Positions 1 through 64,000 of a stretch of DNA of 64,000 bases are shown in pieces (positions within the stretch are counted from its first letter, which is position 1; the number at the start of each line of letters is the position of its first letter). Under the pieces are notes generated by a model that did no database searches, was not told where the DNA came from, and saw only the letters and a program-made list of their open reading frames with translations. Made by a program: the position numbers and the translations under genes. The DNA lies in IMG/VR virus record IMGVR_UViG_3300029914_000017, one strand, 5' to 3'. Source of the stretch: an uncultured virus (IMG/VR IMGVR_UViG_3300029914_000017) (Duplodnaviria > Heunggongvirae > Uroviricota > Caudoviricetes).

Positions 1-578
<578 letters not shown>

Positions 579-602
579 ATAAAAATAAAAAAATAAAATA
601 CC

Positions 603-1124
603 ATGATAGATTTAACATCCTTAAGTGAAGGAATTTGGGGTCCTAAAAATAGAGTTTTCCCAACAGAAGAACAAAAAACGATATTATCCAGTACTAATAC
701 AGGAGATACTGAAAATAGAAAAGAAATTTTAAATTTAATTGCCTCCGAAAATACAGCAAATCCTGCAGATATTGCAATAGCAGTAAAGACATATAATGAT
801 AAAAAACCTATATTAACAAATACTGGCGACACTTATCAATTTATAGCAGCTTCAGTTTCAATAGAATATATTACTGGTACTACTGGTGAAACCATAAATA
901 GTGGTACTACTGGTGAAACCATAAATAGTGGTACTACTACTACTACTACTGGTACAACTACTGAAGCAATAACTGGAAATACTGAAGAAACAGGTTCTAT
1001 TGTAATTAGTGGGGAAACTGGAACTACTATGGGTACAGTTAGTCCATCCGAGTCAATTAAAACAATTGTAACAGGATTTATCAATTATAAAATTAATAAT
1101 GTAATAAAAAAAATAATATTTTAA
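603..1124 (+). CDS. Thr/Gly-rich hypothetical protein, probably virion-associated
   Basis: ORF with duplicated GTTGETINS unit and a poly-Thr tract, located in the structural block. Confidence 0.6.
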   Translation: MIDLTSLSEGIWGPKNRVFPTEEQKTILSSTNTGDTENRKEILNLIASENTANPADIAIAVKTYNDKKPILTNTGDTYQFIAASVSIEYITGTTGETINSGTTGETINSGTTTTTTGTTTEAITGNTEETGSIVISGETGTTMGTVSPSESIKTIVTGFINYKINNVIKKIIF

Positions 1125-1970
1125 ATGACAAATATACAATTAGCAAGTGAAGATTGGGTTAATAGTGGTAAAACATGGGAAAATATTGTTAATACTGTAA
1201 AGACAATTAAATACGGTGACCTTTATAATTGGTATGCTGCAACTGATGTAAGAGGTATTGCACCTATTGGATGGCATGTACCAAGTGTAGATGAATTCAA
1301 CACGTTAATTGCATATCTTGGTGGTGGGCAATTAGCTGGATTGGCATTGTCTGATGTCAGTCTTGGTAATGGGTCTAATAATTCCAGTGGATTTTCAAAT
1401 TTCAGTGGGGGAGGGTATAGGAATTATAATACATTTTACGCATTAGGTGGTACGGGTTTTTATTACACCACTACCGCATATTATCAATACCAATACTTTT
1501 GCAAAATTCAACCATGGGTAAATAGTGAGTACAACGCTTACACATATCCAAATCAAGATTGGGATATGGGTGGGGCAGCATCCATTCGTCTGATAAAAGA
1601 TAACTCAACAAACGAAGGAGATGTAATAATTGATGGTGACACATATCATGCTGTAACAATCGGTACTCAAGTTTGGTTACAACAAAATTTAGCAGTCAAA
1701 CATTATCAAAATGGTGATCCAATAGGTTCAGATTTTAGTGGAACCGTGGGAGCGATGTGTGCCTACAATAATGATGAAAGTAATGTTTACGACATTGTAA
1801 CAGTAACCGATCCTACTCATATTGGACCTATTTTATCAAAAATGATTTATGTAAACGTAGTTGATTTTAGGCCATTAGTTGAATATGCTGATAATGCGAC
1901 TGCAATTTCAGCTGGTTTAATAGCTGGACAGTTATATACCACAACAGGTTCTTTAAAAATAGTATATTAA
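1125..1970 (+). CDS. FISUMP (Fib_succ_major) domain protein, circularly permuted; candidate receptor-binding protein
   Basis: Motifs YGDLYNWYAA, APIGWHVPS and SIRLIKD, followed by DGDTYHAVTIGTQVWLQQNL...GAMCAYNND. Confidence 0.85.
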   Translation: MTNIQLASEDWVNSGKTWENIVNTVKTIKYGDLYNWYAATDVRGIAPIGWHVPSVDEFNTLIAYLGGGQLAGLALSDVSLGNGSNNSSGFSNFSGGGYRNYNTFYALGGTGFYYTTTAYYQYQYFCKIQPWVNSEYNAYTYPNQDWDMGGAASIRLIKDNSTNEGDVIIDGDTYHAVTIGTQVWLQQNLAVKHYQNGDPIGSDFSGTVGAMCAYNNDESNVYDIVTVTDPTHIGPILSKMIYVNVVDFRPLVEYADNATAISAGLIAGQLYTTTGSLKIVY

Positions 1971-1994
1971 ATAGTGCCTTAAAAAAAATAATAT

Positions 1995-2201
1995 ATGAAT
2001 GATAAAAGATTGAAACAATTAATAAACGAAGAGCTTTCAAAAACTGATATTACCAATCTGGTAAAGGATGAAAACTCAAAATTAATTAAATCAAAAGATT
2101 TTGAGTTAAGAGTAAAACAAATTTCAGGTAAAGTAATTGAAGAACTTTATAGAATATTATGGCAACGCAAGAATTTTTGGTCTGACACGATTAACAAATA
2201 A
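1995..2201 (+). CDS. Small hypothetical, putative head-associated protein
   Basis: ORF with LKQLINEE leader. Confidence 0.6.
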   Translation: MNDKRLKQLINEELSKTDITNLVKDENSKLIKSKDFELRVKQISGKVIEELYRILWQRKNFWSDTINK

Positions 2202-2214
2202 AAAACTACTACAA

Positions 2215-2628
2215 ATGAATATATTATTAACGAATAAACAGGTAGGTATTTTGAAAGAATCGATTGAAGCTCAAAAAATTTCAAAAGAGGATTTTATAAA
2301 AGAAGTTAAGTCTTTTCTATATAACGTGCTTTCAAAAGAAGATAATAAGGTTCAAAACAATTTTTGGAAATTAAATGGGTTAACTAATAGTGAAGTTTTA
2401 AATAAACTAATTAGGTTCGGGGTCGTTGAAAAGAGAGAAGATAAGTTAATGGTTCCAAAGAAAAATTTTGAAAGAAAAGTTGATAGGTTATATTACGATA
2501 TGTTTCCAGAACAAGAAATAGTAACAGAAGATGGTGAAGGAGGCGGCGCAAATACGTGTAGTTCTGTAGGTGGTAGTTATGAAGTACCATTTATGTCACC
2601 AATTAGTAGAAAAATAGGCGGTTTTTAA
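2215..2628 (+). CDS. Hypothetical, putative head-associated protein (start revised to ATG 2215)
   Basis: ATG lies just after the upstream stop; leader MNILLTNKQVGILKES. Confidence 0.6.
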   Translation: MNILLTNKQVGILKESIEAQKISKEDFIKEVKSFLYNVLSKEDNKVQNNFWKLNGLTNSEVLNKLIRFGVVEKREDKLMVPKKNFERKVDRLYYDMFPEQEIVTEDGEGGGANTCSSVGGSYEVPFMSPISRKIGGF

Positions 2629-2669
2629 AAATAAAATATCAAAAAGTTTAAAAAATAATAAATTCGATG

Positions 2670-2677
2670 TATTTATA
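2670..2677 (+). promoter_or_regulatory. Putative phage late promoter TATTTATA
   Basis: 17 nt before ATG 2695; the same motif and spacing recur before several other genes. Confidence 0.5.
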
Positions 2678-2694
2678 ATAAAAATTAATTCACT

Positions 2695-3537
2695 ATGGGA
2701 ACAATTATAACTGGCAATCAATTACGTGAAATGTTAGGTGAAGGTATATCCGAATTTAAACCAGTTCTTGGGCCAGGCGTTACCGAAAAAAACAAAAAAT
2801 CTAATGTAGAATCCAATAAAAAAACTTTGGAATATACAGGTGCAACTACCAAGAAAAATATTGGTGATGAGAGTAAACCAGTTAAATTTAATGACATCAA
2901 GGGAGGTATAAATAATAACAAGAACAATCTTGACTTAGAATATGATAGTGATCCTGGTGATAAATGGAAAGAACGTGTTAAAAAAGGGGTGGAAGGTGAT
3001 GCTACAATGGGTAACAATGCAGATAAAGATGATGCACAGACTACCAACAAAGGAAGTGAAGATTTTTTTAAAGGAACCGAAAAAGTAAGTAAAGAGATGC
3101 AGGATAATGAGCACATTTTAAAAACATCTGGTCTCGTATCTAAAAATATCCCTATGCCCAAAAAAGCAACCGCTTTCGAATCTATTGATCTAACTAAAGT
3201 TAAAAGATTAAATTTTAAAAATACCCAATTTTTAGGTGAAAGTCATATGTTAAGTCTAATACCAGAAGATTATAAAAAAGACAAATGTAATTTTATCATG
3301 AAAGATAAAGCTCAAAATGAATATCTTATTGAGTGGAAGGTAAATGGATTGATAAATGAAGCGGTAATAAAGGGATATGAAAACAAAATTAAATTAGCTG
3401 AGGAATTTAATAGAATTAAAAAATTATATAACTATAGTAGTTCAGATCATTTCGGAACGCCTACTGAAAAACAAAGAATACAAGAAGATAGTCAAATTCA
3501 AAAAGGAATTGAGAAAATGCGTGGGTTATTGGATTGA
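2695..3537 (+). CDS. Hypothetical virion (prohead core/internal-type) protein
   Basis: Long ORF with charged low-complexity N-half, LAEEFNRIKKL motif and upstream TATTTATA. Confidence 0.55.
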   Translation: MGTIITGNQLREMLGEGISEFKPVLGPGVTEKNKKSNVESNKKTLEYTGATTKKNIGDESKPVKFNDIKGGINNNKNNLDLEYDSDPGDKWKERVKKGVEGDATMGNNADKDDAQTTNKGSEDFFKGTEKVSKEMQDNEHILKTSGLVSKNIPMPKKATAFESIDLTKVKRLNFKNTQFLGESHMLSLIPEDYKKDKCNFIMKDKAQNEYLIEWKVNGLINEAVIKGYENKIKLAEEFNRIKKLYNYSSSDHFGTPTEKQRIQEDSQIQKGIEKMRGLLD

Positions 3538-3588
3538 AATTACTTTTCTCACCGTTAAAAAATAAAAAATAATAAAGTTGAGTAAAAG

Positions 3589-4317
3589 ATGAAAAGGATT
3601 CCGACGGCCAAACAACAAGATGATAATCAAATTAATGACAATTTAGGGATTCTGGAAAGAACTTTGAAAATGATTGCTAAATATGGCCCATTCAGAGTAT
3701 TAGGTGGTTTATTTGTATTAGTACTATTTGGTTTAACACTAGCTTTATTTATTAACCAAAAGCGAATTGTAACGAGTATAATAGAAGGACAAAAAACAGA
3801 AGAAACCCAAAAGCATTCTTCATTAATGCAGCTTAGATTAAATCAAATAAACCCACAAATTGATGCAATTCTATTAAAATTATTAATTGAAACTGGTTCT
3901 GATAGGGTATTTATAATTGAAATGCATAATGGCTCAAATAATCCAACGGGATTACCATTCGTTTATGGTGAAATAACATATGAACAAATGATTGATCCAA
4001 ATATGGAACCAATAGCCGAAGAATACGGGACGATGAATTTATCAAGATTTAGTTTTATTAGCTTCGTTTATAAAAATAAGTTATTTAAAGGGACCATAGA
4101 AGATTTAAATGAAATAGATTCAAAGCTCGCAAATAGAATGGAGCAAAATGATGTTAAATACATTTATTTAGCATCATTAACAGGAAGCAATATGGCAATC
4201 GGATTTGTGGGAATTACATATATAAACAAGCCAATCAATATAAACGCAGAAGGTAAGATCATGGATGCATCACAAAAAATAGCTATATTACTGGATTTAT
4301 ATCAACAAGCTAAATAA
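3589..4317 (+). CDS. Putative holin (single TM plus GAF-like periplasmic domain, T4 T-like architecture)
   Basis: One hydrophobic helix (VLGGLFVLVLFGLTLALFI), then DRVFIIEMHNG...IGFVGITY. Confidence 0.55.
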   Translation: MKRIPTAKQQDDNQINDNLGILERTLKMIAKYGPFRVLGGLFVLVLFGLTLALFINQKRIVTSIIEGQKTEETQKHSSLMQLRLNQINPQIDAILLKLLIETGSDRVFIIEMHNGSNNPTGLPFVYGEITYEQMIDPNMEPIAEEYGTMNLSRFSFISFVYKNKLFKGTIEDLNEIDSKLANRMEQNDVKYIYLASLTGSNMAIGFVGITYINKPININAEGKIMDASQKIAILLDLYQQAK

Positions 4318-4339
4318 TGAATTTAATTTAAGTTTTAAA

Positions 4340-4744
4340 ATGGCAAGAAACAAATTAGTTGCAGATTTTATACAATGGATTTTAATACTATCCCTTTCTG
4401 GAATGTGTTTGGTTTTATATTTAAATGGGCAAACAATAACAAAAAACTCCAATTTATATAAAATAAGGAATAAAGATTTAGCTAATACAAACGAAAGACT
4501 TTCCGATTCTATTAATTTTATACGCCAAGATAATCCTTTAATTATAGTTAAATATAAATTAGTATATAAGGGAGACACAACCTATGTAGATAGAAAATTA
4601 ATCCCATTAGATAATAAAGTTTATAACTTCACAGATGAAAAAGGTGGAATTAGATATCAAATTCACGTAAAAGCAAAAGATATTAGCTGGTACAAAATAA
4701 ATATTTCCGTAAATGATGATTCATTGTTATTAGCAAATAAATAA
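4340..4744 (+). CDS. Membrane-anchored protein downstream of holin (possible lysis accessory)
   Basis: N-terminal TM helix followed by a coiled segment. Confidence 0.45.
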   Translation: MARNKLVADFIQWILILSLSGMCLVLYLNGQTITKNSNLYKIRNKDLANTNERLSDSINFIRQDNPLIIVKYKLVYKGDTTYVDRKLIPLDNKVYNFTDEKGGIRYQIHVKAKDISWYKINISVNDDSLLLANK

Positions 4745-4757
4745 TTTTTTTTCAATT

Positions 4758-4793
4758 AAAACTTGTTTTTCTCGAATATTTTATGTACATTTG
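4758..4793 (+). promoter_or_regulatory. Early promoter, Bacteroidota sigma-70 type
   Basis: AAAACTTG-N20-TACATTTG; 41 nt identical to the copy at 19644-19684. Confidence 0.85.
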
Positions 4794-4820
4794 TTTCGAA
4801 TTTAAAAATTAAATAAACAT

Positions 4821-7241
4821 ATGGACATATTAATTGTTGCGACTCACTTTTTCAAAGTATTCATTTTAATCTTATCTTTCTTAATTACAGTGAAAGAAAC
4901 CTTTCACCTATTTAAGTGCATCAAATCTAAAGTTTTATTTGAAATATCAAACCGTGATTTATTATATCTTGGTTTAAGTATAAGTTATGTGTTCGCATTC
5001 ATATTTGGTTAAATTAAAAAATATAAAATAAAATGTTAGAAGAAAAGATTAATGAACTGGGTGATAGATACATCACCAACGGTATTTATGAGGGATATAA
5101 ATACGTAAAAGTAAATATTCCAGAAGAATGGAATGTAGAAATTTTTGATGGAAATGTAGATGCTCAGAGAGATATCAACAATCCAACAATTGTAGTATTT
5201 GGATCAGACTCTCCAGATATTAGCTTTTCAACGATTATCGATGTTATCTTTGAATTTATTAAACCGTATTTAGCTGTTTTAGAAAAAGGTAATTTATTTA
5301 ATAGTTTTGTTGAAAAACTTGAAGCAATATTTATTGAAAATGACCTGGAAACGCTAAAAACGCTTAGTTTTACCTTTCCTGAAAGACAAAAACGTCCCTA
5401 TAATAAGACTAAGAATATACCAGATTTAGAAATCGTTGAAAAAGCAGTTGATAAGCGAGAATTGTTAGTTGAAGATAAAGAACTTTTAAAATAATTCAAA
5501 TGGAATTACTTATATTACTTGCGTTTATTTTCGCGTGTTATGGTTTTTCGAATATAATTGTTTATTCGGATGGCCCATTTGGTATTTTTACGTGGTGGAG
5601 AGCAACATCTAGTAAAATACATCCTAAATTTGGAGAATTATTCGGCTGTATGATGTGTTTACCAATGTGGGTTGGTGGGTTATTGTCAGGTATTAATCTA
5701 TTTTTTATTCATGGGTTCACATTCACGCCAATGAATGTAATATTTAATGGCTCAATTTCTGATTATTCAGGTTATAAATTATGGATAATTTTAATGGTAA
5801 TTTTATTAATTGATGGGGCAATCGCCTCTGGAACATCGTGGGTGATACATAACATTGAAGAACATTTTGAAAGATAGAATATGATTAATGAACTTAATGA
5901 AATAAAAGATGCCGAATCTGAAAAGCTTATTTTAGATAAGCGAAATGATATATTTCGAAATACATTAGCAGATCAGTTACTCAATAAAGGGTTAGGTGAA
6001 AAGATGATCAATCAATTAAAGAACCCAATTACACCAACTAAATTCCAAGTTTTTAAAACGAAAGTAAAAAGATTTTTTAATAACCTATTTGAAGTTTTGT
6101 AAAATGGCAAAAACATATAATTTACCAGCGAACGAGCAATTATTAAAAATTGCAACTATTATTTCAACAGAATTATCGGATGTCAAGAAAGATAATATCA
6201 CAATTACGTTTGAGCTTGAAAAAGAATTATTAAGACAAATTGATGAAGAATATTTTTTCAAAAATAATAAAGAAGCATTACCAAGTGATTTTAGCCCAGC
6301 CGATGAGGTTTTAGTAACCATTTTAGACCTACAGTTCAAATTTATAGAAAAAATTAATGAATAACATTTTATCATCCGATGATTCAATTGAAGATAAATA
6401 CGCAAAATTAAGGAAGAGACTCGCGGATGAAGCTTATCGAAAAAAGTGGAAAGTAAGAAAAGATAATGCCAAATCTCATCGCAGAAGGTATAAAAAAGCA
6501 AAACAAAAAAAAGAAGCTGAAATTAAGGCAGCCGAAATAAAAGAAAAGAGAAAAGTAAATCCTTATTGGAGAATTATAGTTACAAGTCAAAAAAAAGTAT
6601 TAGTAGATATTCTTTATACTCCAAGCAAAGACGATGCTATTCAAAAGTTTAATAAAATTCTTATTGAAAATAAAAAAGATGTAAGAATACCAAAAAAAGT
6701 TTTGATAAAAGAACATTATATTCACGAGGCAAAATATGAATTAATTCTTTTAAAAAGAAGAAAGGAAGATGACCCAAAAGAAACATTTATTAGAAACGAA
6801 ATGGGCCAATTCGTACCAAACGTTGCCAGTAGTGAAAAATGGGTTATTTATGAAAAAGCAGATTTTTATTTCGAAGAAACTTATTGGGTATACGGATTTC
6901 ATCCAAGGCACCAGCGAAAAGATTTTTATTATATATTAGAAGATATTCTTTTAAAAGGAGTTGGAAAAGTAAACTACCATCAAAAAAGAGTAATGGTTTA
7001 TAAAAATAAACTTATAATTGAAGATGATAATTACGATTTTGAAATGATCATTTGTAAAACTCATGAAGATTGTATTAGATTATATAATGAATTAGAAAAA
7101 GAAATAATCCCCTTAAAATTAAAATCAATATATTGGTCTGGTTTTGTCGGAGACGCTCTTTCGGGTAGATTAATAGAGAGAATAATGGAAAAAACAGGTT
7201 GGGATATTAGAAAGATTAAAAGAAATAGTACAAGACCATAG
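4821..7241 (+). other. Operon of hypothetical CDSs (4821-5012, 5033-5494, 5500-5877, 5881-6102, 6104-6364, 6357-7241)
   Basis: Tightly packed same-strand ORFs after the early promoter. Confidence 0.75.
5500..5877 (+). CDS. DUF1360-like membrane protein
   Basis: TM helices and FGELFGCMMCLPMW (CxxC-W) motif. Confidence 0.6.
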   Translation: MELLILLAFIFACYGFSNIIVYSDGPFGIFTWWRATSSKIHPKFGELFGCMMCLPMWVGGLLSGINLFFIHGFTFTPMNVIFNGSISDYSGYKLWIILMVILLIDGAIASGTSWVIHNIEEHFER

Positions 7242-7262
7242 TTATTTCAATATTTATCAAGC

Positions 7263-7298
7263 AAAACTTGTTTTTCTCAAAATTTATTAGTACATTTG
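7263..7298 (+). promoter_or_regulatory. Early promoter, Bacteroidota sigma-70 type
   Basis: AAAACTTG-N20-TACATTTG. Confidence 0.85.
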
Positions 7299-7361
7299 TT
7301 GTGAAAATTAAAAACAATATAAATTTAAATTATTATTAACAATTAAAAATTTTTAAAGATT

Positions 7362-7811
7362 ATGAATGAATGGTTTAATGTAAAGGTCAAATATGAGAAG
7401 ACTGTAGAAGAAGGAAAAATCCAAAAAATTGCTGAAGAATATTTATTCGACGCATTATCTTTTACAGAAGCTGAAGCAAGGGTAAATGAAGAGTTAAAAC
7501 CTTTTATTAGTGGCGAATTTATTACAGCCGCAATCAAGAGGGAAAAGATTAACGAAATGTTCTTTAATGAGAATGGTGATAAATGGTATCGAAGCAAGGT
7601 AGTATTTATTTCATTAGATGAAATTAAAGCAGTTGAAAAGAAAACAACTTGTACGATGATGGTTCAGGCAAATGATATTTTGGACGCTTGGAATGTTTTA
7701 AAAGAAGGAATGAAAGGATCAATGGCAGATTATGTAGTCGCAGGTATCGTTGAAACTAATATTTTAGATGTTTATAAGTACGATTTAAATAAAGAAAACG
7801 AGGAAAAGTAA
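7362..7811 (+). CDS. DUF4494 family protein
   Basis: WFNVKVKYEK...EEYLFDALSFTEAEAR...GSMADY...ETNILDVY. Confidence 0.85.
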   Translation: MNEWFNVKVKYEKTVEEGKIQKIAEEYLFDALSFTEAEARVNEELKPFISGEFITAAIKREKINEMFFNENGDKWYRSKVVFISLDEIKAVEKKTTCTMMVQANDILDAWNVLKEGMKGSMADYVVAGIVETNILDVYKYDLNKENEEK

Positions 7812-7833
7812 TCAATTAAAAAAAATAAATTTT

Positions 7834-8028
7834 ATGTTTGGAAAGAAAAGTTTAGAAGTTTTTGAAACTTCAGATCAATTTAAATCGCGATTGGAAAAAG
7901 AAAATGAACAATCACTTAAAATCACAGCAATTGATGCAGCCCTGAAAATTCCAAAAGGACCTAATGGAGGAGATGCTGTTAGTTTAGTTGCAGACGCTCA
8001 AAAAATTTATGATTTCATCAGTAAATAA
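7834..8028 (+). CDS. Hypothetical protein
   Basis: Short ORF in operon. Confidence 0.6.
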   Translation: MFGKKSLEVFETSDQFKSRLEKENEQSLKITAIDAALKIPKGPNGGDAVSLVADAQKIYDFISK

Positions 8029-8041
8029 ATAAATAAAATTA

Positions 8042-8091
8042 GTTGGTAATCGGAAATGGGATTGTTTACTATTCTGGTTACCAACCTTTTT
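8042..8091 (+). terminator. Intrinsic terminator
   Basis: 14-bp stem GTTGGTAATCGGAA/TTCTGGTTACCAAC with G.U pairs, followed by a T-run. Confidence 0.7.
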
Positions 8092-8103
8092 AAAATAAAT
8101 AAA

Positions 8104-8682
8104 ATGAAAATAACAGAAGAAAAAATAAATTTGAATTTCGTTCGATTTATTAAAATGCTTAAAAAATATGCACTATATACCGATGAATTAGATAAAGATG
8201 ATCAATTTAATGATTTATTAAAATTAGCCCCATCACATACTAAAGATGAAACTGGTGGCGCTTATAACGGAGGTTTAATTGAACATATTTTATTAGTTAC
8301 CGATTACGCAAAAAAATTAAACGAAAATCTTTTAAAAGAAGACGAACGTGTTGACAACAAATCGTTAATGAAAGTTTGTTTTTTACATCAGATTTCTAAG
8401 GCGAAAGAATATAGAGTAAATGATGTTGAGTGGGAAATTAAGAAAGGTAATTTTTATAAATTCAACGATGGATTACCAGCTCTAAAAACAGGTGAATATT
8501 CAGCATATTTATGTAGTCAATATGGTATTGAATTAACCGAAGATGAGTATGAAGCAATTTTATCTATTGATAAGGAAGATGATGTACAAACTAAATTATT
8601 CGGAAATATGCTTTCACGAATATTGAGAGTAGCCAATGAGTTTGCGAACGTAGAAAGAAAAAAGAATTTTATAAAAAAATAA
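8104..8682 (+). CDS. HD-domain phosphohydrolase-like protein (start revised to ATG 8104)
   Basis: GAYNGGLIEH...CFLHQISK. The HD pair reads HQ, so it may be catalytically divergent. The track's upstream start lies inside a terminator. Confidence 0.6.
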   Translation: MKITEEKINLNFVRFIKMLKKYALYTDELDKDDQFNDLLKLAPSHTKDETGGAYNGGLIEHILLVTDYAKKLNENLLKEDERVDNKSLMKVCFLHQISKAKEYRVNDVEWEIKKGNFYKFNDGLPALKTGEYSAYLCSQYGIELTEDEYEAILSIDKEDDVQTKLFGNMLSRILRVANEFANVERKKNFIKK

Positions 8683-9732
8683 ATGCTAAATAAAGAAGTT
8701 AAATATGGCCTAAAGGATATAGCAATTGTTCCAGCGTCTGTTTCAAATATTAATAGTAGAAGTGAATGTAATCCATATTATTCAAGTGGATTTCTACCTC
8801 TTTTTACGGCTCCGATGAGCAGCGTTGTTGATCTAAACAATTATAAACTTTTTAAAGATAATAAAATTACACCAATTATCCCAAGGAATATTGATTTTAA
8901 AATTCGTAAAGAGATGTGTTCTGAAATTTGGTGCGCATTTTCGATGAAAGAATTTTATGATATGTGTTTATATTGCGAATTCGACGAGGGTAAACATTAT
9001 GCTTTGGTAGACATTGCGAACGGTAATATTCCAGATCTAATAAATACAATTAGAAAAGCAAAACGCAATTATGGTGATAACCTACAAATTATGGCTGGTA
9101 ATATTGCCAATCCAGATACATATGTAGCATTAAGTGAAGCTGGTACGGACTTAATTAGATGTGGAATTGGTGGCGGAAACGGGTGTATAACTTCCTCAAA
9201 CACAGGGATCAACTACCCAATGGCCTCTTTAATTGATGAATGTTTTCAAGCATCTTTAAAATTGAAAAACCCAGCAAAAATTATTGCAGATGGCGGAATT
9301 AAAGGTTTTTCGGATGCAATTAAATGCTTAGCGTTGGGCGCCGATTACGTTCAAATAGGTTCTGTTTTCAATAAAATGCTTGAAAGTGCTGGTGAAACCA
9401 TTATAAATAATGGTGGTACATATGAAATCGCTAATCAATATTCAGAAGCTGTTTTAAAGAGTTTTAAAAATGGTATTTGTCTTTATAAGACATTTTATGG
9501 TATGTCAACTAAAAAGGCCCAGAAAGAGCTTGGAAACACGAAACTGAAGACATCTGAGGGCATAGAGAGAATTCAAGAAGTTGAGTATACAATGTCTCAG
9601 TGGATAGAAAATTTTACCGACTATTTAAAATCGGCAATGTCATATACCAATTCAAAAACATTAGCTGATTTCATTGGCGAAGTCCAAACGATTGTTATCT
9701 CACAAACAGCCCAAGACGCGATAAATAAATAA
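8683..9732 (+). CDS. GMP reductase / IMP dehydrogenase family enzyme (no CBS domains)
   Basis: PLFTAPM, DIANG, AGNIA, GIGGGNGC (catalytic Cys), IIADGGI, YGMST, SAMSY. Confidence 0.85.
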   Translation: MLNKEVKYGLKDIAIVPASVSNINSRSECNPYYSSGFLPLFTAPMSSVVDLNNYKLFKDNKITPIIPRNIDFKIRKEMCSEIWCAFSMKEFYDMCLYCEFDEGKHYALVDIANGNIPDLINTIRKAKRNYGDNLQIMAGNIANPDTYVALSEAGTDLIRCGIGGGNGCITSSNTGINYPMASLIDECFQASLKLKNPAKIIADGGIKGFSDAIKCLALGADYVQIGSVFNKMLESAGETIINNGGTYEIANQYSEAVLKSFKNGICLYKTFYGMSTKKAQKELGNTKLKTSEGIERIQEVEYTMSQWIENFTDYLKSAMSYTNSKTLADFIGEVQTIVISQTAQDAINK

Positions 9733-9733
9733 A

Positions 9734-9814
9734 TTATCTTTTAATTGGTGGATTGGATGGTTGAGTAGTGGTGGTAGTTTTTTTACATCCACAATTTTCG
9801 AATATGTTTTCCAT
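9734..9814 (-). CDS. Putative 26-aa micropeptide MENIFENCGCKKTTTTTQPSNPPIKR
   Basis: Manually translated; TATTTATA motif 17 nt upstream on the same strand (9832-9839). Confidence 0.5.
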   Translation of the reverse strand: MENIFENCGCKKTTTTTQPSNPPIKR

Positions 9815-9875
9815 AATAGTTTTTATTTAATTATAAATACATTTTAAATAATTTTTTATTCGTTTTTATTTAATA

Positions 9876-9911
9876 AAAACTTGCTTTTTACAAATATTAT
9901 CAGTACATTTG
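9876..9911 (+). promoter_or_regulatory. Early promoter, Bacteroidota sigma-70 type
   Basis: AAAACTTG-N20-TACATTTG. Confidence 0.85.
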
Positions 9912-9926
9912 CTTAAATTAAAACAT

Positions 9927-11002
9927 ATGCTTAGTTACATTTTTTGTTTAGTTTTTAAAATAATACGATATAGATATTTTATGGTATTTGAAGATGGCTC
10001 AATTAAAAGAGTTTATTTAAAAGACGTGCCAGACACAATTTATTTTTCAAAAGAAAAAAAATATTTTACTGTTTTAAACGAAACGAGCGAAATAATAAAT
10101 AAAACATTGATTTATCAATGGATAAAAGTGGAGGAATTAAATAAATTATGAAAAATAAATTAAAATTAAATATATTAGCTTCATTAATAATGATATTGGG
10201 AGCTTATCAAGATAGTGATTTTGTATTTATTGCTAAAGTGATATTCCTTATATTATTCGCTGGATTCACAATTCTAAGTATTATTATGACTTTAATTTAT
10301 TATCCAATTTAAAATAAAATGCAAAAATTAATTACACAAATAAAAGAAAAAGGTTTTAAGCCAATGAAATTCGCCATATTTAATTATATGGATGACCACG
10401 GTTATATTACCGAAATGGAAGGGCTTTTCAAAAGAAAATTCGCAATCGACGATTTTGAATATGTCGCATTCGATTTAGAATTAAATGAAAAAAATGGTTT
10501 AAAATATAGGACACATAATGTACTTAAACGTTTTTATGATTTAAAAAACTTAATAGAAGAAGATATTCAAATCGATAAGAATTTATCAAAGGCAAAACTA
10601 TTCATTTTAAAAGATGAGGGTCAAGCATTTTTAGTTAAACTATCGGATTTTGATTTGCTTGATTTAATATAAAAATAAAATAAAATGGAAAAAGAAATTT
10701 TTAATAAAATATTATCACTTAAATCAGAAGTTGATGATTATATTGAACAGGCAGAAGATATATTAAAAATTGACATATTTGATACCAAGCCCGTGGATAA
10801 TTTTTATCTGTTGTTCGATTTAGTTTTCAAAAATGAATATACAATAGAAGGCTTTGATTGGATATGCTGGTTTGTATTTGAAAAAAGAGGCAGAAAAGAA
10901 ATGAAAGCATATGATAATGATGTTGAAATTTTAAAAAATGTAGAAGAATTATACGAATATGTTGAAAAAAATTATAAAATAAAAAGTAAAATAAACAAAT
11001 AA
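9927..11002 (+). other. Run of small hypothetical CDSs (~9927-10151; unlisted 54-aa membrane ORF 10148-10312; 10319-10672; 10685-11002)
   Basis: Abutting ORFs after the promoter; 10148-10312 is hydrophobic (MKNKLKLNILASLIMILG...). Confidence 0.65.
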
Positions 11003-11029
11003 TATTAATAATTAAAAAAAGTAAAAGTA

Positions 11030-11395
11030 ATGGCAAATTTAAGTTTTTCAGGAAAGATTACAAAAATTGGAGTTCCAGCAACTGGAACAGGTAAGAATGG
11101 TGAATGGACTAATACAACTATCGAAGTTGTGGAAGTAGAAGGGGAATATCCTAATTCTATGGTATTTAGTGCATTCAATAAACAAGAAATTATTGATACC
11201 TTAACAGAAGGTTCTTTGGTTGACGTATTGTATAACGCAAAAACAACTGAATATAATGGAAAAACATATAACGGTTTAAATCTTTGGAAGGTAGAAGTTA
11301 CAGAAGCAGCTCCAGCACCCGCTGGCCAAGTAACGACTAAAAAAGTAGTAACTAAAGCACCAGTTACCGCACCAGAAGATGATCTTCCATTTTAA
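11030..11395 (+). CDS. DUF3127 family OB-fold ssDNA-binding protein
   Basis: GKITKI...GKNGEW...YPN...YNGKTYN.LNLWK, with acidic tail EDDLPF. Confidence 0.8.
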   Translation: MANLSFSGKITKIGVPATGTGKNGEWTNTTIEVVEVEGEYPNSMVFSAFNKQEIIDTLTEGSLVDVLYNAKTTEYNGKTYNGLNLWKVEVTEAAPAPAGQVTTKKVVTKAPVTAPEDDLPF

Positions 11396-11413
11396 ACAAT
11401 AAATTAAATGATG

Positions 11414-11460
11414 AAAATAGTCCAAATCTAAAATATTAATAGATTTTGGGCTATTTTTTT
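11414..11460 (+). terminator. Intrinsic terminator
   Basis: AAAATAGTCCAAATCTA...TAGATTTTGGGCTATTTTTTT. Confidence 0.8.
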
Positions 11461-11465
11461 ATATA

Positions 11466-11501
11466 AAAACTTGTTTTTCTCGTTTTTTATTGGTACATTT
11501 G
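11466..11501 (+). promoter_or_regulatory. Early promoter, Bacteroidota sigma-70 type
   Basis: AAAACTTG-N20-TACATTTG. Confidence 0.85.
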
Positions 11502-11517
11502 CTTAAATTAAATATAA

Positions 11518-12171
11518 ATGCATCAGGTTATTAAATACAGGGATCTTATTGATGATGTTGAACTTTACGATGTAATTCTTATCGGGACGAATACATATTG
11601 TACGATGAATAACGGTTTTCAAGGAAAAGTAAGAAAAAAATACAATTATGTTTATGATTTAAATTTATCAACAAAATATGGAGATAAAAACAAATTAGGC
11701 AAAAGAGTTACAACAAAGAATACCAAACCAATATTTTCATTATGCTTTATCACTGTTGGATACAATTTCAGGCCTGATTTAACCAAAGTCTATTTAGATT
11801 ACGATGCACTGGAAAATTGCCTTAAAACGGCTAACAATGAGTTTCAAGGATTAAGAGTAGCTACTACAATGATAGGTTGTGAAGAGTTTGATGGTAATGG
11901 GGATAGGCGAAAGGTAGTTAGAATGATTAAAAAATATTGTGATAAAATTGATCTATATATTTACAATTATAGGCAAATCAAAGGAAAAGCTGAACGGCTT
12001 GATGAATTTAAAAAGAATGCCAAGGTATGCAAGAATAGCCCAGAGGTTTCAAAGCAAATTGTTGCAAAACAAATTGAAGATAGATCCAAATTGGAAACAT
12101 TTGAAGAACCAGTGGGTAGTAAAAAAAGAATTAGAAAAGAAATTAGAAATTTATTAAATAGAGAAGATTAA
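11518..12171 (+). CDS. Macro-domain-like (ADP-ribose binding) protein
   Basis: GTNTYCTMNNGF, GDKNKLG, LDYDALENCL, IGC...GNGD; related to 39856-40383. Confidence 0.6.
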   Translation: MHQVIKYRDLIDDVELYDVILIGTNTYCTMNNGFQGKVRKKYNYVYDLNLSTKYGDKNKLGKRVTTKNTKPIFSLCFITVGYNFRPDLTKVYLDYDALENCLKTANNEFQGLRVATTMIGCEEFDGNGDRRKVVRMIKKYCDKIDLYIYNYRQIKGKAERLDEFKKNAKVCKNSPEVSKQIVAKQIEDRSKLETFEEPVGSKKRIRKEIRNLLNRED

Positions 12172-12174
12172 TAT

Positions 12175-14145
12175 ATGGAAGTAAAAGTTTATAAAGATGG
12201 AAAGGGCAATGTAGTGGTTTCAGAGGATTATTTTGATAGTATCGTTTATAATTTGAAAGATATTAATATCCAAGGATATTGCGAAAGTATTTTAAGACAA
12301 AAATATATAATAGAACCAAAATCGGATAATTATTATTTAACTAAGAGATTTGAATATCAGCCAAATATAATTTCTTGGTATGATGGTAATACAATTAGTA
12401 AAGTTGTAGAATTGTTCAAAGATACAGTTTTGAAAAGAAAACCAATAGATATTACAAAATTAAGTCCAATAACGGATGAAACACCTATTATGGAAGGAAC
12501 CGAACCATTAGGTATTGATGAAGAAGGTTGGACCGTTTGTGATCCAGGAATTGAACCTTGGCAAATTCAAGTGGCTTTCATGTCAGAAGGTGATTATCTA
12601 ACTATTTCGGAGGATGGGGTAAATAATAGACCTTGGACAAATGAAGAAATTGAACTAATTAATAACACATTAAATAAATATTAAAAATGACAAACGCACA
12701 AACTTTCGCAGCAAGAGAATTAGACATTTTAAGTAAAACACATTTGAACCCTGACAATAGGCCAATTGTAGAGGAATTCATTCCAGAAATATTAGCCTTA
12801 GTTGAAAAATTTGGTAATAGTGGTCAAAGCGGTGGATCAGCACCTTATACGGCTGGTGCAATTTCTCAAGCTATTAAAAAATTATGTTTATTTGAGCCAC
12901 TCACGCCTATAAGCGGGATAGATGAAGAATGGGGAGATGTATCAGGTATGGGTGGAGGTTCAGAAGAAATATATCAAAATATGAGATGTGGCGGAATTTT
13001 TAAACATAGTAAAGATGGCATAGCAAATTATATTAGTGCCATTGTTTGGAGAGGTCAATATCCAGAAGATGAAGGTACTGATAAATGGAACGATACATTT
13101 ACTGGTAGAGTATGCGGTTATCATAGTTCACAAAGCATAAAATCATTCCCTTTTACGCCAAAAACATTTTATGTAGATGTAATTAGAGAACAATTACCCG
13201 AAGATTGGACCGAAGAACCGTATATTGAGGGTAAGGGTTGGTATGACAATAAAGAATTTGAAGAAACAGGTATAAAAAACTGGCATAAGAATAATTATCG
13301 TTATCACATTAAAGATCAAAAGCAATTAGATGAAGTATTTGAATATTATGATTTAGAAAAATAAAATTATGAAACAAATCGAATTAGTTGAATCACCAAT
13401 ATCACCAGAATTACCAAACGCAATAAAAGTATTAATAAATGCACTTCAAACCGATGAAGGTTATAGAATTGGTTGGGTATCAAATATTGCTATGTCATAT
13501 ATAGATAACGAACATTGGTACAAAAAAGAAACTGGCAAAAAATATTTAAATCGTGTAGATAAACATAAAATAGCAAATAGGGCAGCAGAATATTTTTTAA
13601 AACAACTATGTAAATAAACTTAACCTATGAAAAAATTAACATTTGAAGAATATTTACCTGACAATGGCGATATTATAATTGCAAAAGAATTGATGGCGTT
13701 AATACAATTGGATAACGGTTGTATTAACAGGCAAGAAAAAGAAAGTTATCCAGAAAAATGGATTAAATTAATTTCTAAATCAGCTGGATACTTCTTTTAT
13801 AAACATCCAGAATTATTAGGTGATAGAGCATTTGAAGAATTGGCTGGAGATATTGAGGAAACTGAATTTATTGATAAATATGGTTTTCTGGATGGAATAT
13901 ATCAACTGATGGATAATTTAGAAGAATACTTTAATAATTTATAAAAAATGGAAGAAATAAACAAATTAGCAAATTTTTTAGATTGGGTGCATAACAATTG
14001 GTATATTCCATTTGGAGATGACGGCGAATGGGAATTAGATATTGATAATGAAGAATATACTGGTCAAATACCAAATGAACATGAAAATTGTTTTAGTTCA
14101 GATGTCTTAGTTATAAAATATTTAAACGGAGAGGGAATATTTTAG
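12175..14145 (+). other. Hypothetical CDSs (12175-12684, 12687-13364, 13369-13617, 13627-13944, 13948-14145)
   Basis: Abutting ORFs; 12687 carries a GQSGGSA motif. Confidence 0.7.
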
Positions 14146-14147
14146 CA

Positions 14148-14906
14148 ATGGAAATAAATAAAATTTATAATGAAAATAATTTATTTACAATGTTGAATAT
14201 GCCCGATGAATTTTTAAATGGAATTATTTGTAGTCCTCCGTATAATTTGGGTAAGAATCCTAATCACAGGCGAAAAGATCAGACAGACTTCAATTTATAT
14301 GAACATAATATTGATAATCTTACGACTGAGGAATATTTAGAAATAAGATTGAACGAATTTAAGGAATTTGATAGAATACTTAAACCAGACGGTGTAATTT
14401 GTTACAATATATCCTATTCAGGTGACAATCCTATCTTACCAACACTTCTTTTAAGTAAGGTTAATGAAGAAACTAATTTAACGCTTACAGATATTGTAGT
14501 ATGGAAAAAGAGTTCAGCCAGCCCATTTCAAACAAGTCCTAATAAGGTAACAAGGTTATGCGAATTGGTTTACATAATTGTTCATAAAAATTATTTGAAT
14601 ACATTTAAAGCCAATAAAGAAGTAAGTTCTATAAATGAAAGAACTGGACAGAAATTTTATAAAAATTATGTTAATATAATTGAAGCAAAGAACAACGATA
14701 GTTTTAAATCTGATCTTAAAGCATCGTATTCAACTGATTTTGTTGAAAAATTAATCGATATCTATTTTCCTGCGAATTCATTGATTTATGACCCATTTAT
14801 GGGAATTGGTACGACAGCAAAAGGGTGTATTAATAAAAATTGTAATTATATCGGTAGTGAAATAATTAAAAAATATTATGAGGATTCAATAATAAATTTA
14901 ACATGA
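14148..14906 (+). CDS. N4-C/N6-A DNA methyltransferase (beta class), orphan
   Basis: SPPY catalytic motif precedes the DPFMGIGTT SAM motif. Confidence 0.9.
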   Translation: MEINKIYNENNLFTMLNMPDEFLNGIICSPPYNLGKNPNHRRKDQTDFNLYEHNIDNLTTEEYLEIRLNEFKEFDRILKPDGVICYNISYSGDNPILPTLLLSKVNEETNLTLTDIVVWKKSSASPFQTSPNKVTRLCELVYIIVHKNYLNTFKANKEVSSINERTGQKFYKNYVNIIEAKNNDSFKSDLKASYSTDFVEKLIDIYFPANSLIYDPFMGIGTTAKGCINKNCNYIGSEIIKKYYEDSIINLT

Positions 14907-16100
14907 AAGAAATATTAGGTGGAAATTTAGAATTAGCATTTGAAACACTTGGAGTAAAAGCTATTAAAACATTTGATGGTGGCGAATACCAAGTTTGGCA
15001 ACTCGAAGATGAAGAATTTGAAAAGTTAGATTTATCAGATGACAACCTATGGGATGAAAAATTTGGTTGGTGGCGTTATTCAGAAGGATCAAGCATAGGT
15101 CAAGTTAATAAACGGTTTTCAATTAATGGTCATTGGGTAAATGCTTGGTCTGGGGATGGTTTATTTAATAAATATGATAATTTAATTGAATATTATAACT
15201 CTGAGCTTAATTTATCATCAGAAAGGAATATATGTGCTTTAGCGGTCGAATTAGCACATCAAAACGGATTAACATTAGGACAATTATTTACTAAATATCA
15301 GCCAACTAAAAATAATTAATTATGGAAACAATTTTATTAGAAAATGTAAGTAAAATATTAAACAAAGAGTGGTTAATCGAAAACGTTGATTTATTCACAA
15401 AATATAGATCACCAACAGAAATAGTACTATCTCAAGTAGCTAATTGGAAATATTTTGATGAAGAACATTTTGAAATTAAAGATTTAATTTTTGACTCTAT
15501 TTACGTATATGCTTTTGAGAACGGTAAAGAAGATTATGTATTTTTTAATGATAACAAGGATGTAGGTAATGGGTTTCAAACTTTTTCCCCAACAACAACA
15601 GAACTAAAGAAGAAATTATTGCTTGAAATAAGAGATAGAATAGATGAAATTAATAATGAAAGAATAGAATTATTAGAACGTATGGAAGATATTTGTGAAT
15701 TATGATAGTAGAATTAGACAGAAATGGGTTGTTATCACTGGTTAATGGTACCGAACCAGGATATGGGGCATTTGAGCATCCTTTGATAAAGAAATGTGGT
15801 GTTTATATGGGTGGACTTGGTGATCACTGGGAATGGTTTGATTTAGAAGATTTAACCGACGAAGAGCTATTCGAAATATATAACATTTGTCAAGATGAAA
15901 CAATTAATATTCAACGAGAAATAGAAATTGATGAATTTCCGATTACAGAAGAACAACGAGCTAATATGCCAGATTTTAGATTTATGGAAGATAGACTTAA
16001 TTGGGAAATGAAAACATCAATTAATAATCATATAATAGGAAGTTTAATAAAAGGAAATAAACAAAATAAAGAAGTTAAAACAGTAATAAATGAAATTTAA
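14903..16100 (+). other. Hypothetical CDSs (14903-15319, 15322-15705, 15702-16100)
   Basis: Overlapping or abutting ORFs. Confidence 0.7.
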
Positions 16101-17682
16101 AAAATTAACGGAAGCAGATAAGGAATACATTGCAAGTGTTTATAAAAATAAGGATCTTACTTGGGATGCCAGAATGAATGATTTATGTAATAAATTTTCG
16201 GTATCAGAAAGGAATATGCGTAGATGGTGTAGTGAAAGATTAGGATTAAAGGAAAGAGTGGAAGGTATTGGAGTTGCTGAAAGTGATCAATACAAGCAAG
16301 CACAGGAAAAAATAATTAATACAAATAAAAAAGTTTATTTAATTTCTTGGGCACAGAACAACACAAAAGCAGATGTTGATTTAATCAACGGTATGATTGC
16401 ATATAGAGATTTTCACGATGAAGACCAATCAGAAATTCTTATTATTTGTGGAAGATATAATAACTTCAACACATTAAACGGTCAGAAAGAAGATGAATAT
16501 TGGGACCCAATTTTGACTCCATTTTTGACAGCATCCAACGTTAGATTAAATTCAAATTTACAAGTCAGGGGAGACATTAAAATAGTTCCAACAAATTTAA
16601 ACCCGTTGAACGGCCTTGAAGGATTATCTAATGATGAAAGTTTAATTGTTGGGTCTCCATCATTACATTTTAAAGCATTGCCTGTGGTTGATCCAACTCA
16701 CCCAAAAATATTATTGACCACAGGTGCCTGTACCATAGACAATTACAGTCAATCTCTGAGTGGGTCAAAAGCCAATTTTAACCATTCTTTGGGATTCACC
16801 GTAGTCGAGATAAAAGATGACAATACCTTTTTTACGAGACAAGTAGGTTATGATAAAAAAACAAAGCAGTTCACAGACTTATATTTCAATGTTGACTGTA
16901 AAAATGCAATCGTAAGAAGAACAAATGAAATTGAGGGGATTGTGCTGGGTGATTTACATTATGGAGAGCACGATGAAATAGTTTTAAATAAAACAACAAA
17001 TGTTTTAATGAAAAAATTAAAACCAACTTCGGTTGTTATTCACGATGTATTTTCTTCTTATGCTGTTAATGTTCATGATGTGAAAGATATTTATGCATCA
17101 TATAGAAAAGAAAAAGAAAATAAAAATGATGTATTCATAGAAATTAGTAATATGCTACAATGGTTAGAAACTATTTCAGAATATAATGTGGTTATTATTA
17201 GATCAAACCACGATGATATGCTTGATAGATGGCTGAAAGGAGATTGGAGATCATACCCAACACTAAAAAATTCAGAAAAATATATGGAATACGCTTTATT
17301 GACATTACAAGGTAAAGCCGAAAATGGTATCATTCCGTATGTTATTAATCAAAAATTTCCAAAATTTAAATGTTTAACAAGGAATGAGAGTTACAAAATT
17401 GGAGGATTTCAGGTTTCCCAGCATAGCGATGTAGGTCCTAATGGATCAAGAGGAGGTGGAGTTAATCAATTTAAAAAACTATCAAGTAAGTCAATTTTTG
17501 GACATTCACACAGTTTTGGCCGTAGTCTGGGCGCCATTTGTGTAGGGACCAATACAAAATTAAGGCTTGATTATAATAGAGGGCTCTCAAACTGGACTCA
17601 AGGGTCAGTCATAATTTCTAAGGAAACTCTAAAAGCACAATTGATTTTATTCATTAACGGAGAATTCACAACATTTAAATAA
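16090..17682 (+). CDS. T5 A1-like protein (N-terminal HTH plus calcineurin-like metallophosphoesterase)
   Basis: HTH-like start, YLISWAQNNT, LTTGACT, LGDLH, IHD, SNHD, H-D-GPNGSRG, GHSH. Confidence 0.7.
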   Translation: MKFKKLTEADKEYIASVYKNKDLTWDARMNDLCNKFSVSERNMRRWCSERLGLKERVEGIGVAESDQYKQAQEKIINTNKKVYLISWAQNNTKADVDLINGMIAYRDFHDEDQSEILIICGRYNNFNTLNGQKEDEYWDPILTPFLTASNVRLNSNLQVRGDIKIVPTNLNPLNGLEGLSNDESLIVGSPSLHFKALPVVDPTHPKILLTTGACTIDNYSQSLSGSKANFNHSLGFTVVEIKDDNTFFTRQVGYDKKTKQFTDLYFNVDCKNAIVRRTNEIEGIVLGDLHYGEHDEIVLNKTTNVLMKKLKPTSVVIHDVFSSYAVNVHDVKDIYASYRKEKENKNDVFIEISNMLQWLETISEYNVVIIRSNHDDMLDRWLKGDWRSYPTLKNSEKYMEYALLTLQGKAENGIIPYVINQKFPKFKCLTRNESYKIGGFQVSQHSDVGPNGSRGGGVNQFKKLSSKSIFGHSHSFGRSLGAICVGTNTKLRLDYNRGLSNWTQGSVIISKETLKAQLILFINGEFTTFK

Positions 17683-17692
17683 AAATTCGAAT

Positions 17693-17723
17693 AAAGGGAG
17701 AGAAATTAAACGCTCTCCTTTTT
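17693..17723 (+). terminator. Intrinsic terminator
   Basis: AAAGGGAGAG...CTCTCCTTTTT. Confidence 0.75.
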
Positions 17724-17742
17724 AATTTTATTTAACATATTA

Positions 17743-17778
17743 AAAACTTGTTTTTCTCAAATATTTTGTGTACATTTG
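17743..17778 (+). promoter_or_regulatory. Early promoter, Bacteroidota sigma-70 type
   Basis: AAAACTTG-N20-TACATTTG. Confidence 0.85.
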
Positions 17779-17796
17779 CTTTGAAAATTTAAAAGT

Positions 17797-19570
17797 ATGG
17801 AAAAATTAAAAGAAATTATCGGTTTAGAAAGGTTTAACAGATTAAATAAAGGTATTGATCATTTACTCAACGTTTATATAGCTAAAGGCTATAATTCGGT
17901 TCTATTATCAATTGAAAATGAAGACGAAATAGAAGTTCTACATTATCTAAATATTGATGGCAGTCCGAGTTGTGAAGTGGAAGTTGAAGAGAAACAAATA
18001 ACAGTTGAGACAATAGGTTACTTTCCAACTGGAAATTATTATTGTAAGCCAATTAAAATATTTAGTTGGGTGACTTCAAATGAAAAATTTGGTACTATGT
18101 TAATGATTTCAAAAGATAATATATTTGAATTATCAGATGTTATTATTTCAAAAGAAGATAAACAATTAGCATTTTCAACATTTAAGTTATTATGAATAAA
18201 TTATTAGATTAAAATATAATTAAAAATAGTTCCAACAAAATAACAAACAAATTAAAAAACAAACAAATTACAAAATGAGAAATTTAGAAAAGATTTTTGG
18301 TTCAGAACGTTTTGAGACCATCAGCAAATTAGCTATTAACCCGTTGGAAGTTACAATTTTCAATTCAATTATTTTCAAAAAAGATGAAAATGATAATGAA
18401 CCAATTTATTTAACACATTTGAATTTACCATCAATCGAAGATGATGAAAGTGAAATTGACCCAGGCTTTGTTTATAATTCAAAAGAAAATACTGAAGATG
18501 ATTATGTAACTGGAGATTATTTTTGGAATCCAATTAAATATACCGACATTATTTTCAGCAATTTAAATCCAACAGATATTTTAGGAGACATCATTCTTAT
18601 TACTGAAAAAGAAGTGTTTGAATTAACAAACGTATCACTGGATGGTGACTATTTATTTTATGACTATGCTGAATTAAAAAACGAATAGATAATGAAAGAA
18701 GACGAATCAGAATTAAAAAACAATTGTAATAACATTATTATTCCTGAATCCGAAGCAATACAAATGTTTGGAGATAAATTGTTAACTGAAAAGGCAGAAG
18801 AAATTAAAGATTTCATTGGTAACCTTTTATTTAAGAAAGTTGAATATATGTCATATAGGGAATATAAAACTATATTAGCCCAAGAGACTTCAAAATTAAT
18901 ATTAGGTATTATTATTCCAACAATTGGTAGTGAAGGAGATATTATTTACTGGACAGGCGTTGATCAAAAAAATTCTGTAAATAGATTTCAATTAAATAAA
19001 AATGAACAATAAAATATGGAATTAAAAAAATTAGAAAACAAATGTCAGTGGCTCTTAAAAGTAGATGGTCAGTCTTATCTCAGAACACAAATAGACTGGT
19101 ATGATAATGATAATCAACAATCGGTTAAGTGGCATCATATTGAATATCCAAAGAAAGGAATTATTTATTTACGAGATGAAATTTTAGAAGAATTATTCTG
19201 GGAAAATAATAGTAAATCAAATACTGAACCAGAGATGCCACAAACTAAAAAGTCGCTAATAAAAATTTTGGAAGACATTCGGAAAGAGAAAGAAGTTGAA
19301 AAACTAAATTTAGAAACAATTGAAATTGAAGTTCCTGACGGCAAACAATTTGTTCGCACAGACTTGGAAGATGGTGTTTTAATCACATTTGAGGATACTG
19401 AGAAAAAAGAAGAATATGTGGAATATGGTAAAAGAAGATATTCAAAACCAATTTGGGAGCAAGAATTCGCTAAATTTGCAGAACGTTTAAAAACTGGTCC
19501 AATATATAGTGAAATACATCACCCAGACAAGAATCCATATTATGGTGAAGTTTATTTAAATTGGAAATAA
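17797..19570 (+). other. Hypothetical CDSs (paralogous pair 17797-18195 and 18275-18688; 18692-19012; 19016-19570)
   Basis: First two share L..I.G.ERF, TG.Y...PIK and FEL motifs. Confidence 0.7.
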
Positions 19571-19573
19571 TTT

Positions 19574-19638
19574 TCTCGCCAAATTGGCGCGATAATGGCG
19601 AGATAAAAGGTCGGGTAATTAATTTTATTCACCTTTTT
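19574..19638 (+). terminator. Hairpin (TCTCGCCA/TGGCGAGA) followed by an intrinsic terminator
   Basis: Two adjacent stems, the second ending in a T-run. Confidence 0.6.
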
Positions 19639-19645
19639 ATTATTT

Positions 19646-19681
19646 AAAACTTGTTTTTCTCGAATATTTTATGTACATTTG
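19646..19681 (+). promoter_or_regulatory. Early promoter, Bacteroidota sigma-70 type
   Basis: AAAACTTG-N20-TACATTTG. Confidence 0.85.
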
Positions 19682-19703
19682 TTTTGAATTAAAAAAATAA
19701 ATA

Positions 19704-19952
19704 ATGGAAGATTTTAGTGTGATTAAATTTCCTATAATAAAAAATATATCTGTTAGGCCAATAGCGGATGATATTAAAGGGTTTAATCCAAGCAATGAGA
19801 ATGATGTTGCGGAGATGGGTAAAATATTTGGTGAGATTTTTGGTGAGATTAGAAAAGAATTTGACTTAAAAGGAATTGAATTTCCCAAAGTTGTTATTGA
19901 CAGTACCTCCGATGTGATAACATATGGAATTAAATCCGAACTAAAAAAATAA
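19704..19952 (+). CDS. Hypothetical protein
   Basis: First ORF after the promoter. Confidence 0.6.
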   Translation: MEDFSVIKFPIIKNISVRPIADDIKGFNPSNENDVAEMGKIFGEIFGEIRKEFDLKGIEFPKVVIDSTSDVITYGIKSELKK

Positions 19953-19955
19953 ATA

Positions 19956-22418
19956 ATGGAAGAAAAATTGTACACAACGGAGTTGAAGAAAGTGCTGGCA
20001 TTGCTTAATGATTTAGTTGAGGACTACCCTATTAAGAAGATTACAATTAATTATTATATGTTGGCCGTTTTACAGTCAAAACAATCGACGGCCTATAAAA
20101 TGTTGAATAAGTTTCTTTCAAAAGATGATATCGAATCGCTTTTAGTTTATTTTTCTGAATTATTAAAGGAAAGTTCAGCTACAACCGTTAAACCACGGGC
20201 TTTAAATAAAGTTGAAAAATCAATTGGTTTTGACCCAGAATTAAGCAAATGTTTAATTGATGCAAATGATGAAAAAACAAAGTTAAATGATACTGGTAAA
20301 ATTGGTTCTGAACATGTTTTATTAAGTATTTTAGGTATATCAAAGAATGATACTTGGAATCATATTGGTTTAAAATATGATAATTTATTTAATACCATCA
20401 ACGCCATTAAACAGGGTGAGATAACTAAATATGAAGAGCATAATGAAAGTTATGTCGAATCATTACAAGGCCAAAAAAATAAGCCTCGTAAAACCAATAT
20501 GGTGGAATCATATTGCGTAAATTTGAACTCTTTAGCCAAAAAGGGGAAAATTGACCAAATAGTTGGTAGAGAAATTGAAATAAGTAGATTAATTAAAGTT
20601 CTTGGCCGAAGAAATAAGAATAATGTAATAATTGTCGGGGCTTCTGGATGTGGAAAAAGTTCCATCGTGTCTGGATTAGCCAACATGATTGAAGAGGGTA
20701 AGGGGATGTTTTTAAACGACAAACAAATACTATCTTTAGACCTAACTGCCTTAATATCAGGAACCTCCTATCGTGGGATGTTGGAGGAGCGTATGAATGG
20801 CGTGATAAATGAGGTCAAGGCAAACAAAGATTTCATGTTATTTATAGATGATATTGACTCAGTTTTAGGTTCAAATTCGAACAATGCTTCAGATATTGCT
20901 GGAATTCTATCAAGTGCAATGACAGATGGAGATATACAACTTATCGCCACAACATCATTCAAAGGTTATAAAAGCTCAATCGAAAGTAATCCATCCCTAA
21001 AAAGACGTTTTCAAAAAATTATAATCGACCCAACAACAATTGAACAAACGGAAAAGATATTATTTAATTCCAAAAAATATTATGAACAATATCATAATGT
21101 TATTTACACGGATGAAGCAATTAGAGCTTGTGTAACGCTTGCAAATAAATATATTACAGATAGACAGCTTCCAGACTCAGCAATCGATATAATGGACGAA
21201 TGTGGCTCTGAGAAGAAGGTTTCAACTATTGATAATTCAACCGAATTGTTTGAATTAAAAAAAGATCTTGAATTGAATGCTTTAATGGTCAAAAAATCAT
21301 ATTCAGCCAATGATTTTACAATAGGAGATGAATATAATGCTATCTGTAAAGAATTGGAAGGTAGAATTGTTGATCTTGAAAAAAGTCAAAAGTCAAAATC
21401 TAAAAAAGATATTAAAGAAATAACAGAAATTGATGTTTATAACATTGTTTCAGAAATAACAGGTGTTCCAATCAACAGATTGACCACTTCGGAGAAGGAA
21501 CGTTATTTAAATATTGAAAATAAATTAGGTGAAAGCATAATTGGCCAATCTGAGGCCATCAAAAAAGTCGCCCAATCAATGAAAAGAAGCCGAATGGGAT
21601 TAAATGGGGGTAAATCTAAACCAGCAACATTTTTAATGGTTGGGGAAAGTGGATGTGGAAAAACACTTTTAGCTAAAAAATTGGCCGAAGAAATATTTGG
21701 AAGTGAAGACGCTTTGGTTAGATTTGATATGAGTGAATATGCTGACTCTACGAGTGTAAATAAGCTTTACGGTAGTAGTAGTGGGTATGTAGGCTATAGT
21801 GATGGTGGTTTATTAACAGAAGCAATTAAAAATAAACCCTATTGTGTTTTATTATTAGATGAAATTGAAAAGGCTCATAAAGAAGTATTAAACGTTTTTT
21901 TACAAGTATTTGATGACGGAACGCTTACAGATAATATCGGTTCCAAAATAGCCTTCAGTAATGTAATTATTATCATGACTTCAAATATTGGAGCGAAAGA
22001 TGCGGCTTCATTAGGAAGAGGAACAGGGTTTCAAACAAATATAGAAGAGAATAAAAAAAACATTACAGAAAAAGCATTAAAAGGACACTTTCCCCCAGAG
22101 TTCATTAACCGTCTCAGCAACGTTGTTTATTTCAACTCACTATCTGAAGATAATTTAAAGTCAATTATTACGTTGGAGTTAAATAATTTAAAAAAACGTT
22201 TGAATAACATAGATTTTGAGGTTGAATTTGAAAATGGTGTAACTGAATATTTATTTAAAATAATAGGAGAGAATAAAAACAGCGGTGCACGTAAAATAAA
22301 TAGGGCAATTGAAAACGAAATCGAGAATCAAATTGTTGATTTATATCTTGAAAATGAATTTGAAAAAGGTCATAATTTTAAAGTAAACGTAATTGATAAT
22401 AAAATTGAAATAAAATGA
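19956..22418 (+). CDS. clpC: ClpC/ClpB-family AAA+ chaperone
   Basis: Clp N-domain, two NBDs (GASGCGKS; GESGCGKT/LLDEIEK), DRQLPDSAID, RFDMSEY, MTSNIG, PPEFINR, and a GTGF ClpP-docking-like loop. Confidence 0.9.
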   Translation: MEEKLYTTELKKVLALLNDLVEDYPIKKITINYYMLAVLQSKQSTAYKMLNKFLSKDDIESLLVYFSELLKESSATTVKPRALNKVEKSIGFDPELSKCLIDANDEKTKLNDTGKIGSEHVLLSILGISKNDTWNHIGLKYDNLFNTINAIKQGEITKYEEHNESYVESLQGQKNKPRKTNMVESYCVNLNSLAKKGKIDQIVGREIEISRLIKVLGRRNKNNVIIVGASGCGKSSIVSGLANMIEEGKGMFLNDKQILSLDLTALISGTSYRGMLEERMNGVINEVKANKDFMLFIDDIDSVLGSNSNNASDIAGILSSAMTDGDIQLIATTSFKGYKSSIESNPSLKRRFQKIIIDPTTIEQTEKILFNSKKYYEQYHNVIYTDEAIRACVTLANKYITDRQLPDSAIDIMDECGSEKKVSTIDNSTELFELKKDLELNALMVKKSYSANDFTIGDEYNAICKELEGRIVDLEKSQKSKSKKDIKEITEIDVYNIVSEITGVPINRLTTSEKERYLNIENKLGESIIGQSEAIKKVAQSMKRSRMGLNGGKSKPATFLMVGESGCGKTLLAKKLAEEIFGSEDALVRFDMSEYADSTSVNKLYGSSSGYVGYSDGGLLTEAIKNKPYCVLLLDEIEKAHKEVLNVFLQVFDDGTLTDNIGSKIAFSNVIIIMTSNIGAKDAASLGRGTGFQTNIEENKKNITEKALKGHFPPEFINRLSNVVYFNSLSEDNLKSIITLELNNLKKRLNNIDFEVEFENGVTEYLFKIIGENKNSGARKINRAIENEIENQIVDLYLENEFEKGHNFKVNVIDNKIEIK

Positions 22419-24258
22419 GTGGATACTATAAATACGAAAACCCTTTAGAAAAAGGTTATAAAAGTTTTAAATTAACTAAAAAACAACATAATTCGTTATT
22501 TGAACATAGACAAATTAGGTGGATTGATAAGTACGAATATTTTTATAATGGTAAAGATATTATTATTCATAAATTTTATAGCATTCCCTGTGTAATTTTG
22601 TCCACATTATTATTTCCGCTTGGTATATTTAGTAATGGATATTCAGAGGCTAAAGATGATTTGAATAGATTATATCACCAAAAAGAAAGATGTTCATTTA
22701 GTTCAGATAATGTCTGGTACACTAACCCAATATATAATAAAATAATGGAAATAATCAATATCAATGAAAAAAGAAAATAAGCCATTAACACCAACCATAC
22801 CAAATCCTGATATGGAATATATTTATTATGGAAATTCAGGTTCACTTAAATTAAATGATAGAATATCTTACGATATAGGTAAAAAACAAATTGTTAAAAA
22901 TATAAAATTATTAAAAGATGGTAATGGTCACTATAGATATGAATTTGAAATAAAAGAAACAGGTGAAATATTTTACACAGATTGTGGAACATTTTGGTGT
23001 GTAAATAATTTTTACGAAAATACAGATGAGAATAAGCAAAATTTCAAAGATATCAAAAAGCTAAGTAAAAATATTGATAAATTAAAAAAAGAATTTGAAT
23101 TAATTGCATTAAAAATTAAAAAATTATAATATGAAAATAACAGCGTTGGAATATACAGGAGATCAGATAATAATAGATAGCCCTGATTATGGTAAAATAT
23201 TCGGTTGTACGGTTATATTAGATAATTTTTGGTATGATGGTCTATTTGTCTACCCAACAAAAATCTTATGCGATAATGGTGAATCAAGTATCGTTTATAA
23301 TTTTAAACATTTGAAATATGTTTACGACAATGGAAAATATGTTGGTGAAAAATTAAATAGAAGAATTAATAACTATGTTCAAAGACTATTTTAATTATGA
23401 CAATTCCCGAAATAGATTTAAAATTAAAAACCATTAAAATTGAAGGCGGTTGTATTAAGAAAATGACCGTTAGAAATATGTTTTACGTTGGATTTTTTGG
23501 AAAAATTGAAATCATTTGTTACTGGTTAAAATATCATAGAAAAACACCTTTTAAAGATTATCTTGAATTTCAAGTTACTTACGCTCCCGAAAAACAAAAC
23601 GGTTTAGGAATGTATTATTATCAAGATATTGATGCCGAAAAAGAAAAAATAAAATTATGAGCGTTATAACTTATACAAGGCCCGCCAAATGTAAAGACTG
23701 TTTAAATCTTAAATATTTATATGTAGGCAAAAGAAAAGTTCATAAATGTATTATATTTGATGAATATAGAAGATTAAATGATATTGCAAAAGCAGTTTGT
23801 ATAGAAAAAGACATATTTGTATTAAATGAAAATTATTATCCTGAAAAATTATGAATTACCCATTTGAATTTAAAGAATTGTTATTAACAGACTTTGTACT
23901 TACTAAATTAGGCTTTACCCTATATCACGATGGAGCTGGAGACTATGGAACAAGGAGATTGGATTTAGGAAAACGGCCATATTTTGAAATCATTAAAATA
24001 GACGCCAAAGATGATGTTTATGATGGCTATGGTATTACTAAAGAAATTGGATCAGGCCATTATACTCGTGATTGTGAAGATTTATATTTCTTGCACGAAT
24101 TATTTGAAGAAATAGTAGAAGATTGTACTGTTGATGAAGTCAATGTTTTTGTTGAAAAATGTAAGGAAGCTAATTGTTACCCATACTTGGAATCATATTT
24201 GGAATGGAAAATTGAATGGTTGACAAAACGATTAAATAAAACTGAAAATATTCAATAA
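22415..24258 (+). other. Six small hypothetical CDSs (22415-22780, 22764-23129, 23131-23394, 23397-23660, 23657-23854, 23851-24258)
   Basis: Overlapping or abutting ORFs. Confidence 0.7.
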
Positions 24259-24268
24259 ATAATGAAAT

Positions 24269-24499
24269 ATGAAAAAGAAATATAGAGATATCACGGTTGA
24301 CGGTGTGAAATACGCTTGGAATGTTAGAGGTGGATGGAATTGGGAAACAGATGTTTATACAGATGTATATGTTACAATATAGTTGAACAAAAAGATTATT
24401 TATCAAGAAAAACATTTAGATGAAGTTAAACCAAAAGATATTGCTAATATTATTAAAGAAAAAGATTTTAACGCTTTAAACATAAAATGGGTAAACTAA
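24269..24499 (+). pseudogene. Small gene interrupted by one in-frame TAG (24380-24382)
   Basis: MKKKYRDITVDGVKYAW...VYVTI*LNKKIIYQEK...KWVN stop; the frame continues for 38 codons after the TAG. Confidence 0.55.
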
Positions 24500-24578
24500 T
24501 GGAAGAAAAACTTTGTGAAAATGTTCACAAATAAACGAAAATAAATTTGAAATTCTGGTAATTTTTCTATTTTAAAAC

Positions 24579-24586
24579 TATTTATA
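24579..24586 (+). promoter_or_regulatory. Putative phage late promoter (ACTATTTATATTAA)
   Basis: Matches the extended motif at 34204-34219, 47070-47083 and 60935-60948. Confidence 0.55.
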
Positions 24587-24595
24587 TTAAAGAAA

Positions 24596-24692
24596 TATCA
24601 CCTGCAACGTGATAATAAAATATTATAAATCTGGATTAACCATTGGTAGAAAGTTGCAGCTCTACTATTGTGTTTAATCCAGATTTTTTATT
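24596..24692 (+). ncRNA. Candidate kissing-loop RNA / attenuator leader
   Basis: Hairpin TATCAC[CTGCAAC]GTGATA. Second hairpin has a 13-bp outer stem (24627-39/24674-86), a 7-bp inner stem, a loop containing GTTGCAG, and a following T-run. Confidence 0.7.
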
Positions 24693-24724
24693 TATAAAAT
24701 AATAGTGTAGAAAAATTTAAAAGA

Positions 24725-26845
24725 ATGACAAATTATTGCTCGTATGATATTTTAAAAGAAATAGTAAATAAAAGGGGTATTATTTCAAAAATAAATTTTT
24801 TTAAAAGATATAAAGATTTAATAAACGAAACAGGTTTAAAAATTCCTTCCTCACCAAATATTAGTTATAAGAATAATGGGTGGGTTGATTGGGGAACTTT
24901 TTTAAATAACGAAGTAGAATATTATACTTATTCCGAGTTAAAAAAAATAGTAAATGATTTAAACATTTTGAAATGTGAAGATTATTGGAAAATATATAAG
25001 ACACTAACTAATAATAACGGTATAAAAGCGCCAAGAGACCCAAATAGTCATTATTTTAATATAGGATGGGTGAACTGGATAGATTTTTTAGAAAAATCGA
25101 ACATATATTATACATACAATGAATTAAAAGATAAAATAATTGGCCAAGGAATAAAAACGCAAAAAGAATATAATATAATTTATAAAAATTTAGTTAGCGT
25201 AGATGGGAAAAAGGCGCCAGCAAATCCACTGGTATTCTATGGTAAAAATAAATGGAAAAGTTGGGGTAAATTTTTGGGAGATGATGTAGAATATTTCAAT
25301 TATTCAGAATTAAAAAAAAGAGTAATTGAAGAGGGCATCGTAAACAGTAGAGAATATGTAGACCAATATAAAAATCTTAATATAAACAACTTCAAAGCTC
25401 CAAGGTTTCCACAAAAATTTTATAAGGAAAATGGATGGAAGAGTTGGGACGCATTTTTAAAAACGGATGATATAAGCGCAGAGTATTACATATATAATGA
25501 ATTAAAAAATTTAGTTAAAGTTAATAATATAAATACATGTTCTGATTATTGGGATAGATATAAGAGTCTATTTAATAAAGAAAAAATAGCTCCAAGAAAT
25601 CCAGATATGTTTTATTTAAATGGAGAATGGACTGGTTGGGGTGATTTTACCGAAAAAGATGAAAACTATAAACGAGTAATCATAAATCCAAGAGCTAAAA
25701 CAAATTTTTGTACGTATGATGAATTAAAAATAATAATTATTAAACATAAAATACACACTAAAAAAGAGTATAGAAACCAATATAAAAAACTTAAGATAGA
25801 ACATAACTGTTTGATTCCTGGAGATCCAGAATATACCTACTTAAATAGCGGTTGGAATGGTTGGGACTCATTTTCCGAAAAGCCAGATCCAATTAATCCA
25901 AAAATTAAATATATTAAATATAATGAATTAAAAATAATTTTAAAATCTGAAAATATCGAAAATAAATATGATTATTTTGAATTTGCTAAATTATTTAACA
26001 ATAAAAATGAACTAAAAGCACCTCATTTACCAGAAAGCGTTTATTCTAAACTTGGATGGAATGGATGGAATGATTTTCTAAGTACAAACACAAGATATTT
26101 TTCTTATGAAGAATTAAGTAAAATAGTTATCGAAAAAAAAGTTGGTTTATGTGAAGAGTATTATAAAGCATATAAAAGTTTTTCGAAAGGTGGGTTGATA
26201 GCCCCAAATTACCCTAATAAAACATATAAAAATAAATGGATTAGTTGGGGGTCATTCTTAGGAACCGAAAATTTATATTATGATTATGAGGAACTTAAAG
26301 AAGTATTAAAAAAACAAAAAGTAAATAGCAGTGGAGAATATAGGCGAAATTATAAAACGTTAAAAGATGAAAATGGTAGAAAAGCGCCATTTAAACCATA
26401 TATGTTTTATAAAGATAAGGGATGGATTGATTGGTATGATGTGATACCAGATGAATCTTATTTTTTCAATACCCAAAATGTAAAAACAAATAAAAATAAT
26501 GCACGATCTATAAGTATAGGTGAATTTGAAATTATGAAGTTTTTAGATGAAAATAATGTAGAATACAAACATAATAGGCCGATAAAAGGATGTAAATATA
26601 AAAAAGCTTTATTATTCGACTTTCAAATACCAGATAAGAAAATTTGTATAGAATACGATGGAAAACAACATTATTATCCTATAAGTTATTTCGGAGGAGA
26701 AAAAAGTTTTGAAGAAAATAAAATAAGAGATTCTATTAAAGATGAATTTTGTAAAGAAAATAATATTAAAATGATAAGAATACCATATTCACTAAATCAA
26801 AAAGAAGTAAAAGAATTATTAAATAAAGAATTATTAACAAATTAA
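24725..26845 (+). CDS. Nine ~60-aa repeats (phage integrase-repeat-like) fused to a C-terminal Vsr/PD-(D/E)xK-like endonuclease; homing-endonuclease-like
   Basis: Repeat YxxYxELK...Y...(A/I)PxxP...Y...WxxWxxF occurs nine times; C-terminus SIGE...FDF...IEYDGKQHY...RD..K..FC......IRIPY. Confidence 0.8.
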   Translation: MTNYCSYDILKEIVNKRGIISKINFFKRYKDLINETGLKIPSSPNISYKNNGWVDWGTFLNNEVEYYTYSELKKIVNDLNILKCEDYWKIYKTLTNNNGIKAPRDPNSHYFNIGWVNWIDFLEKSNIYYTYNELKDKIIGQGIKTQKEYNIIYKNLVSVDGKKAPANPLVFYGKNKWKSWGKFLGDDVEYFNYSELKKRVIEEGIVNSREYVDQYKNLNINNFKAPRFPQKFYKENGWKSWDAFLKTDDISAEYYIYNELKNLVKVNNINTCSDYWDRYKSLFNKEKIAPRNPDMFYLNGEWTGWGDFTEKDENYKRVIINPRAKTNFCTYDELKIIIIKHKIHTKKEYRNQYKKLKIEHNCLIPGDPEYTYLNSGWNGWDSFSEKPDPINPKIKYIKYNELKIILKSENIENKYDYFEFAKLFNNKNELKAPHLPESVYSKLGWNGWNDFLSTNTRYFSYEELSKIVIEKKVGLCEEYYKAYKSFSKGGLIAPNYPNKTYKNKWISWGSFLGTENLYYDYEELKEVLKKQKVNSSGEYRRNYKTLKDENGRKAPFKPYMFYKDKGWIDWYDVIPDESYFFNTQNVKTNKNNARSISIGEFEIMKFLDENNVEYKHNRPIKGCKYKKALLFDFQIPDKKICIEYDGKQHYYPISYFGGEKSFEENKIRDSIKDEFCKENNIKMIRIPYSLNQKEVKELLNKELLTN

Positions 26846-26857
26846 ATTTTAAAACAA

Positions 26858-28042
26858 ATGTCAAGTCAACCCATACCAAAAATCGTTCGAGATAATAATG
26901 TAATTGAGGACAAACCAATATTCACACTTCTAATAGACTCAAATAGCTTATTAGAGCATTGCTTTCATGGTTGTAAGAAATTAAATTCAAAGGGTGAAGA
27001 GTATGGCGCTATTTTCCAATTCATCTTACAGCTCAAGATATTGATTTCCAAGAAGGCATTTGACAGAATTATATGTGTATGGGATGGTGATTTGGGAGGC
27101 GCTCTTAGAACTGCGTATCTTCCTGAATATAAGGCTAATAGACTAAAGGATTTTAATATAGAGGAGGTTAGATCGGAATATTACGATAAGATGGATGCTT
27201 TTGTTAAAAAAACATTAGAATATAGTAGAAAAAATAAAGATAAAATACAAGCAAAATTATCAGAAAAAGAAGATTTTCATAGACAACGTAATATTTTGAT
27301 GTCATATTTAGAAGAACTTTTTATTACACAGATCCCACCTTGTGACAAAATGGAAGCCGATGACATTATAAGTTATTATGTATGGCATCGCCAAAAGAAT
27401 GAAAAAATATATGTAGTTAGTGGAGATTTAGATCTAATGCAGCTTCTGGTAGAAGATGAAGTGGCGATTTATGTACCAAGAAACAAAGCCTTCGTTAGTA
27501 CCAAGACATTTAAATCAACCTACAACTACGACTATAGAAACGTATTGTTGATTAAACAATTTTGTGGAGATACAAGTGACAACATCAAGGGTATCAAACA
27601 ATTAGGTTCTGATACACTACTAAAAATAATGCCAGAGATAGTTGATAGGCCAGTAAAATTGTATGAAGTCCTAACAAGAGTTAAAGAATTAAAACAACAA
27701 CGTATTGTTGAAAAGAAAAAACCATTGATGGTATATGAAAATATATTAAATCAAAAATCGGATGGGATGCATGATGGAAATGTATATGAGATAAATGACA
27801 TTGTAATGAATTTAAAAAAGCCACTACTAACCGAAGAAGCATTAACTTTATTAACCGATATGATGCACGTTCCAATAGATCCAGAAGGACGTTCCCTCGC
27901 AAACCTATACAAACTTATGCTACGTGATGGAATTGATGAACTACTTAATGAAAACAAGTTTAGTTCTTTTTTCGCAACATTTTCACAGTTACGTATTAAC
28001 GAGACTAAGATGTATGAAAAATGGGTTAAAGAAAATAATTAA
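26858..28042 (+). CDS. 5'-3' exonuclease / flap endonuclease (T4 RNase H, Pol I N-domain family)
   Basis: LLIDSN, WDG, YKANR, EADD, SGDLD, GDTSDNIKGI. Confidence 0.9.
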   Translation: MSSQPIPKIVRDNNVIEDKPIFTLLIDSNSLLEHCFHGCKKLNSKGEEYGAIFQFILQLKILISKKAFDRIICVWDGDLGGALRTAYLPEYKANRLKDFNIEEVRSEYYDKMDAFVKKTLEYSRKNKDKIQAKLSEKEDFHRQRNILMSYLEELFITQIPPCDKMEADDIISYYVWHRQKNEKIYVVSGDLDLMQLLVEDEVAIYVPRNKAFVSTKTFKSTYNYDYRNVLLIKQFCGDTSDNIKGIKQLGSDTLLKIMPEIVDRPVKLYEVLTRVKELKQQRIVEKKKPLMVYENILNQKSDGMHDGNVYEINDIVMNLKKPLLTEEALTLLTDMMHVPIDPEGRSLANLYKLMLRDGIDELLNENKFSSFFATFSQLRINETKMYEKWVKENN

Positions 28043-28077
28043 AAACTTGTTTATTTAAAATATTTTTAGTACATTTG
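28042..28077 (+). promoter_or_regulatory. Early promoter, Bacteroidota sigma-70 type
   Basis: AAAACTTG-N20-TACATTTG. Confidence 0.8.
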
Positions 28078-28091
28078 CTTAAATATAAGTT

Positions 28092-28265
28092 ATGGAAGAA
28101 ATAAAATATCTTACAATAAAGGAAGTTGCCGCTTTATACGGTGAAAAGATTAAATTCAAGTTATTATCACCAGACGGTTGTGATTGGATAGTAGTTGAGA
28201 TGGTGGTTAGTTCAAGCACACTTAGAGAAATGGAAAATAGGTCAATAAAAGATTGTTATAAATAA
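28092..28265 (+). CDS. Small hypothetical protein (57 aa, not in track)
   Basis: MEEIKYLTIKEVAALYGEK...; first ORF after the promoter. Confidence 0.6.
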   Translation: MEEIKYLTIKEVAALYGEKIKFKLLSPDGCDWIVVEMVVSSSTLREMENRSIKDCYK

Positions 28266-28272
28266 TTAAAAT

Positions 28273-28434
28273 ATGGAAGACGAAGATAAAAAAGTAGAAT
28301 GTTCCGAGTGTGGCGATGTACATAAATGGAGCGAAAGAAAAATGAAAATTAGGGGTTATTTTAAATGCTATTATTGCCCAAAATGCGGTGAGGAATCATA
28401 TGTAGAACCAAAAGAAGTAGATAAAATTTTATAA
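28273..28434 (+). CDS. Small zinc-ribbon protein (53 aa, not in track)
   Basis: CSECG...CPKCG. Confidence 0.7.
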   Translation: MEDEDKKVECSECGDVHKWSERKMKIRGYFKCYYCPKCGEESYVEPKEVDKIL

Positions 28435-28443
28435 AGTAAAAAT

Positions 28444-28767
28444 ATGAGTGAATATTATATAATAGATAAATGCCCCAAATGCGGAATTGAAATTCCAGTA
28501 ATGGTTGGTTATCATAGTGGTTTTGATGCGTGTTTAGAAGGAGAAATCAATGTTGAATGTCCAGATACTGATTGTAAAGAAAAATTTAGAAGCGGTTTAG
28601 ATCATATAGAAGGTAAAGAGCAATATGAAATAAATGATTCACAAATACCAGATAACGTGATTAACGTTCTAATAACTAAGATCAAAAATGAAAACATAAA
28701 AGAAAGAGACGCTTTTATTTTATTAAATCAACTCGAAGTCAATCAAATAAGATCAAATAAAATATGA
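28444..28767 (+). CDS. Zinc-ribbon protein
   Basis: CPKCG...CPDTDC. Confidence 0.6.
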   Translation: MSEYYIIDKCPKCGIEIPVMVGYHSGFDACLEGEINVECPDTDCKEKFRSGLDHIEGKEQYEINDSQIPDNVINVLITKIKNENIKERDAFILLNQLEVNQIRSNKI

Positions 28768-29279
28768 AATATGATGTAATTTATGCCGATCCTGCATGGC
28801 AATATAGTTTTTCAAAATCAACAAGCAGAGCAATTGAGAATAAATATCCAACGATGACCGTTGATGAAATATGTTCACTAAATGTTCCTTCAGCCGATAA
28901 TTCAGTACTTTATTTGTGGGCTACAGCTCCAAAATTGCTTGAAGCATTAAAAGTTATAGAAGCGTGGGGATTCACATATAAAACTCAGGCGGTTTGGGAC
29001 AAAGAAGTTAAAGGTATGGGTTATTGGTTCCGTGGACAACATGAGATATTAATTGTTGCTACCAAAGGGAAATTCTCTCCACCTATTCCAAGTCTACGCG
29101 ATAGTAGTGTAATACGTGAGAAAAGAACTCAGCATAGTAAAAAACCTTTAATAGTACGCGAAATGATCGAAAAATGGTTTCCAAATGCCAATAGATTGGA
29201 AATGTTTGCCAGGACGACAGCTGAAAATTGGAGTTCGTGGGGTAATGAAGTTGAAGGAGGGATAGAAATTGGAGATTAA
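28764..29279 (+). CDS. MT-A70 family adenine methyltransferase
   Basis: YDVIYADPAW, LYLWAT, WGFTYK, HSKKP, LEMFAR, WGNE. Confidence 0.9.
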   Translation: MKYDVIYADPAWQYSFSKSTSRAIENKYPTMTVDEICSLNVPSADNSVLYLWATAPKLLEALKVIEAWGFTYKTQAVWDKEVKGMGYWFRGQHEILIVATKGKFSPPIPSLRDSSVIREKRTQHSKKPLIVREMIEKWFPNANRLEMFARTTAENWSSWGNEVEGGIEIGD

Positions 29280-30048
29280 TAAGTTTTATAATGAAGATTG
29301 TTTGGTAACAATGTCGCATATGTCCGATGAATTTATTGATTTAACGGTAACATCACCTCCATATGATAAATTAAGAACATATAACGGGTATTGTTTTGAT
29401 TTTGAAAATGTAGCTAAAGAATTATATAGAGTTACAAAAGATGGTGGTGTGGTAGTTTGGATAGTTGGTGATGCGACAGTTAAAGGTAGTGAATCTGGAA
29501 CAAGTTTCAAGCAAGCACTATATTTTAAGGAATGTGGATTCAATTTACATGATACGATGATATACGAGAAACCTCCGCGTGGGGCTTGTGGAAATAACAA
29601 ATCGTATTGGCAGACTTTTGAATATATGTTTGTATTTTCTAAGGGTAAAATCGGAACTATAAATCTACTTATAGACAGAGAAAACAAAGAGTCCAGAAAT
29701 GGAGATAATGGGACTAAGAGATTAACAGATGGAACTCTTAAACAAGTTTCTCGTGGTGGATATGGTGCGTTTGGTAGAAGAACTAATATATGGAAGTATG
29801 AAGTAGGAAAAGGCAAAAGTAGTTTAGATAAAATATCATTTCAACACCCAGCTATATTTCCAGAACAATTAGCTAATGATCACATTCTTAGTTGGTCTGA
29901 TGAAGGTGATTTAGTTTATGATCCATTTATGGGAAGTGGAACTACCGCTAAAATGGCAATATTAAATAATCGCGAATGGGTCGGTAGTGAAATATCAGGA
30001 GAATATTGTGACATAATTAATAAACGTATAGAAAAGTATGAACGATGA
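29269..30048 (+). CDS. N4-C/N6-A DNA methyltransferase (beta class), orphan
   Basis: TSPPY, HPAIFP, DPFMGSGTT. Confidence 0.9.
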   Translation: MEINKFYNEDCLVTMSHMSDEFIDLTVTSPPYDKLRTYNGYCFDFENVAKELYRVTKDGGVVVWIVGDATVKGSESGTSFKQALYFKECGFNLHDTMIYEKPPRGACGNNKSYWQTFEYMFVFSKGKIGTINLLIDRENKESRNGDNGTKRLTDGTLKQVSRGGYGAFGRRTNIWKYEVGKGKSSLDKISFQHPAIFPEQLANDHILSWSDEGDLVYDPFMGSGTTAKMAILNNREWVGSEISGEYCDIINKRIEKYER

Positions 30049-30487
30049 AAATCTATTAATCTGGTACATGAAAGGATTCAAAGATGAATTGAATGGTTCC
30101 ACAACAGTTGAATCAAATTATGAGCTTGAAAATATAGCTTACAAATTGGGAGCACAACACGCTACAATGGGAGAAGGGTTAAGAAGTATTGTTTATTTAT
30201 CAGACAAACAAATTTTAAAATTAATTAAAAATCGTGAATAAAATAATGGAATCACTTATTAAACGTCTTGATAATTCAAAAATAACATTTGGATTACGCG
30301 AAGAACAAATTGTATATATTGAGAATGAACTTAAAAGATTTGGGAGTACTGAAATTAACGCAAAATATTCAAAATATATTTGGGAAAAATTAGGTGTAGA
30401 ATTATATTGGGAACCGTTTACACTGGCGCTATGTTATTTTGAATACTTAGACAGGATAGAATTATTAAACAATTTAAAGAAGAATCA

Positions 30488-30895
30488 ATGAAAGTATCGT
30501 TTGATTACGACTCAACACTTAGTGAAGATTACGTTGAAGATTATGCTAAAACATTAGTCGATGATGGGCACGAAGTTTGGCTTGTTACCTCACGTTTAGG
30601 AAATGGAAAAGAACCAAATCCACATTGGAATGATGATTTATACGAATGTGCTTCACGCGTAGGAATTAGTAAAGAACACATTTACTTTTGCTCTATGGCC
30701 AATAAATCAGAATTTTTAAAAGATAAAGGGTTTTTATGGCATTTAGATGATGATGTAATAGAATTATCGTTTATTAGAACAGACACAGATGTATTTCCAA
30801 TATATCATAATCGAGGAAATGGTTGGAGATTGTATTGTGATGATTTAATTAGGATTGTTTCAATTTACGAAGAACGAACGATAGAAGAATATTAG
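30488..30895 (+). CDS. HAD-superfamily phosphatase-like protein
   Basis: FDYDSTL, VTSR, K, HLDDD. Confidence 0.7.
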   Translation: MKVSFDYDSTLSEDYVEDYAKTLVDDGHEVWLVTSRLGNGKEPNPHWNDDLYECASRVGISKEHIYFCSMANKSEFLKDKGFLWHLDDDVIELSFIRTDTDVFPIYHNRGNGWRLYCDDLIRIVSIYEERTIEEY

Positions 30896-30950
30896 TTTAA
30901 TAAAAATAAAAATCATGTTTAATAAAAATAAAAATCATGTTAAATAAAAA
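30895..30950 (+). repeat. 22-bp tandem duplication GTTTAATAAAAATAAAAATCAT x2 plus a partial third copy
   Basis: Seen directly; spans the start of 30937. Confidence 0.85.
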
Positions 30951-32646
30951 CGTAAACAAACCAATGTCACAGCAAGAATGTGTTGACTTTTTAAACGAAA
31001 GAGGAGTTCAAATTATTTATGAACCAAGAGCTTTGCTTCCAGAATATAGAGATTCATATTCTTTAACTAATATGTCAGTTTTCGAAGCGGTTGATAAATT
31101 TTATATATGGGATCAAACGAATTCTTTTATGGATAATTATCATCATGGAAAATAAATACTTTTTTAGGGTTGAATTTTCTATTGAGGATGGAACGTTTAG
31201 TTCGCCAGAAGAAGTTTTAAAAATGAATCTATGGGCCACTAAAGCTACACACAAAATTGGAAGCTATACATATGAGTTTCAAGGAATAGAAAAAGGGCAA
31301 CATTTTACAGAAATGGATTTAGTTTATTTATTAAAAATATACACGAATTTAAACAAAAATGAATTACAAGCATATTTTAACGAGCATTCAATTAATTCAG
31401 AATCTTATAAAATTTTATAAATATGGAAAATAGATTTGGAAACATCGATTTAGGTTGGAATGGTTGGTTTGATGATTTACCAGTTATTCCATATGTCGAG
31501 GATAATTCCGAGGAAGGCAAAAAACTTGCAGATATGTTCATAGAATTTGATGATTGGTATAATAGCGTGATTAAATTAGAAATTGAAGCAAAAAACAAAT
31601 TATGAAAAAATTAGAAGAAGAATTAAATGATATTTGGATAGAAAGAATAGAAAGAGATAAAGAATTGATTAAAATATCCGATTTATACCCATATTCTAAG
31701 ATAAATCTCAAAAAGAAAAGAAATCTTAAAAAATTTAATAAAAATGTAGAGAGATATGTATCACATAGAGTTTATATGAAATATTTTGGCATTTTAGTGA
31801 CTACACCATTAATGAGATCTTCCTATCAAATATTTTCACAAGATTTGGTTCGTGTGGAACCAATTAACGATTGTAAAATCAACTTAGTTTATCTTGATTA
31901 ATATGAAAATACCAGAAAAAGAACTCGATATATTAAATGATAGATTATTTAATTATTATTTTAAGGAAGGCGAAGAGGTTATGTTTGACCCAAATTTAAT
32001 TAAATATTATATTAAAAATTTTAAATTTGATAAAAAATTAATTACCGCATTTATAGGTAGAAAAGGTATAATTGAAAGTTGTACTTCTGACTGTGATTGT
32101 TACCCTCGTGGTTCAACATGGTTATGTACTGTAAGATTTGGTGAATCATTTATGAACTACTTTACTTTTACCTCAATGTCTGGATGTTTTATACCTTATA
32201 AAGCACCAAATACTAACAACATCCCATCACCAAAAATTAATGATTGAACGAAATAGTTTAAAATTTCCGCCAGAACTATATTAATAGTATAGAATGAGCA
32301 ACTAAAATAAACAATACAAATGAAAAAAGAATTAGAAATACCATATTTTAAAGGAAAGCCACAATATTGGCAAGGAGATAGAAATGACGAAATGAGGCCA
32401 AATACACCATTTACCGAAACTCTTAAATTTCTGACATATTCGAGAGGAAATAGTTCCGCAAAATTAATATTTGTGAAACTGAAAGATTATCCAAAATTTG
32501 AAAAAGATCATTTTTATGATGGGATTCAATATGAGGTATTTATGACCGATATCAAAGATATTATAAACAAAATGGTTAACGGGATAATTGAAGCTGAATT
32601 TATGTTTGTTAAACGTGGACAAAATTTTGGGATACAAATATTTTAA
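30937..32646 (+). other. Small hypothetical CDSs (30937-31155, ~31145-31420, 31423-31605, 31602-31901, ~31903-32247, 32320-32646)
   Basis: Abutting ORFs. Confidence 0.65.
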
Positions 32647-32675
32647 AAAATATTTTTCTCTCTATTTATGTTAAA

Positions 32676-32755
32676 TTGAAACCTTGTGATTGCTATGGTA
32701 ACGTATAAATGATGCGTTAAGTTGGAAATAAAACAACCAACAATTACTATAACAA
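32676..32755 (+). ncRNA. Structured 5' leader (three-way junction) whose 5' end pairs with the 3' UTR at 33664-33677
   Basis: Stems 32694-701/32744-51, 32702-06/32712-16 and 32721-25/32737-41; preceded by TATTTATG at 32663-70. Confidence 0.55.
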
Positions 32756-32788
32756 ATAAAATAATAAATAAAAATAATAAGGAAAAAA

Positions 32789-33652
32789 ATGAGTACAAAT
32801 TTTAAAACAGTGGGTGATGCTTGCCCAGTGGCTTATGTAGCCAAAAACAAGCAACGAGTTAAACAATATAATGATACTGTTTACTTGAAGAATGGAGATA
32901 ATTTCGAATTGGAGCTTTATAATCCAACTCAATTCAAAGTTCTTGCACAGATTGAACTAAATGGGGTGTCAATAGGCTCTGGAATCATTCTAAGGCCCGC
33001 TGAGCGAGTTTTTCTTGAGAGATATATCAACGAAGCCAAAAAGTTTTTATTTGAAACCTATGAGGTTAATGGAGAAAACAAAGAAGTTTTAAAAGCTATT
33101 GAGAAAAATGGTTTAGTATCTGTTAAATTTTATAAAGAATCGGTTAATTTTAATTGGGATTCTTTCACTATACCGCAACGGGATATATGGGGAGGTCCAG
33201 AAATTACATATTTTAATGGCTCAACTGGTAATCATTTATTTGGTCAACCAATAACCACAAGTAATGCTTATTATTCAAATTTAGGTAATTTAAGTTGCGG
33301 AAATTCAAATTCGAATTTACACTCGGATATGAGTGGTATTTCGAGTATCAGTACTAATTATTCTGGAAATAACGCTACTTTCACATCAGCAGGTGGCCAA
33401 TCAACCAATTCATTAAGGTCAAAAAAAACAATTGAAACTGGAAGAATTGAAAAAGGTTCTAAATCCGATCAAAATTTTGAAACGGTTGATGCTAAATTTG
33501 ATTTAGTACATAGTTGGATTAGTGAATGGAAGTTATTACCAGAATCCAGGAAACTGATAGTAGCTGAAGATTTGGTTAGTTATTGCACAATAGATGGTAG
33601 ACGGAGACGCAAAAATGAAATCTTTTGTCCGCTATGTGGAACTAAATTTTAA
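32789..33652 (+). CDS. Conserved-looking hypothetical protein: beta-rich N-domain, S/N/G-rich linker, C-terminal zinc ribbon
   Basis: VYLKNGDNFELELYNPT...FLERY; ETGRIEKGS; CTIDG...CPLCG. Confidence 0.75.
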   Translation: MSTNFKTVGDACPVAYVAKNKQRVKQYNDTVYLKNGDNFELELYNPTQFKVLAQIELNGVSIGSGIILRPAERVFLERYINEAKKFLFETYEVNGENKEVLKAIEKNGLVSVKFYKESVNFNWDSFTIPQRDIWGGPEITYFNGSTGNHLFGQPITTSNAYYSNLGNLSCGNSNSNLHSDMSGISSISTNYSGNNATFTSAGGQSTNSLRSKKTIETGRIEKGSKSDQNFETVDAKFDLVHSWISEWKLLPESRKLIVAEDLVSYCTIDGRRRRKNEIFCPLCGTKF

Positions 33653-33682
33653 ATAAATATTATCAATTACAAGGTTTAAAAA

Positions 33683-33718
33683 AAGGGCTATCGATTAATT
33701 TCGGTAGCCTTATTTTTG
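33683..33718. terminator. Intrinsic, probably bidirectional terminator at the convergence point
   Basis: AAGGGCTATCGA-TTAATT-TCGGTAGCCTT flanked by A- and T-runs. Confidence 0.8.
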
Positions 33719-33835
33719 TTGGTAAAAACAAACGTTAGGTACAATTTATTGGGTTATTGTTAGATATAACCAATGTTGCTATCAATATATTTGCATTGTT
33801 ATCATATGGTGTGATAATGGTGCAAAAACAGGTGA

Positions 33836-34189
33836 TTATAGGAACTTATTAAAGTTTTCTTTCATTTCATCTAAACCCTCTTTCTTTTCGCCAGATAATT
33901 CTTTTTCGGCCCAGTTTTTAGGCTTTGAAGCTGTATAATAATCTAATTTTTCAACCAAATGTTGTAATGCAATTATCTTTTGGAACTGGGTATCTTCTAA
34001 CGTATGTTCATGCTCTATTTGCTGCCCTATTTTGAGCATTTCTTTTACTTTACCATTAGTTACACTATTTAACTCTGCAATAAGCGTAATAGCCTTTAAA
34101 ATCATTTTTTCAATGTTATCCTGATGAACCCCATTCTTCTTTGAATTGAATGCAGAATATAAGTAATCAACTATTTCTTCTTTTTTCAT
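33836..34189 (-). CDS. DUF5661-like protein
   Basis: LKIGQQIEHEHT...IALQHLVE...DYY; TATTTATA 20 nt upstream. Confidence 0.6.
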   Translation of the reverse strand: MKKEEIVDYLYSAFNSKKNGVHQDNIEKMILKAITLIAELNSVTNGKVKEMLKIGQQIEHEHTLEDTQFQKIIALQHLVEKLDYYTASKPKNWAEKELSGEKKEGLDEMKENFNKFL

Positions 34190-34229
34190 TTGAATTATGA
34201 TTTATTTAATATAAATAGTTTATATATAA

Positions 34230-34292
34230 GAAAAAGATACCCTTTTGGAGGTATCTTTTGCAAATGTAGGTAAAATTTTTAATTTTGCCAAA
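34230..34292 (-). promoter_or_regulatory. Terminator hairpin (34232-34259) abutting an early promoter (TTTG-N20-TACATTTG, 34292-34261)
   Basis: Seen directly downstream of the NAMPT-like gene. Confidence 0.65.
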
Positions 34293-34296
34293 TAAA

Positions 34297-35901
34297 TTAA
34301 GAATTTTTTATTCTATCTCTAACTTCTTGCCATTGTGGTTCATTAATGAAAACACCATCCCTATAAACAAGTTTTAATTCAGAATTTTCATATTCTTCAA
34401 TTGTGGCACGATCTTTTAGATAATATTCACCAGATTCATCTTTAAATACAGCAACAAGACCTCTGGCAGATTTCTTGCCACCTTTATCAGTAATTGGATC
34501 TTTGAATAATTCAATACCGTGGCCATTGATTTCAGCGTAGGTACCCTTAAAAGCCAGCGAAAAAGTATCGCGTGTTTGAAATTGGTATCCAACTGATCCA
34601 CAGCCATATATGGTATTTGTTGATGTAAATCCTTTATCAGCTAAATTTTGGGATGTACGATCAATCCTTTCATTGTTGTTTGCCTCCCCGTACAACATAC
34701 CGATATGTTCATCAAGTTTTTTATAACCCATACCAGTTAAAGTACCACCAAAAATATCCCATAGAGCTTCGACTACACCTTTATATTCAATTTCATAGCC
34801 ATCAATACTATATAAATATGTTTTTTCAAGTGGAAGATACCAACCATTTTCATCTTTTATAATATCACCAGTAAAATTTTTATAGCCAGAAATAACCTCT
34901 ACTGGGGAATGACGAGAAGAATCTGGCCGAAGTACTATTTTACCATCACGGGTAAGAATTACATCTTTTAACCTCTTCATAAAATCAAAAATTGTAACCC
35001 AAGTATTAATTGTATCACAAACAATAGAAAGAATACCAGTAGGGCAATCTTCCGTCATTAATTTTTTAAATGTATCAAATTCAGCCTCACCAATGTAATC
35101 CCAATTATTATCATATTTATCCCAAATAAAAAATGATATATTTTGGCACATGATTGCGTGTTCACTCGCACTAACTGATTGAATTACAACACCTTGTGCA
35201 TTATAATAGTAACGTGCAGCTGGTATTACTGGTAATGTGTCGGAGCCAATAAAAGATGTTGCGTGTGCCAATCCAGAACCAATAAAGGAAGATTCACCTC
35301 CCATGCCTCTCATACTAAAGTCATGTCCCTGATAATCAACGAATTGAATACTTTCTGGGTCAGTTCTTAAAGCCCATTTAGCAAGTGTTCGATGATATGA
35401 CCTTGCAATTGTTGCAGTAGTAATAGGCTGCCAAGACATTGAAGAAAATATAGTCTCAAGATAATTCGTAACCCATGCGAAATGTTGGTGTGTATTACTG
35501 ATTGTAAGTAATGGAACGCCAAAAGGGACTTCATTACCTTCTTCAATTGTACGTAATTCAATCGGAAGATATTGTAAATCATGTAATTCTTCAAAATGAG
35601 TTACGTCGTAATCGACACCTAAATATAGAGTCATTTCATGTTTCATTTCCCCACACACATCGTCTTTAGGACGATTAAAAAAGTCATTTACAAACTTGTC
35701 ATTAATATATTTCATAACATAGTTTTCGCCAAAATTAGTTACTTTTTTACAACCCTTTGGCGCTCTTTTGTCCATTCTTGGGGTACAATTTGTTACTAAT
35801 TTTGTTAATCCATTGGCTTCCATGAACTTATGTCCAATTTTATAACCATCTGTTAACATTAAAGCATTTAGAAAAAACGTGTTCTTTAAAAATTCATTCA
35901 T
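34297..35901 (-). CDS. Nicotinamide phosphoribosyltransferase-like enzyme (Namat of NARP1)
   Basis: TDGYK.GH, NCTPR, TNYLET, HDFSMRG, GSDT, SEHA, SIVCDT, LRPDS, KDPITD..KKSARG. Confidence 0.9.
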   Translation of the reverse strand: MNEFLKNTFFLNALMLTDGYKIGHKFMEANGLTKLVTNCTPRMDKRAPKGCKKVTNFGENYVMKYINDKFVNDFFNRPKDDVCGEMKHEMTLYLGVDYDVTHFEELHDLQYLPIELRTIEEGNEVPFGVPLLTISNTHQHFAWVTNYLETIFSSMSWQPITTATIARSYHRTLAKWALRTDPESIQFVDYQGHDFSMRGMGGESSFIGSGLAHATSFIGSDTLPVIPAARYYYNAQGVVIQSVSASEHAIMCQNISFFIWDKYDNNWDYIGEAEFDTFKKLMTEDCPTGILSIVCDTINTWVTIFDFMKRLKDVILTRDGKIVLRPDSSRHSPVEVISGYKNFTGDIIKDENGWYLPLEKTYLYSIDGYEIEYKGVVEALWDIFGGTLTGMGYKKLDEHIGMLYGEANNNERIDRTSQNLADKGFTSTNTIYGCGSVGYQFQTRDTFSLAFKGTYAEINGHGIELFKDPITDKGGKKSARGLVAVFKDESGEYYLKDRATIEEYENSELKLVYRDGVFINEPQWQEVRDRIKNS

Positions 35902-35915
35902 AATTTTATATTTAA

Positions 35916-36872
35916 TTAATAATTTGTTAATAATTTGCTTGGGTGAACGGCATTCACCCCGATTGATTTATATTTTTCAAGTATTTGATGATCATCATCG
36001 ACAACCATACAATCACATACGTTGAGTTTAAGTTTTTTAATAAGTTGTTGTAAAAATACGTGTTTAAAGTTACGATTTCCAACAAAATAAATATTTTCAT
36101 CTTTGATGAAACCAGCGTGATGCAATAACCACGTTAATTTTTCTTGATTAGCAATACTATTTGGGGAAGCACTTACTACATAGATTGTTTTTCCGCTATC
36201 CTGAAGCTTTTTAAGTTTATCAATTACTTCTTTTACTGGTTTCCCTTTCAGGAAAACCGAATATTGAACGAAGTCAATATTACCATTCTCATCAGTGTGT
36301 AAATCCTGATATTCAGCCATCGTACCATCTAAATCGGCAAATATGTGACTGTCAGTGAAATAGTCAACTTGAACAAATTCGTCAGATAATAAACGTAATT
36401 TTACAGCAGCTGTTTGTAATTTATAAGCCTTATCAATAATAGCTGATTTTTTAACAAAACGATCACCATTTTCATAACGTATTTCATTCCTTTCAATACA
36501 TATGTTAACTGGTGTATTAATAAAAACAACTTTAATATGGTAATCCAACTTTCTTAATTCGGTTATTATACCAACGGTATAACTATTGTTAATACCTCCC
36601 CCGTCCATAACCAGATTATACCCACCTTCAGTATATTCGAAAACTTTATCTCTTGCCAATTTAACACATTCTTCATGAATTAATTCAGGGTTTTTGGGAT
36701 CATAATCTGGGTGATTAATTCTAATTTCATCCGCTGAGATTAAAATATAAGTGCTTTCTTGTAAGCAAAAAACCCTACCAAGTGAACAGCTGTTAACGAA
36801 TTGGATACGATCTTCTATAAATTTACTCTTTCCACTTCCTGGAAGTCCAAGCATAAATATTGCTTCTTTCAT
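35916..36872 (-). CDS. P-loop kinase plus HAD phosphatase fusion (polynucleotide kinase-phosphatase-like)
   Basis: GLPGSGKS, SADEIR, CIERN; FADLDGT...VSAS...K...VDDD. Confidence 0.8.
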   Translation of the reverse strand: MKEAIFMLGLPGSGKSKFIEDRIQFVNSCSLGRVFCLQESTYILISADEIRINHPDYDPKNPELIHEECVKLARDKVFEYTEGGYNLVMDGGGINNSYTVGIITELRKLDYHIKVVFINTPVNICIERNEIRYENGDRFVKKSAIIDKAYKLQTAAVKLRLLSDEFVQVDYFTDSHIFADLDGTMAEYQDLHTDENGNIDFVQYSVFLKGKPVKEVIDKLKKLQDSGKTIYVVSASPNSIANQEKLTWLLHHAGFIKDENIYFVGNRNFKHVFLQQLIKKLKLNVCDCMVVDDDHQILEKYKSIGVNAVHPSKLLTNY

Positions 36873-37060
36873 ATTTTTGTTAATTTATATTTAAAAGTCG
36901 TTATATACCCGAAAAAATCTAAAAATTCAGCTTTGATTAAAGAGTTTGATATTTCACCTATATTATTTTTTGAATAGTGTAATGGAATTACTCTATAGTT
37001 ATTAAAAGCCGCGTGTAATATATATTCAGCACCAAAAATTAAATCATTTTCTTTCATTAT

Positions 37061-37894
37061 TCATAGTTTAAAAATTTTTACTCGATCATTATCCTGTATA
37101 TTACATCTACTGTCAGTTGTGAATATCATTTCAAATTCTTTAAGAAGATGTTCAATCCCCTCATTAAAAATCCCATGAGAAACAGCTAAATAACACTTGT
37201 TTTTAATTTGACTTTTAATACCTAAAAACGTACCTCCAGCTAAACAAATATCATCAATTATTAAAACATCTTTATTTTCATCAAATTTTGGAACAACAAA
37301 TGTTTTCTTTCCAGTTTCATGATTTCTTGATTTTGCACAACATTCAATTTGTCCCTTAAAACCAATTTTTTCACAAAGAGCAAATATTTTCTTGTATGCT
37401 CCGCCATCAGGGGCCAAAATAATCAATTTATCATTTAAATAAGAACCGAAATAACTTTTTTCAAATTTGGAGATTACATCTGAAATAAAATCTGAATTAT
37501 CGATTATTTTACAGTTATTAAGCAGAGCACCAGTAACATCCGAATGAGCGTCATAAACTGTAATATGGTCTACGTTCATCGAATTAATTAAGTTACATAC
37601 AGTCTTCAAGCTGAAACATTCACATTCTCCAAAATCGCGATCAGCCTGTTGATAGGCCATATAAGTTATAAAAATTTCTATTTCAATATCTCTACATAGT
37701 TTATTAAAAGTATCAACAACCAAAAGTAGAAACATTATATCATCCGAAGATTTTAAACTTGTTTTTATTTTCAAGTACGTATCATAACTTGTGACATAAT
37801 ATTCATCCAATTGAAAATGAATCTCACCTCCTGGAAATTTCCAAGCCTTGTATTGATCCGTTTCACAGATCCCATTCGTTAAATCTAATACCAT
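37061..37894 (-). CDS. PRPP synthetase-like enzyme (Adps of NARP1)
   Basis: FPGGE, YMAYQQADR, DAHS, APDGGA, IIDDICLAGGTF, VSHGIF. Confidence 0.9.
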   Translation of the reverse strand: MVLDLTNGICETDQYKAWKFPGGEIHFQLDEYYVTSYDTYLKIKTSLKSSDDIMFLLLVVDTFNKLCRDIEIEIFITYMAYQQADRDFGECECFSLKTVCNLINSMNVDHITVYDAHSDVTGALLNNCKIIDNSDFISDVISKFEKSYFGSYLNDKLIILAPDGGAYKKIFALCEKIGFKGQIECCAKSRNHETGKKTFVVPKFDENKDVLIIDDICLAGGTFLGIKSQIKNKCYLAVSHGIFNEGIEHLLKEFEMIFTTDSRCNIQDNDRVKIFKL

Positions 37895-37905
37895 TTTTAT
37901 TTATT

Positions 37906-38829
37906 TTAATTGATTATAAATTTAAAATCATCGTTACATAAGTCTTCTGTAATATCAAAATGTATACTCCCGATATAAAACCAGATACGTAAAAATTTAA
38001 TAGAACAACTTGTTAAAATTGAACAACTTTTCACAACCGTATTTCCATCGTAATGAAATCCTTCATATTTATCCATTGAATAATCATCTTTTTTAATGAA
38101 AATATTGATAGATTTATCTAACAAATTATCATTGACATATTTTTCTAAAATTTCTAAATCCATTCTATTTATTTTTAAATTATTTTAGTTAATTTATATA
38201 TGGCTTAATCCATGTTTTTTCTTCGCCATCCTTGACATATATTATTTCAGATTTGCCTAAACGTGTTACAACATCATAATAATCTGTGTTTATATTTGTC
38301 ATATATCTTTTAGCTTCCAAAGTAATAGCAAAAAAACATTCGACTGGAAACCAATATTCTTTTAAATGTTTTTCATCTTCGATTGAGTAAAAAACCACCT
38401 CACTTCTAATATGTGTTATTTTTAACAAACGAACGCAGTCAGATTCTCCATCAAAATAATAAAACTCACCACCAACCTTCAGATATTCTTTTGGCATATA
38501 CTTATGAGGTGTTATTTTTTGTTTTTTCTCATCATTAAGAATAAACATTAGTTTATCAATATCACCAAAATCCATTTCCATAATTAGTTATTTCTTTATT
38601 ATTTTACAAAATTTGGGTTTCCACTATAAACTTCCCACGATAGATGTATCCACCCGCTTGGTATGTAGTGGCTTTTACCTGCATCATCAAGTAATCTATG
38701 ACCACCGCTTTCACTCACATTTAAATGTGTTGGCTTAGTTATTGTAATTTTATCTCTATTTCCCCATTCATAAGTTCTGTATTTTTCAGTACTTATATTT
38801 TTAAATTCTAATCCACTTTCGTTTCTCAT
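37906..38829 (-). other. Hypothetical CDSs (37906-38163, 38189-38581, 38599-38829)
   Basis: Abutting ORFs. Confidence 0.65.
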
Positions 38830-38839
38830 ATTATTTATT

Positions 38840-39856
38840 TTAAATTATTTCTTTGAATTTTGTTTTTGGTAAGTTTCCACTTAAAATCGCGTTTCCACAA
38901 GTTATAAGCCCATTATCTTCATCATATGATGGTACGAATACTATAACTTCAAATCCAACACGTTTTAATTCAGTTTCCTTTTGTTTATATGGAGTAAAAG
39001 CATCATATCCACCCGTTGTTTCGATATTGTTTTCAATACAGCTATTTGTTTTATGCAGTGGTGTTAATTTGCACATAAATTTATTTGGGTCGAATAAATT
39101 AACTAACCTATCCGCGTCAAGAATATATTTATCAGCTAATGCAAAGTTTAAAGCATATTTTCGACCAATTGGTTCAGGTAACATTTTTCCTATTTCTGAT
39201 ATTTCTTCTAATGATAGGCTATTTCCAGAAAACATATATTCCCGTTGTTCATTATCCGTTGAATTGATCGAAAATTGTAATCCAGCCTCCCCATTATAAA
39301 GTTTGTTTTTAATATCACTACACCAAATCATTAAAAACTTAATTAAATTCTTATTTGCTTTTGGTAACATAGTTGATATTACTGGGTGAATAGTTCCCGA
39401 ACCTTCCCAAAAATTGTAAATATTTCTATGTAAACAAGTTGCAAGATCCAAGACGTTACCATTCCACGAAGGTTCCCCGCAACGAGCGATATGTAAATTT
39501 AGTCTTTTAGTTGATTTTATCTCAGGATGTAAAGATAGACCAGCTAAAACTTGGTCTAATAGGTCATGATAAGTAGCATTTAAACCAGGCCCAACCTTTG
39601 GAACATCGCAAAATTTACAATTCATAGAACAACCGTATTGACTACTTATTGTTATTACGAATTTCTCTGTTAAGGGCATTATTTCACCATTTGGAACTCC
39701 ATTTAATTCTCTTGATATTCCAAGAAAATCAGCTTTTATATTAGAATTTTTACCATAGTCACCTACAGTTAAAAACTCCAATAGCCCTTTCTCCCCTTGC
39801 ATAATGCAAATATTACCAGTAGGGACTTCAATGTTTCTAATTACTTTATTTTCCAT
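38840..39856 (-). CDS. RlmN/Cfr-like radical SAM enzyme (divergent)
   Basis: ISSQYGCSMNCKFC, GEP, IST, LQFSINS, C-terminal TCG. Confidence 0.8.
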   Translation of the reverse strand: MENKVIRNIEVPTGNICIMQGEKGLLEFLTVGDYGKNSNIKADFLGISRELNGVPNGEIMPLTEKFVITISSQYGCSMNCKFCDVPKVGPGLNATYHDLLDQVLAGLSLHPEIKSTKRLNLHIARCGEPSWNGNVLDLATCLHRNIYNFWEGSGTIHPVISTMLPKANKNLIKFLMIWCSDIKNKLYNGEAGLQFSINSTDNEQREYMFSGNSLSLEEISEIGKMLPEPIGRKYALNFALADKYILDADRLVNLFDPNKFMCKLTPLHKTNSCIENNIETTGGYDAFTPYKQKETELKRVGFEVIVFVPSYDEDNGLITCGNAILSGNLPKTKFKEII

Positions 39857-40383
39857 TATTTTTTAAATAAAACAAGTGTTACATAACAATCTTTTAATTC
39901 TTTTTTGATAATCTCTCTAACAATATCCAGATCACCACCAGCAAGGCCACAGCAAATGGTTGGCATTACAATTCTTAGGCCCTTAAATTCATAATTAATT
40001 TTTCTTAAGCATAATATTAATGCTTCATAGTCTGCAGGTTTATTAGTGCCGTCTAAATGATTTTTACCATAGTTAAATTGTGAATAACAGTTGCAAATAG
40101 TAATCCGTTTCATACTGATAGTTGAATCACTTACTTCAAAGGTATTTCCATCTTTTAAATAAAAATCTTTGTAATCAATTTGACCAAGTTTATTGATATC
40201 ACCTTTTCCAGTTAATTCCATCGGAAACACATCTGTATGAAAATGTTTTTTAAATGGTATTACCAAGCCAGCTCCTTGAGTGTTAAAGCAATTTAGACCT
40301 TGCAACGAAACGTCATATTGTTCACTAAATATTTCGATAAACAAATTTCCCTCTATTTCTTTATATTTTTCTTGATTCTCCAT
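39856..40383 (-). CDS. Macro-domain (ADP-ribose hydrolase-like) protein
   Basis: IEGNLF, QGLNCF..QGAG, N.YSQF.YG, P.ICCGLAGGD. Confidence 0.85.
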   Translation of the reverse strand: MENQEKYKEIEGNLFIEIFSEQYDVSLQGLNCFNTQGAGLVIPFKKHFHTDVFPMELTGKGDINKLGQIDYKDFYLKDGNTFEVSDSTISMKRITICNCYSQFNYGKNHLDGTNKPADYEALILCLRKINYEFKGLRIVMPTICCGLAGGDLDIVREIIKKELKDCYVTLVLFKK

Positions 40384-40935
40384 TGTAATATTTTAACTAT
40401 TAATTTATATGAAAATGATTTATTTATTTTTGGCCTTTTTTTATTTAAATCCACTACTAACTCCAACATTTTCCCAGGATTTTTAATCCAAAATGCGCTT
40501 GGAATGAATATAGTATTATGAATCCAAATTTGGAAATCCAATGGAATAATAAAATTCCAGATACAATATAACCCACCAAGTAATATTGGTACTATAACCA
40601 ATGTCCAGAAAATCAATCCTGTTATTATTAATAAGTTTTCCATTTGATCAATCTGGAACGTAATCGTTAATATATCCAATTGTTTCTTCCGCTTGCAATA
40701 CTTCGGCAGTTGCGTTTGTCACTATTGCGGTATAATGTGGGTGATATAATTCTGAGTTTCCCAAATGACACATTAAAAATCTTGAAGCAAATTCAAAATC
40801 TTTCATTTTGTAATCAAACCACTCTTGAAAATCATTTTCAAGTTGTTCTTGTTGAGATGCTTCTAAAAACATATTAGCATCTGATTTAGAATCAAAAAAA
40901 TCTTGTAATAAGTTAATTTTTTTCATTTTTATTTA

Positions 40936-41178
40936 TTATTCTACTATTTTTAATAACTCTTTTAATGAATCAATATCAAGAGTTTTCAAATCACCTTCAT
41001 CTGGCCCACAAGAAAGTATACTTGATACTATCTTATTTAAAATACTACAATCGATTTTATAATCTTCAAAATAATCACTAGTTTCTTGAATCATATCTAC
41101 AACATCTGATTCCTCATATTGCCCAATAACATCGTTAAAGTCTATTTCAACTTCGTTTGTAATTTTTATTGTTTTCAT
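40936..41178 (-). CDS. Hypothetical protein, paralog of 42545-42787
   Basis: Colinear 80-aa sequences (IGQY, ILN.I...ILSC, LLKI.E). Confidence 0.75.
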   Translation of the reverse strand: MKTIKITNEVEIDFNDVIGQYEESDVVDMIQETSDYFEDYKIDCSILNKIVSSILSCGPDEGDLKTLDIDSLKELLKIVE

Positions 41179-41193
41179 TTGTTTAATTAATTA

Positions 41194-41739
41194 TTAAAAT
41201 GGTAAATCATCATTTATTACACTCTTTGGAAAATGATCATTAAAATATTTTAATTCAGCCTCTGACGTTAATATATTATTAATTTTTAAGTCATATTCGT
41301 GCTTTGTATAGCCTTTAAATGCATATTCTTTCTTTTTGAACCAAATATCTTCCTCATCTTGCAATTTGATTTTTATGTCATCAAATTCAATAATTGTATA
41401 ATCAACTGGCCCATTATAAGTAAGAACATCATAAAACTCATTATTTAAACCTTCAAAGCAAAATTTTGAATCGCCAACGTGTGATCCTTCCTTACAATCT
41501 ACCAATTCTTCAAAATATTTAACTATTTTATTTGAATCAAATTCTTTACCCGATACAACGAGATCAACCTCATCAACTCTTCTTTTAATATCATAACCAT
41601 ATAATCTAAGGGCAAGGCTACCACCAATTATAAACCCAGCTTCATTTAAGTCAGCTAATTTTTGAGCAGTAAATGCGGTATTTGTATCGGTATTCTGTTC
41701 ACATAGATTATTGTGAGCAAACTCATATTTTGATTTCAT
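41194..41739 (-). CDS. Pol-beta superfamily nucleotidyltransferase-like protein with SSB-type DDLPF tail
   Basis: IGGSLAL...VDEVDLVV...YDV; KHEYD; ends NDDLPF. Confidence 0.65.
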   Translation of the reverse strand: MKSKYEFAHNNLCEQNTDTNTAFTAQKLADLNEAGFIIGGSLALRLYGYDIKRRVDEVDLVVSGKEFDSNKIVKYFEELVDCKEGSHVGDSKFCFEGLNNEFYDVLTYNGPVDYTIIEFDDIKIKLQDEEDIWFKKKEYAFKGYTKHEYDLKINNILTSEAELKYFNDHFPKSVINDDLPF

Positions 41740-41752
41740 ATTATTTATTTTT

Positions 41753-42544
41753 TTAAATTATGTTTGGTATATTTTTTTTTAATGTGTTTATTATATGAAA
41801 TTGCTGTATTTTTAGCATTGCAATGCAGTTTAATTCTGTTTTCCAGTTTATGCTTTCCAAAGTACTTGTTACAACATCTTTAAATTCAGGTGCAATAGAT
41901 ATTTTATATTCGGCTGAATAAGATTCATCTTCTTTTAATATTTTCCCAGCAGAAGCCCCCCAATAGCACATTCTAATATCAAAGTCTTTATTTTCATCAT
42001 AACCCTTACTATCTTGCCTGATTATTTTGATTGAGTCAAGTTTATTTTTAGATTTTTTATTTAATTCAAATTCTGGGCGTTTATAAATATTAAAACAACA
42101 ATGAAGCGGAATGTCACTATAATCAATTTTACCTAAATCTTCAGAATGAATTAAATCAAATTCAAACATACTGTTAGTGTTATTCAATTGGGAAATTGGT
42201 AGAATAAAGGAAATATAATCACCTAATTCAATCGATTTTTTATAAAATTTTTGAGCCAAATTCATTTTTGACCCAAAAGGTGGATTTCCAATAATTAATC
42301 GGCCATATAAGTAGTCAACATCAAGTTCTAAATAGTCCTGTTTAACTATACTTGGGTGTTCTGGCTCTATATCATAGGACCAACAAGTAGTTGGAATTTG
42401 AAGACTAAATGACCCATCACCAGCACTTGGTTCTATAACTTCACTAATGTTTGTTTCTCCTATAATTTCATATGTTTTATCAATACAATATTTAGCAGTT
42501 TCAATCGGAGTGTAATATTTATCTAAATCAATTTTATTGCTCAT
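41753..42544 (-). CDS. N6-adenine DNA methyltransferase (gamma class), orphan
   Basis: DKYYTP, EPSAGDGSF, YDIEP, GNPPF. Confidence 0.85.
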   Translation of the reverse strand: MSNKIDLDKYYTPIETAKYCIDKTYEIIGETNISEVIEPSAGDGSFSLQIPTTCWSYDIEPEHPSIVKQDYLELDVDYLYGRLIIGNPPFGSKMNLAQKFYKKSIELGDYISFILPISQLNNTNSMFEFDLIHSEDLGKIDYSDIPLHCCFNIYKRPEFELNKKSKNKLDSIKIIRQDSKGYDENKDFDIRMCYWGASAGKILKEDESYSAEYKISIAPEFKDVVTSTLESINWKTELNCIAMLKIQQFHIINTLKKNIPNII

Positions 42545-42787
42545 TTATTCTATTATTTTTAATAATTTCTTCATTTTATCAACATCAAGTAATTTTAATT
42601 CTTCTTTCACAGGATCACACGATAATATGATATTTATAATCTGATTTAAAATATTACAATCACACTCATAACTTTCAAAACAATCACTAATTTCTTCAAC
42701 CATCGAACCAACATCTTCACTATTATATTGTCCAATTATCTCCTTAAATGTTATTTCAATTTCTTTCGATATTTTAATTTTATTCAT
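42545..42787 (-). CDS. Hypothetical protein, paralog of 40936-41178
   Basis: Colinear with 40936-41178. Confidence 0.75.
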   Translation of the reverse strand: MNKIKISKEIEITFKEIIGQYNSEDVGSMVEEISDCFESYECDCNILNQIINIILSCDPVKEELKLLDVDKMKKLLKIIE

Positions 42788-42813
42788 ATTTATAAATTAT
42801 TTTAAGTTCAAAA

Positions 42814-42849
42814 CAAATGTACAGAAAAAAATTGTAAAATACAAGTTTT
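42814..42849 (-). promoter_or_regulatory. Early promoter, Bacteroidota sigma-70 type
   Basis: Reverse complement AAAACTTG-N20-TACATTTG. Confidence 0.85.
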
Positions 42850-42898
42850 GATCCAATTTTTTGATTAAAAAATTCATATTTTTCTATAATATAAATAT

Positions 42899-43213
42899 AT
42901 GGGGTTCATTTACTTAATAAACGAGGCGGGTACGGCCAATTATAAAATTGGTGTTACAAAAGCAAAAACTATCAATAAACGAAAGTTGGAGCTTCAGACT
43001 GGTAATTCAAGTGAGCTTATTTTATGTAGGAAATTCGAAACAGACTATCCGTATAAATTGGAAAATATGTTACACAACCATTATCATTTAAAACGATTGA
43101 TCGGGGAATGGTTTAGTTTAGACGATGTTCAGGCCACATCTTTTATTGAAGTATGTCAAGATAAACAAAAGTTAATTGAATATCTACTTAAACATAATGA
43201 ATTTTATACTTGA
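42899..43213 (+). CDS. GIY-YIG superfamily T5orf172/MUG113 domain protein
   Basis: GFIYLI...YKIGVT...R..ELQTGN...LE..LH...GEWF. Confidence 0.85.
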   Translation: MGFIYLINEAGTANYKIGVTKAKTINKRKLELQTGNSSELILCRKFETDYPYKLENMLHNHYHLKRLIGEWFSLDDVQATSFIEVCQDKQKLIEYLLKHNEFYT

Positions 43214-43751
43214 TTATTTGGAAATATTTTATTAGATAAATTATATAAACCAAATTCATTTTTAACTTCTGAAATTAGCAAGTCCAGGCTATAAGGACCT
43301 TTTTTAACGATAGTTTTTGGCCAGCTGTCTTTTATTATAATTAGTCTAACTAATATTAAATTAGTACCGCCTATTTCGATTACAATTCTTAAATTAGAAT
43401 TAGTTTTTATCCAGTTAAGCCAAATTTGATTTTCTTTTGATATTTCCATTATGTTATTTGTTTATAAGTAAAACCCTGAAGCGTGACAAATTATTGGCAC
43501 TAAATAATAGTTACTGCCGATTTATAGATTAAAATCTTCCACAATAATCGTTGAATTCTTTTTTTGATATTTCGCAAGTATTTATAACAACAAATTGGTT
43601 ATATGTTTGACTACCATTTAATTCAACTTTCGCAACATTTGTTATAAACTCCATAGGTGAGCAATGGATAACTTGATTCCAAGAATCTTTATGGCCGCCT
43701 TTAGCCTCAGCTTGATAAGTGACAAAATAATATTTTTCCTTTTCCATTTAT

Positions 43752-44180
43752 TTAAATTTTAGAGTTGTTTTCAATTTTTTCATTGGAAGCTATTTCCTTA
43801 TAAATCTCTTGCATATCATCATGAAATTCTTCGGTGCCTGTTTTTATTTTGGTTGTTTTTTCAATTTCTTCATTTATCATCTCATCCACTATTTTATTAG
43901 AATCAAATGGAAGACTTTTGGTTGATATATCATCAATTTTATCAACATCTTCTCGATTAAAAACAATTTTACCTTTATGTTCAGAGCATCCCCAATATAT
44001 TTTATCATGGCTCATCATCCCTACGTAATAACAATAGTTACAACGTGGATATCCTTGACTTCGGTGAATATAGTCAGTTATTTTAACTGTTACTATTTCA
44101 GTATCACCACTCCCGCATTTTGGACAGTGTGAGTGATTTTCTATTGTTAATGGGATTAAATTTTTTGGTATTCTAATCAT
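43752..44180 (-). CDS. Zinc-binding hypothetical protein
   Basis: CPKCG, CNYC, CSEH. Confidence 0.55.
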   Translation of the reverse strand: MIRIPKNLIPLTIENHSHCPKCGSGDTEIVTVKITDYIHRSQGYPRCNYCYYVGMMSHDKIYWGCSEHKGKIVFNREDVDKIDDISTKSLPFDSNKIVDEMINEEIEKTTKIKTGTEEFHDDMQEIYKEIASNEKIENNSKI

Positions 44181-45229
44181 AATATAGGCATTTTTCTAAT
44201 TTTCAATAATAGCTCTTTTACAAATGCTGGGTCAACGGATTCTGGTAAATTTGATTTATCATACAGTTCTTGCAAACCAGCAATATCTCGTTCAGCATCT
44301 TCAATTATTTTATCCAATGGTACTTCACCACGTTTGATTGACAATAGGTAGTCGGCATTTGGACGTTTAACGGTAAAAGTATTTTTTTGGACAATTTCAA
44401 GACCTACATCCAGAAGCCTCCTACAGTGTAATAAATTTTTACCATCTATGAATGAACCACTTAGAGTTTGGGCGTGCTTTTTTACGTCAACATATCTTTG
44501 GATATTTCGATTTTCCAGCCAATGGCAGTATTCCTTCCATTCGCGCATATGCTTGGAATATGCTTCTACATTGTAGCAAATCATCATAAAAGGATTTTCT
44601 CCCTTTGGTATTGATGATAATCTAACTTCATTTGATTTATCCCCAATAATACCTCTATATCCAAAGTTCCCATTATCATAATAAATAGCGTAGCAATCTT
44701 TCATATGGTCTAATCTAACTAAACCGCATTTTTCTTGTAATAGCCCGTTATCTGTTAAATAATCTTTAAATGAATAAGTTTTACCACCGTTATAAAAATA
44801 AATAAAATCCAAAGGTGTTTTAAATGTAGTTTGACTTTCATTCCAATTTAGCTTTTTCCCCAAAGCTGCAGCCTTAGAAATCTGTGATTTTCCGTAAGAA
44901 ATGAACGAATCTGCACATTTTTTTGTTAAAAATTTATATCTATTTTCACGTAATAATTCAAATTGTGGGGATGTTTTCAGAACACATTCTTCATCGGAAA
45001 ACATTAATTCCAAACAGGTAGGATTTCCAACAGAACATAATTCTAAAAAACGACGAACTTCATAATAAGCCTCATCTTTAGTAACGTTAATCTGCTCAAC
45101 ATAACCAAATGAGATCAGATCATCAATTGGAGATAAAAAAATCCCTTTTTTATCTAAATCGCTGGTTTCCACGTTTGTGCCATAAGCAACACTACCAACA
45201 ATAGCCTCAAAAATTAAATTTTCAATCAT
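44177..45229 (-). CDS. RlaP-type (Pol-beta family) nucleotidyltransferase
   Basis: VGSVAYGTN..TSDLD.KG, GNPTCLE, DGKNLLHCRRL, LLSIKRG. Confidence 0.85.
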   Translation of the reverse strand: MIENLIFEAIVGSVAYGTNVETSDLDKKGIFLSPIDDLISFGYVEQINVTKDEAYYEVRRFLELCSVGNPTCLELMFSDEECVLKTSPQFELLRENRYKFLTKKCADSFISYGKSQISKAAALGKKLNWNESQTTFKTPLDFIYFYNGGKTYSFKDYLTDNGLLQEKCGLVRLDHMKDCYAIYYDNGNFGYRGIIGDKSNEVRLSSIPKGENPFMMICYNVEAYSKHMREWKEYCHWLENRNIQRYVDVKKHAQTLSGSFIDGKNLLHCRRLLDVGLEIVQKNTFTVKRPNADYLLSIKRGEVPLDKIIEDAERDIAGLQELYDKSNLPESVDPAFVKELLLKIRKMPIL

Positions 45230-45903
45230 AATTTTATTAATTTAGGGGTAAACAGCCCTTGAGTTGCGCCTGGCACTGGAATAAGTCCATCCCCTCTGGC
45301 ATCCACGTTGGGTAATTTAGTTATACTATTATAATAAGTCTTTTTATATTTATCTTCAATTTTTGATACTTCAATAAGAACGTGAAATCCCCCATGAGTT
45401 TGTACGAATGTCAAAGAACTTTGGTTTACTACTTCAACAATGCTCGGTTTCATTTCTTTAATAGTTGTATTATCGAAATCAAAGTCCATAAAAACAGTTC
45501 TACTGCAAGATTTTTGAATTGCAGTTAATGCTTCAGCTTGCGGATTATAACCACTATATCTATCAAAGCATAAGTCGATCAATTTCTTAGCCAAATTCTT
45601 AGCAGCCTTTTCGTAACTTCTTGGGTTGGGCGTAATATATAAACACATTGATTCAACAGGAATTGGTTCACCTTTGTATTTATAAGTACCAAGCTCACAT
45701 TCCATTTGCTTGATTTTATCAAATAAATATTCCTTATTTGATGTAACTCTTTTCAATTGAACCTTATCTTTCAATAACTTATCGGTATATTTATTTCTAC
45801 ATAGTAATGTTACGTAAAAACACTCACTGTCATTCAATTCTGGCAAAAATTCTATAAAGTTTCGCAATGCAGTTTCGTCGGTAATAATTTTATAATTTTC
45901 CAT
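45226..45903 (-). CDS. Archaeo-eukaryotic primase (AEP) superfamily-like protein
   Basis: FMDFDFD (DxD), THGGFH (motif II), downstream D...PVPG. Confidence 0.55.
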   Translation of the reverse strand: MENYKIITDETALRNFIEFLPELNDSECFYVTLLCRNKYTDKLLKDKVQLKRVTSNKEYLFDKIKQMECELGTYKYKGEPIPVESMCLYITPNPRSYEKAAKNLAKKLIDLCFDRYSGYNPQAEALTAIQKSCSRTVFMDFDFDNTTIKEMKPSIVEVVNQSSLTFVQTHGGFHVLIEVSKIEDKYKKTYYNSITKLPNVDARGDGLIPVPGATQGLFTPKLIKL

Positions 45904-45904
45904 C

Positions 45905-47029
45905 TTATTTTTTCTTAGTATTAATTATTGGTTGGCTTAATTCTAAATAAATCTTATCAAGATTATTCAATGTATTGCCATCATACACAGCTTCCATTTT
46001 AAGCCTTCTCTCCGAGACGTGCTTAAAGAAAAAACTAATAAGTTTTTCCCCAATTTTAAAATCCATTTCAATATAGTTACTGAAAGTAGTATTTCTAATT
46101 AAAAGAGATGTGGAATTTAATTTAATGAAATAATGCTGAAATTCAACGTAGCAACAGTTAGTTAAAGGGTCAATTAATAATGTTGAACCTTCGTTTGCTA
46201 CCATTTTTCTAAAAACAGAAATAGATTTCTTCTGTATATCCGTAATAACTGGCTTTTTGGTACCGCCGAATAAATTATTAAGGCGGACTCTTAATTTCTT
46301 TTTAATAAAACTATTTTTCATTTTATTTTTAGATTTAAAATTGAATCTTTATCTATAACTTTTTCAATATAGAATCCGCCAGATCTAACTCCAGTATATT
46401 CTATTTTTTTATCTTCTAATACTACATTATTTAGTGCATCTTTTAATGCTTGGTTATAAGACTCTTTTATAGCTTTTATAACAAATTCATAAGAATAATC
46501 TACTTCTTGGTGCATATGACAATATTCATCTACACCCCCATAAACTTTGTCAAATATTTCTACTACTTTTGTTTTCATGGTATTAAAAGTTTAGTTTCAG
46601 TACTCATTTGAGTACTTATCTGTTTATTATGAATAAATCGTAATTCGTTTAAATCATATACTGGACCAGCTTCTGATTTAATTTTAATAATTGGTATAAA
46701 CATATTCCAATATGTATCACATTCTTGAATAATATTATAACTTTCAACTGTTCCAATCCAATCGCTTTCCTTTCCATCGTATTTAGAGATGTATTTAAAG
46801 TTTTTCCCTATAAGGTCGTCTAATTCCATAATTATTTTAAATATTCTTTAAATTCGTTTTCAAACAAATGTAACATAATCGGCAAATCATTTTTTAAACA
46901 TCTAAGTGGTTTTTCCATTGGCTCTATAAACCAATAATTATACTTTGTACCAATTGAAACATTAACCTGTCGGCAATCAAACTCATCGAATTGAATAAAT
47001 TTACTAATATGCTTTTTGGGTATTTTCAT
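45905..47029 (-). other. Hypothetical CDSs (45905-46321, 46318-46578, 46575-46829, 46832-47029)
   Basis: Overlapping ORFs. Confidence 0.65.
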
Positions 47030-47097
47030 AAAAATATTTTTTTAAAAATGATATATTTTTTATTTTTTTACTATTTATATTAAAATAAATCATCACT

Positions 47098-47442
47098 ATG
47101 ACAGCTAACCCAGAACAACTTAAATTATTAGAAGCTAAGATTACTAAATTAATCAGAACTGCAATTCATGAAGCCGAAGACTCTAAAAGAGGCAATGACA
47201 ATGTTGAAGTTTCCAAGGATTTTGAAAAGAAATACAAATCAATTCAAAAGGCATTAGCAAATCCAACAACAAATGTAACCCAAATATTTGTTCAAGCTGG
47301 AATAATTAAAAAAGGTGATGATGATGCTGGTCGCTCTCATGCTTTTAAACAATTACATCAGGAAAAAACACAAGATGGAACAGGAGTTTATAAATTCTCC
47401 GATGAGCAAGTTAATAAAATTGCTTCCGTACTTGGAGTTTAA
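47098..47442 (+). CDS. Putative late/head-associated protein with its own promoter (47072-79) and terminator (47466-47499)
   Basis: Opposite strand to neighbours; leader LEAKITKLIRTAIHEAE. Confidence 0.6.
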   Translation: MTANPEQLKLLEAKITKLIRTAIHEAEDSKRGNDNVEVSKDFEKKYKSIQKALANPTTNVTQIFVQAGIIKKGDDDAGRSHAFKQLHQEKTQDGTGVYKFSDEQVNKIASVLGV

Positions 47443-47841
47443 TCAATATCTTTACATTTCCAATCAAAAAGCTCAGGATTAATTTTCTGGGCTATTTTTA
47501 TATTTACGTTTTTAATTAAACAGTTTTTAGGCCATAAATTGAAGCATATTCATATAAAAACTTTGTTTTCACCATATCTGGGTGCATTTCTGGAAATTTT
47601 TCTTGTAAGGTATCAATACATGAATGAAACCAATTTTTATATTCGGCCTCTGTTAATGTATAATTTTCTTGCCAATGAACGCCGTTAACTGATGCATTTT
47701 TTAACTTTTTGATGTCACTAACGGTAATACCGTATTTTTCCAATGATTTGTTAATTACCAAATTCTTGATCTCTTCGCTTACAAATTCCATAATACTTTG
47801 ATTTTAAATTGGTGTTCTATTTATTTTCTTTATTTATGATA

Positions 47842-47873
47842 CAAAGATAAACTATTTAATCCGTTTAAACAAA
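47842..47873 (-). promoter_or_regulatory. Early promoter variant TTTG-N20-TATCTTTG
   Basis: Same spacing; further copies at 50430-50461 and 54507-54538. Confidence 0.75.
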
Positions 47874-48546
47874 ACAATTAACTTTAAATTTGCTCTAATA
47901 AACCAATTATTTTTTTAGCTATTTTAATTTCCTGAATTCCCTGTTTTATAATTATATTATCATCTTTTCGGACAATCATATATTCCAAGCCAGCTGTTGG
48001 TAGAATTTTATAACTAACAATATAGAACTCTTCGGTTTCGTAAAAATGTTCGTAATAATACGTTTTAGTCAAACGTAAAGATTTACCATCTGAGCCAATA
48101 ACATATCTATTATCCCTTACTTTCTTCTTTATTAATTTCATTTTTAGATTTTTTAAATTCTAAACGTTTTTCCAGTATTTCAGATAAAATATTTTCAAAT
48201 TCTTCTACTTTTTCCGAATTCCATCCGTGTCCATATTGGAATTCTGGATGTATGTTGCTAAATGTGCCATACATCGAACGAGAAGCTATTTTATAAGCTA
48301 ATTTTTGATCTTTGGTTAAATCTATTGTTTCCATTTTATTGCCCATAATCAACTATCATTTCGAAAATACATACCATATCGTAATTATTTGAAATAGCAC
48401 TTTTAAAAGGCTTCAATTGACTTGAAATTAATCTAAAACCTCTTTCACCATAATCATTTATTTTTTCAGCAAACAACAAATCTGCTGCCTTTGATCCATA
48501 CGGATATTCTTCTACTATATATTTATAATTATTTACCATTTTCTAA

Positions 48547-49179
48547 TTAATTTTCTAATTTTTTAAAATCAATTTCTTTTAATTTTTTACGAATCTTTAA
48601 GGCATAATTTGGATCTTCTGCATAAATCTTAGATAAGAAATTAATAAATTCCTGATCGTTCAATGTCTCAATACCTCTTGAGTATTCCCACAAAATGAAA
48701 TCCGTTACCGATTCAGTCCAAGTATTATATGACTGATACCCAGCATTAGAATTCGGAGTTGAAGAAGCACGGCTTGTTACTAATTTCATACCAAATAAAT
48801 TATGATTCTTCCTAAAAAGTAAACTTTTAAACTCACCACTTTCAATTAATGCCTGAATTAACATAACCTTAGCATGAGGAGCTCTTATTGACAACAGATA
48901 TTGATATAATATTTTTTGACTTATTATTGAATCGTTGTTTGTATTTTTAACACTTTGTAATTCACTCGGTACTTTAAAGTTGACAGACAACCTATCATTA
49001 AGTTCTAAACCTTTAGAAATTAAAACTAAAAAATTTGTTAAGAGTAATATCCCAATTAATATAAACAACCAATTTGTTACACCAATTTTTTTATTCAAAA
49101 AGGTGAAATACCCCAAAATATACAATACCGAAACTGTCAGCACACACAGTGCTATAAAAACTAAAAATAAACTATTCAT
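48547..49179 (-). CDS. Membrane-anchored glucosaminidase (GH73-like peptidoglycan hydrolase)
   Basis: Two TM helices; QALIESG, NLFGMK, YAEDPNY. Confidence 0.8.
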   Translation of the reverse strand: MNSLFLVFIALCVLTVSVLYILGYFTFLNKKIGVTNWLFILIGILLLTNFLVLISKGLELNDRLSVNFKVPSELQSVKNTNNDSIISQKILYQYLLSIRAPHAKVMLIQALIESGEFKSLLFRKNHNLFGMKLVTSRASSTPNSNAGYQSYNTWTESVTDFILWEYSRGIETLNDQEFINFLSKIYAEDPNYALKIRKKLKEIDFKKLEN

Positions 49180-50429
49180 TATATTTGTTTTAAATTAATA
49201 CTTTTTTAATAACTTTAATTCTTTCAGCTAAAAACCATAAACCTCCCTGTTGTGTTGGTCGTTGGAAATTAGTGAAATTTTCCATTTCAATCTCATACCA
49301 GCTTCTCCCTTTCATTGACAAATGAGGTGCTATCGGTAACGATGTACAATGCCAAAATGGCCTTATAGTAAACCCTTTTGTTGGATGGCATTCTGCTTGC
49401 ATCCATTCCCCAATTGGAATTCTTAATTTCTTATTGATAAATAAAGGAGCAATTGACCCATCCTTTAATTCCCTAAATAACTTATATGCTTTCAAATTAT
49501 TCAAATATTTTAACTAAATCACATAAAATAGCATATATTTCACTAAAATCGCCAGAGTGGCCTTGTTGGTAAGCATATGAAATCACCCGATCTTGATATA
49601 TTTCTGGAACAAATCTATAAAACTCAGATTCGTCTTTGATTAGTTCTTCAATTAACTTATTATTTAAGTTTAGAACCTCAACAAATTGTATAAATTTTTT
49701 ATTATATTCTGGTAGTAAACTTTCATATTCTCCCAATTTTTCAGCATATTCCGTTGCCAGATTTGCCGTATGTTTTTGCGAAAGTATTGGCTTAATTGGT
49801 TTTTCTGGGGAATCTCCTATTGATTTTTCAACATACGTCAATAATGAGCTAAAGCTGTATTGTGAGCCTTCATCTGCATACCACCAATTTCTAATTTCTT
49901 TTATTGTTTTAAATCTCTGCTCCATAATATTTATTTATTTTATTTAAATATTTTCTTGATATAATTTTTCCAAAGCATCAAAAAACTTTCCTTCCATGAT
50001 TGGAATACGATTATTATAGGAATTAATATAGCTAATAAATCCATTACCAAAATCTCTTCTTTCGTATCTCATATGTACCATTTGGCCAGTTTCTGTGTTA
50101 TGTGGTTCGTACCATTCAAGATATGTTCTTGGCTTAGTTTCAATAATTGTTTTAGCCTCTACAAACGGCCATTTAATTTCTTCTTTTTCCATAATATTTA
50201 TTTGTCTATTTTATAAATTCGATATTCTTGTTTATCTCCACGATATTCAATATTACCATCTTCATCGCATTTTATATAAACTTCGTAATCATCTGGAAAA
50301 TTACGTTCTAAAAATTTTTCAGAACATTTAGTTTTATCTAATTCACTTATTTTATATTTTAATACCGTTATTTGGTATCGATTACGAATTATTGTTTCAA
50401 CTGTTTTCATATATTTAATTTTTATGATA

Positions 50430-50461
50430 CAAAGATAATTTATTTATTTGAATTAATCAAA
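50430..50461 (-). promoter_or_regulatory. Early promoter variant TTTG-N20-TATCTTTG
   Basis: Seen directly. Confidence 0.75.
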
Positions 50462-50465
50462 CTTA

Positions 50466-51011
50466 TTAACTATCTTTAAACATTTTGTGTGTGAAAAAGT
50501 GATCAATGCGATTACATATATTTGGGGTTAAGCCGCAATAAGAATCTACCCGAAAAAAGTTATTAGCCTGTTCCAATAGGAAATCGTTATCATCATCTAT
50601 AGCACACCAGTCAAAGAAATCAAAATACATTACATTAAAATATTTTTCACAATTATCTACAAGCCATTGTTTTATCTCGCAACCTCTATGCCTACATTCG
50701 CAACTACCAGTAACATCCAATAGTTTAAAGGTTCCACCGCAATAATCGAACATCTCTTGCAATTCTTCAATAGAACCACCTTTTCTCCAAGTGCTTGACA
50801 GTACAACACCTAAATCTAATGATTCAACCATCGAGCTAAACATTTCAATTTTTTCGATGTCAATCTGTGATTTATAATATTCCAGACGTTCAATCTTTTT
50901 TGACTTAACATCCTTTCGAAGCTGTTTTTTAACTTCTTTATAATTTTTTGGATTATAAAACAGTTCGTGATTTAATACGCCATCCACATCAAGAAAACAA
51001 ATACCTTTCAT
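50466..51011 (-). CDS. HAD phosphatase, Swiss-army-knife RNA repair type
   Basis: FLDVDGVLN, VLSSTWR, RG.EI..WL, AIDDD, GLT. Confidence 0.8.
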   Translation of the reverse strand: MKGICFLDVDGVLNHELFYNPKNYKEVKKQLRKDVKSKKIERLEYYKSQIDIEKIEMFSSMVESLDLGVVLSSTWRKGGSIEELQEMFDYCGGTFKLLDVTGSCECRHRGCEIKQWLVDNCEKYFNVMYFDFFDWCAIDDDNDFLLEQANNFFRVDSYCGLTPNICNRIDHFFTHKMFKDS

Positions 51012-51345
51012 ATTATATTATAAATTAAATTGTGGAATTTCTATGATTTTGTTTGCAACCCAAACGTTAATTATTCTATCTCTTAACTTATTTAGTTTTG
51101 TTATTGATCTATTTTCTACTCTCTTCGATAGTTCATCTTTACTTACACCATACGGCTCCATTGAGAAGCAGTCATCACCTTTGACATATAGTTCGCGATC
51201 ACCATTAATGAACGTTATCTCAAAATAATGCGTTCCAGACATCATTATCCTAATATCTCCTATATCACGAATATTTTTCGTTTCGACAAGAGTTCCCTGT
51301 ATTTGTATTTTCATTTTAGCATATATTATAAATTAAATTTCTTGG

Positions 51346-51388
51346 TACAAATGTATGAAAAAGGACTTACAAACGCAAGTCCTTTAAC
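51346..51388 (-). repeat. Promoter-stem-loop cassette, copy 1
   Basis: 43-nt direct repeat, 39/43 identical to 52309-52351; terminator stem overlaps TTG-N20-TACATTTG. Confidence 0.85.
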
Positions 51389-51416
51389 ATTTATTATATA
51401 TTTAGTTTCCTAATTA

Positions 51417-52289
51417 TTATAAAGGTGTTTGATCGGTTCCAGAATAAAGAACTATTTTATCAATCACTGCTTGAGTAATTTCATCAAGTGTCTTCATTTC
51501 TTTACCTTTTGGCTTAATTTTAATATAGTTTGTTTTACTTATGTATTTACCGCCATTTGCTGAGAATGACATTTCAGTATCAACATTTTTTTGGTTGAAA
51601 ACAATATAAAAATCTCCGTTCATGTAATCATAAACTGGAAAACGTCCTGTTAGAATATTTTTTAAACTTAAAAATACTTGATCATGAATTTGCGTAAACA
51701 TTGCCTCAGAAACATTTCTTTCTCTATCTTTATTTTGTTTTCTTGCAACTTCAATATCGTTAATTACCCACACAATATGAATATTATCTTTAGAATAGCC
51801 ATATTCTTGAACTTGTTTAGAAATATATTCTAATTTAGCTAAATTCGCAAGTGTTACATCAAAAATTAAATTAGGTTTACTATCCCTACCAACCATAGCA
51901 TTTAATAAATTTTCAACTTGCTTATCACCAATTCCTAATTCTTTAAAAACAATATATAGAAATTCAACATCATTTGAATTATGTAAATCAAGTTCCGAAA
52001 TGTCTCTACCTGTCATTTTTAAAACTTTATCTTTAATTAGTTTACTTCTAATACCCAAAGATTTAAGTTGATCTACATCGAAAACTTTTCCATGTATACC
52101 AACAAGATTATTTAAAACGAAACCTTTACCAACGCCCGTACCACCCGCAAGGATAACAACTTGATCGTAATTTGGCCTTCCATTTCCAAACGTAATTAAA
52201 TCTTCGGTTATAAATTGTTTTTCTTTTATTTCTTGAAGACCTGTTCTAACAAGTTTTTTAATGTTTTCTCTTAATTCTTCTCTTTTCAT
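51417..52289 (-). CDS. P-loop kinase (zeta-toxin/AAA_33-like) with head-protein-type leader
   Basis: VILAGGTGVGKG, DVD, LIFDVT, N..RER.V. Confidence 0.7.
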   Translation of the reverse strand: MKREELRENIKKLVRTGLQEIKEKQFITEDLITFGNGRPNYDQVVILAGGTGVGKGFVLNNLVGIHGKVFDVDQLKSLGIRSKLIKDKVLKMTGRDISELDLHNSNDVEFLYIVFKELGIGDKQVENLLNAMVGRDSKPNLIFDVTLANLAKLEYISKQVQEYGYSKDNIHIVWVINDIEVARKQNKDRERNVSEAMFTQIHDQVFLSLKNILTGRFPVYDYMNGDFYIVFNQKNVDTEMSFSANGGKYISKTNYIKIKPKGKEMKTLDEITQAVIDKIVLYSGTDQTPL

Positions 52290-52308
52290 AATATGATTTA
52301 TTTTATGT

Positions 52309-52351
52309 TACAAATGTACGAAAAAAGACTCACAAAAGCAAGTCCTTTAAC
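52309..52351 (-). repeat. Promoter-stem-loop cassette, copy 2
   Basis: 39/43 identical to 51346-51388. Confidence 0.85.
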
Positions 52352-53066
52352 TAATATAAATAATTTATTAATTTATTTAAATATTGTCAATTTAAAAATT
52401 TCATAAATGATTTCGCTTGTTGTATATCCACTCCAATTATCAAATAGTAAATTTTCATCATTACACCCAATATAAATTTCTGGAGTACCTTTGTGAAATT
52501 TAATAAATAAATAATCTACACCGTCATAAATACCAAGAAATTCAAATTTACCTAAAATAGCGTTATTATTCCCAACGCTATATCCAGTCATATCAAATCT
52601 AAGATGCGGTGGGTTTTCGCTAATAATACTTTGTTTATATAAACTTGGAAATTTTAATGTTTCCCGTATAAATGTAAGTACTTCATTTTTACTTTTTGTT
52701 TTTAATTCTTCAACTGTATTATTCATAATTTATGTTCTTTATAATATTTATTAATTTGTTCTAAATGTTTAGGCCACATATCTACTAAAGATGCGTGATC
52801 AAGATAAATTTTTATTTTAATCGCTTGATAATTATATGTGTCACCTAGTCTAACTCTAAATCTTTGTCTTCTATCAATTGAATTTACCGTATTTGAAAAA
52901 CTTGGTCTTCTATCTGTACTATAAATGAATAAGAATTCTTTATATCTTGAAATTCCAGTTTTTAGGTCATATAAGTTAACATATTCCAAGTCATGTTTAT
53001 TCTCTTGAATCTTCTTTTTATAGTTTGATTCAAATATTTCACGATATTCAAGATATTTTTTCAGTT

Positions 53067-53768
53067 TCATATTTCCATTGTTAGAAATGTTTCTTTATAG
53101 CCAAGACAATCAATAAAATAAATATCACCATAACCTTTTCGCTCATAGTGGTCTATACCTTTAACTCTATTATGCCCAACCACTTGTGTAAAGCCTTTCA
53201 ATGGTTTAATAAGCTCACTTTTATCACACCAGAATATTCCGCCAACATCAGTCCAACCACCTCTAATTTTTCCTACTTGATATAAAGCATCTTCCTGTGT
53301 TTTATTTTTAGGGTTATTTAATTGTTCGGCTATGTTATTATTTATATCACCTTTGAATTCATTGATAAACCAATTATGTTGAATTCCAGCATGAGTTGAT
53401 ATTACATTTTTATATTGGAATGCGTTTTGAAAAATATCCTTATTAAAAGAATATAAGTCGTGTAATTCCATTGCGATACTTTTACGAAAACGAGAACATT
53501 TAAATATTGGATCACCAAGATGAATGTATGAATTATCATGATTTCCTATTAATAATGTTACTCTATCCATATTTTTACGTTTATAGTCAATAATATCTTG
53601 AAGATTTTCAATCATAAAATTATCTTCAACAATAGATCCTGGGTCATTATCAACAAGATCGCCCATAAACACCCAATGATCAATAGAATTATCACCTATG
53701 AATTTTCGCCACAGTCCACGCCCATGATCGTCGCCAATGAATCCTATTTTAATTGTTCGGGTATTCAT
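53067..53768 (-). CDS. Calcineurin-like metallophosphoesterase
   Basis: GDDHG, GDLVD, GNHD, HAG, GHN. Confidence 0.85.
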   Translation of the reverse strand: MNTRTIKIGFIGDDHGRGLWRKFIGDNSIDHWVFMGDLVDNDPGSIVEDNFMIENLQDIIDYKRKNMDRVTLLIGNHDNSYIHLGDPIFKCSRFRKSIAMELHDLYSFNKDIFQNAFQYKNVISTHAGIQHNWFINEFKGDINNNIAEQLNNPKNKTQEDALYQVGKIRGGWTDVGGIFWCDKSELIKPLKGFTQVVGHNRVKGIDHYERKGYGDIYFIDCLGYKETFLTMEI

Positions 53769-54506
53769 AAATAACGCTATAACCTAAATCCTTAGCTATT
53801 TTTCTAACTCTCTCTAAATATCCTTCCATATAATCAACAGGTAAACAGGGAGGATTAATTACCAATCCCAATTCGATTGGCTTAACACCTTCAGATAACA
53901 CTGAGTCAATAAAAGGTATATCAGTTTTAATTTCGTTATCACTCATACTATAATTTTTTCAATTCATTTAATTTAAGTATCGCATCCATTATTTTTACAT
54001 CAAATTCTGCTGAATAACAATCAGAACCCCAAGTGTCTGGATGGATAACCGTTAACAAAGATTTATATGCTTCATTAATGTGAGTTCTGGCATCTTTCAA
54101 TGCTTCGTCTGCTGCTGTAGTTACACTCATGATATTTAGATTTTTCTTTTCATTGATACTGTAAAATTGTAAATTCTATTATTTTGCCCGCTTGAAAAAC
54201 CGCCAGCATCTACACATTGTAAACTAAAAAGCTCCCAGCCATCTTTCCCATACACATCCAATTTAACATCAATAGTTTCTTTGGATGATAAAATATCAAT
54301 TGTTTTATATTCCCACATATAGTTTTATTATAAATCAATTATATCATCTGTAATTTCAATCCATTCATCAATATCGCCAGTTACCAACCAAAAAATTAAC
54401 GGTATAATAAGAGTCAAAGTAGCGGCAAACCAAATTATTAAAAGAGGTAGGTGAATAAATAGTCTTTTTAAAAAGTTTATCATATTTTTTATTTTTAATT
54501 ATGAAA

Positions 54507-54538
54507 CAAAGATAGTTTATTTTATTGAATCAAGCAAA
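54507..54538 (-). promoter_or_regulatory. Early promoter variant TTTG-N20-TATCTTTG
   Basis: Seen directly; precedes an unlisted ~51-aa hydrophobic ORF starting at 54483. Confidence 0.75.
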
Positions 54539-54926
54539 TCAATTAACATATTTTAATCAGTCCATCGTTGATTGCATTTTCTGCATTTCATATGTCTTAA
54601 AACGAATGAGAAAAGATTTTTTGATCCACAGAATGGGCAAGTATCATTTATGTTAAGTATTTCTTTCTTATATAATTCAACTAAATCTGAAATATGATAT
54701 TCAGAATCGGTAGACAATCTAAAGCCAACTTGTTTTTCAAGCCAGCGAGCAAAATCACCCATTTGAACATCACTATTAAGCTGCTCGTTTTTAATAGGTA
54801 ATTTAACCTCATTTTTAGTGAAAAAGCGTTTTAATGGAAATATTTCAAAACTACATTCATCTATTGATATTTTTATTCCATACCAACTGATTATTAATAC
54901 AAATATTATAAATGCTATTAGTTCTA

Positions 54927-55394
54927 TCATTTTACTTTTTGTTTAATTCTTCCACTTACCATATGAGAACAAATATCGTTCATCCACTTATTTCTTATTG
55001 CGGCACTGTATGCATTTATATCATTCTTTTCGAATTCTCTTCTTGTATTATATTTTAAAGAAATACCATTACATTTTTCTTTTGTCCAGTTTTCGTGAAC
55101 ATTCTTCATATGTGAGCATATTTCATCAATCCAGCCACATTTAAACGCTTTTTGAAACTCCCCAGAATATTTAATTCTAAATTCATTTCTTGTAGTACAT
55201 TTTAAAGCCATTTTCTTGCATTCATCTTTCGTCCAAATATGATGTATTTCAGTCATGTGAGTAGATATTTCGCCCAACCATTTATTATATGCTGAGGCCA
55301 TATATGCATTTTTAAATCTATCATTGAATTCAGTTTTAGTATTGCATTTTAAAGCTAAAAATTGACACTTTTCTTTTGTCCATCTTGTATTCAT
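54927..55394 (-). CDS. Three-repeat protein (WTKE.C...ALK...EF...A....W...IC.HM) with no catalytic domain
   Basis: Three ~49-aa repeats make up the whole ORF. Confidence 0.7.
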   Translation of the reverse strand: MNTRWTKEKCQFLALKCNTKTEFNDRFKNAYMASAYNKWLGEISTHMTEIHHIWTKDECKKMALKCTTRNEFRIKYSGEFQKAFKCGWIDEICSHMKNVHENWTKEKCNGISLKYNTRREFEKNDINAYSAAIRNKWMNDICSHMVSGRIKQKVK

Positions 55395-55621
55395 AACATT
55401 ATTTTACTTTACTTGTTGTTTAATTCCACTTATAATAATATCTCTTGTTTCCTTAGTACAACCGCCAAATAAATTTGACATAATTCGAGCAGTTTCTTCA
55501 ATTGCATCACTTTGAATATCATGTAGTATATTTTCCAAATCAAATATTAGAATATTCATACTTGCTTTTGGGTCGTAGAAACACAAATCAAATTTAGTAA
55601 TAATTTCTTTTTTTACATTTT

Positions 55622-56335
55622 TCATTTTTCTAAAGTACAATAATATGGTTTATAAACTGGTTGATAATTTTCGTCTTTTAAAGAAACATTTACACATTGA
55701 CCACCGTTAAAACTCTCAAATGAGTGTCTTCCTGAATGTAAGTGCCCACAAAATAACCAACCATATTTTATTTTTTCCAAACGTTTTCTAAGTGGGATAT
55801 TACCCTTATGTTGGGTAGGGTCATTATTCCATCTTGTACTTTCTAAGACGCAATCAACTTCACCAACGCCATAAGGTGGATCGTGTGAAATAATTATATC
55901 AACTTCATCGGGTATGCCCTTAAATTTTTCTTCCATATAATTATCTGATACCATAAATGGCCAGTTTCCAAAGATATGACAATAAGGAGTTCCAAAAATT
56001 TTAAATTCATCTCCATCGTGTCTATGAACAACATAATTATTTTCTAAATAAACTAATTTAAAATCACATTGCTGTTTAAATGTGGCTAATTGTATTTGGT
56101 TAATTCCTTGGAAGTATGCATCATGATTACCTGCTACAAGGTATACTTTATCAACAGGTAATGATTTAATCCAATAAGCAAATTCAATTTCGAGCCAAAT
56201 TTTCATCTTTGGTTTATCAAATTGAATATTTAAAGGTGAAATATCTCCAGCAATTATCATTATATTTGCTTCTTGCGATATTTCGGGTAAGTATCCGTGA
56301 AGATCAGAGATGGCAACTATTTTCAATTTACTCAT
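55622..56335 (-). CDS. Calcineurin-like metallophosphoesterase
   Basis: SDLHG, AGD, GNHD, SHDPP, GHLH. Confidence 0.85.
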   Translation of the reverse strand: MSKLKIVAISDLHGYLPEISQEANIMIIAGDISPLNIQFDKPKMKIWLEIEFAYWIKSLPVDKVYLVAGNHDAYFQGINQIQLATFKQQCDFKLVYLENNYVVHRHDGDEFKIFGTPYCHIFGNWPFMVSDNYMEEKFKGIPDEVDIIISHDPPYGVGEVDCVLESTRWNNDPTQHKGNIPLRKRLEKIKYGWLFCGHLHSGRHSFESFNGGQCVNVSLKDENYQPVYKPYYCTLEK

Positions 56336-57370
56336 TTATTCAAAATTATTTATTTTATTAAGTAACCAATCTCTACCCTTTTTAGATATAGCACCAGTAA
56401 CAGCTTTTGGTTCTAAATTATTTTTAATTAAAACATCCATTTCTTCTTTAATAATATCACCAGCTAGCCATTGAAGAAAGCATCCCATCCGAGTTATGTC
56501 CAAGATACCATTACAACCGAAAGTTTGCTCAAGTCCTTGATTAAGTCTATTTTCAGTAACAGAATATTCAACAAATTCGCGAATTGAATTTACGCGTTCA
56601 ACGTCAATTGTAACCAATTCTTTAGTTTTTGATATTTTACTTTTTTCAGCCTTTACTTTAAACCTGTATTTGTTACCATCCTCATCATAGAAAACAAACA
56701 CCTCCCCTTCTCCCCTACCTTCAACGCCCATAGCTTCTCCAAATGGGCATTTAATACCAACATTAGTAGTTATATTGGTTAGTCTATCCATAGTCTCTTG
56801 TGGCTCATTAAAATCAATTTCAACCTCAAACGTTTGGAAATCGTAAATGTTATAAATATTATTTTCAGGTGAACGTAATGTTTTAATCTCATCTATTGAA
56901 GCATATTTGTTATCACCTTTCGAGTTATCATCATACGAACGTTTAATATCGAATATAACAAACATTCGTGGAAGCTGACAAACAGCCATTCCTTTTTGTA
57001 TTCCTTTTCCAGCTACTTCTCCAAATATGGTTATATAGTCATAACCATTAAAATCTATTTTACTCAACAATTCTTTGAATATTTCCTTTTTTGACTCAAG
57101 TATGAATGCAAAATTATAATTATCCTCTTCCAAGGTTAATATTCTATCATGCGATTGTGCCCAGATTTCACCTTCTTTATTCATAGTAATTCCACCGTTG
57201 CTACCATCAATTTTTACAGTGCCAAGAACTTTTACGGTAGGAAGTGGAATTGTTGTATCGTAAATACACTCACCATTTTCATCTTTACCGATGTATTGTG
57301 CTCTATGCTTAATCGTTGCATATATTTCCCTAAATTGTCCTATATCCGAGAATTTACAAAATTTTTTCAT
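56336..57370 (-). CDS. ATP-dependent RNA ligase (Rnl2-like)
   Basis: KIDGSN (motif I), FGEVAG, FVIFDI, GEG.V, FKVK. Confidence 0.85.
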   Translation of the reverse strand: MKKFCKFSDIGQFREIYATIKHRAQYIGKDENGECIYDTTIPLPTVKVLGTVKIDGSNGGITMNKEGEIWAQSHDRILTLEEDNYNFAFILESKKEIFKELLSKIDFNGYDYITIFGEVAGKGIQKGMAVCQLPRMFVIFDIKRSYDDNSKGDNKYASIDEIKTLRSPENNIYNIYDFQTFEVEIDFNEPQETMDRLTNITTNVGIKCPFGEAMGVEGRGEGEVFVFYDEDGNKYRFKVKAEKSKISKTKELVTIDVERVNSIREFVEYSVTENRLNQGLEQTFGCNGILDITRMGCFLQWLAGDIIKEEMDVLIKNNLEPKAVTGAISKKGRDWLLNKINNFE

Positions 57371-57851
57371 TTATCTTAATTTTTCGATGTAATTATTTAT
57401 TCTTAATTTTAAATCGTTATTTTCATAATATAAATTCTGATTTCTTTCTTTTAATCTTTTATTTTCGTGTTCCAAACCTTTTAGTTGTTCATTTTTACGT
57501 TTATCAACATCTGTAGGTGATTTTTTTTCTTTATTTTTGATTAGCTCATTTTTAAGCTCCATAATATAAGAATTTGCTTTTCCAAGTTCGATTCTTAATT
57601 CTTTGATAATCACCAAATCTGGCACTTTTAATAAATCAGGATAGTTTTCCGCATCTTTCATATATTTTAATAATATAAATTATTTAAAGCAATTTCGATT
57701 AAATATTTCCAGAATTCGGTTGGTACTCCATCAAACGATAATGTTCGTTCTAATATATCAATATCTTCACAAGAATCAAGTTGAACCATCAGCTTATTAA
57801 CCGTGCTTTGATATGCATTTTCCAAATCAGTATAATTAATACCCATAACCG

Positions 57852-58412
57852 CTAAATATAAATTATGTTTTCATTTTCATCATGATTTATATCGCTAATC
57901 AGCCCTTCTAAAAAGAAATCACGTTCGATACGGCAATTGTAAAAATCAGACCAATTTTTTGGTAATAACAGTTTTTGACATTTTGAAAGTGCTTCCAAAC
58001 CGACTATTATTTCATATTTCGAATCAACGCCTTTTGTTAAATTTGAATCTTTAAGTGAAACAGGCTCAAAACCAAGTTCTTTAATATATCCTTCCATTTG
58101 CGTGTATTCATCAAAGAAACAACTTGAAATCCAACATTTTACTGGTCTATAACCTTTTATCCAAGATCTATAACTAACAGTGCTTTCTTTTTCAACGGCA
58201 AAATCATACCATTCAAATAAAGTTTTTTCTTCAATATTTTGATCAATATCAATTTTTATATCACTGAAATTAAAATAATAATCTCCAATTAAGACAATTC
58301 CACCTATTTCGCCGCCTACCCAAAATTCAATTTCTGGAAGATCATGTTTTGTAATAAATAAATCGGTATAATTTTTAACCGCTTTTTCATAAGATTTTGT
58401 TAAAGTTTTCAT
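57852..58412 (-). CDS. Hypothetical protein with DUF4406-like C-terminal region
   Basis: ELGFEPVS...LSKCQKLLLPKNW...ER. Confidence 0.4.
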   Translation of the reverse strand: MKTLTKSYEKAVKNYTDLFITKHDLPEIEFWVGGEIGGIVLIGDYYFNFSDIKIDIDQNIEEKTLFEWYDFAVEKESTVSYRSWIKGYRPVKCWISSCFFDEYTQMEGYIKELGFEPVSLKDSNLTKGVDSKYEIIVGLEALSKCQKLLLPKNWSDFYNCRIERDFFLEGLISDINHDENENIIYI

Positions 58413-58995
58413 TTAAATAGTTTTAATAGTTATCTCATCTTCATCATTAACATAATAGCAATCAGGGCAATAATCCTTACCATCAAGCGTTATCCATTCT
58501 GATTCGGATGCATCCTCAAGCGCAATGGCTCTTTCTCCCCAACATGAATATTCTGAATTTTGACCACTTAATTTGTGGCAGTTATCACATTCAACTGTGA
58601 ACATTTGTACTTCTATAATCATATTATTCTAAATTATTTTGATTAGTAAATTCAATTAAATCATCTTTAAGCCCGTTTAAATATTTACTTGATGTGAGTC
58701 CAGCATATTTAACACTTGATTCATAAGAGCTATTATATTCCGCCACTGATTTTAAATTTCTAATCAGGCATTCAGTAACATAGATTAGTTCTTCCAGATT
58801 AATAAGTCTTTTTGAATCTTCGTTTGATTCCCCTATTGGTTCTACACGACCAATAAGTTTTTTAACAACATCATAGTTTGTCATAATTGTTCGCGAAATT
58901 TAATTGGATCTTTTCTATATTCTCTTAGCGATTTGGATAGTAATTTTAAGTAGCCTTCTGGATCACCACCAATATATCCATCACAAATTCCTATT

Positions 58996-59150
58996 CCGAT
59001 ACGAAATGTGTTGAAATATGTTGCATATCATGCAACGGATTTCGCTATTTCTTCTAGGTTCATCTTGCCACTACTTTTTAGTACCTCGTTTCCGAGTCTG
59101 TCATCCATAGTTGGGCAATCCCCAAGCGTTAATTCGGGTGTTCGGCACCC
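58996..59150 (-). ncRNA. Predicted TnpB omegaRNA/reRNA scaffold overlapping the tnpB 3' end; guide is the flank AATAGGAATTTGTGATGG
   Basis: GC-rich hairpins (GGGTG.CCGAA.CACCC; GTTGCAT.GAT.ATGCAAC) at the element right end, as established for TnpB. The 5' boundary is approximate. Confidence 0.7.
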
Positions 59151-60344
59151 TATCAATCTTAATCCCTCTTCTCTGATATTTATGGCCGCATTTACATCCC
59201 TGTTGTGGCTTGAACCACACTCTGGACAAATCCACTCCCTATCTTTAAGAGTTAAATCCTTTTTTATATATCCACAAACTGAACAGGTCTTTGACGATGG
59301 AAACCATCGACTGATCTCTATTATTTCCCTTCCGTACCACTGAGCTTTGTAATTTAACATTACTTTAAATTCTCCCCAGTTTACGTCCTGAATCGCTCCC
59401 GCGAGCTTGTGGTTTTTCATCATCCCTTTAACATTTAAATCTTCCATTACTATCACTTGATTGTCGCTTAATAATGAATTTGTTGCAAGATGAAGATAAT
59501 TTTTCTTAATATCTGATATTCTCTTACTTAATTTTGCTATTTTTATTCTATTCTTCTCATGATTATGAGATGGCCTCTTTGTCTTGACATCTTTTTTCCA
59601 TTTCTTATTATAATGAACTTCTCCTGTTTCTACTAATTTTTTCTTAGCTAATTGCCTTTGCAATCTCTTTAATTGTTTCGAGTATTTCTTTCTTAATTTT
59701 AGATTTTCAAAAATCTCAGCTTCTGAGGTAATGACGAAGTCTTTAATCCCTAAGTCGATACCTACCGTATTCCTGTTTTTGGAAAGTACTTTATTTTCCT
59801 GAGAATCAATTAATACTTTGGCGAAGTATTCGCCATTCTTTAATTTCTTAATAGTTACACGAATAATACAATCCTTGTATTTTTCTAAATAAGCTTTATA
59901 TTCTTTAGAAGTTTTATATTTAATAAACCCGAATTTCTTCGAAACAAACATAAAATTTTCTTTATAAAAAATCTTTTTAGAAAAGGCTTCGTTGTAAAGT
60001 CCGATACTTTGCTCATCTGATCTTTTCTTGAAATTAGGAAAGCCAGTGTCTTTCTGTGCTTTCTTAAAGAAATTAGAATAGGCTGTACCTAAATTCTTTA
60101 GGGAGTCTTTTAATATCTTAGTATTGTGTTCGGTTAGATATTTAAATTCTTCTGATTTTAATAGGTCTTGGTGAAGATAGTGTCCGAAGTCCACTAAGGA
60201 ACAGAAGTTGTTTCCTTGTTCGTGTTCGGTTATTGCCTTATCTAAACAAAGATTATAGACCTTTCTATAGCAGCCGAAGATTTTACCGAGGTAAATCCTT
60301 TGTTCACTATTTGGATATAATTTAATGTTTAGAGATTTGAGCAT
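59028..60344 (-). CDS. tnpB: TnpB RNA-guided endonuclease
   Basis: RuvC triad intact (GIDLG, MEDL, RDVNAA); zinc finger CSVC/CPEC. Confidence 0.95.
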   Translation of the reverse strand: MLKSLNIKLYPNSEQRIYLGKIFGCYRKVYNLCLDKAITEHEQGNNFCSLVDFGHYLHQDLLKSEEFKYLTEHNTKILKDSLKNLGTAYSNFFKKAQKDTGFPNFKKRSDEQSIGLYNEAFSKKIFYKENFMFVSKKFGFIKYKTSKEYKAYLEKYKDCIIRVTIKKLKNGEYFAKVLIDSQENKVLSKNRNTVGIDLGIKDFVITSEAEIFENLKLRKKYSKQLKRLQRQLAKKKLVETGEVHYNKKWKKDVKTKRPSHNHEKNRIKIAKLSKRISDIKKNYLHLATNSLLSDNQVIVMEDLNVKGMMKNHKLAGAIQDVNWGEFKVMLNYKAQWYGREIIEISRWFPSSKTCSVCGYIKKDLTLKDREWICPECGSSHNRDVNAAINIREEGLRLIGCRTPELTLGDCPTMDDRLGNEVLKSSGKMNLEEIAKSVA

Positions 60345-60922
60345 TAACCTTCTTTTTCTATTTCTTTTATTATTTTTTCGACTTGATTTTTCGTTCTTCT
60401 TCGAGAATAGATTCTCGCGCAGAATGAGGTTATGATAGAAATAAAGTCTTGCATCAAATCTTCTCCGTTATCTTGAACTTCGTTCATAATGAGTATTTCA
60501 CAATCTTTAAATTTAGACAATGTTTTAATGTAGTTAAACCCGAAGTGGGTTAGCCTATCTTTATTTTCCACTATTATTAAAGTGACTTTATCATCTTCCA
60601 TTAATTCTTGGAGTTTAGGCCTCTGGTCGTTCAGTCCAGAAGCCACTTCTTTCACTATTTTATGAATTTGAATTCCTCTTGAATTAGCGAATTGAACAAT
60701 CCTATCTGCTTGTGTTTCAAGGTCTTTTCTTTGATCCGAAGTAGATACCCTTGCATAAACGGTATTATATTCAGGTTTTTGTTTTTTAATTAATTCAATT
60801 TCAATAGCTCCAGTATCAGTCATTTTAGCATTTGGTATTTTACCAGCATGGAATCTATTCCATGCAGTTCTATAGCACACTCCGTGTTCTTTTGCGTATT
60901 GTGAGAGTTTTATTTTAGGCAT
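60344..60922 (-). CDS. tnpA: IS607 TnpA serine recombinase
   Basis: N-terminal HTH, YARVST, ASGLN..RP.L, DRL..FGF, DFISIITSFCARIY. Confidence 0.95.
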   Translation of the reverse strand: MPKIKLSQYAKEHGVCYRTAWNRFHAGKIPNAKMTDTGAIEIELIKKQKPEYNTVYARVSTSDQRKDLETQADRIVQFANSRGIQIHKIVKEVASGLNDQRPKLQELMEDDKVTLIIVENKDRLTHFGFNYIKTLSKFKDCEILIMNEVQDNGEDLMQDFISIITSFCARIYSRRRTKNQVEKIIKEIEKEG

Positions 60923-61522
60923 TAATTTTTTATTTTAATATAAATAGTTCAAAAAATATTTTTTTATAGAAAAAAATTAAATTATTTTCAATAATTTTAT
61001 ATTATTTTTCTAAATAAACATATCCCATTATATGTGTTATAAATGATTCATCTGTTCTCTCTTCGCTTATGTCTCTATCATAATAATATGAACCATCCGC
61101 CAATGGAGGATAATCGCAATCAATTTCAAAATTAACGTTATATCGTTTCAATATTCTGGAATGTTTAGCTTTAAAAATTGCTGTTTTCATTTATTAGTTT
61201 TAGTTTTTATAATTAAACGTTCCAAAGTTCCCGTAATATAATAATCTATATCTTCTAAATCAAATAAACGAATATCTGATCTACATTCTTCACCATCTTC
61301 AAAATGATTTGAAACTACCATAATGGTTACCTCATCACACATTAGTTTCGTTATATAAAAACCTTTTTGTAGCGTAGTTTCAATACATATCTCTTCCTTT
61401 ATATCAATATCTACAACACCATCTTTATTCAAGGATAGTATTCGACCCATATTCTCTTTAATTATTTGTTTTTTTAAATTATCAATTCGTTTGTCCATAA
61501 TAATCAAGTTTTAAATTCGAGA

Positions 61523-61570
61523 CAAATGTACATAAAAAAATCCTAAAAAACAAGTCTCTTAGGATTTATT
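61523..61570 (-). promoter_or_regulatory. Early promoter overlapped by a terminator stem (AAATCCTAA/TTAGGATTT)
   Basis: TTG-N20-TACATTTG on the - strand. Confidence 0.75.
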
Positions 61571-61592
61571 AACTATTATTTTAATTTGATTA

Positions 61593-62078
61593 TTAAATCA
61601 TTTTTTTAGTTCTCTTAATGTATTCCATCATCAGATATCTTATATTCGATTCGATTAATTTTGATTCGTAGAATGGTTCATTAAGCTTATTGCTTGATTT
61701 TTTTAAATCAGAATAGTATCTATCAAAATCCGATTGAGCTTTTTGTTTCCAATCAGCTGGCCTATTAATCATTGGTAAACTATCCTTTGGAATATTATTT
61801 TTTTCGATTTCTTTTGGGTCAAAATTTTTAAAATTGTCACCGAACATATCTATTGTGTCCTGAAGATTTTTCCTTTCAATTAACTTAATATATTTATCCA
61901 AATTTCGATTAACCAAGTCCCTGTTAGATTTTCCATATATACGTGTTAATGATCTACGCATATATTCAATGAAGTTGATTGCAGCTTGTGTTTTTGATTC
62001 ACCGAATGTTTCATTTACTATTTTTCGGACTAAATTCGTTAATTGGCTTTCGTTTAATACTATTGCTTTATTTTCCAT
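61593..62078 (-). CDS. Putative late/head-associated protein
   Basis: Leader IVLNESQLTNLVRKIVNE; TATTTATA at 62101-62108. Confidence 0.6.
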   Translation of the reverse strand: MENKAIVLNESQLTNLVRKIVNETFGESKTQAAINFIEYMRRSLTRIYGKSNRDLVNRNLDKYIKLIERKNLQDTIDMFGDNFKNFDPKEIEKNNIPKDSLPMINRPADWKQKAQSDFDRYYSDLKKSSNKLNEPFYESKLIESNIRYLMMEYIKRTKKMI

Positions 62079-62146
62079 TATTAAGATATTATATTTTTAA
62101 TATAAATACTTGTAAAAAGGAAAAATAACATTAATTAAGGAAAAAA

Positions 62147-62461
62147 TTATTCAACTATGCCCATATTACCCCAGCGGCTTTTTAATATTTTTGTTTTGAA
62201 ACCGTCATTATTATCCACAAATAGAACCAAATCAGATGTTTGGAACTTTCGCAATGCTGGAACTTTGGGGTCATTATCATACTTAAAATTATATTGACCA
62301 ACATCTTCAAATGCCAAATTTTTATCTTCTCGATGCAAATTTTCTCTAAATAAAACTAATAATCTACCATCTTCAATCATTCCGTTATTATAAGGCAATA
62401 AATCAGATGATAACGAGTCCACCGAAATGAATTCTTCTTCATTAATTAATTGTTTTTCCAT
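62147..62461 (-). CDS. Hypothetical protein
   Basis: ORF only. Confidence 0.6.
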   Translation of the reverse strand: MEKQLINEEEFISVDSLSSDLLPYNNGMIEDGRLLVLFRENLHREDKNLAFEDVGQYNFKYDNDPKVPALRKFQTSDLVLFVDNNDGFKTKILKSRWGNMGIVE

Positions 62462-62492
62462 AAATTGTTTTTATTATTGTTAAATTAATTTT

Positions 62493-62529
62493 AAAAAAGA
62501 GTTACCCATTTTCACAAATGAATAACTCT
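62493..62529 (-). terminator. Intrinsic terminator downstream of Ro60
   Basis: AGAGTTATTCATTT-GTGA-AAATGGGTAACTCT followed by a T-run on the - strand. Confidence 0.85.
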
Positions 62530-62691
62530 CATCGGCTGTGTCAAGAATATTATGATTAAATGCTGGAAACGCAAATTACAGCCAATTTTTAAATCCGCCC
62601 AAAAAATTTAGATTAAAAACATATTAGAAATAACCTATGTTAATTTTTTAAGTTATTTATATTTAGTTTATTTTCTGGGGGTGAAATATTT

Positions 62692-64000
62692 TTATTCGTT
62701 ATTTAAGCCAAGGTTAATACCTTCAGATGCTGCAATAAAGCTTATAAAATGTTCTGACCATCCACTTATCTCGCTTGTCCATACACCTTTATAGTTAATC
62801 CCGTGTGTGTTATTGCTAACATCGACAATGTAATTATATATACCAAATGGAGAAGGTACGCTATTACTACTATCACAATCCTGACTATCAGAAAATACGA
62901 TAATCCGTTCTGGTTTAATCGATGAATTCTCTTCTTTAATATAATTTAAACATTGTCTTGTAAATATTCCTCCGCCACCTAATTTGCTTTTTAATGCATC
63001 AATTTGAGTAAACAGCCCAAATCCAGTTGATGGGTATTTAATTTGTTCAGTTGAATGAATCCTTCGACCATCACTTCCAGCAGTACAATACACAATGATA
63101 TTTTCACACAAATTAACAGCTAACAAGCACATTGCTTTTGCAACATCCATTCTATTAAATTCAGATTTACCACTCATATTAGCTTCCATTGAACCACTAA
63201 CATCTACGACAAAAACAGTAGTTCCTTTTAATTTAGGTAATTGTGACCAACCATCAATCATTAATTTTTCTAATTCTTTAGAAAATTCGGGTGCATATTT
63301 TACAGCCGATAAAAAATTAAGTGGTAAGAGCATTTTAGTATTTAATGAAAGTAATCCTTTTCGAATTATATTTCCATCAACATCAGCTTCTTTCATATTC
63401 CTAAGATTACGCAAGAATGCCAACGAACCAAGTTTATTTTCTTCAATTAATCTTTCCCATACACCTTTATGTTGATCTTTTGGTGTAGTGGATAATCCAA
63501 CCTCCCAAGTATCAGGGGTTTTTATATCATCAGAAATTACTTTGTTAAATAATAATTGTTGTTCATCTGAAATAGCTTTTGGATGAGTTAAAAATATTAG
63601 ATCTTTAAATTTAACAGATGTCTGTCTATTATATTTTCCAAAACCATATTCATTTATATTATTCAATGTCTGTTGAACTCCCCTTACCAAAGACTTAGAT
63701 AATGGCCCTTGTTTTAACTGATTTTTAACAGTCCTTGCTTTACTTGAGTTTTCAGCCCAATACAATGCCACTAAATCAGTTATCATATCTGGTCGGGTAC
63801 AAATTTTTGGAATTATTTCTCCAACATATTTTGAATGAGTTGAATATTTTAGCATTTCAACTAAAATCATTATAGGAGTGTGGCGAAGTTTTTGTTCTTC
63901 ACGGCATTCTACAGCTAAATTAGCAACTAATTTACCATCAATTTTAGGAATCAATGATTTAATTCGATCTGAAATTAGGTCACCATCCTGATAAGCGGCA
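62692..64000 (-). CDS. Ro60/TROVE plus vWA protein (Rsr-like); 5' end outside window
   Basis: LRHTP, HPK, PDTWE, LAFLRNLRN, VVDVSGSM, VFSDSQ; the frame stays open to the window end. Confidence 0.9.
   Translation of the reverse strand, partial: AAYQDGDLISDRIKSLIPKIDGKLVANLAVECREEQKLRHTPIMILVEMLKYSTHSKYVGEIIPKICTRPDMITDLVALYWAENSSKARTVKNQLKQGPLSKSLVRGVQQTLNNINEYGFGKYNRQTSVKFKDLIFLTHPKAISDEQQLLFNKVISDDIKTPDTWEVGLSTTPKDQHKGVWERLIEENKLGSLAFLRNLRNMKEADVDGNIIRKGLLSLNTKMLLPLNFLSAVKYAPEFSKELEKLMIDGWSQLPKLKGTTVFVVDVSGSMEANMSGKSEFNRMDVAKAMCLLAVNLCENIIVYCTAGSDGRRIHSTEQIKYPSTGFGLFTQIDALKSKLGGGGIFTRQCLNYIKEENSSIKPERIIVFSDSQDCDSSNSVPSPFGIYNYIVDVSNNTHGINYKGVWTSEISGWSEHFISFIAASEGINLGLNNE

What the first reader, a model, noticed from the sequence alone, without database searches (positions are those of the whole stretch)
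32663..33718. Panhandle mRNA: transcript ends pair around an entire gene
Seen: AAACCTTGTGATTG (32679-92), just after the late-like motif TATTTATG, is complementary to CAATTACAAGGTTT (33664-77), which lies between the stop codon and the terminator. This gives 14 contiguous bp across ~970 nt. The only non-Watson-Crick pair is G.U on the sense strand, which favours an RNA-level duplex over a DNA inverted repeat. The leader also folds into a three-way junction whose extended closing stem competes for TTG 32690-92. Inference: a closed-loop mRNA for stabilisation or translational silencing (as in 5'-3' paired type I toxin mRNAs), an RNase III substrate, or a circularisation substrate for the phage RNA ligase. 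The encoded 287-aa protein has no function I can assign.
Basis: partly seen in the sequence, partly recalled or inferred. Interest (0 to 1): 0.75.

Follow-up and report, generated by a model that had tools for sequence, protein, structure and literature searches.

The report
Conserved mRNA panhandle in huge phages
The start and the tail of one phage messenger RNA pair with each other around the whole gene, and this pairing is kept, with matching changes on both sides, in most of the related genes of other large phages examined, so it is a real RNA device and not a chance match.

Summary
32679-32692 pairs with 33664-33677 (14 bp, one G.U on the sense strand), between a promoter-like motif and the terminator of a monocistronic 287-aa gene. 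On its own it is only suggestive: the window holds 14 such helices. Homologs settle it. In 81 of 88 distinct homologous loci from huge-phage contigs, the best 5'-flank/3'-flank helix is this element at the same places. It has an invariant core (ACCUUGU/ACAAGGU), covarying flanking pairs, three loci with different arm sequences, and G.U far outnumbering A.C. It is therefore an RNA-level duplex of the sense transcript.

The 5' arm begins about where transcription should start. It is followed by a conserved three-way-junction leader. No Rfam family matches.

The 5' core is also complementary to the Shine-Dalgarno region, and the 3' arm mimics it. My preferred mechanism (odds about 0.45) is a three-partner switch: the 3' UTR captures an anti-SD 5' end, so only complete mRNAs are translated, and the 5' end is protected. 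Pure stabilisation, as in B. subtilis hbs, is the main rival.

The protein's function is unknown (beta-sandwich plus zinc ribbon). No transcript ends were measured.

The parts
32662..32676 (+). Promoter-like motif CTATTTATGTTAAAT. TATTTA aligns with the -10 box TATAyT of the homologs.
   Evidence: copies with at most 2 mismatches at 24578+, 34204-, 47071+, 54261-, 60933- and 62095-. Checked against the ORF list, five of these lie just upstream of a same-strand ORF start (24725, 34189, 47098, 60922, 62078); no listed ORF of 90 aa or more starts near 54261-; alignment with TTTACA-N16-18-TATAyT promoters of homologs. No transcription start was measured.
32679..32692 (+). 5' arm of the panhandle (AAACCUUGUGAUUG). 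The core ACCUUGU is 32681-32687. It is also complementary to the SD region.
32690..32755 (+). Leader three-way junction. TTG 32690-92 pairs with 32753-55 (shared with the panhandle). Closing stem 32694-32700/32745-32751. Hairpin P1 32701-06/32712-17. Hairpin P2 32721-25/32737-41.
   Evidence: Minimum-energy fold. RNAalifold on 81 leaders: 19 of 26 pairs have compensatory changes. The covariance model R1 hits the window only at 32678-32788, E 5e-8.
32777..32783 (+). Shine-Dalgarno region AUAAGGA. AUAAGG can pair with CCUUGU 32682-32687.
32789..33652 (+). CDS of 287 aa, function unknown. N-terminal beta-sandwich, a disordered S/T/N-rich linker, and a C-terminal zinc ribbon that is degenerate in this copy.
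33664..33677 (+). 3' arm of the panhandle (CAAUUACAAGGUUU). The core ACAAGGU is 33669-33675 and resembles an SD.
33678..33718 (+). A tract, terminator hairpin 33684-33711 and T run, at the point where the + and - gene blocks converge.
   Evidence: In 56 of 81 homologs a hairpin plus T run follows the 3' core, with the stem starting a median 10 nt after it.

Best explanation
The gene is a self-contained transcription unit: promoter, 110-nt structured leader, CDS, 3' UTR and terminator.

Shown by comparison: the first nucleotides of the mRNA (5' arm) base-pair with the 3' UTR just upstream of the terminator (3' arm). This closes the roughly 1-kb mRNA into a panhandle, and the duplex is selected at the RNA level on the sense strand.

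Inferred (odds about 0.45 for the switch, about 0.9 for the duplex itself): the 5' arm is an anti-Shine-Dalgarno-like element with two alternative partners. While the RNA is nascent, or after its 3' end has been lost, the core CCUUGU pairs with the SD region AUAAGG across the three-way junction and keeps ribosomes off. When the 3' UTR is made, its SD-mimicking arm offers 13-16 bp against 6-7 bp. The unpaired parts of the 5' arm serve as toeholds, so the 3' arm wins the 5' arm. This frees the SD and at the same time buries the 5' end in a duplex.

The expected result is that only complete transcripts are translated, and that they are protected from 5'-end-dependent decay. This dual constraint would explain why the 7-bp core never varies while the pairs beside it covary.
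For: Conservation of the duplex:
- 170 homologous loci were fetched. 160 had enough flank, and these collapse to 88 distinct flank clusters. In 81 of 88 the top 5'-flank/3'-flank helix is this element. In 80 of them the 5' arm lies at -108..-76 from the ATG and the 3' arm at +5..+31 after the stop; in L043 the 3' arm lies at +40..+49.
- Fixed-register tally over 81 arm pairs: offsets 0-6 are invariant. Offset -1 has A-U 36, G-C 38 and 5 non-Watson-Crick pairs. Offset -2 has A-U 35 and U-A 23. Offset -3 has A-U 18, U-A 14 and G-C 14. Offset +7 has G-C 58, U-A 15 and G.U 6.
- Variable columns are 0.757 canonical, against 0.629 (sd 0.011) in column shuffles; 0 of 2000 shuffles reach the observed value. 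Slid registers give 0.30-0.51.
- On a protein tree, offset -1 shows 10 switches among canonical pairs. In 4 independent pairs of rows on supported branches, the 3' base follows the 5' base 3.9 of 4 times and never the other way.
- Loci with different arm sequences keep the pairing. L010: 14 bp, 2 of 2000 shuffles. L074: 12 bp, 11 of 2000. L003: 12 bp, 12 of 2000.

Sense-strand RNA: G.U fills 110 cells (45 state changes) against A.C in 20 cells (15 changes).

Thermodynamics: the panhandle is in the minimum-energy fold of the full-length W transcript. Of 25 full-length homologs that I picked for diversity out of 81, all 25 have core probability above 0.8, and 24 of 25 have all 7 core pairs in the minimum-energy fold.

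Transcript start: 53 of 81 loci have TTTACA-N16-18-TATAyT. In 50 of those 53 the -10 box ends 4-8 nt before the first paired base.

Switch:
- RNAalifold on the leaders alone pairs CCUUGUG with the SD.
- With the leader folded up to the AUG, the 5' core pairs with the SD region at mean probability 0.77.
- Arm-to-SD complementarity has p about 0.02-0.08 in W, L029 and L022, and about 0.02 in L074, where arm, SD and 3' arm all changed together (GCCUGA / UCAGGU / UCAGGC).
- The clade with 5' ...GUU has A in both the SD-side partner and the 3' arm.
- Published work shows aSD-like sequences repressing at long range (PMC12697547, abstract read), and a 14-nt 5'/3' UTR interaction just upstream of the terminator in hbs (PMC5737220, abstract and section 16 read).
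Against: - No transcript end was measured. The start is inferred from promoter spacing, and in W the spacing is longer and the -35 box poor (best match 8 of 12).
- The SD-sequestration step is weak thermodynamically. With 33 nt of CDS added, SD-to-5'-arm pairing exceeds 0.5 in only 6 of 81 loci (mean 0.19). SD accessibility rises by more than 0.3 in only 9 of 81 when the 3' UTR is added.
- The 5' core's pairing with the SD region falls to 0.43 at AUG+33 and 0.16 at AUG+150, as CDS partners compete.
- In the full-length W fold the SD is not more open (0.43 against 0.55).
- The anti-SD/SD pairs are invariant on both sides, so they carry almost no covariation. L003 and L010 show no significant arm-to-TIR match (p 0.24-0.57).
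- The independent-pairs sign test cannot reach significance (p 0.125).
- The cross-locus null is inflated by the shared core: 26% of 7656 cross pairs reach a score of 28, against 68 of 88 native pairs.
- Four clusters lack the panhandle: L004, L005 and the Lak A/B/C clusters L006 and L008. L004 keeps the leader.
- An untranslated nascent RNA would be exposed to Rho and RNases.
Confidence: 0.45

Rival explanations
1. Pure stabiliser. The panhandle only hides the 5' end, and perhaps a leader cleavage site, from 5'-end-dependent or endonucleolytic decay, as in the B. subtilis hbs 5'/3'-UTR interaction. The likeness of the arms to anti-SD and SD is incidental.
For: The architecture matches hbs: about 14 bp, with the 3' segment just upstream of the terminator (PMC5737220, section 16). 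The 5' arm starts at about +1. The panhandle is robust in folds, whereas SD sequestration is weak.
Against: It does not explain why 7 core pairs are invariant in 81 clusters while neighbouring pairs drift by compensation. It also does not explain why arm, SD region and 3' arm changed together in L074.
Confidence: 0.3
2. Autoregulatory platform. The conserved three-way junction plus panhandle is the binding site of a protein, most simply the encoded zinc-ribbon protein. The invariant core is a recognition sequence.
For: The leader is conserved at nucleotide level (mean column identity 61-64%) while the proteins are 41-52% identical. The leader is found once in the window, only before this gene. 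The module travels as a unit in unrelated contexts. 39-41 of 43 family members carry a zinc ribbon.
Against: There is no evidence of RNA binding. The fold is a generic beta-sandwich: Z of 6.4 or less, and no Foldseek hit at E of 1e-3 or better. W's own zinc ribbon is degenerate. This reading is compatible with, not exclusive of, the other readings.
Confidence: 0.12
3. Processing site. The duplex, coaxially stacked on the junction's closing stem, is cut by RNase III or a phage nuclease, like the stalks that flank rRNA. Alternatively it aligns ends for an RNA ligase to circularise the RNA.
For: The window encodes a polynucleotide kinase/phosphatase-like protein (35916-36872) and a Ro60/TROVE protein, so RNA-end chemistry is present in this phage. 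The panhandle abuts the closing stem.
Against: The helix is only 13-16 bp. The true 3' end lies beyond the terminator hairpin, about 40 nt from the duplex, so the ends are not adjacent. No joint was seen in the single RNA run, which holds contigs only.
Confidence: 0.08
4. A DNA-level inverted repeat, such as terminal repeats of a mobile cassette or paired operator sites, or a chance match.
For: The module sits in unrelated neighbourhoods. The window holds 14 helices of similar quality.
Against: Mismatches are strongly asymmetric: G.U 110 against A.C 20 cells, and 45 against 15 events, which DNA would not show. The conserved unit extends beyond both arms, to the promoter upstream and the terminator downstream. 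Chance is excluded by conservation in 81 of 88 clusters and by the shuffles.
Confidence: 0.03

Closest known systems
B. subtilis hbs mRNA 5'/3'-UTR long-range interaction (Braun, Durand, Condon 2017; PMC5737220, abstract and section 16 read)
   Same: About 14 nt of full complementarity between the 5' UTR and a 3' UTR segment just upstream of the terminator of a short monocistronic mRNA with a structured leader. It modulates RNase access.
   Different: In hbs the 5' segment lies downstream of two hairpins, not at the 5' end, and is not anti-SD-like. hbs was proven by compensatory mutants in one species. The element here is supported by natural covariation across 81 phage lineages but has not been tested.
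S. aureus icaR 5'-3' UTR pairing (PMC3868564; search listing and start of abstract only)
   Same: A 3' UTR segment of the same mRNA pairs with the 5' UTR and affects translation initiation. As I recall, it also creates an RNase III site.
   Different: As I recall, in icaR the 3' UTR carries an anti-SD motif that blocks the SD, so the pairing represses. Here the 3' arm is SD-like and pairs with the 5' end, so the pairing should de-repress.
Type I toxin mRNAs hok and aapA1 (listings; details recalled)
   Same: Pairing of the 5' end with the 3' end of the full-length mRNA, alternative leader folds, and expression tied to the state of the 3' end.
   Different: In those systems the 5'-3' pairing locks an inert mRNA, and 3' trimming activates it. 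They encode small toxic peptides and have an antisense RNA. Here the ORF is 287 aa, no antisense partner was sought, and the predicted logic is inverse.
MS2/Levivirus maturation-gene leader (UCS-SD long-distance interaction in a cloverleaf; passages read in PMC4615214)
   Same: A 5'-proximal upstream complementary sequence pairs with the SD across a multi-hairpin junction, giving control by folding kinetics.
   Different: MS2 has no third partner in the 3' UTR. There, release is by a transient hairpin during synthesis.

Membership tests
Bacterial mRNA 5'/3'-UTR long-range interaction (hbs type) | Complementary segments in the 5' UTR and 3' UTR of one transcription unit | tested here: met
   The promoter and terminator bracket both arms.
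Bacterial mRNA 5'/3'-UTR long-range interaction (hbs type) | 3' segment immediately upstream of the intrinsic terminator | tested here: met
   In W there are 6 nt between the arm and the terminator stem. In 56 of 81 homologs a hairpin plus T run follows, with a median gap of 10 nt.
Bacterial mRNA 5'/3'-UTR long-range interaction (hbs type) | Pairing forms in vivo and changes RNase cleavage or half-life (compensatory mutants) | not testable with these tools
   Only natural covariation and fold predictions are available.
icaR-type 3' UTR anti-SD repression | 3' UTR segment complementary to the SD of the same mRNA | tested here: not met
   The 3' arm contains AAGG like the SD. Its partner is the 5' end, not the SD.
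Type I toxin mRNA with 5'-3' long-distance interaction (hok, aapA1) | Short ORF for a small toxic peptide | tested here: not met
   The ORF is 287 aa and encodes a folded beta-sandwich plus zinc ribbon.
Type I toxin mRNA with 5'-3' long-distance interaction (hok, aapA1) | Cis- or trans-encoded antisense RNA antitoxin | not tested
   No antisense promoter or terminator analysis was aimed at this.
Any Rfam family | Covariance-model match | tested here: not met
   Window 31500-34500 at E up to 1 gave only a sub-threshold psRNA14 hit on the terminator. Eight homologous loci at E up to 0.1 gave only tRNAs.
RNase III processing stalk | About two turns (20 bp or more) of double-stranded RNA | tested here: inconclusive
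   The contiguous helix is 9-17 bp. Coaxial stacking on the closing stem could lengthen it.
DNA terminal inverted repeat of a mobile element | Repeats mark the ends of the conserved or mobile unit, with mismatches symmetric between strands | tested here: not met
   Conservation extends outside both arms. G.U fills 110 cells against 20 for A.C.

The most novel reading that the evidence does not exclude
This may be a transcript-completion checkpoint built into a phage mRNA. An anti-SD element at the very 5' end silences the ribosome site until an SD-mimicking decoy in the 3' UTR, made last, captures it. Translation would then be licensed only for finished, intact transcripts and switched off again when the 3' end is lost. 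That is the inverse of the hok logic. The device is coupled to a previously undescribed three-way-junction leader that is more conserved than the protein it precedes.
Probability: 0.4. Interest if true: 0.8.

Novelty: new variant of a known kind. Interest (0 to 1): 0.7.

Why it matters
5'/3'-UTR pairing in bacterial mRNAs rests on a handful of single-species cases (hbs, icaR, type I toxins).

This is a whole-mRNA panhandle with natural compensatory evolution across 81 distinct lineages of large environmental phages. It comes with a conserved leader that is in no Rfam family.

It offers a compact, portable module (promoter to terminator, about 1.1 kb). With it, three questions can be tested using simple arm and compensatory mutants:
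- Can a 3' UTR license translation?
- Does transcript completion gate expression?
- How is 5'-end protection achieved without a local hairpin?

It also flags a widespread, strongly conserved phage protein of unknown function whose expression is evidently under tight control.

Tried and rejected
- megablast of the region against 50,697 phage records found no match. Relatives were found only at protein level.
- Python RNA.duplexfold on the flanks gave long loop-rich structures that were not usable as a score. I replaced it with a contiguous-helix score.
- A second complementarity seen by the repeat finder (32663-77 with 33645-59) is in a crossing register and AT-only, so I treated it as chance.
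- Outer complementarities in L001 and L010 involve terminator-like A/T-GGG tracts upstream of the promoter. I judged them generic.
- The cross-locus null is not a clean null, because most loci share the core.
- Pfam, PHROGs and NCBIfam name nothing for the W protein. Foldseek against the PDB gave no match at E of 1e-3 or better. VIA-align wide gave only generic Ig-like sandwiches at Z of 6.4 or less. The Atlas gave viral hypothetical clusters and a weak likeness to DUF7918.
- No whole genome is held for the window. There are no earlier notes on this place.
- Sequencing runs: the DNA is held by peat metagenome runs. The one RNA-library run (X12) is kept as contigs. It gave three 151-nt pieces, all within 32848-33666, plus a 31-nt fragment at the stretch's end (34270-34300) whose contig runs on unlike it. 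It cannot show ends, strand or level, and DNA carry-over is possible. I draw no conclusion from the uncovered parts.
- The hammerhead-like look of the junction (UGA ... GAA) was considered and dropped: there are no Rfam ribozyme hits.
- I did not run the leader model on all 170 loci (15 sources only). I did not run the count of structure pairs or RNAalifold on full-length alignments; the pair statistics come from my scripts.
- Literature searches did not surface a description of this element or of a conserved 5'/3' UTR panhandle in a DNA phage. That is a limited search, not proof of absence.

Full report
**The observation**

The window is AT-rich (29% GC). It comes from a huge phage distantly related to Prevotella Lak megaphages: tblastn gave 30-44% identity to Lak and other 460-735-kb phage records. 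Its DNA is held in peat metagenome runs.

Gene 32789-33652 (287 aa) is the last gene of a + strand block. It is followed by a terminator-like hairpin at 33684-33711 and then by a converging - strand block.

32679-32692 (AAACCTTGTGATTG) and 33664-33677 (CAATTACAAGGTTT) form 14 contiguous pairs. The single G.U is on the sense strand. This is the longest inverted repeat of the region.

Within the window such helices are not rare. One search lists 202 of 14 bp or more with G.U allowed, and 14 of them have at most one G.U. The placement is what is unusual:
- 1 of 2000 flank shuffles reach its score.
- It ranks first of 96 genes in the window.

**Homologs**

I collected 170 loci that encode relatives of the protein: 10 stretches of phage records, 82 loci from IMG/VR contigs and 80 from metagenome contigs (two IMG/VR contigs were fetched twice).

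After locating each ORF, 160 sequences (W included) had at least 160 nt upstream and 90 nt downstream. I collapsed near-identical flanks (50% or more shared 12-mers) to 88 clusters.

- In 81 of 88 clusters the best contiguous helix between the 5' and 3' flanks is the same element. In 80 of them the 5' arm lies at -108..-76 from the ATG and the 3' arm at +5..+31 after the stop; in L043 the 3' arm lies at +40..+49.
- L056 and L126 carry weakened versions.
- L145 has both cores once my ORF call is corrected.
- L004, L005 and the Lak A/B/C clusters (L006, L008) lack it.

**Evidence that it is an RNA structure**

In a fixed register over 81 arm pairs, the core ACCUUGU/ACAAGGU is invariant and the adjoining pairs covary:

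| Offset | Pairs seen |
|---|---|
| -1 | A-U 36, G-C 38, 5 non-Watson-Crick |
| -2 | A-U 35, U-A 23 |
| -3 | A-U 18, U-A 14, G-C 14 |
| +7 | G-C 58, U-A 15, G.U 6 |

- Variable columns are 75.7% canonical, against 62.9% (sd 1.1) after shuffling partners. None of 2000 shuffles reach the observed value, and slid registers give 30-51%.
- On a FastTree protein tree, offset -1 switches among canonical pairs 10 times. Phylogenetically independent pairs agree 3.9 of 4 times and never oppose, but four pairs cannot reach significance (p 0.125).
- Three loci have different arm sequences yet keep perfect helices at the same places. L010: 14 bp, 2 of 2000 shuffles. L074: 12 bp, 11 of 2000. L003: 12 bp, 12 of 2000.
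- Non-Watson-Crick cells are strongly asymmetric. G.U on the sense strand fills 110 cells (45 state changes), against 20 cells (15 changes) for A.C, which would be G.U on the other strand. This argues for the sense transcript and against a DNA repeat.
- The panhandle is in the minimum-energy fold of the full-length W RNA (1048 nt). Of 25 full-length homologs that I chose for diversity out of 81, all 25 have core probability above 0.8.

**Anatomy of the unit**

- *Promoter.* The alignment of 81 upstream regions shows a sigma70-like promoter, TTTACA-N16-18-TATAyT, scoring 9 of 12 or better in 53 of 81 loci. In 50 of those 53 the -10 box ends 4-8 nt before the first paired base. The 5' arm should therefore begin at about +1. 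This is inferred, not measured.
- *W's own promoter.* W has its own motif, CTATTTATGTTAAAT. It recurs at six other sites in the window; five of them lie just upstream of a same-strand ORF start (24725, 34189, 47098, 60922, 62078), and no listed ORF of 90 aa or more starts near the sixth, 54261-.
- *Leader.* After the arm comes a three-way junction with strong covariation: 19 of 26 consensus pairs have compensatory changes. An A-rich stretch and UAAGGA follow it.
- *Specificity.* A covariance model of the leader finds one copy in the window (E 5e-8). It also finds the L074 and L004 leaders, which were not in its training set.
- *Known families.* No Rfam family matches.
- *Terminator.* A hairpin plus T run follows the 3' core in 56 of 81 loci.
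- *Context.* The module sits in unrelated neighbourhoods. None of five W neighbour proteins occurs in any locus flank. Flanks share tblastx hits with only about 6-7 other clusters, whereas the CDS hits all 86.

**Mechanism**

RNAalifold on the leaders alone pairs the 5' core CCUUGU(G) with the SD region AUAAGG. The same pairing appears in W's leader fold. The 3' arm contains the same AAGG.

*For a three-partner switch:*
- With the leader folded up to the AUG, the 5' core pairs with the SD region at mean probability 0.77.
- The complementarity is moderately unlikely by chance: p 0.02-0.08 in three main-class loci.
- In L074 the arm, the SD region and the 3' arm all differ from the family and still match each other (p about 0.02).
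- The GUU clade shows the same three-way agreement.
- An invariant core next to covarying flanks is what a dual-partner constraint predicts.

*Against it:*
- With 33 nt of CDS added, SD-to-arm pairing exceeds 0.5 in only 6 of 81 loci.
- SD opening on adding the 3' UTR exceeds 0.3 in only 9 of 81.
- The 5' core's pairing with the SD region falls as more CDS is added.
- L003 and L010 show no significant match.

I therefore hold the switch at about 0.45 and an hbs-like pure stabiliser at about 0.3. Smaller odds go to a protein-binding platform, a processing site or a DNA-level repeat.

**The protein**

No Pfam, PHROG or NCBIfam family matches W. Zinc-ribbon models match 39-41 of 43 relatives, but not W, which lacks the first CxxC.

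The AlphaFold model (pLDDT 75.9) shows a beta-sandwich at residues 14-117, a disordered stretch at 129-203, further strands that pack on the sandwich, and the C-terminal ribbon. Only generic Ig-like folds match it. The Atlas search returned only viral hypothetical clusters.

**Comparison with known systems**

- *hbs (closest).* A 14-nt interaction just upstream of the terminator, proven by compensatory mutants (PMC5737220; abstract and section 16 read).
- *icaR.* Listing and start of abstract only; the mechanism is recalled. It uses a 3' UTR anti-SD and so has the opposite polarity.
- *hok and aapA1.* Listings only; details recalled. They pair 5' and 3' ends to silence a small toxin mRNA.
- *MS2 maturation gene.* It pairs a 5' upstream complementary sequence with the SD across a cloverleaf (passages read in PMC4615214).
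- *Recent preprint.* It shows aSD-like sequences repressing at long range (PMC12697547, abstract read).

The element here combines these motifs in a new arrangement and in a DNA phage. My five literature searches did not surface a description of it.

**Limits**

- No transcript ends, no in-cell structure and no host are known.
- The only RNA-library evidence is three 151-nt contigs inside 32848-33666. That is a weak hint that the gene is transcribed and says nothing about ends.

Noticed in passing
window 24578+, 32662+, 34204-, 47071+, 54261-, 60933-, 62095-: The motif CTATTTATRTTAAA recurs with at most 2 mismatches. Five of the six further sites lie just upstream of a same-strand ORF start (24725, 34189, 47098, 60922, 62078); no ORF of 90 aa or more starts near 54261-. 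This looks like a phage promoter class, though the total count at 3 mismatches is not above shuffles (59 against 50).
   Followed up: partly
window 32678-32788 and the leaders of 81 loci: The roughly 95-110-nt leader (three-way junction, conserved junction bases, conserved P2 stem GUUGG/CCAAC) is more conserved at nucleotide level than the protein is at amino-acid level. It is in no Rfam family, so it is a candidate new cis-regulatory RNA motif of large phages.
   Followed up: partly
window 59028-60344 (-): A 438-aa ORF matches OrfB_IS605, the Cas12f1-like TNB domain and HTH_OrfB_IS605 (TnpB-like) inside the phage genome.
   Followed up: no
window 62692-63954 (-), 35916-36872 (-), 34297-35901 (-), 19956-22418 (+): Four notable proteins: a Ro60/TROVE plus VWA-like protein, a kinase (zeta-toxin/AAA_33) plus HAD phosphatase protein resembling polynucleotide kinase-phosphatase, a nicotinate/nicotinamide phosphoribosyltransferase-family protein, and a ClpB-like double AAA+ protein. 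Together they suggest an RNA-repair and NAD-salvage flavour.
   Followed up: no
window 7-266: Units resembling TTGGAAGTTATTTTTA recur at a spacing of about 27 nt at the window's start. They showed up as multiple G.U-rich self-pairings.
   Followed up: no
L006-L009 (Lak B4, B5, C1, A1): The Lak homologs carry in-frame TAG codons (one or two each) and read through under code 15. They lack both the panhandle and the leader motif.
   Followed up: partly
L022:213-1301: Four tRNA genes lie directly upstream of the homologous module in this IMG/VR contig.
   Followed up: no
window 32317-32331 and 34178-34192: A perfect 15-nt inverted repeat is explained by two genes on opposite strands that both start CAA-ATG-AAA-AAA-GAA (MKKE). 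It is not a structure.
   Followed up: yes
L010:2400-2556: One distant homolog (LR756502) replaces the C-terminal zinc ribbon by a SHOCT-like tail. The Atlas also lists SHOCT-bearing clusters of this family.
   Followed up: no
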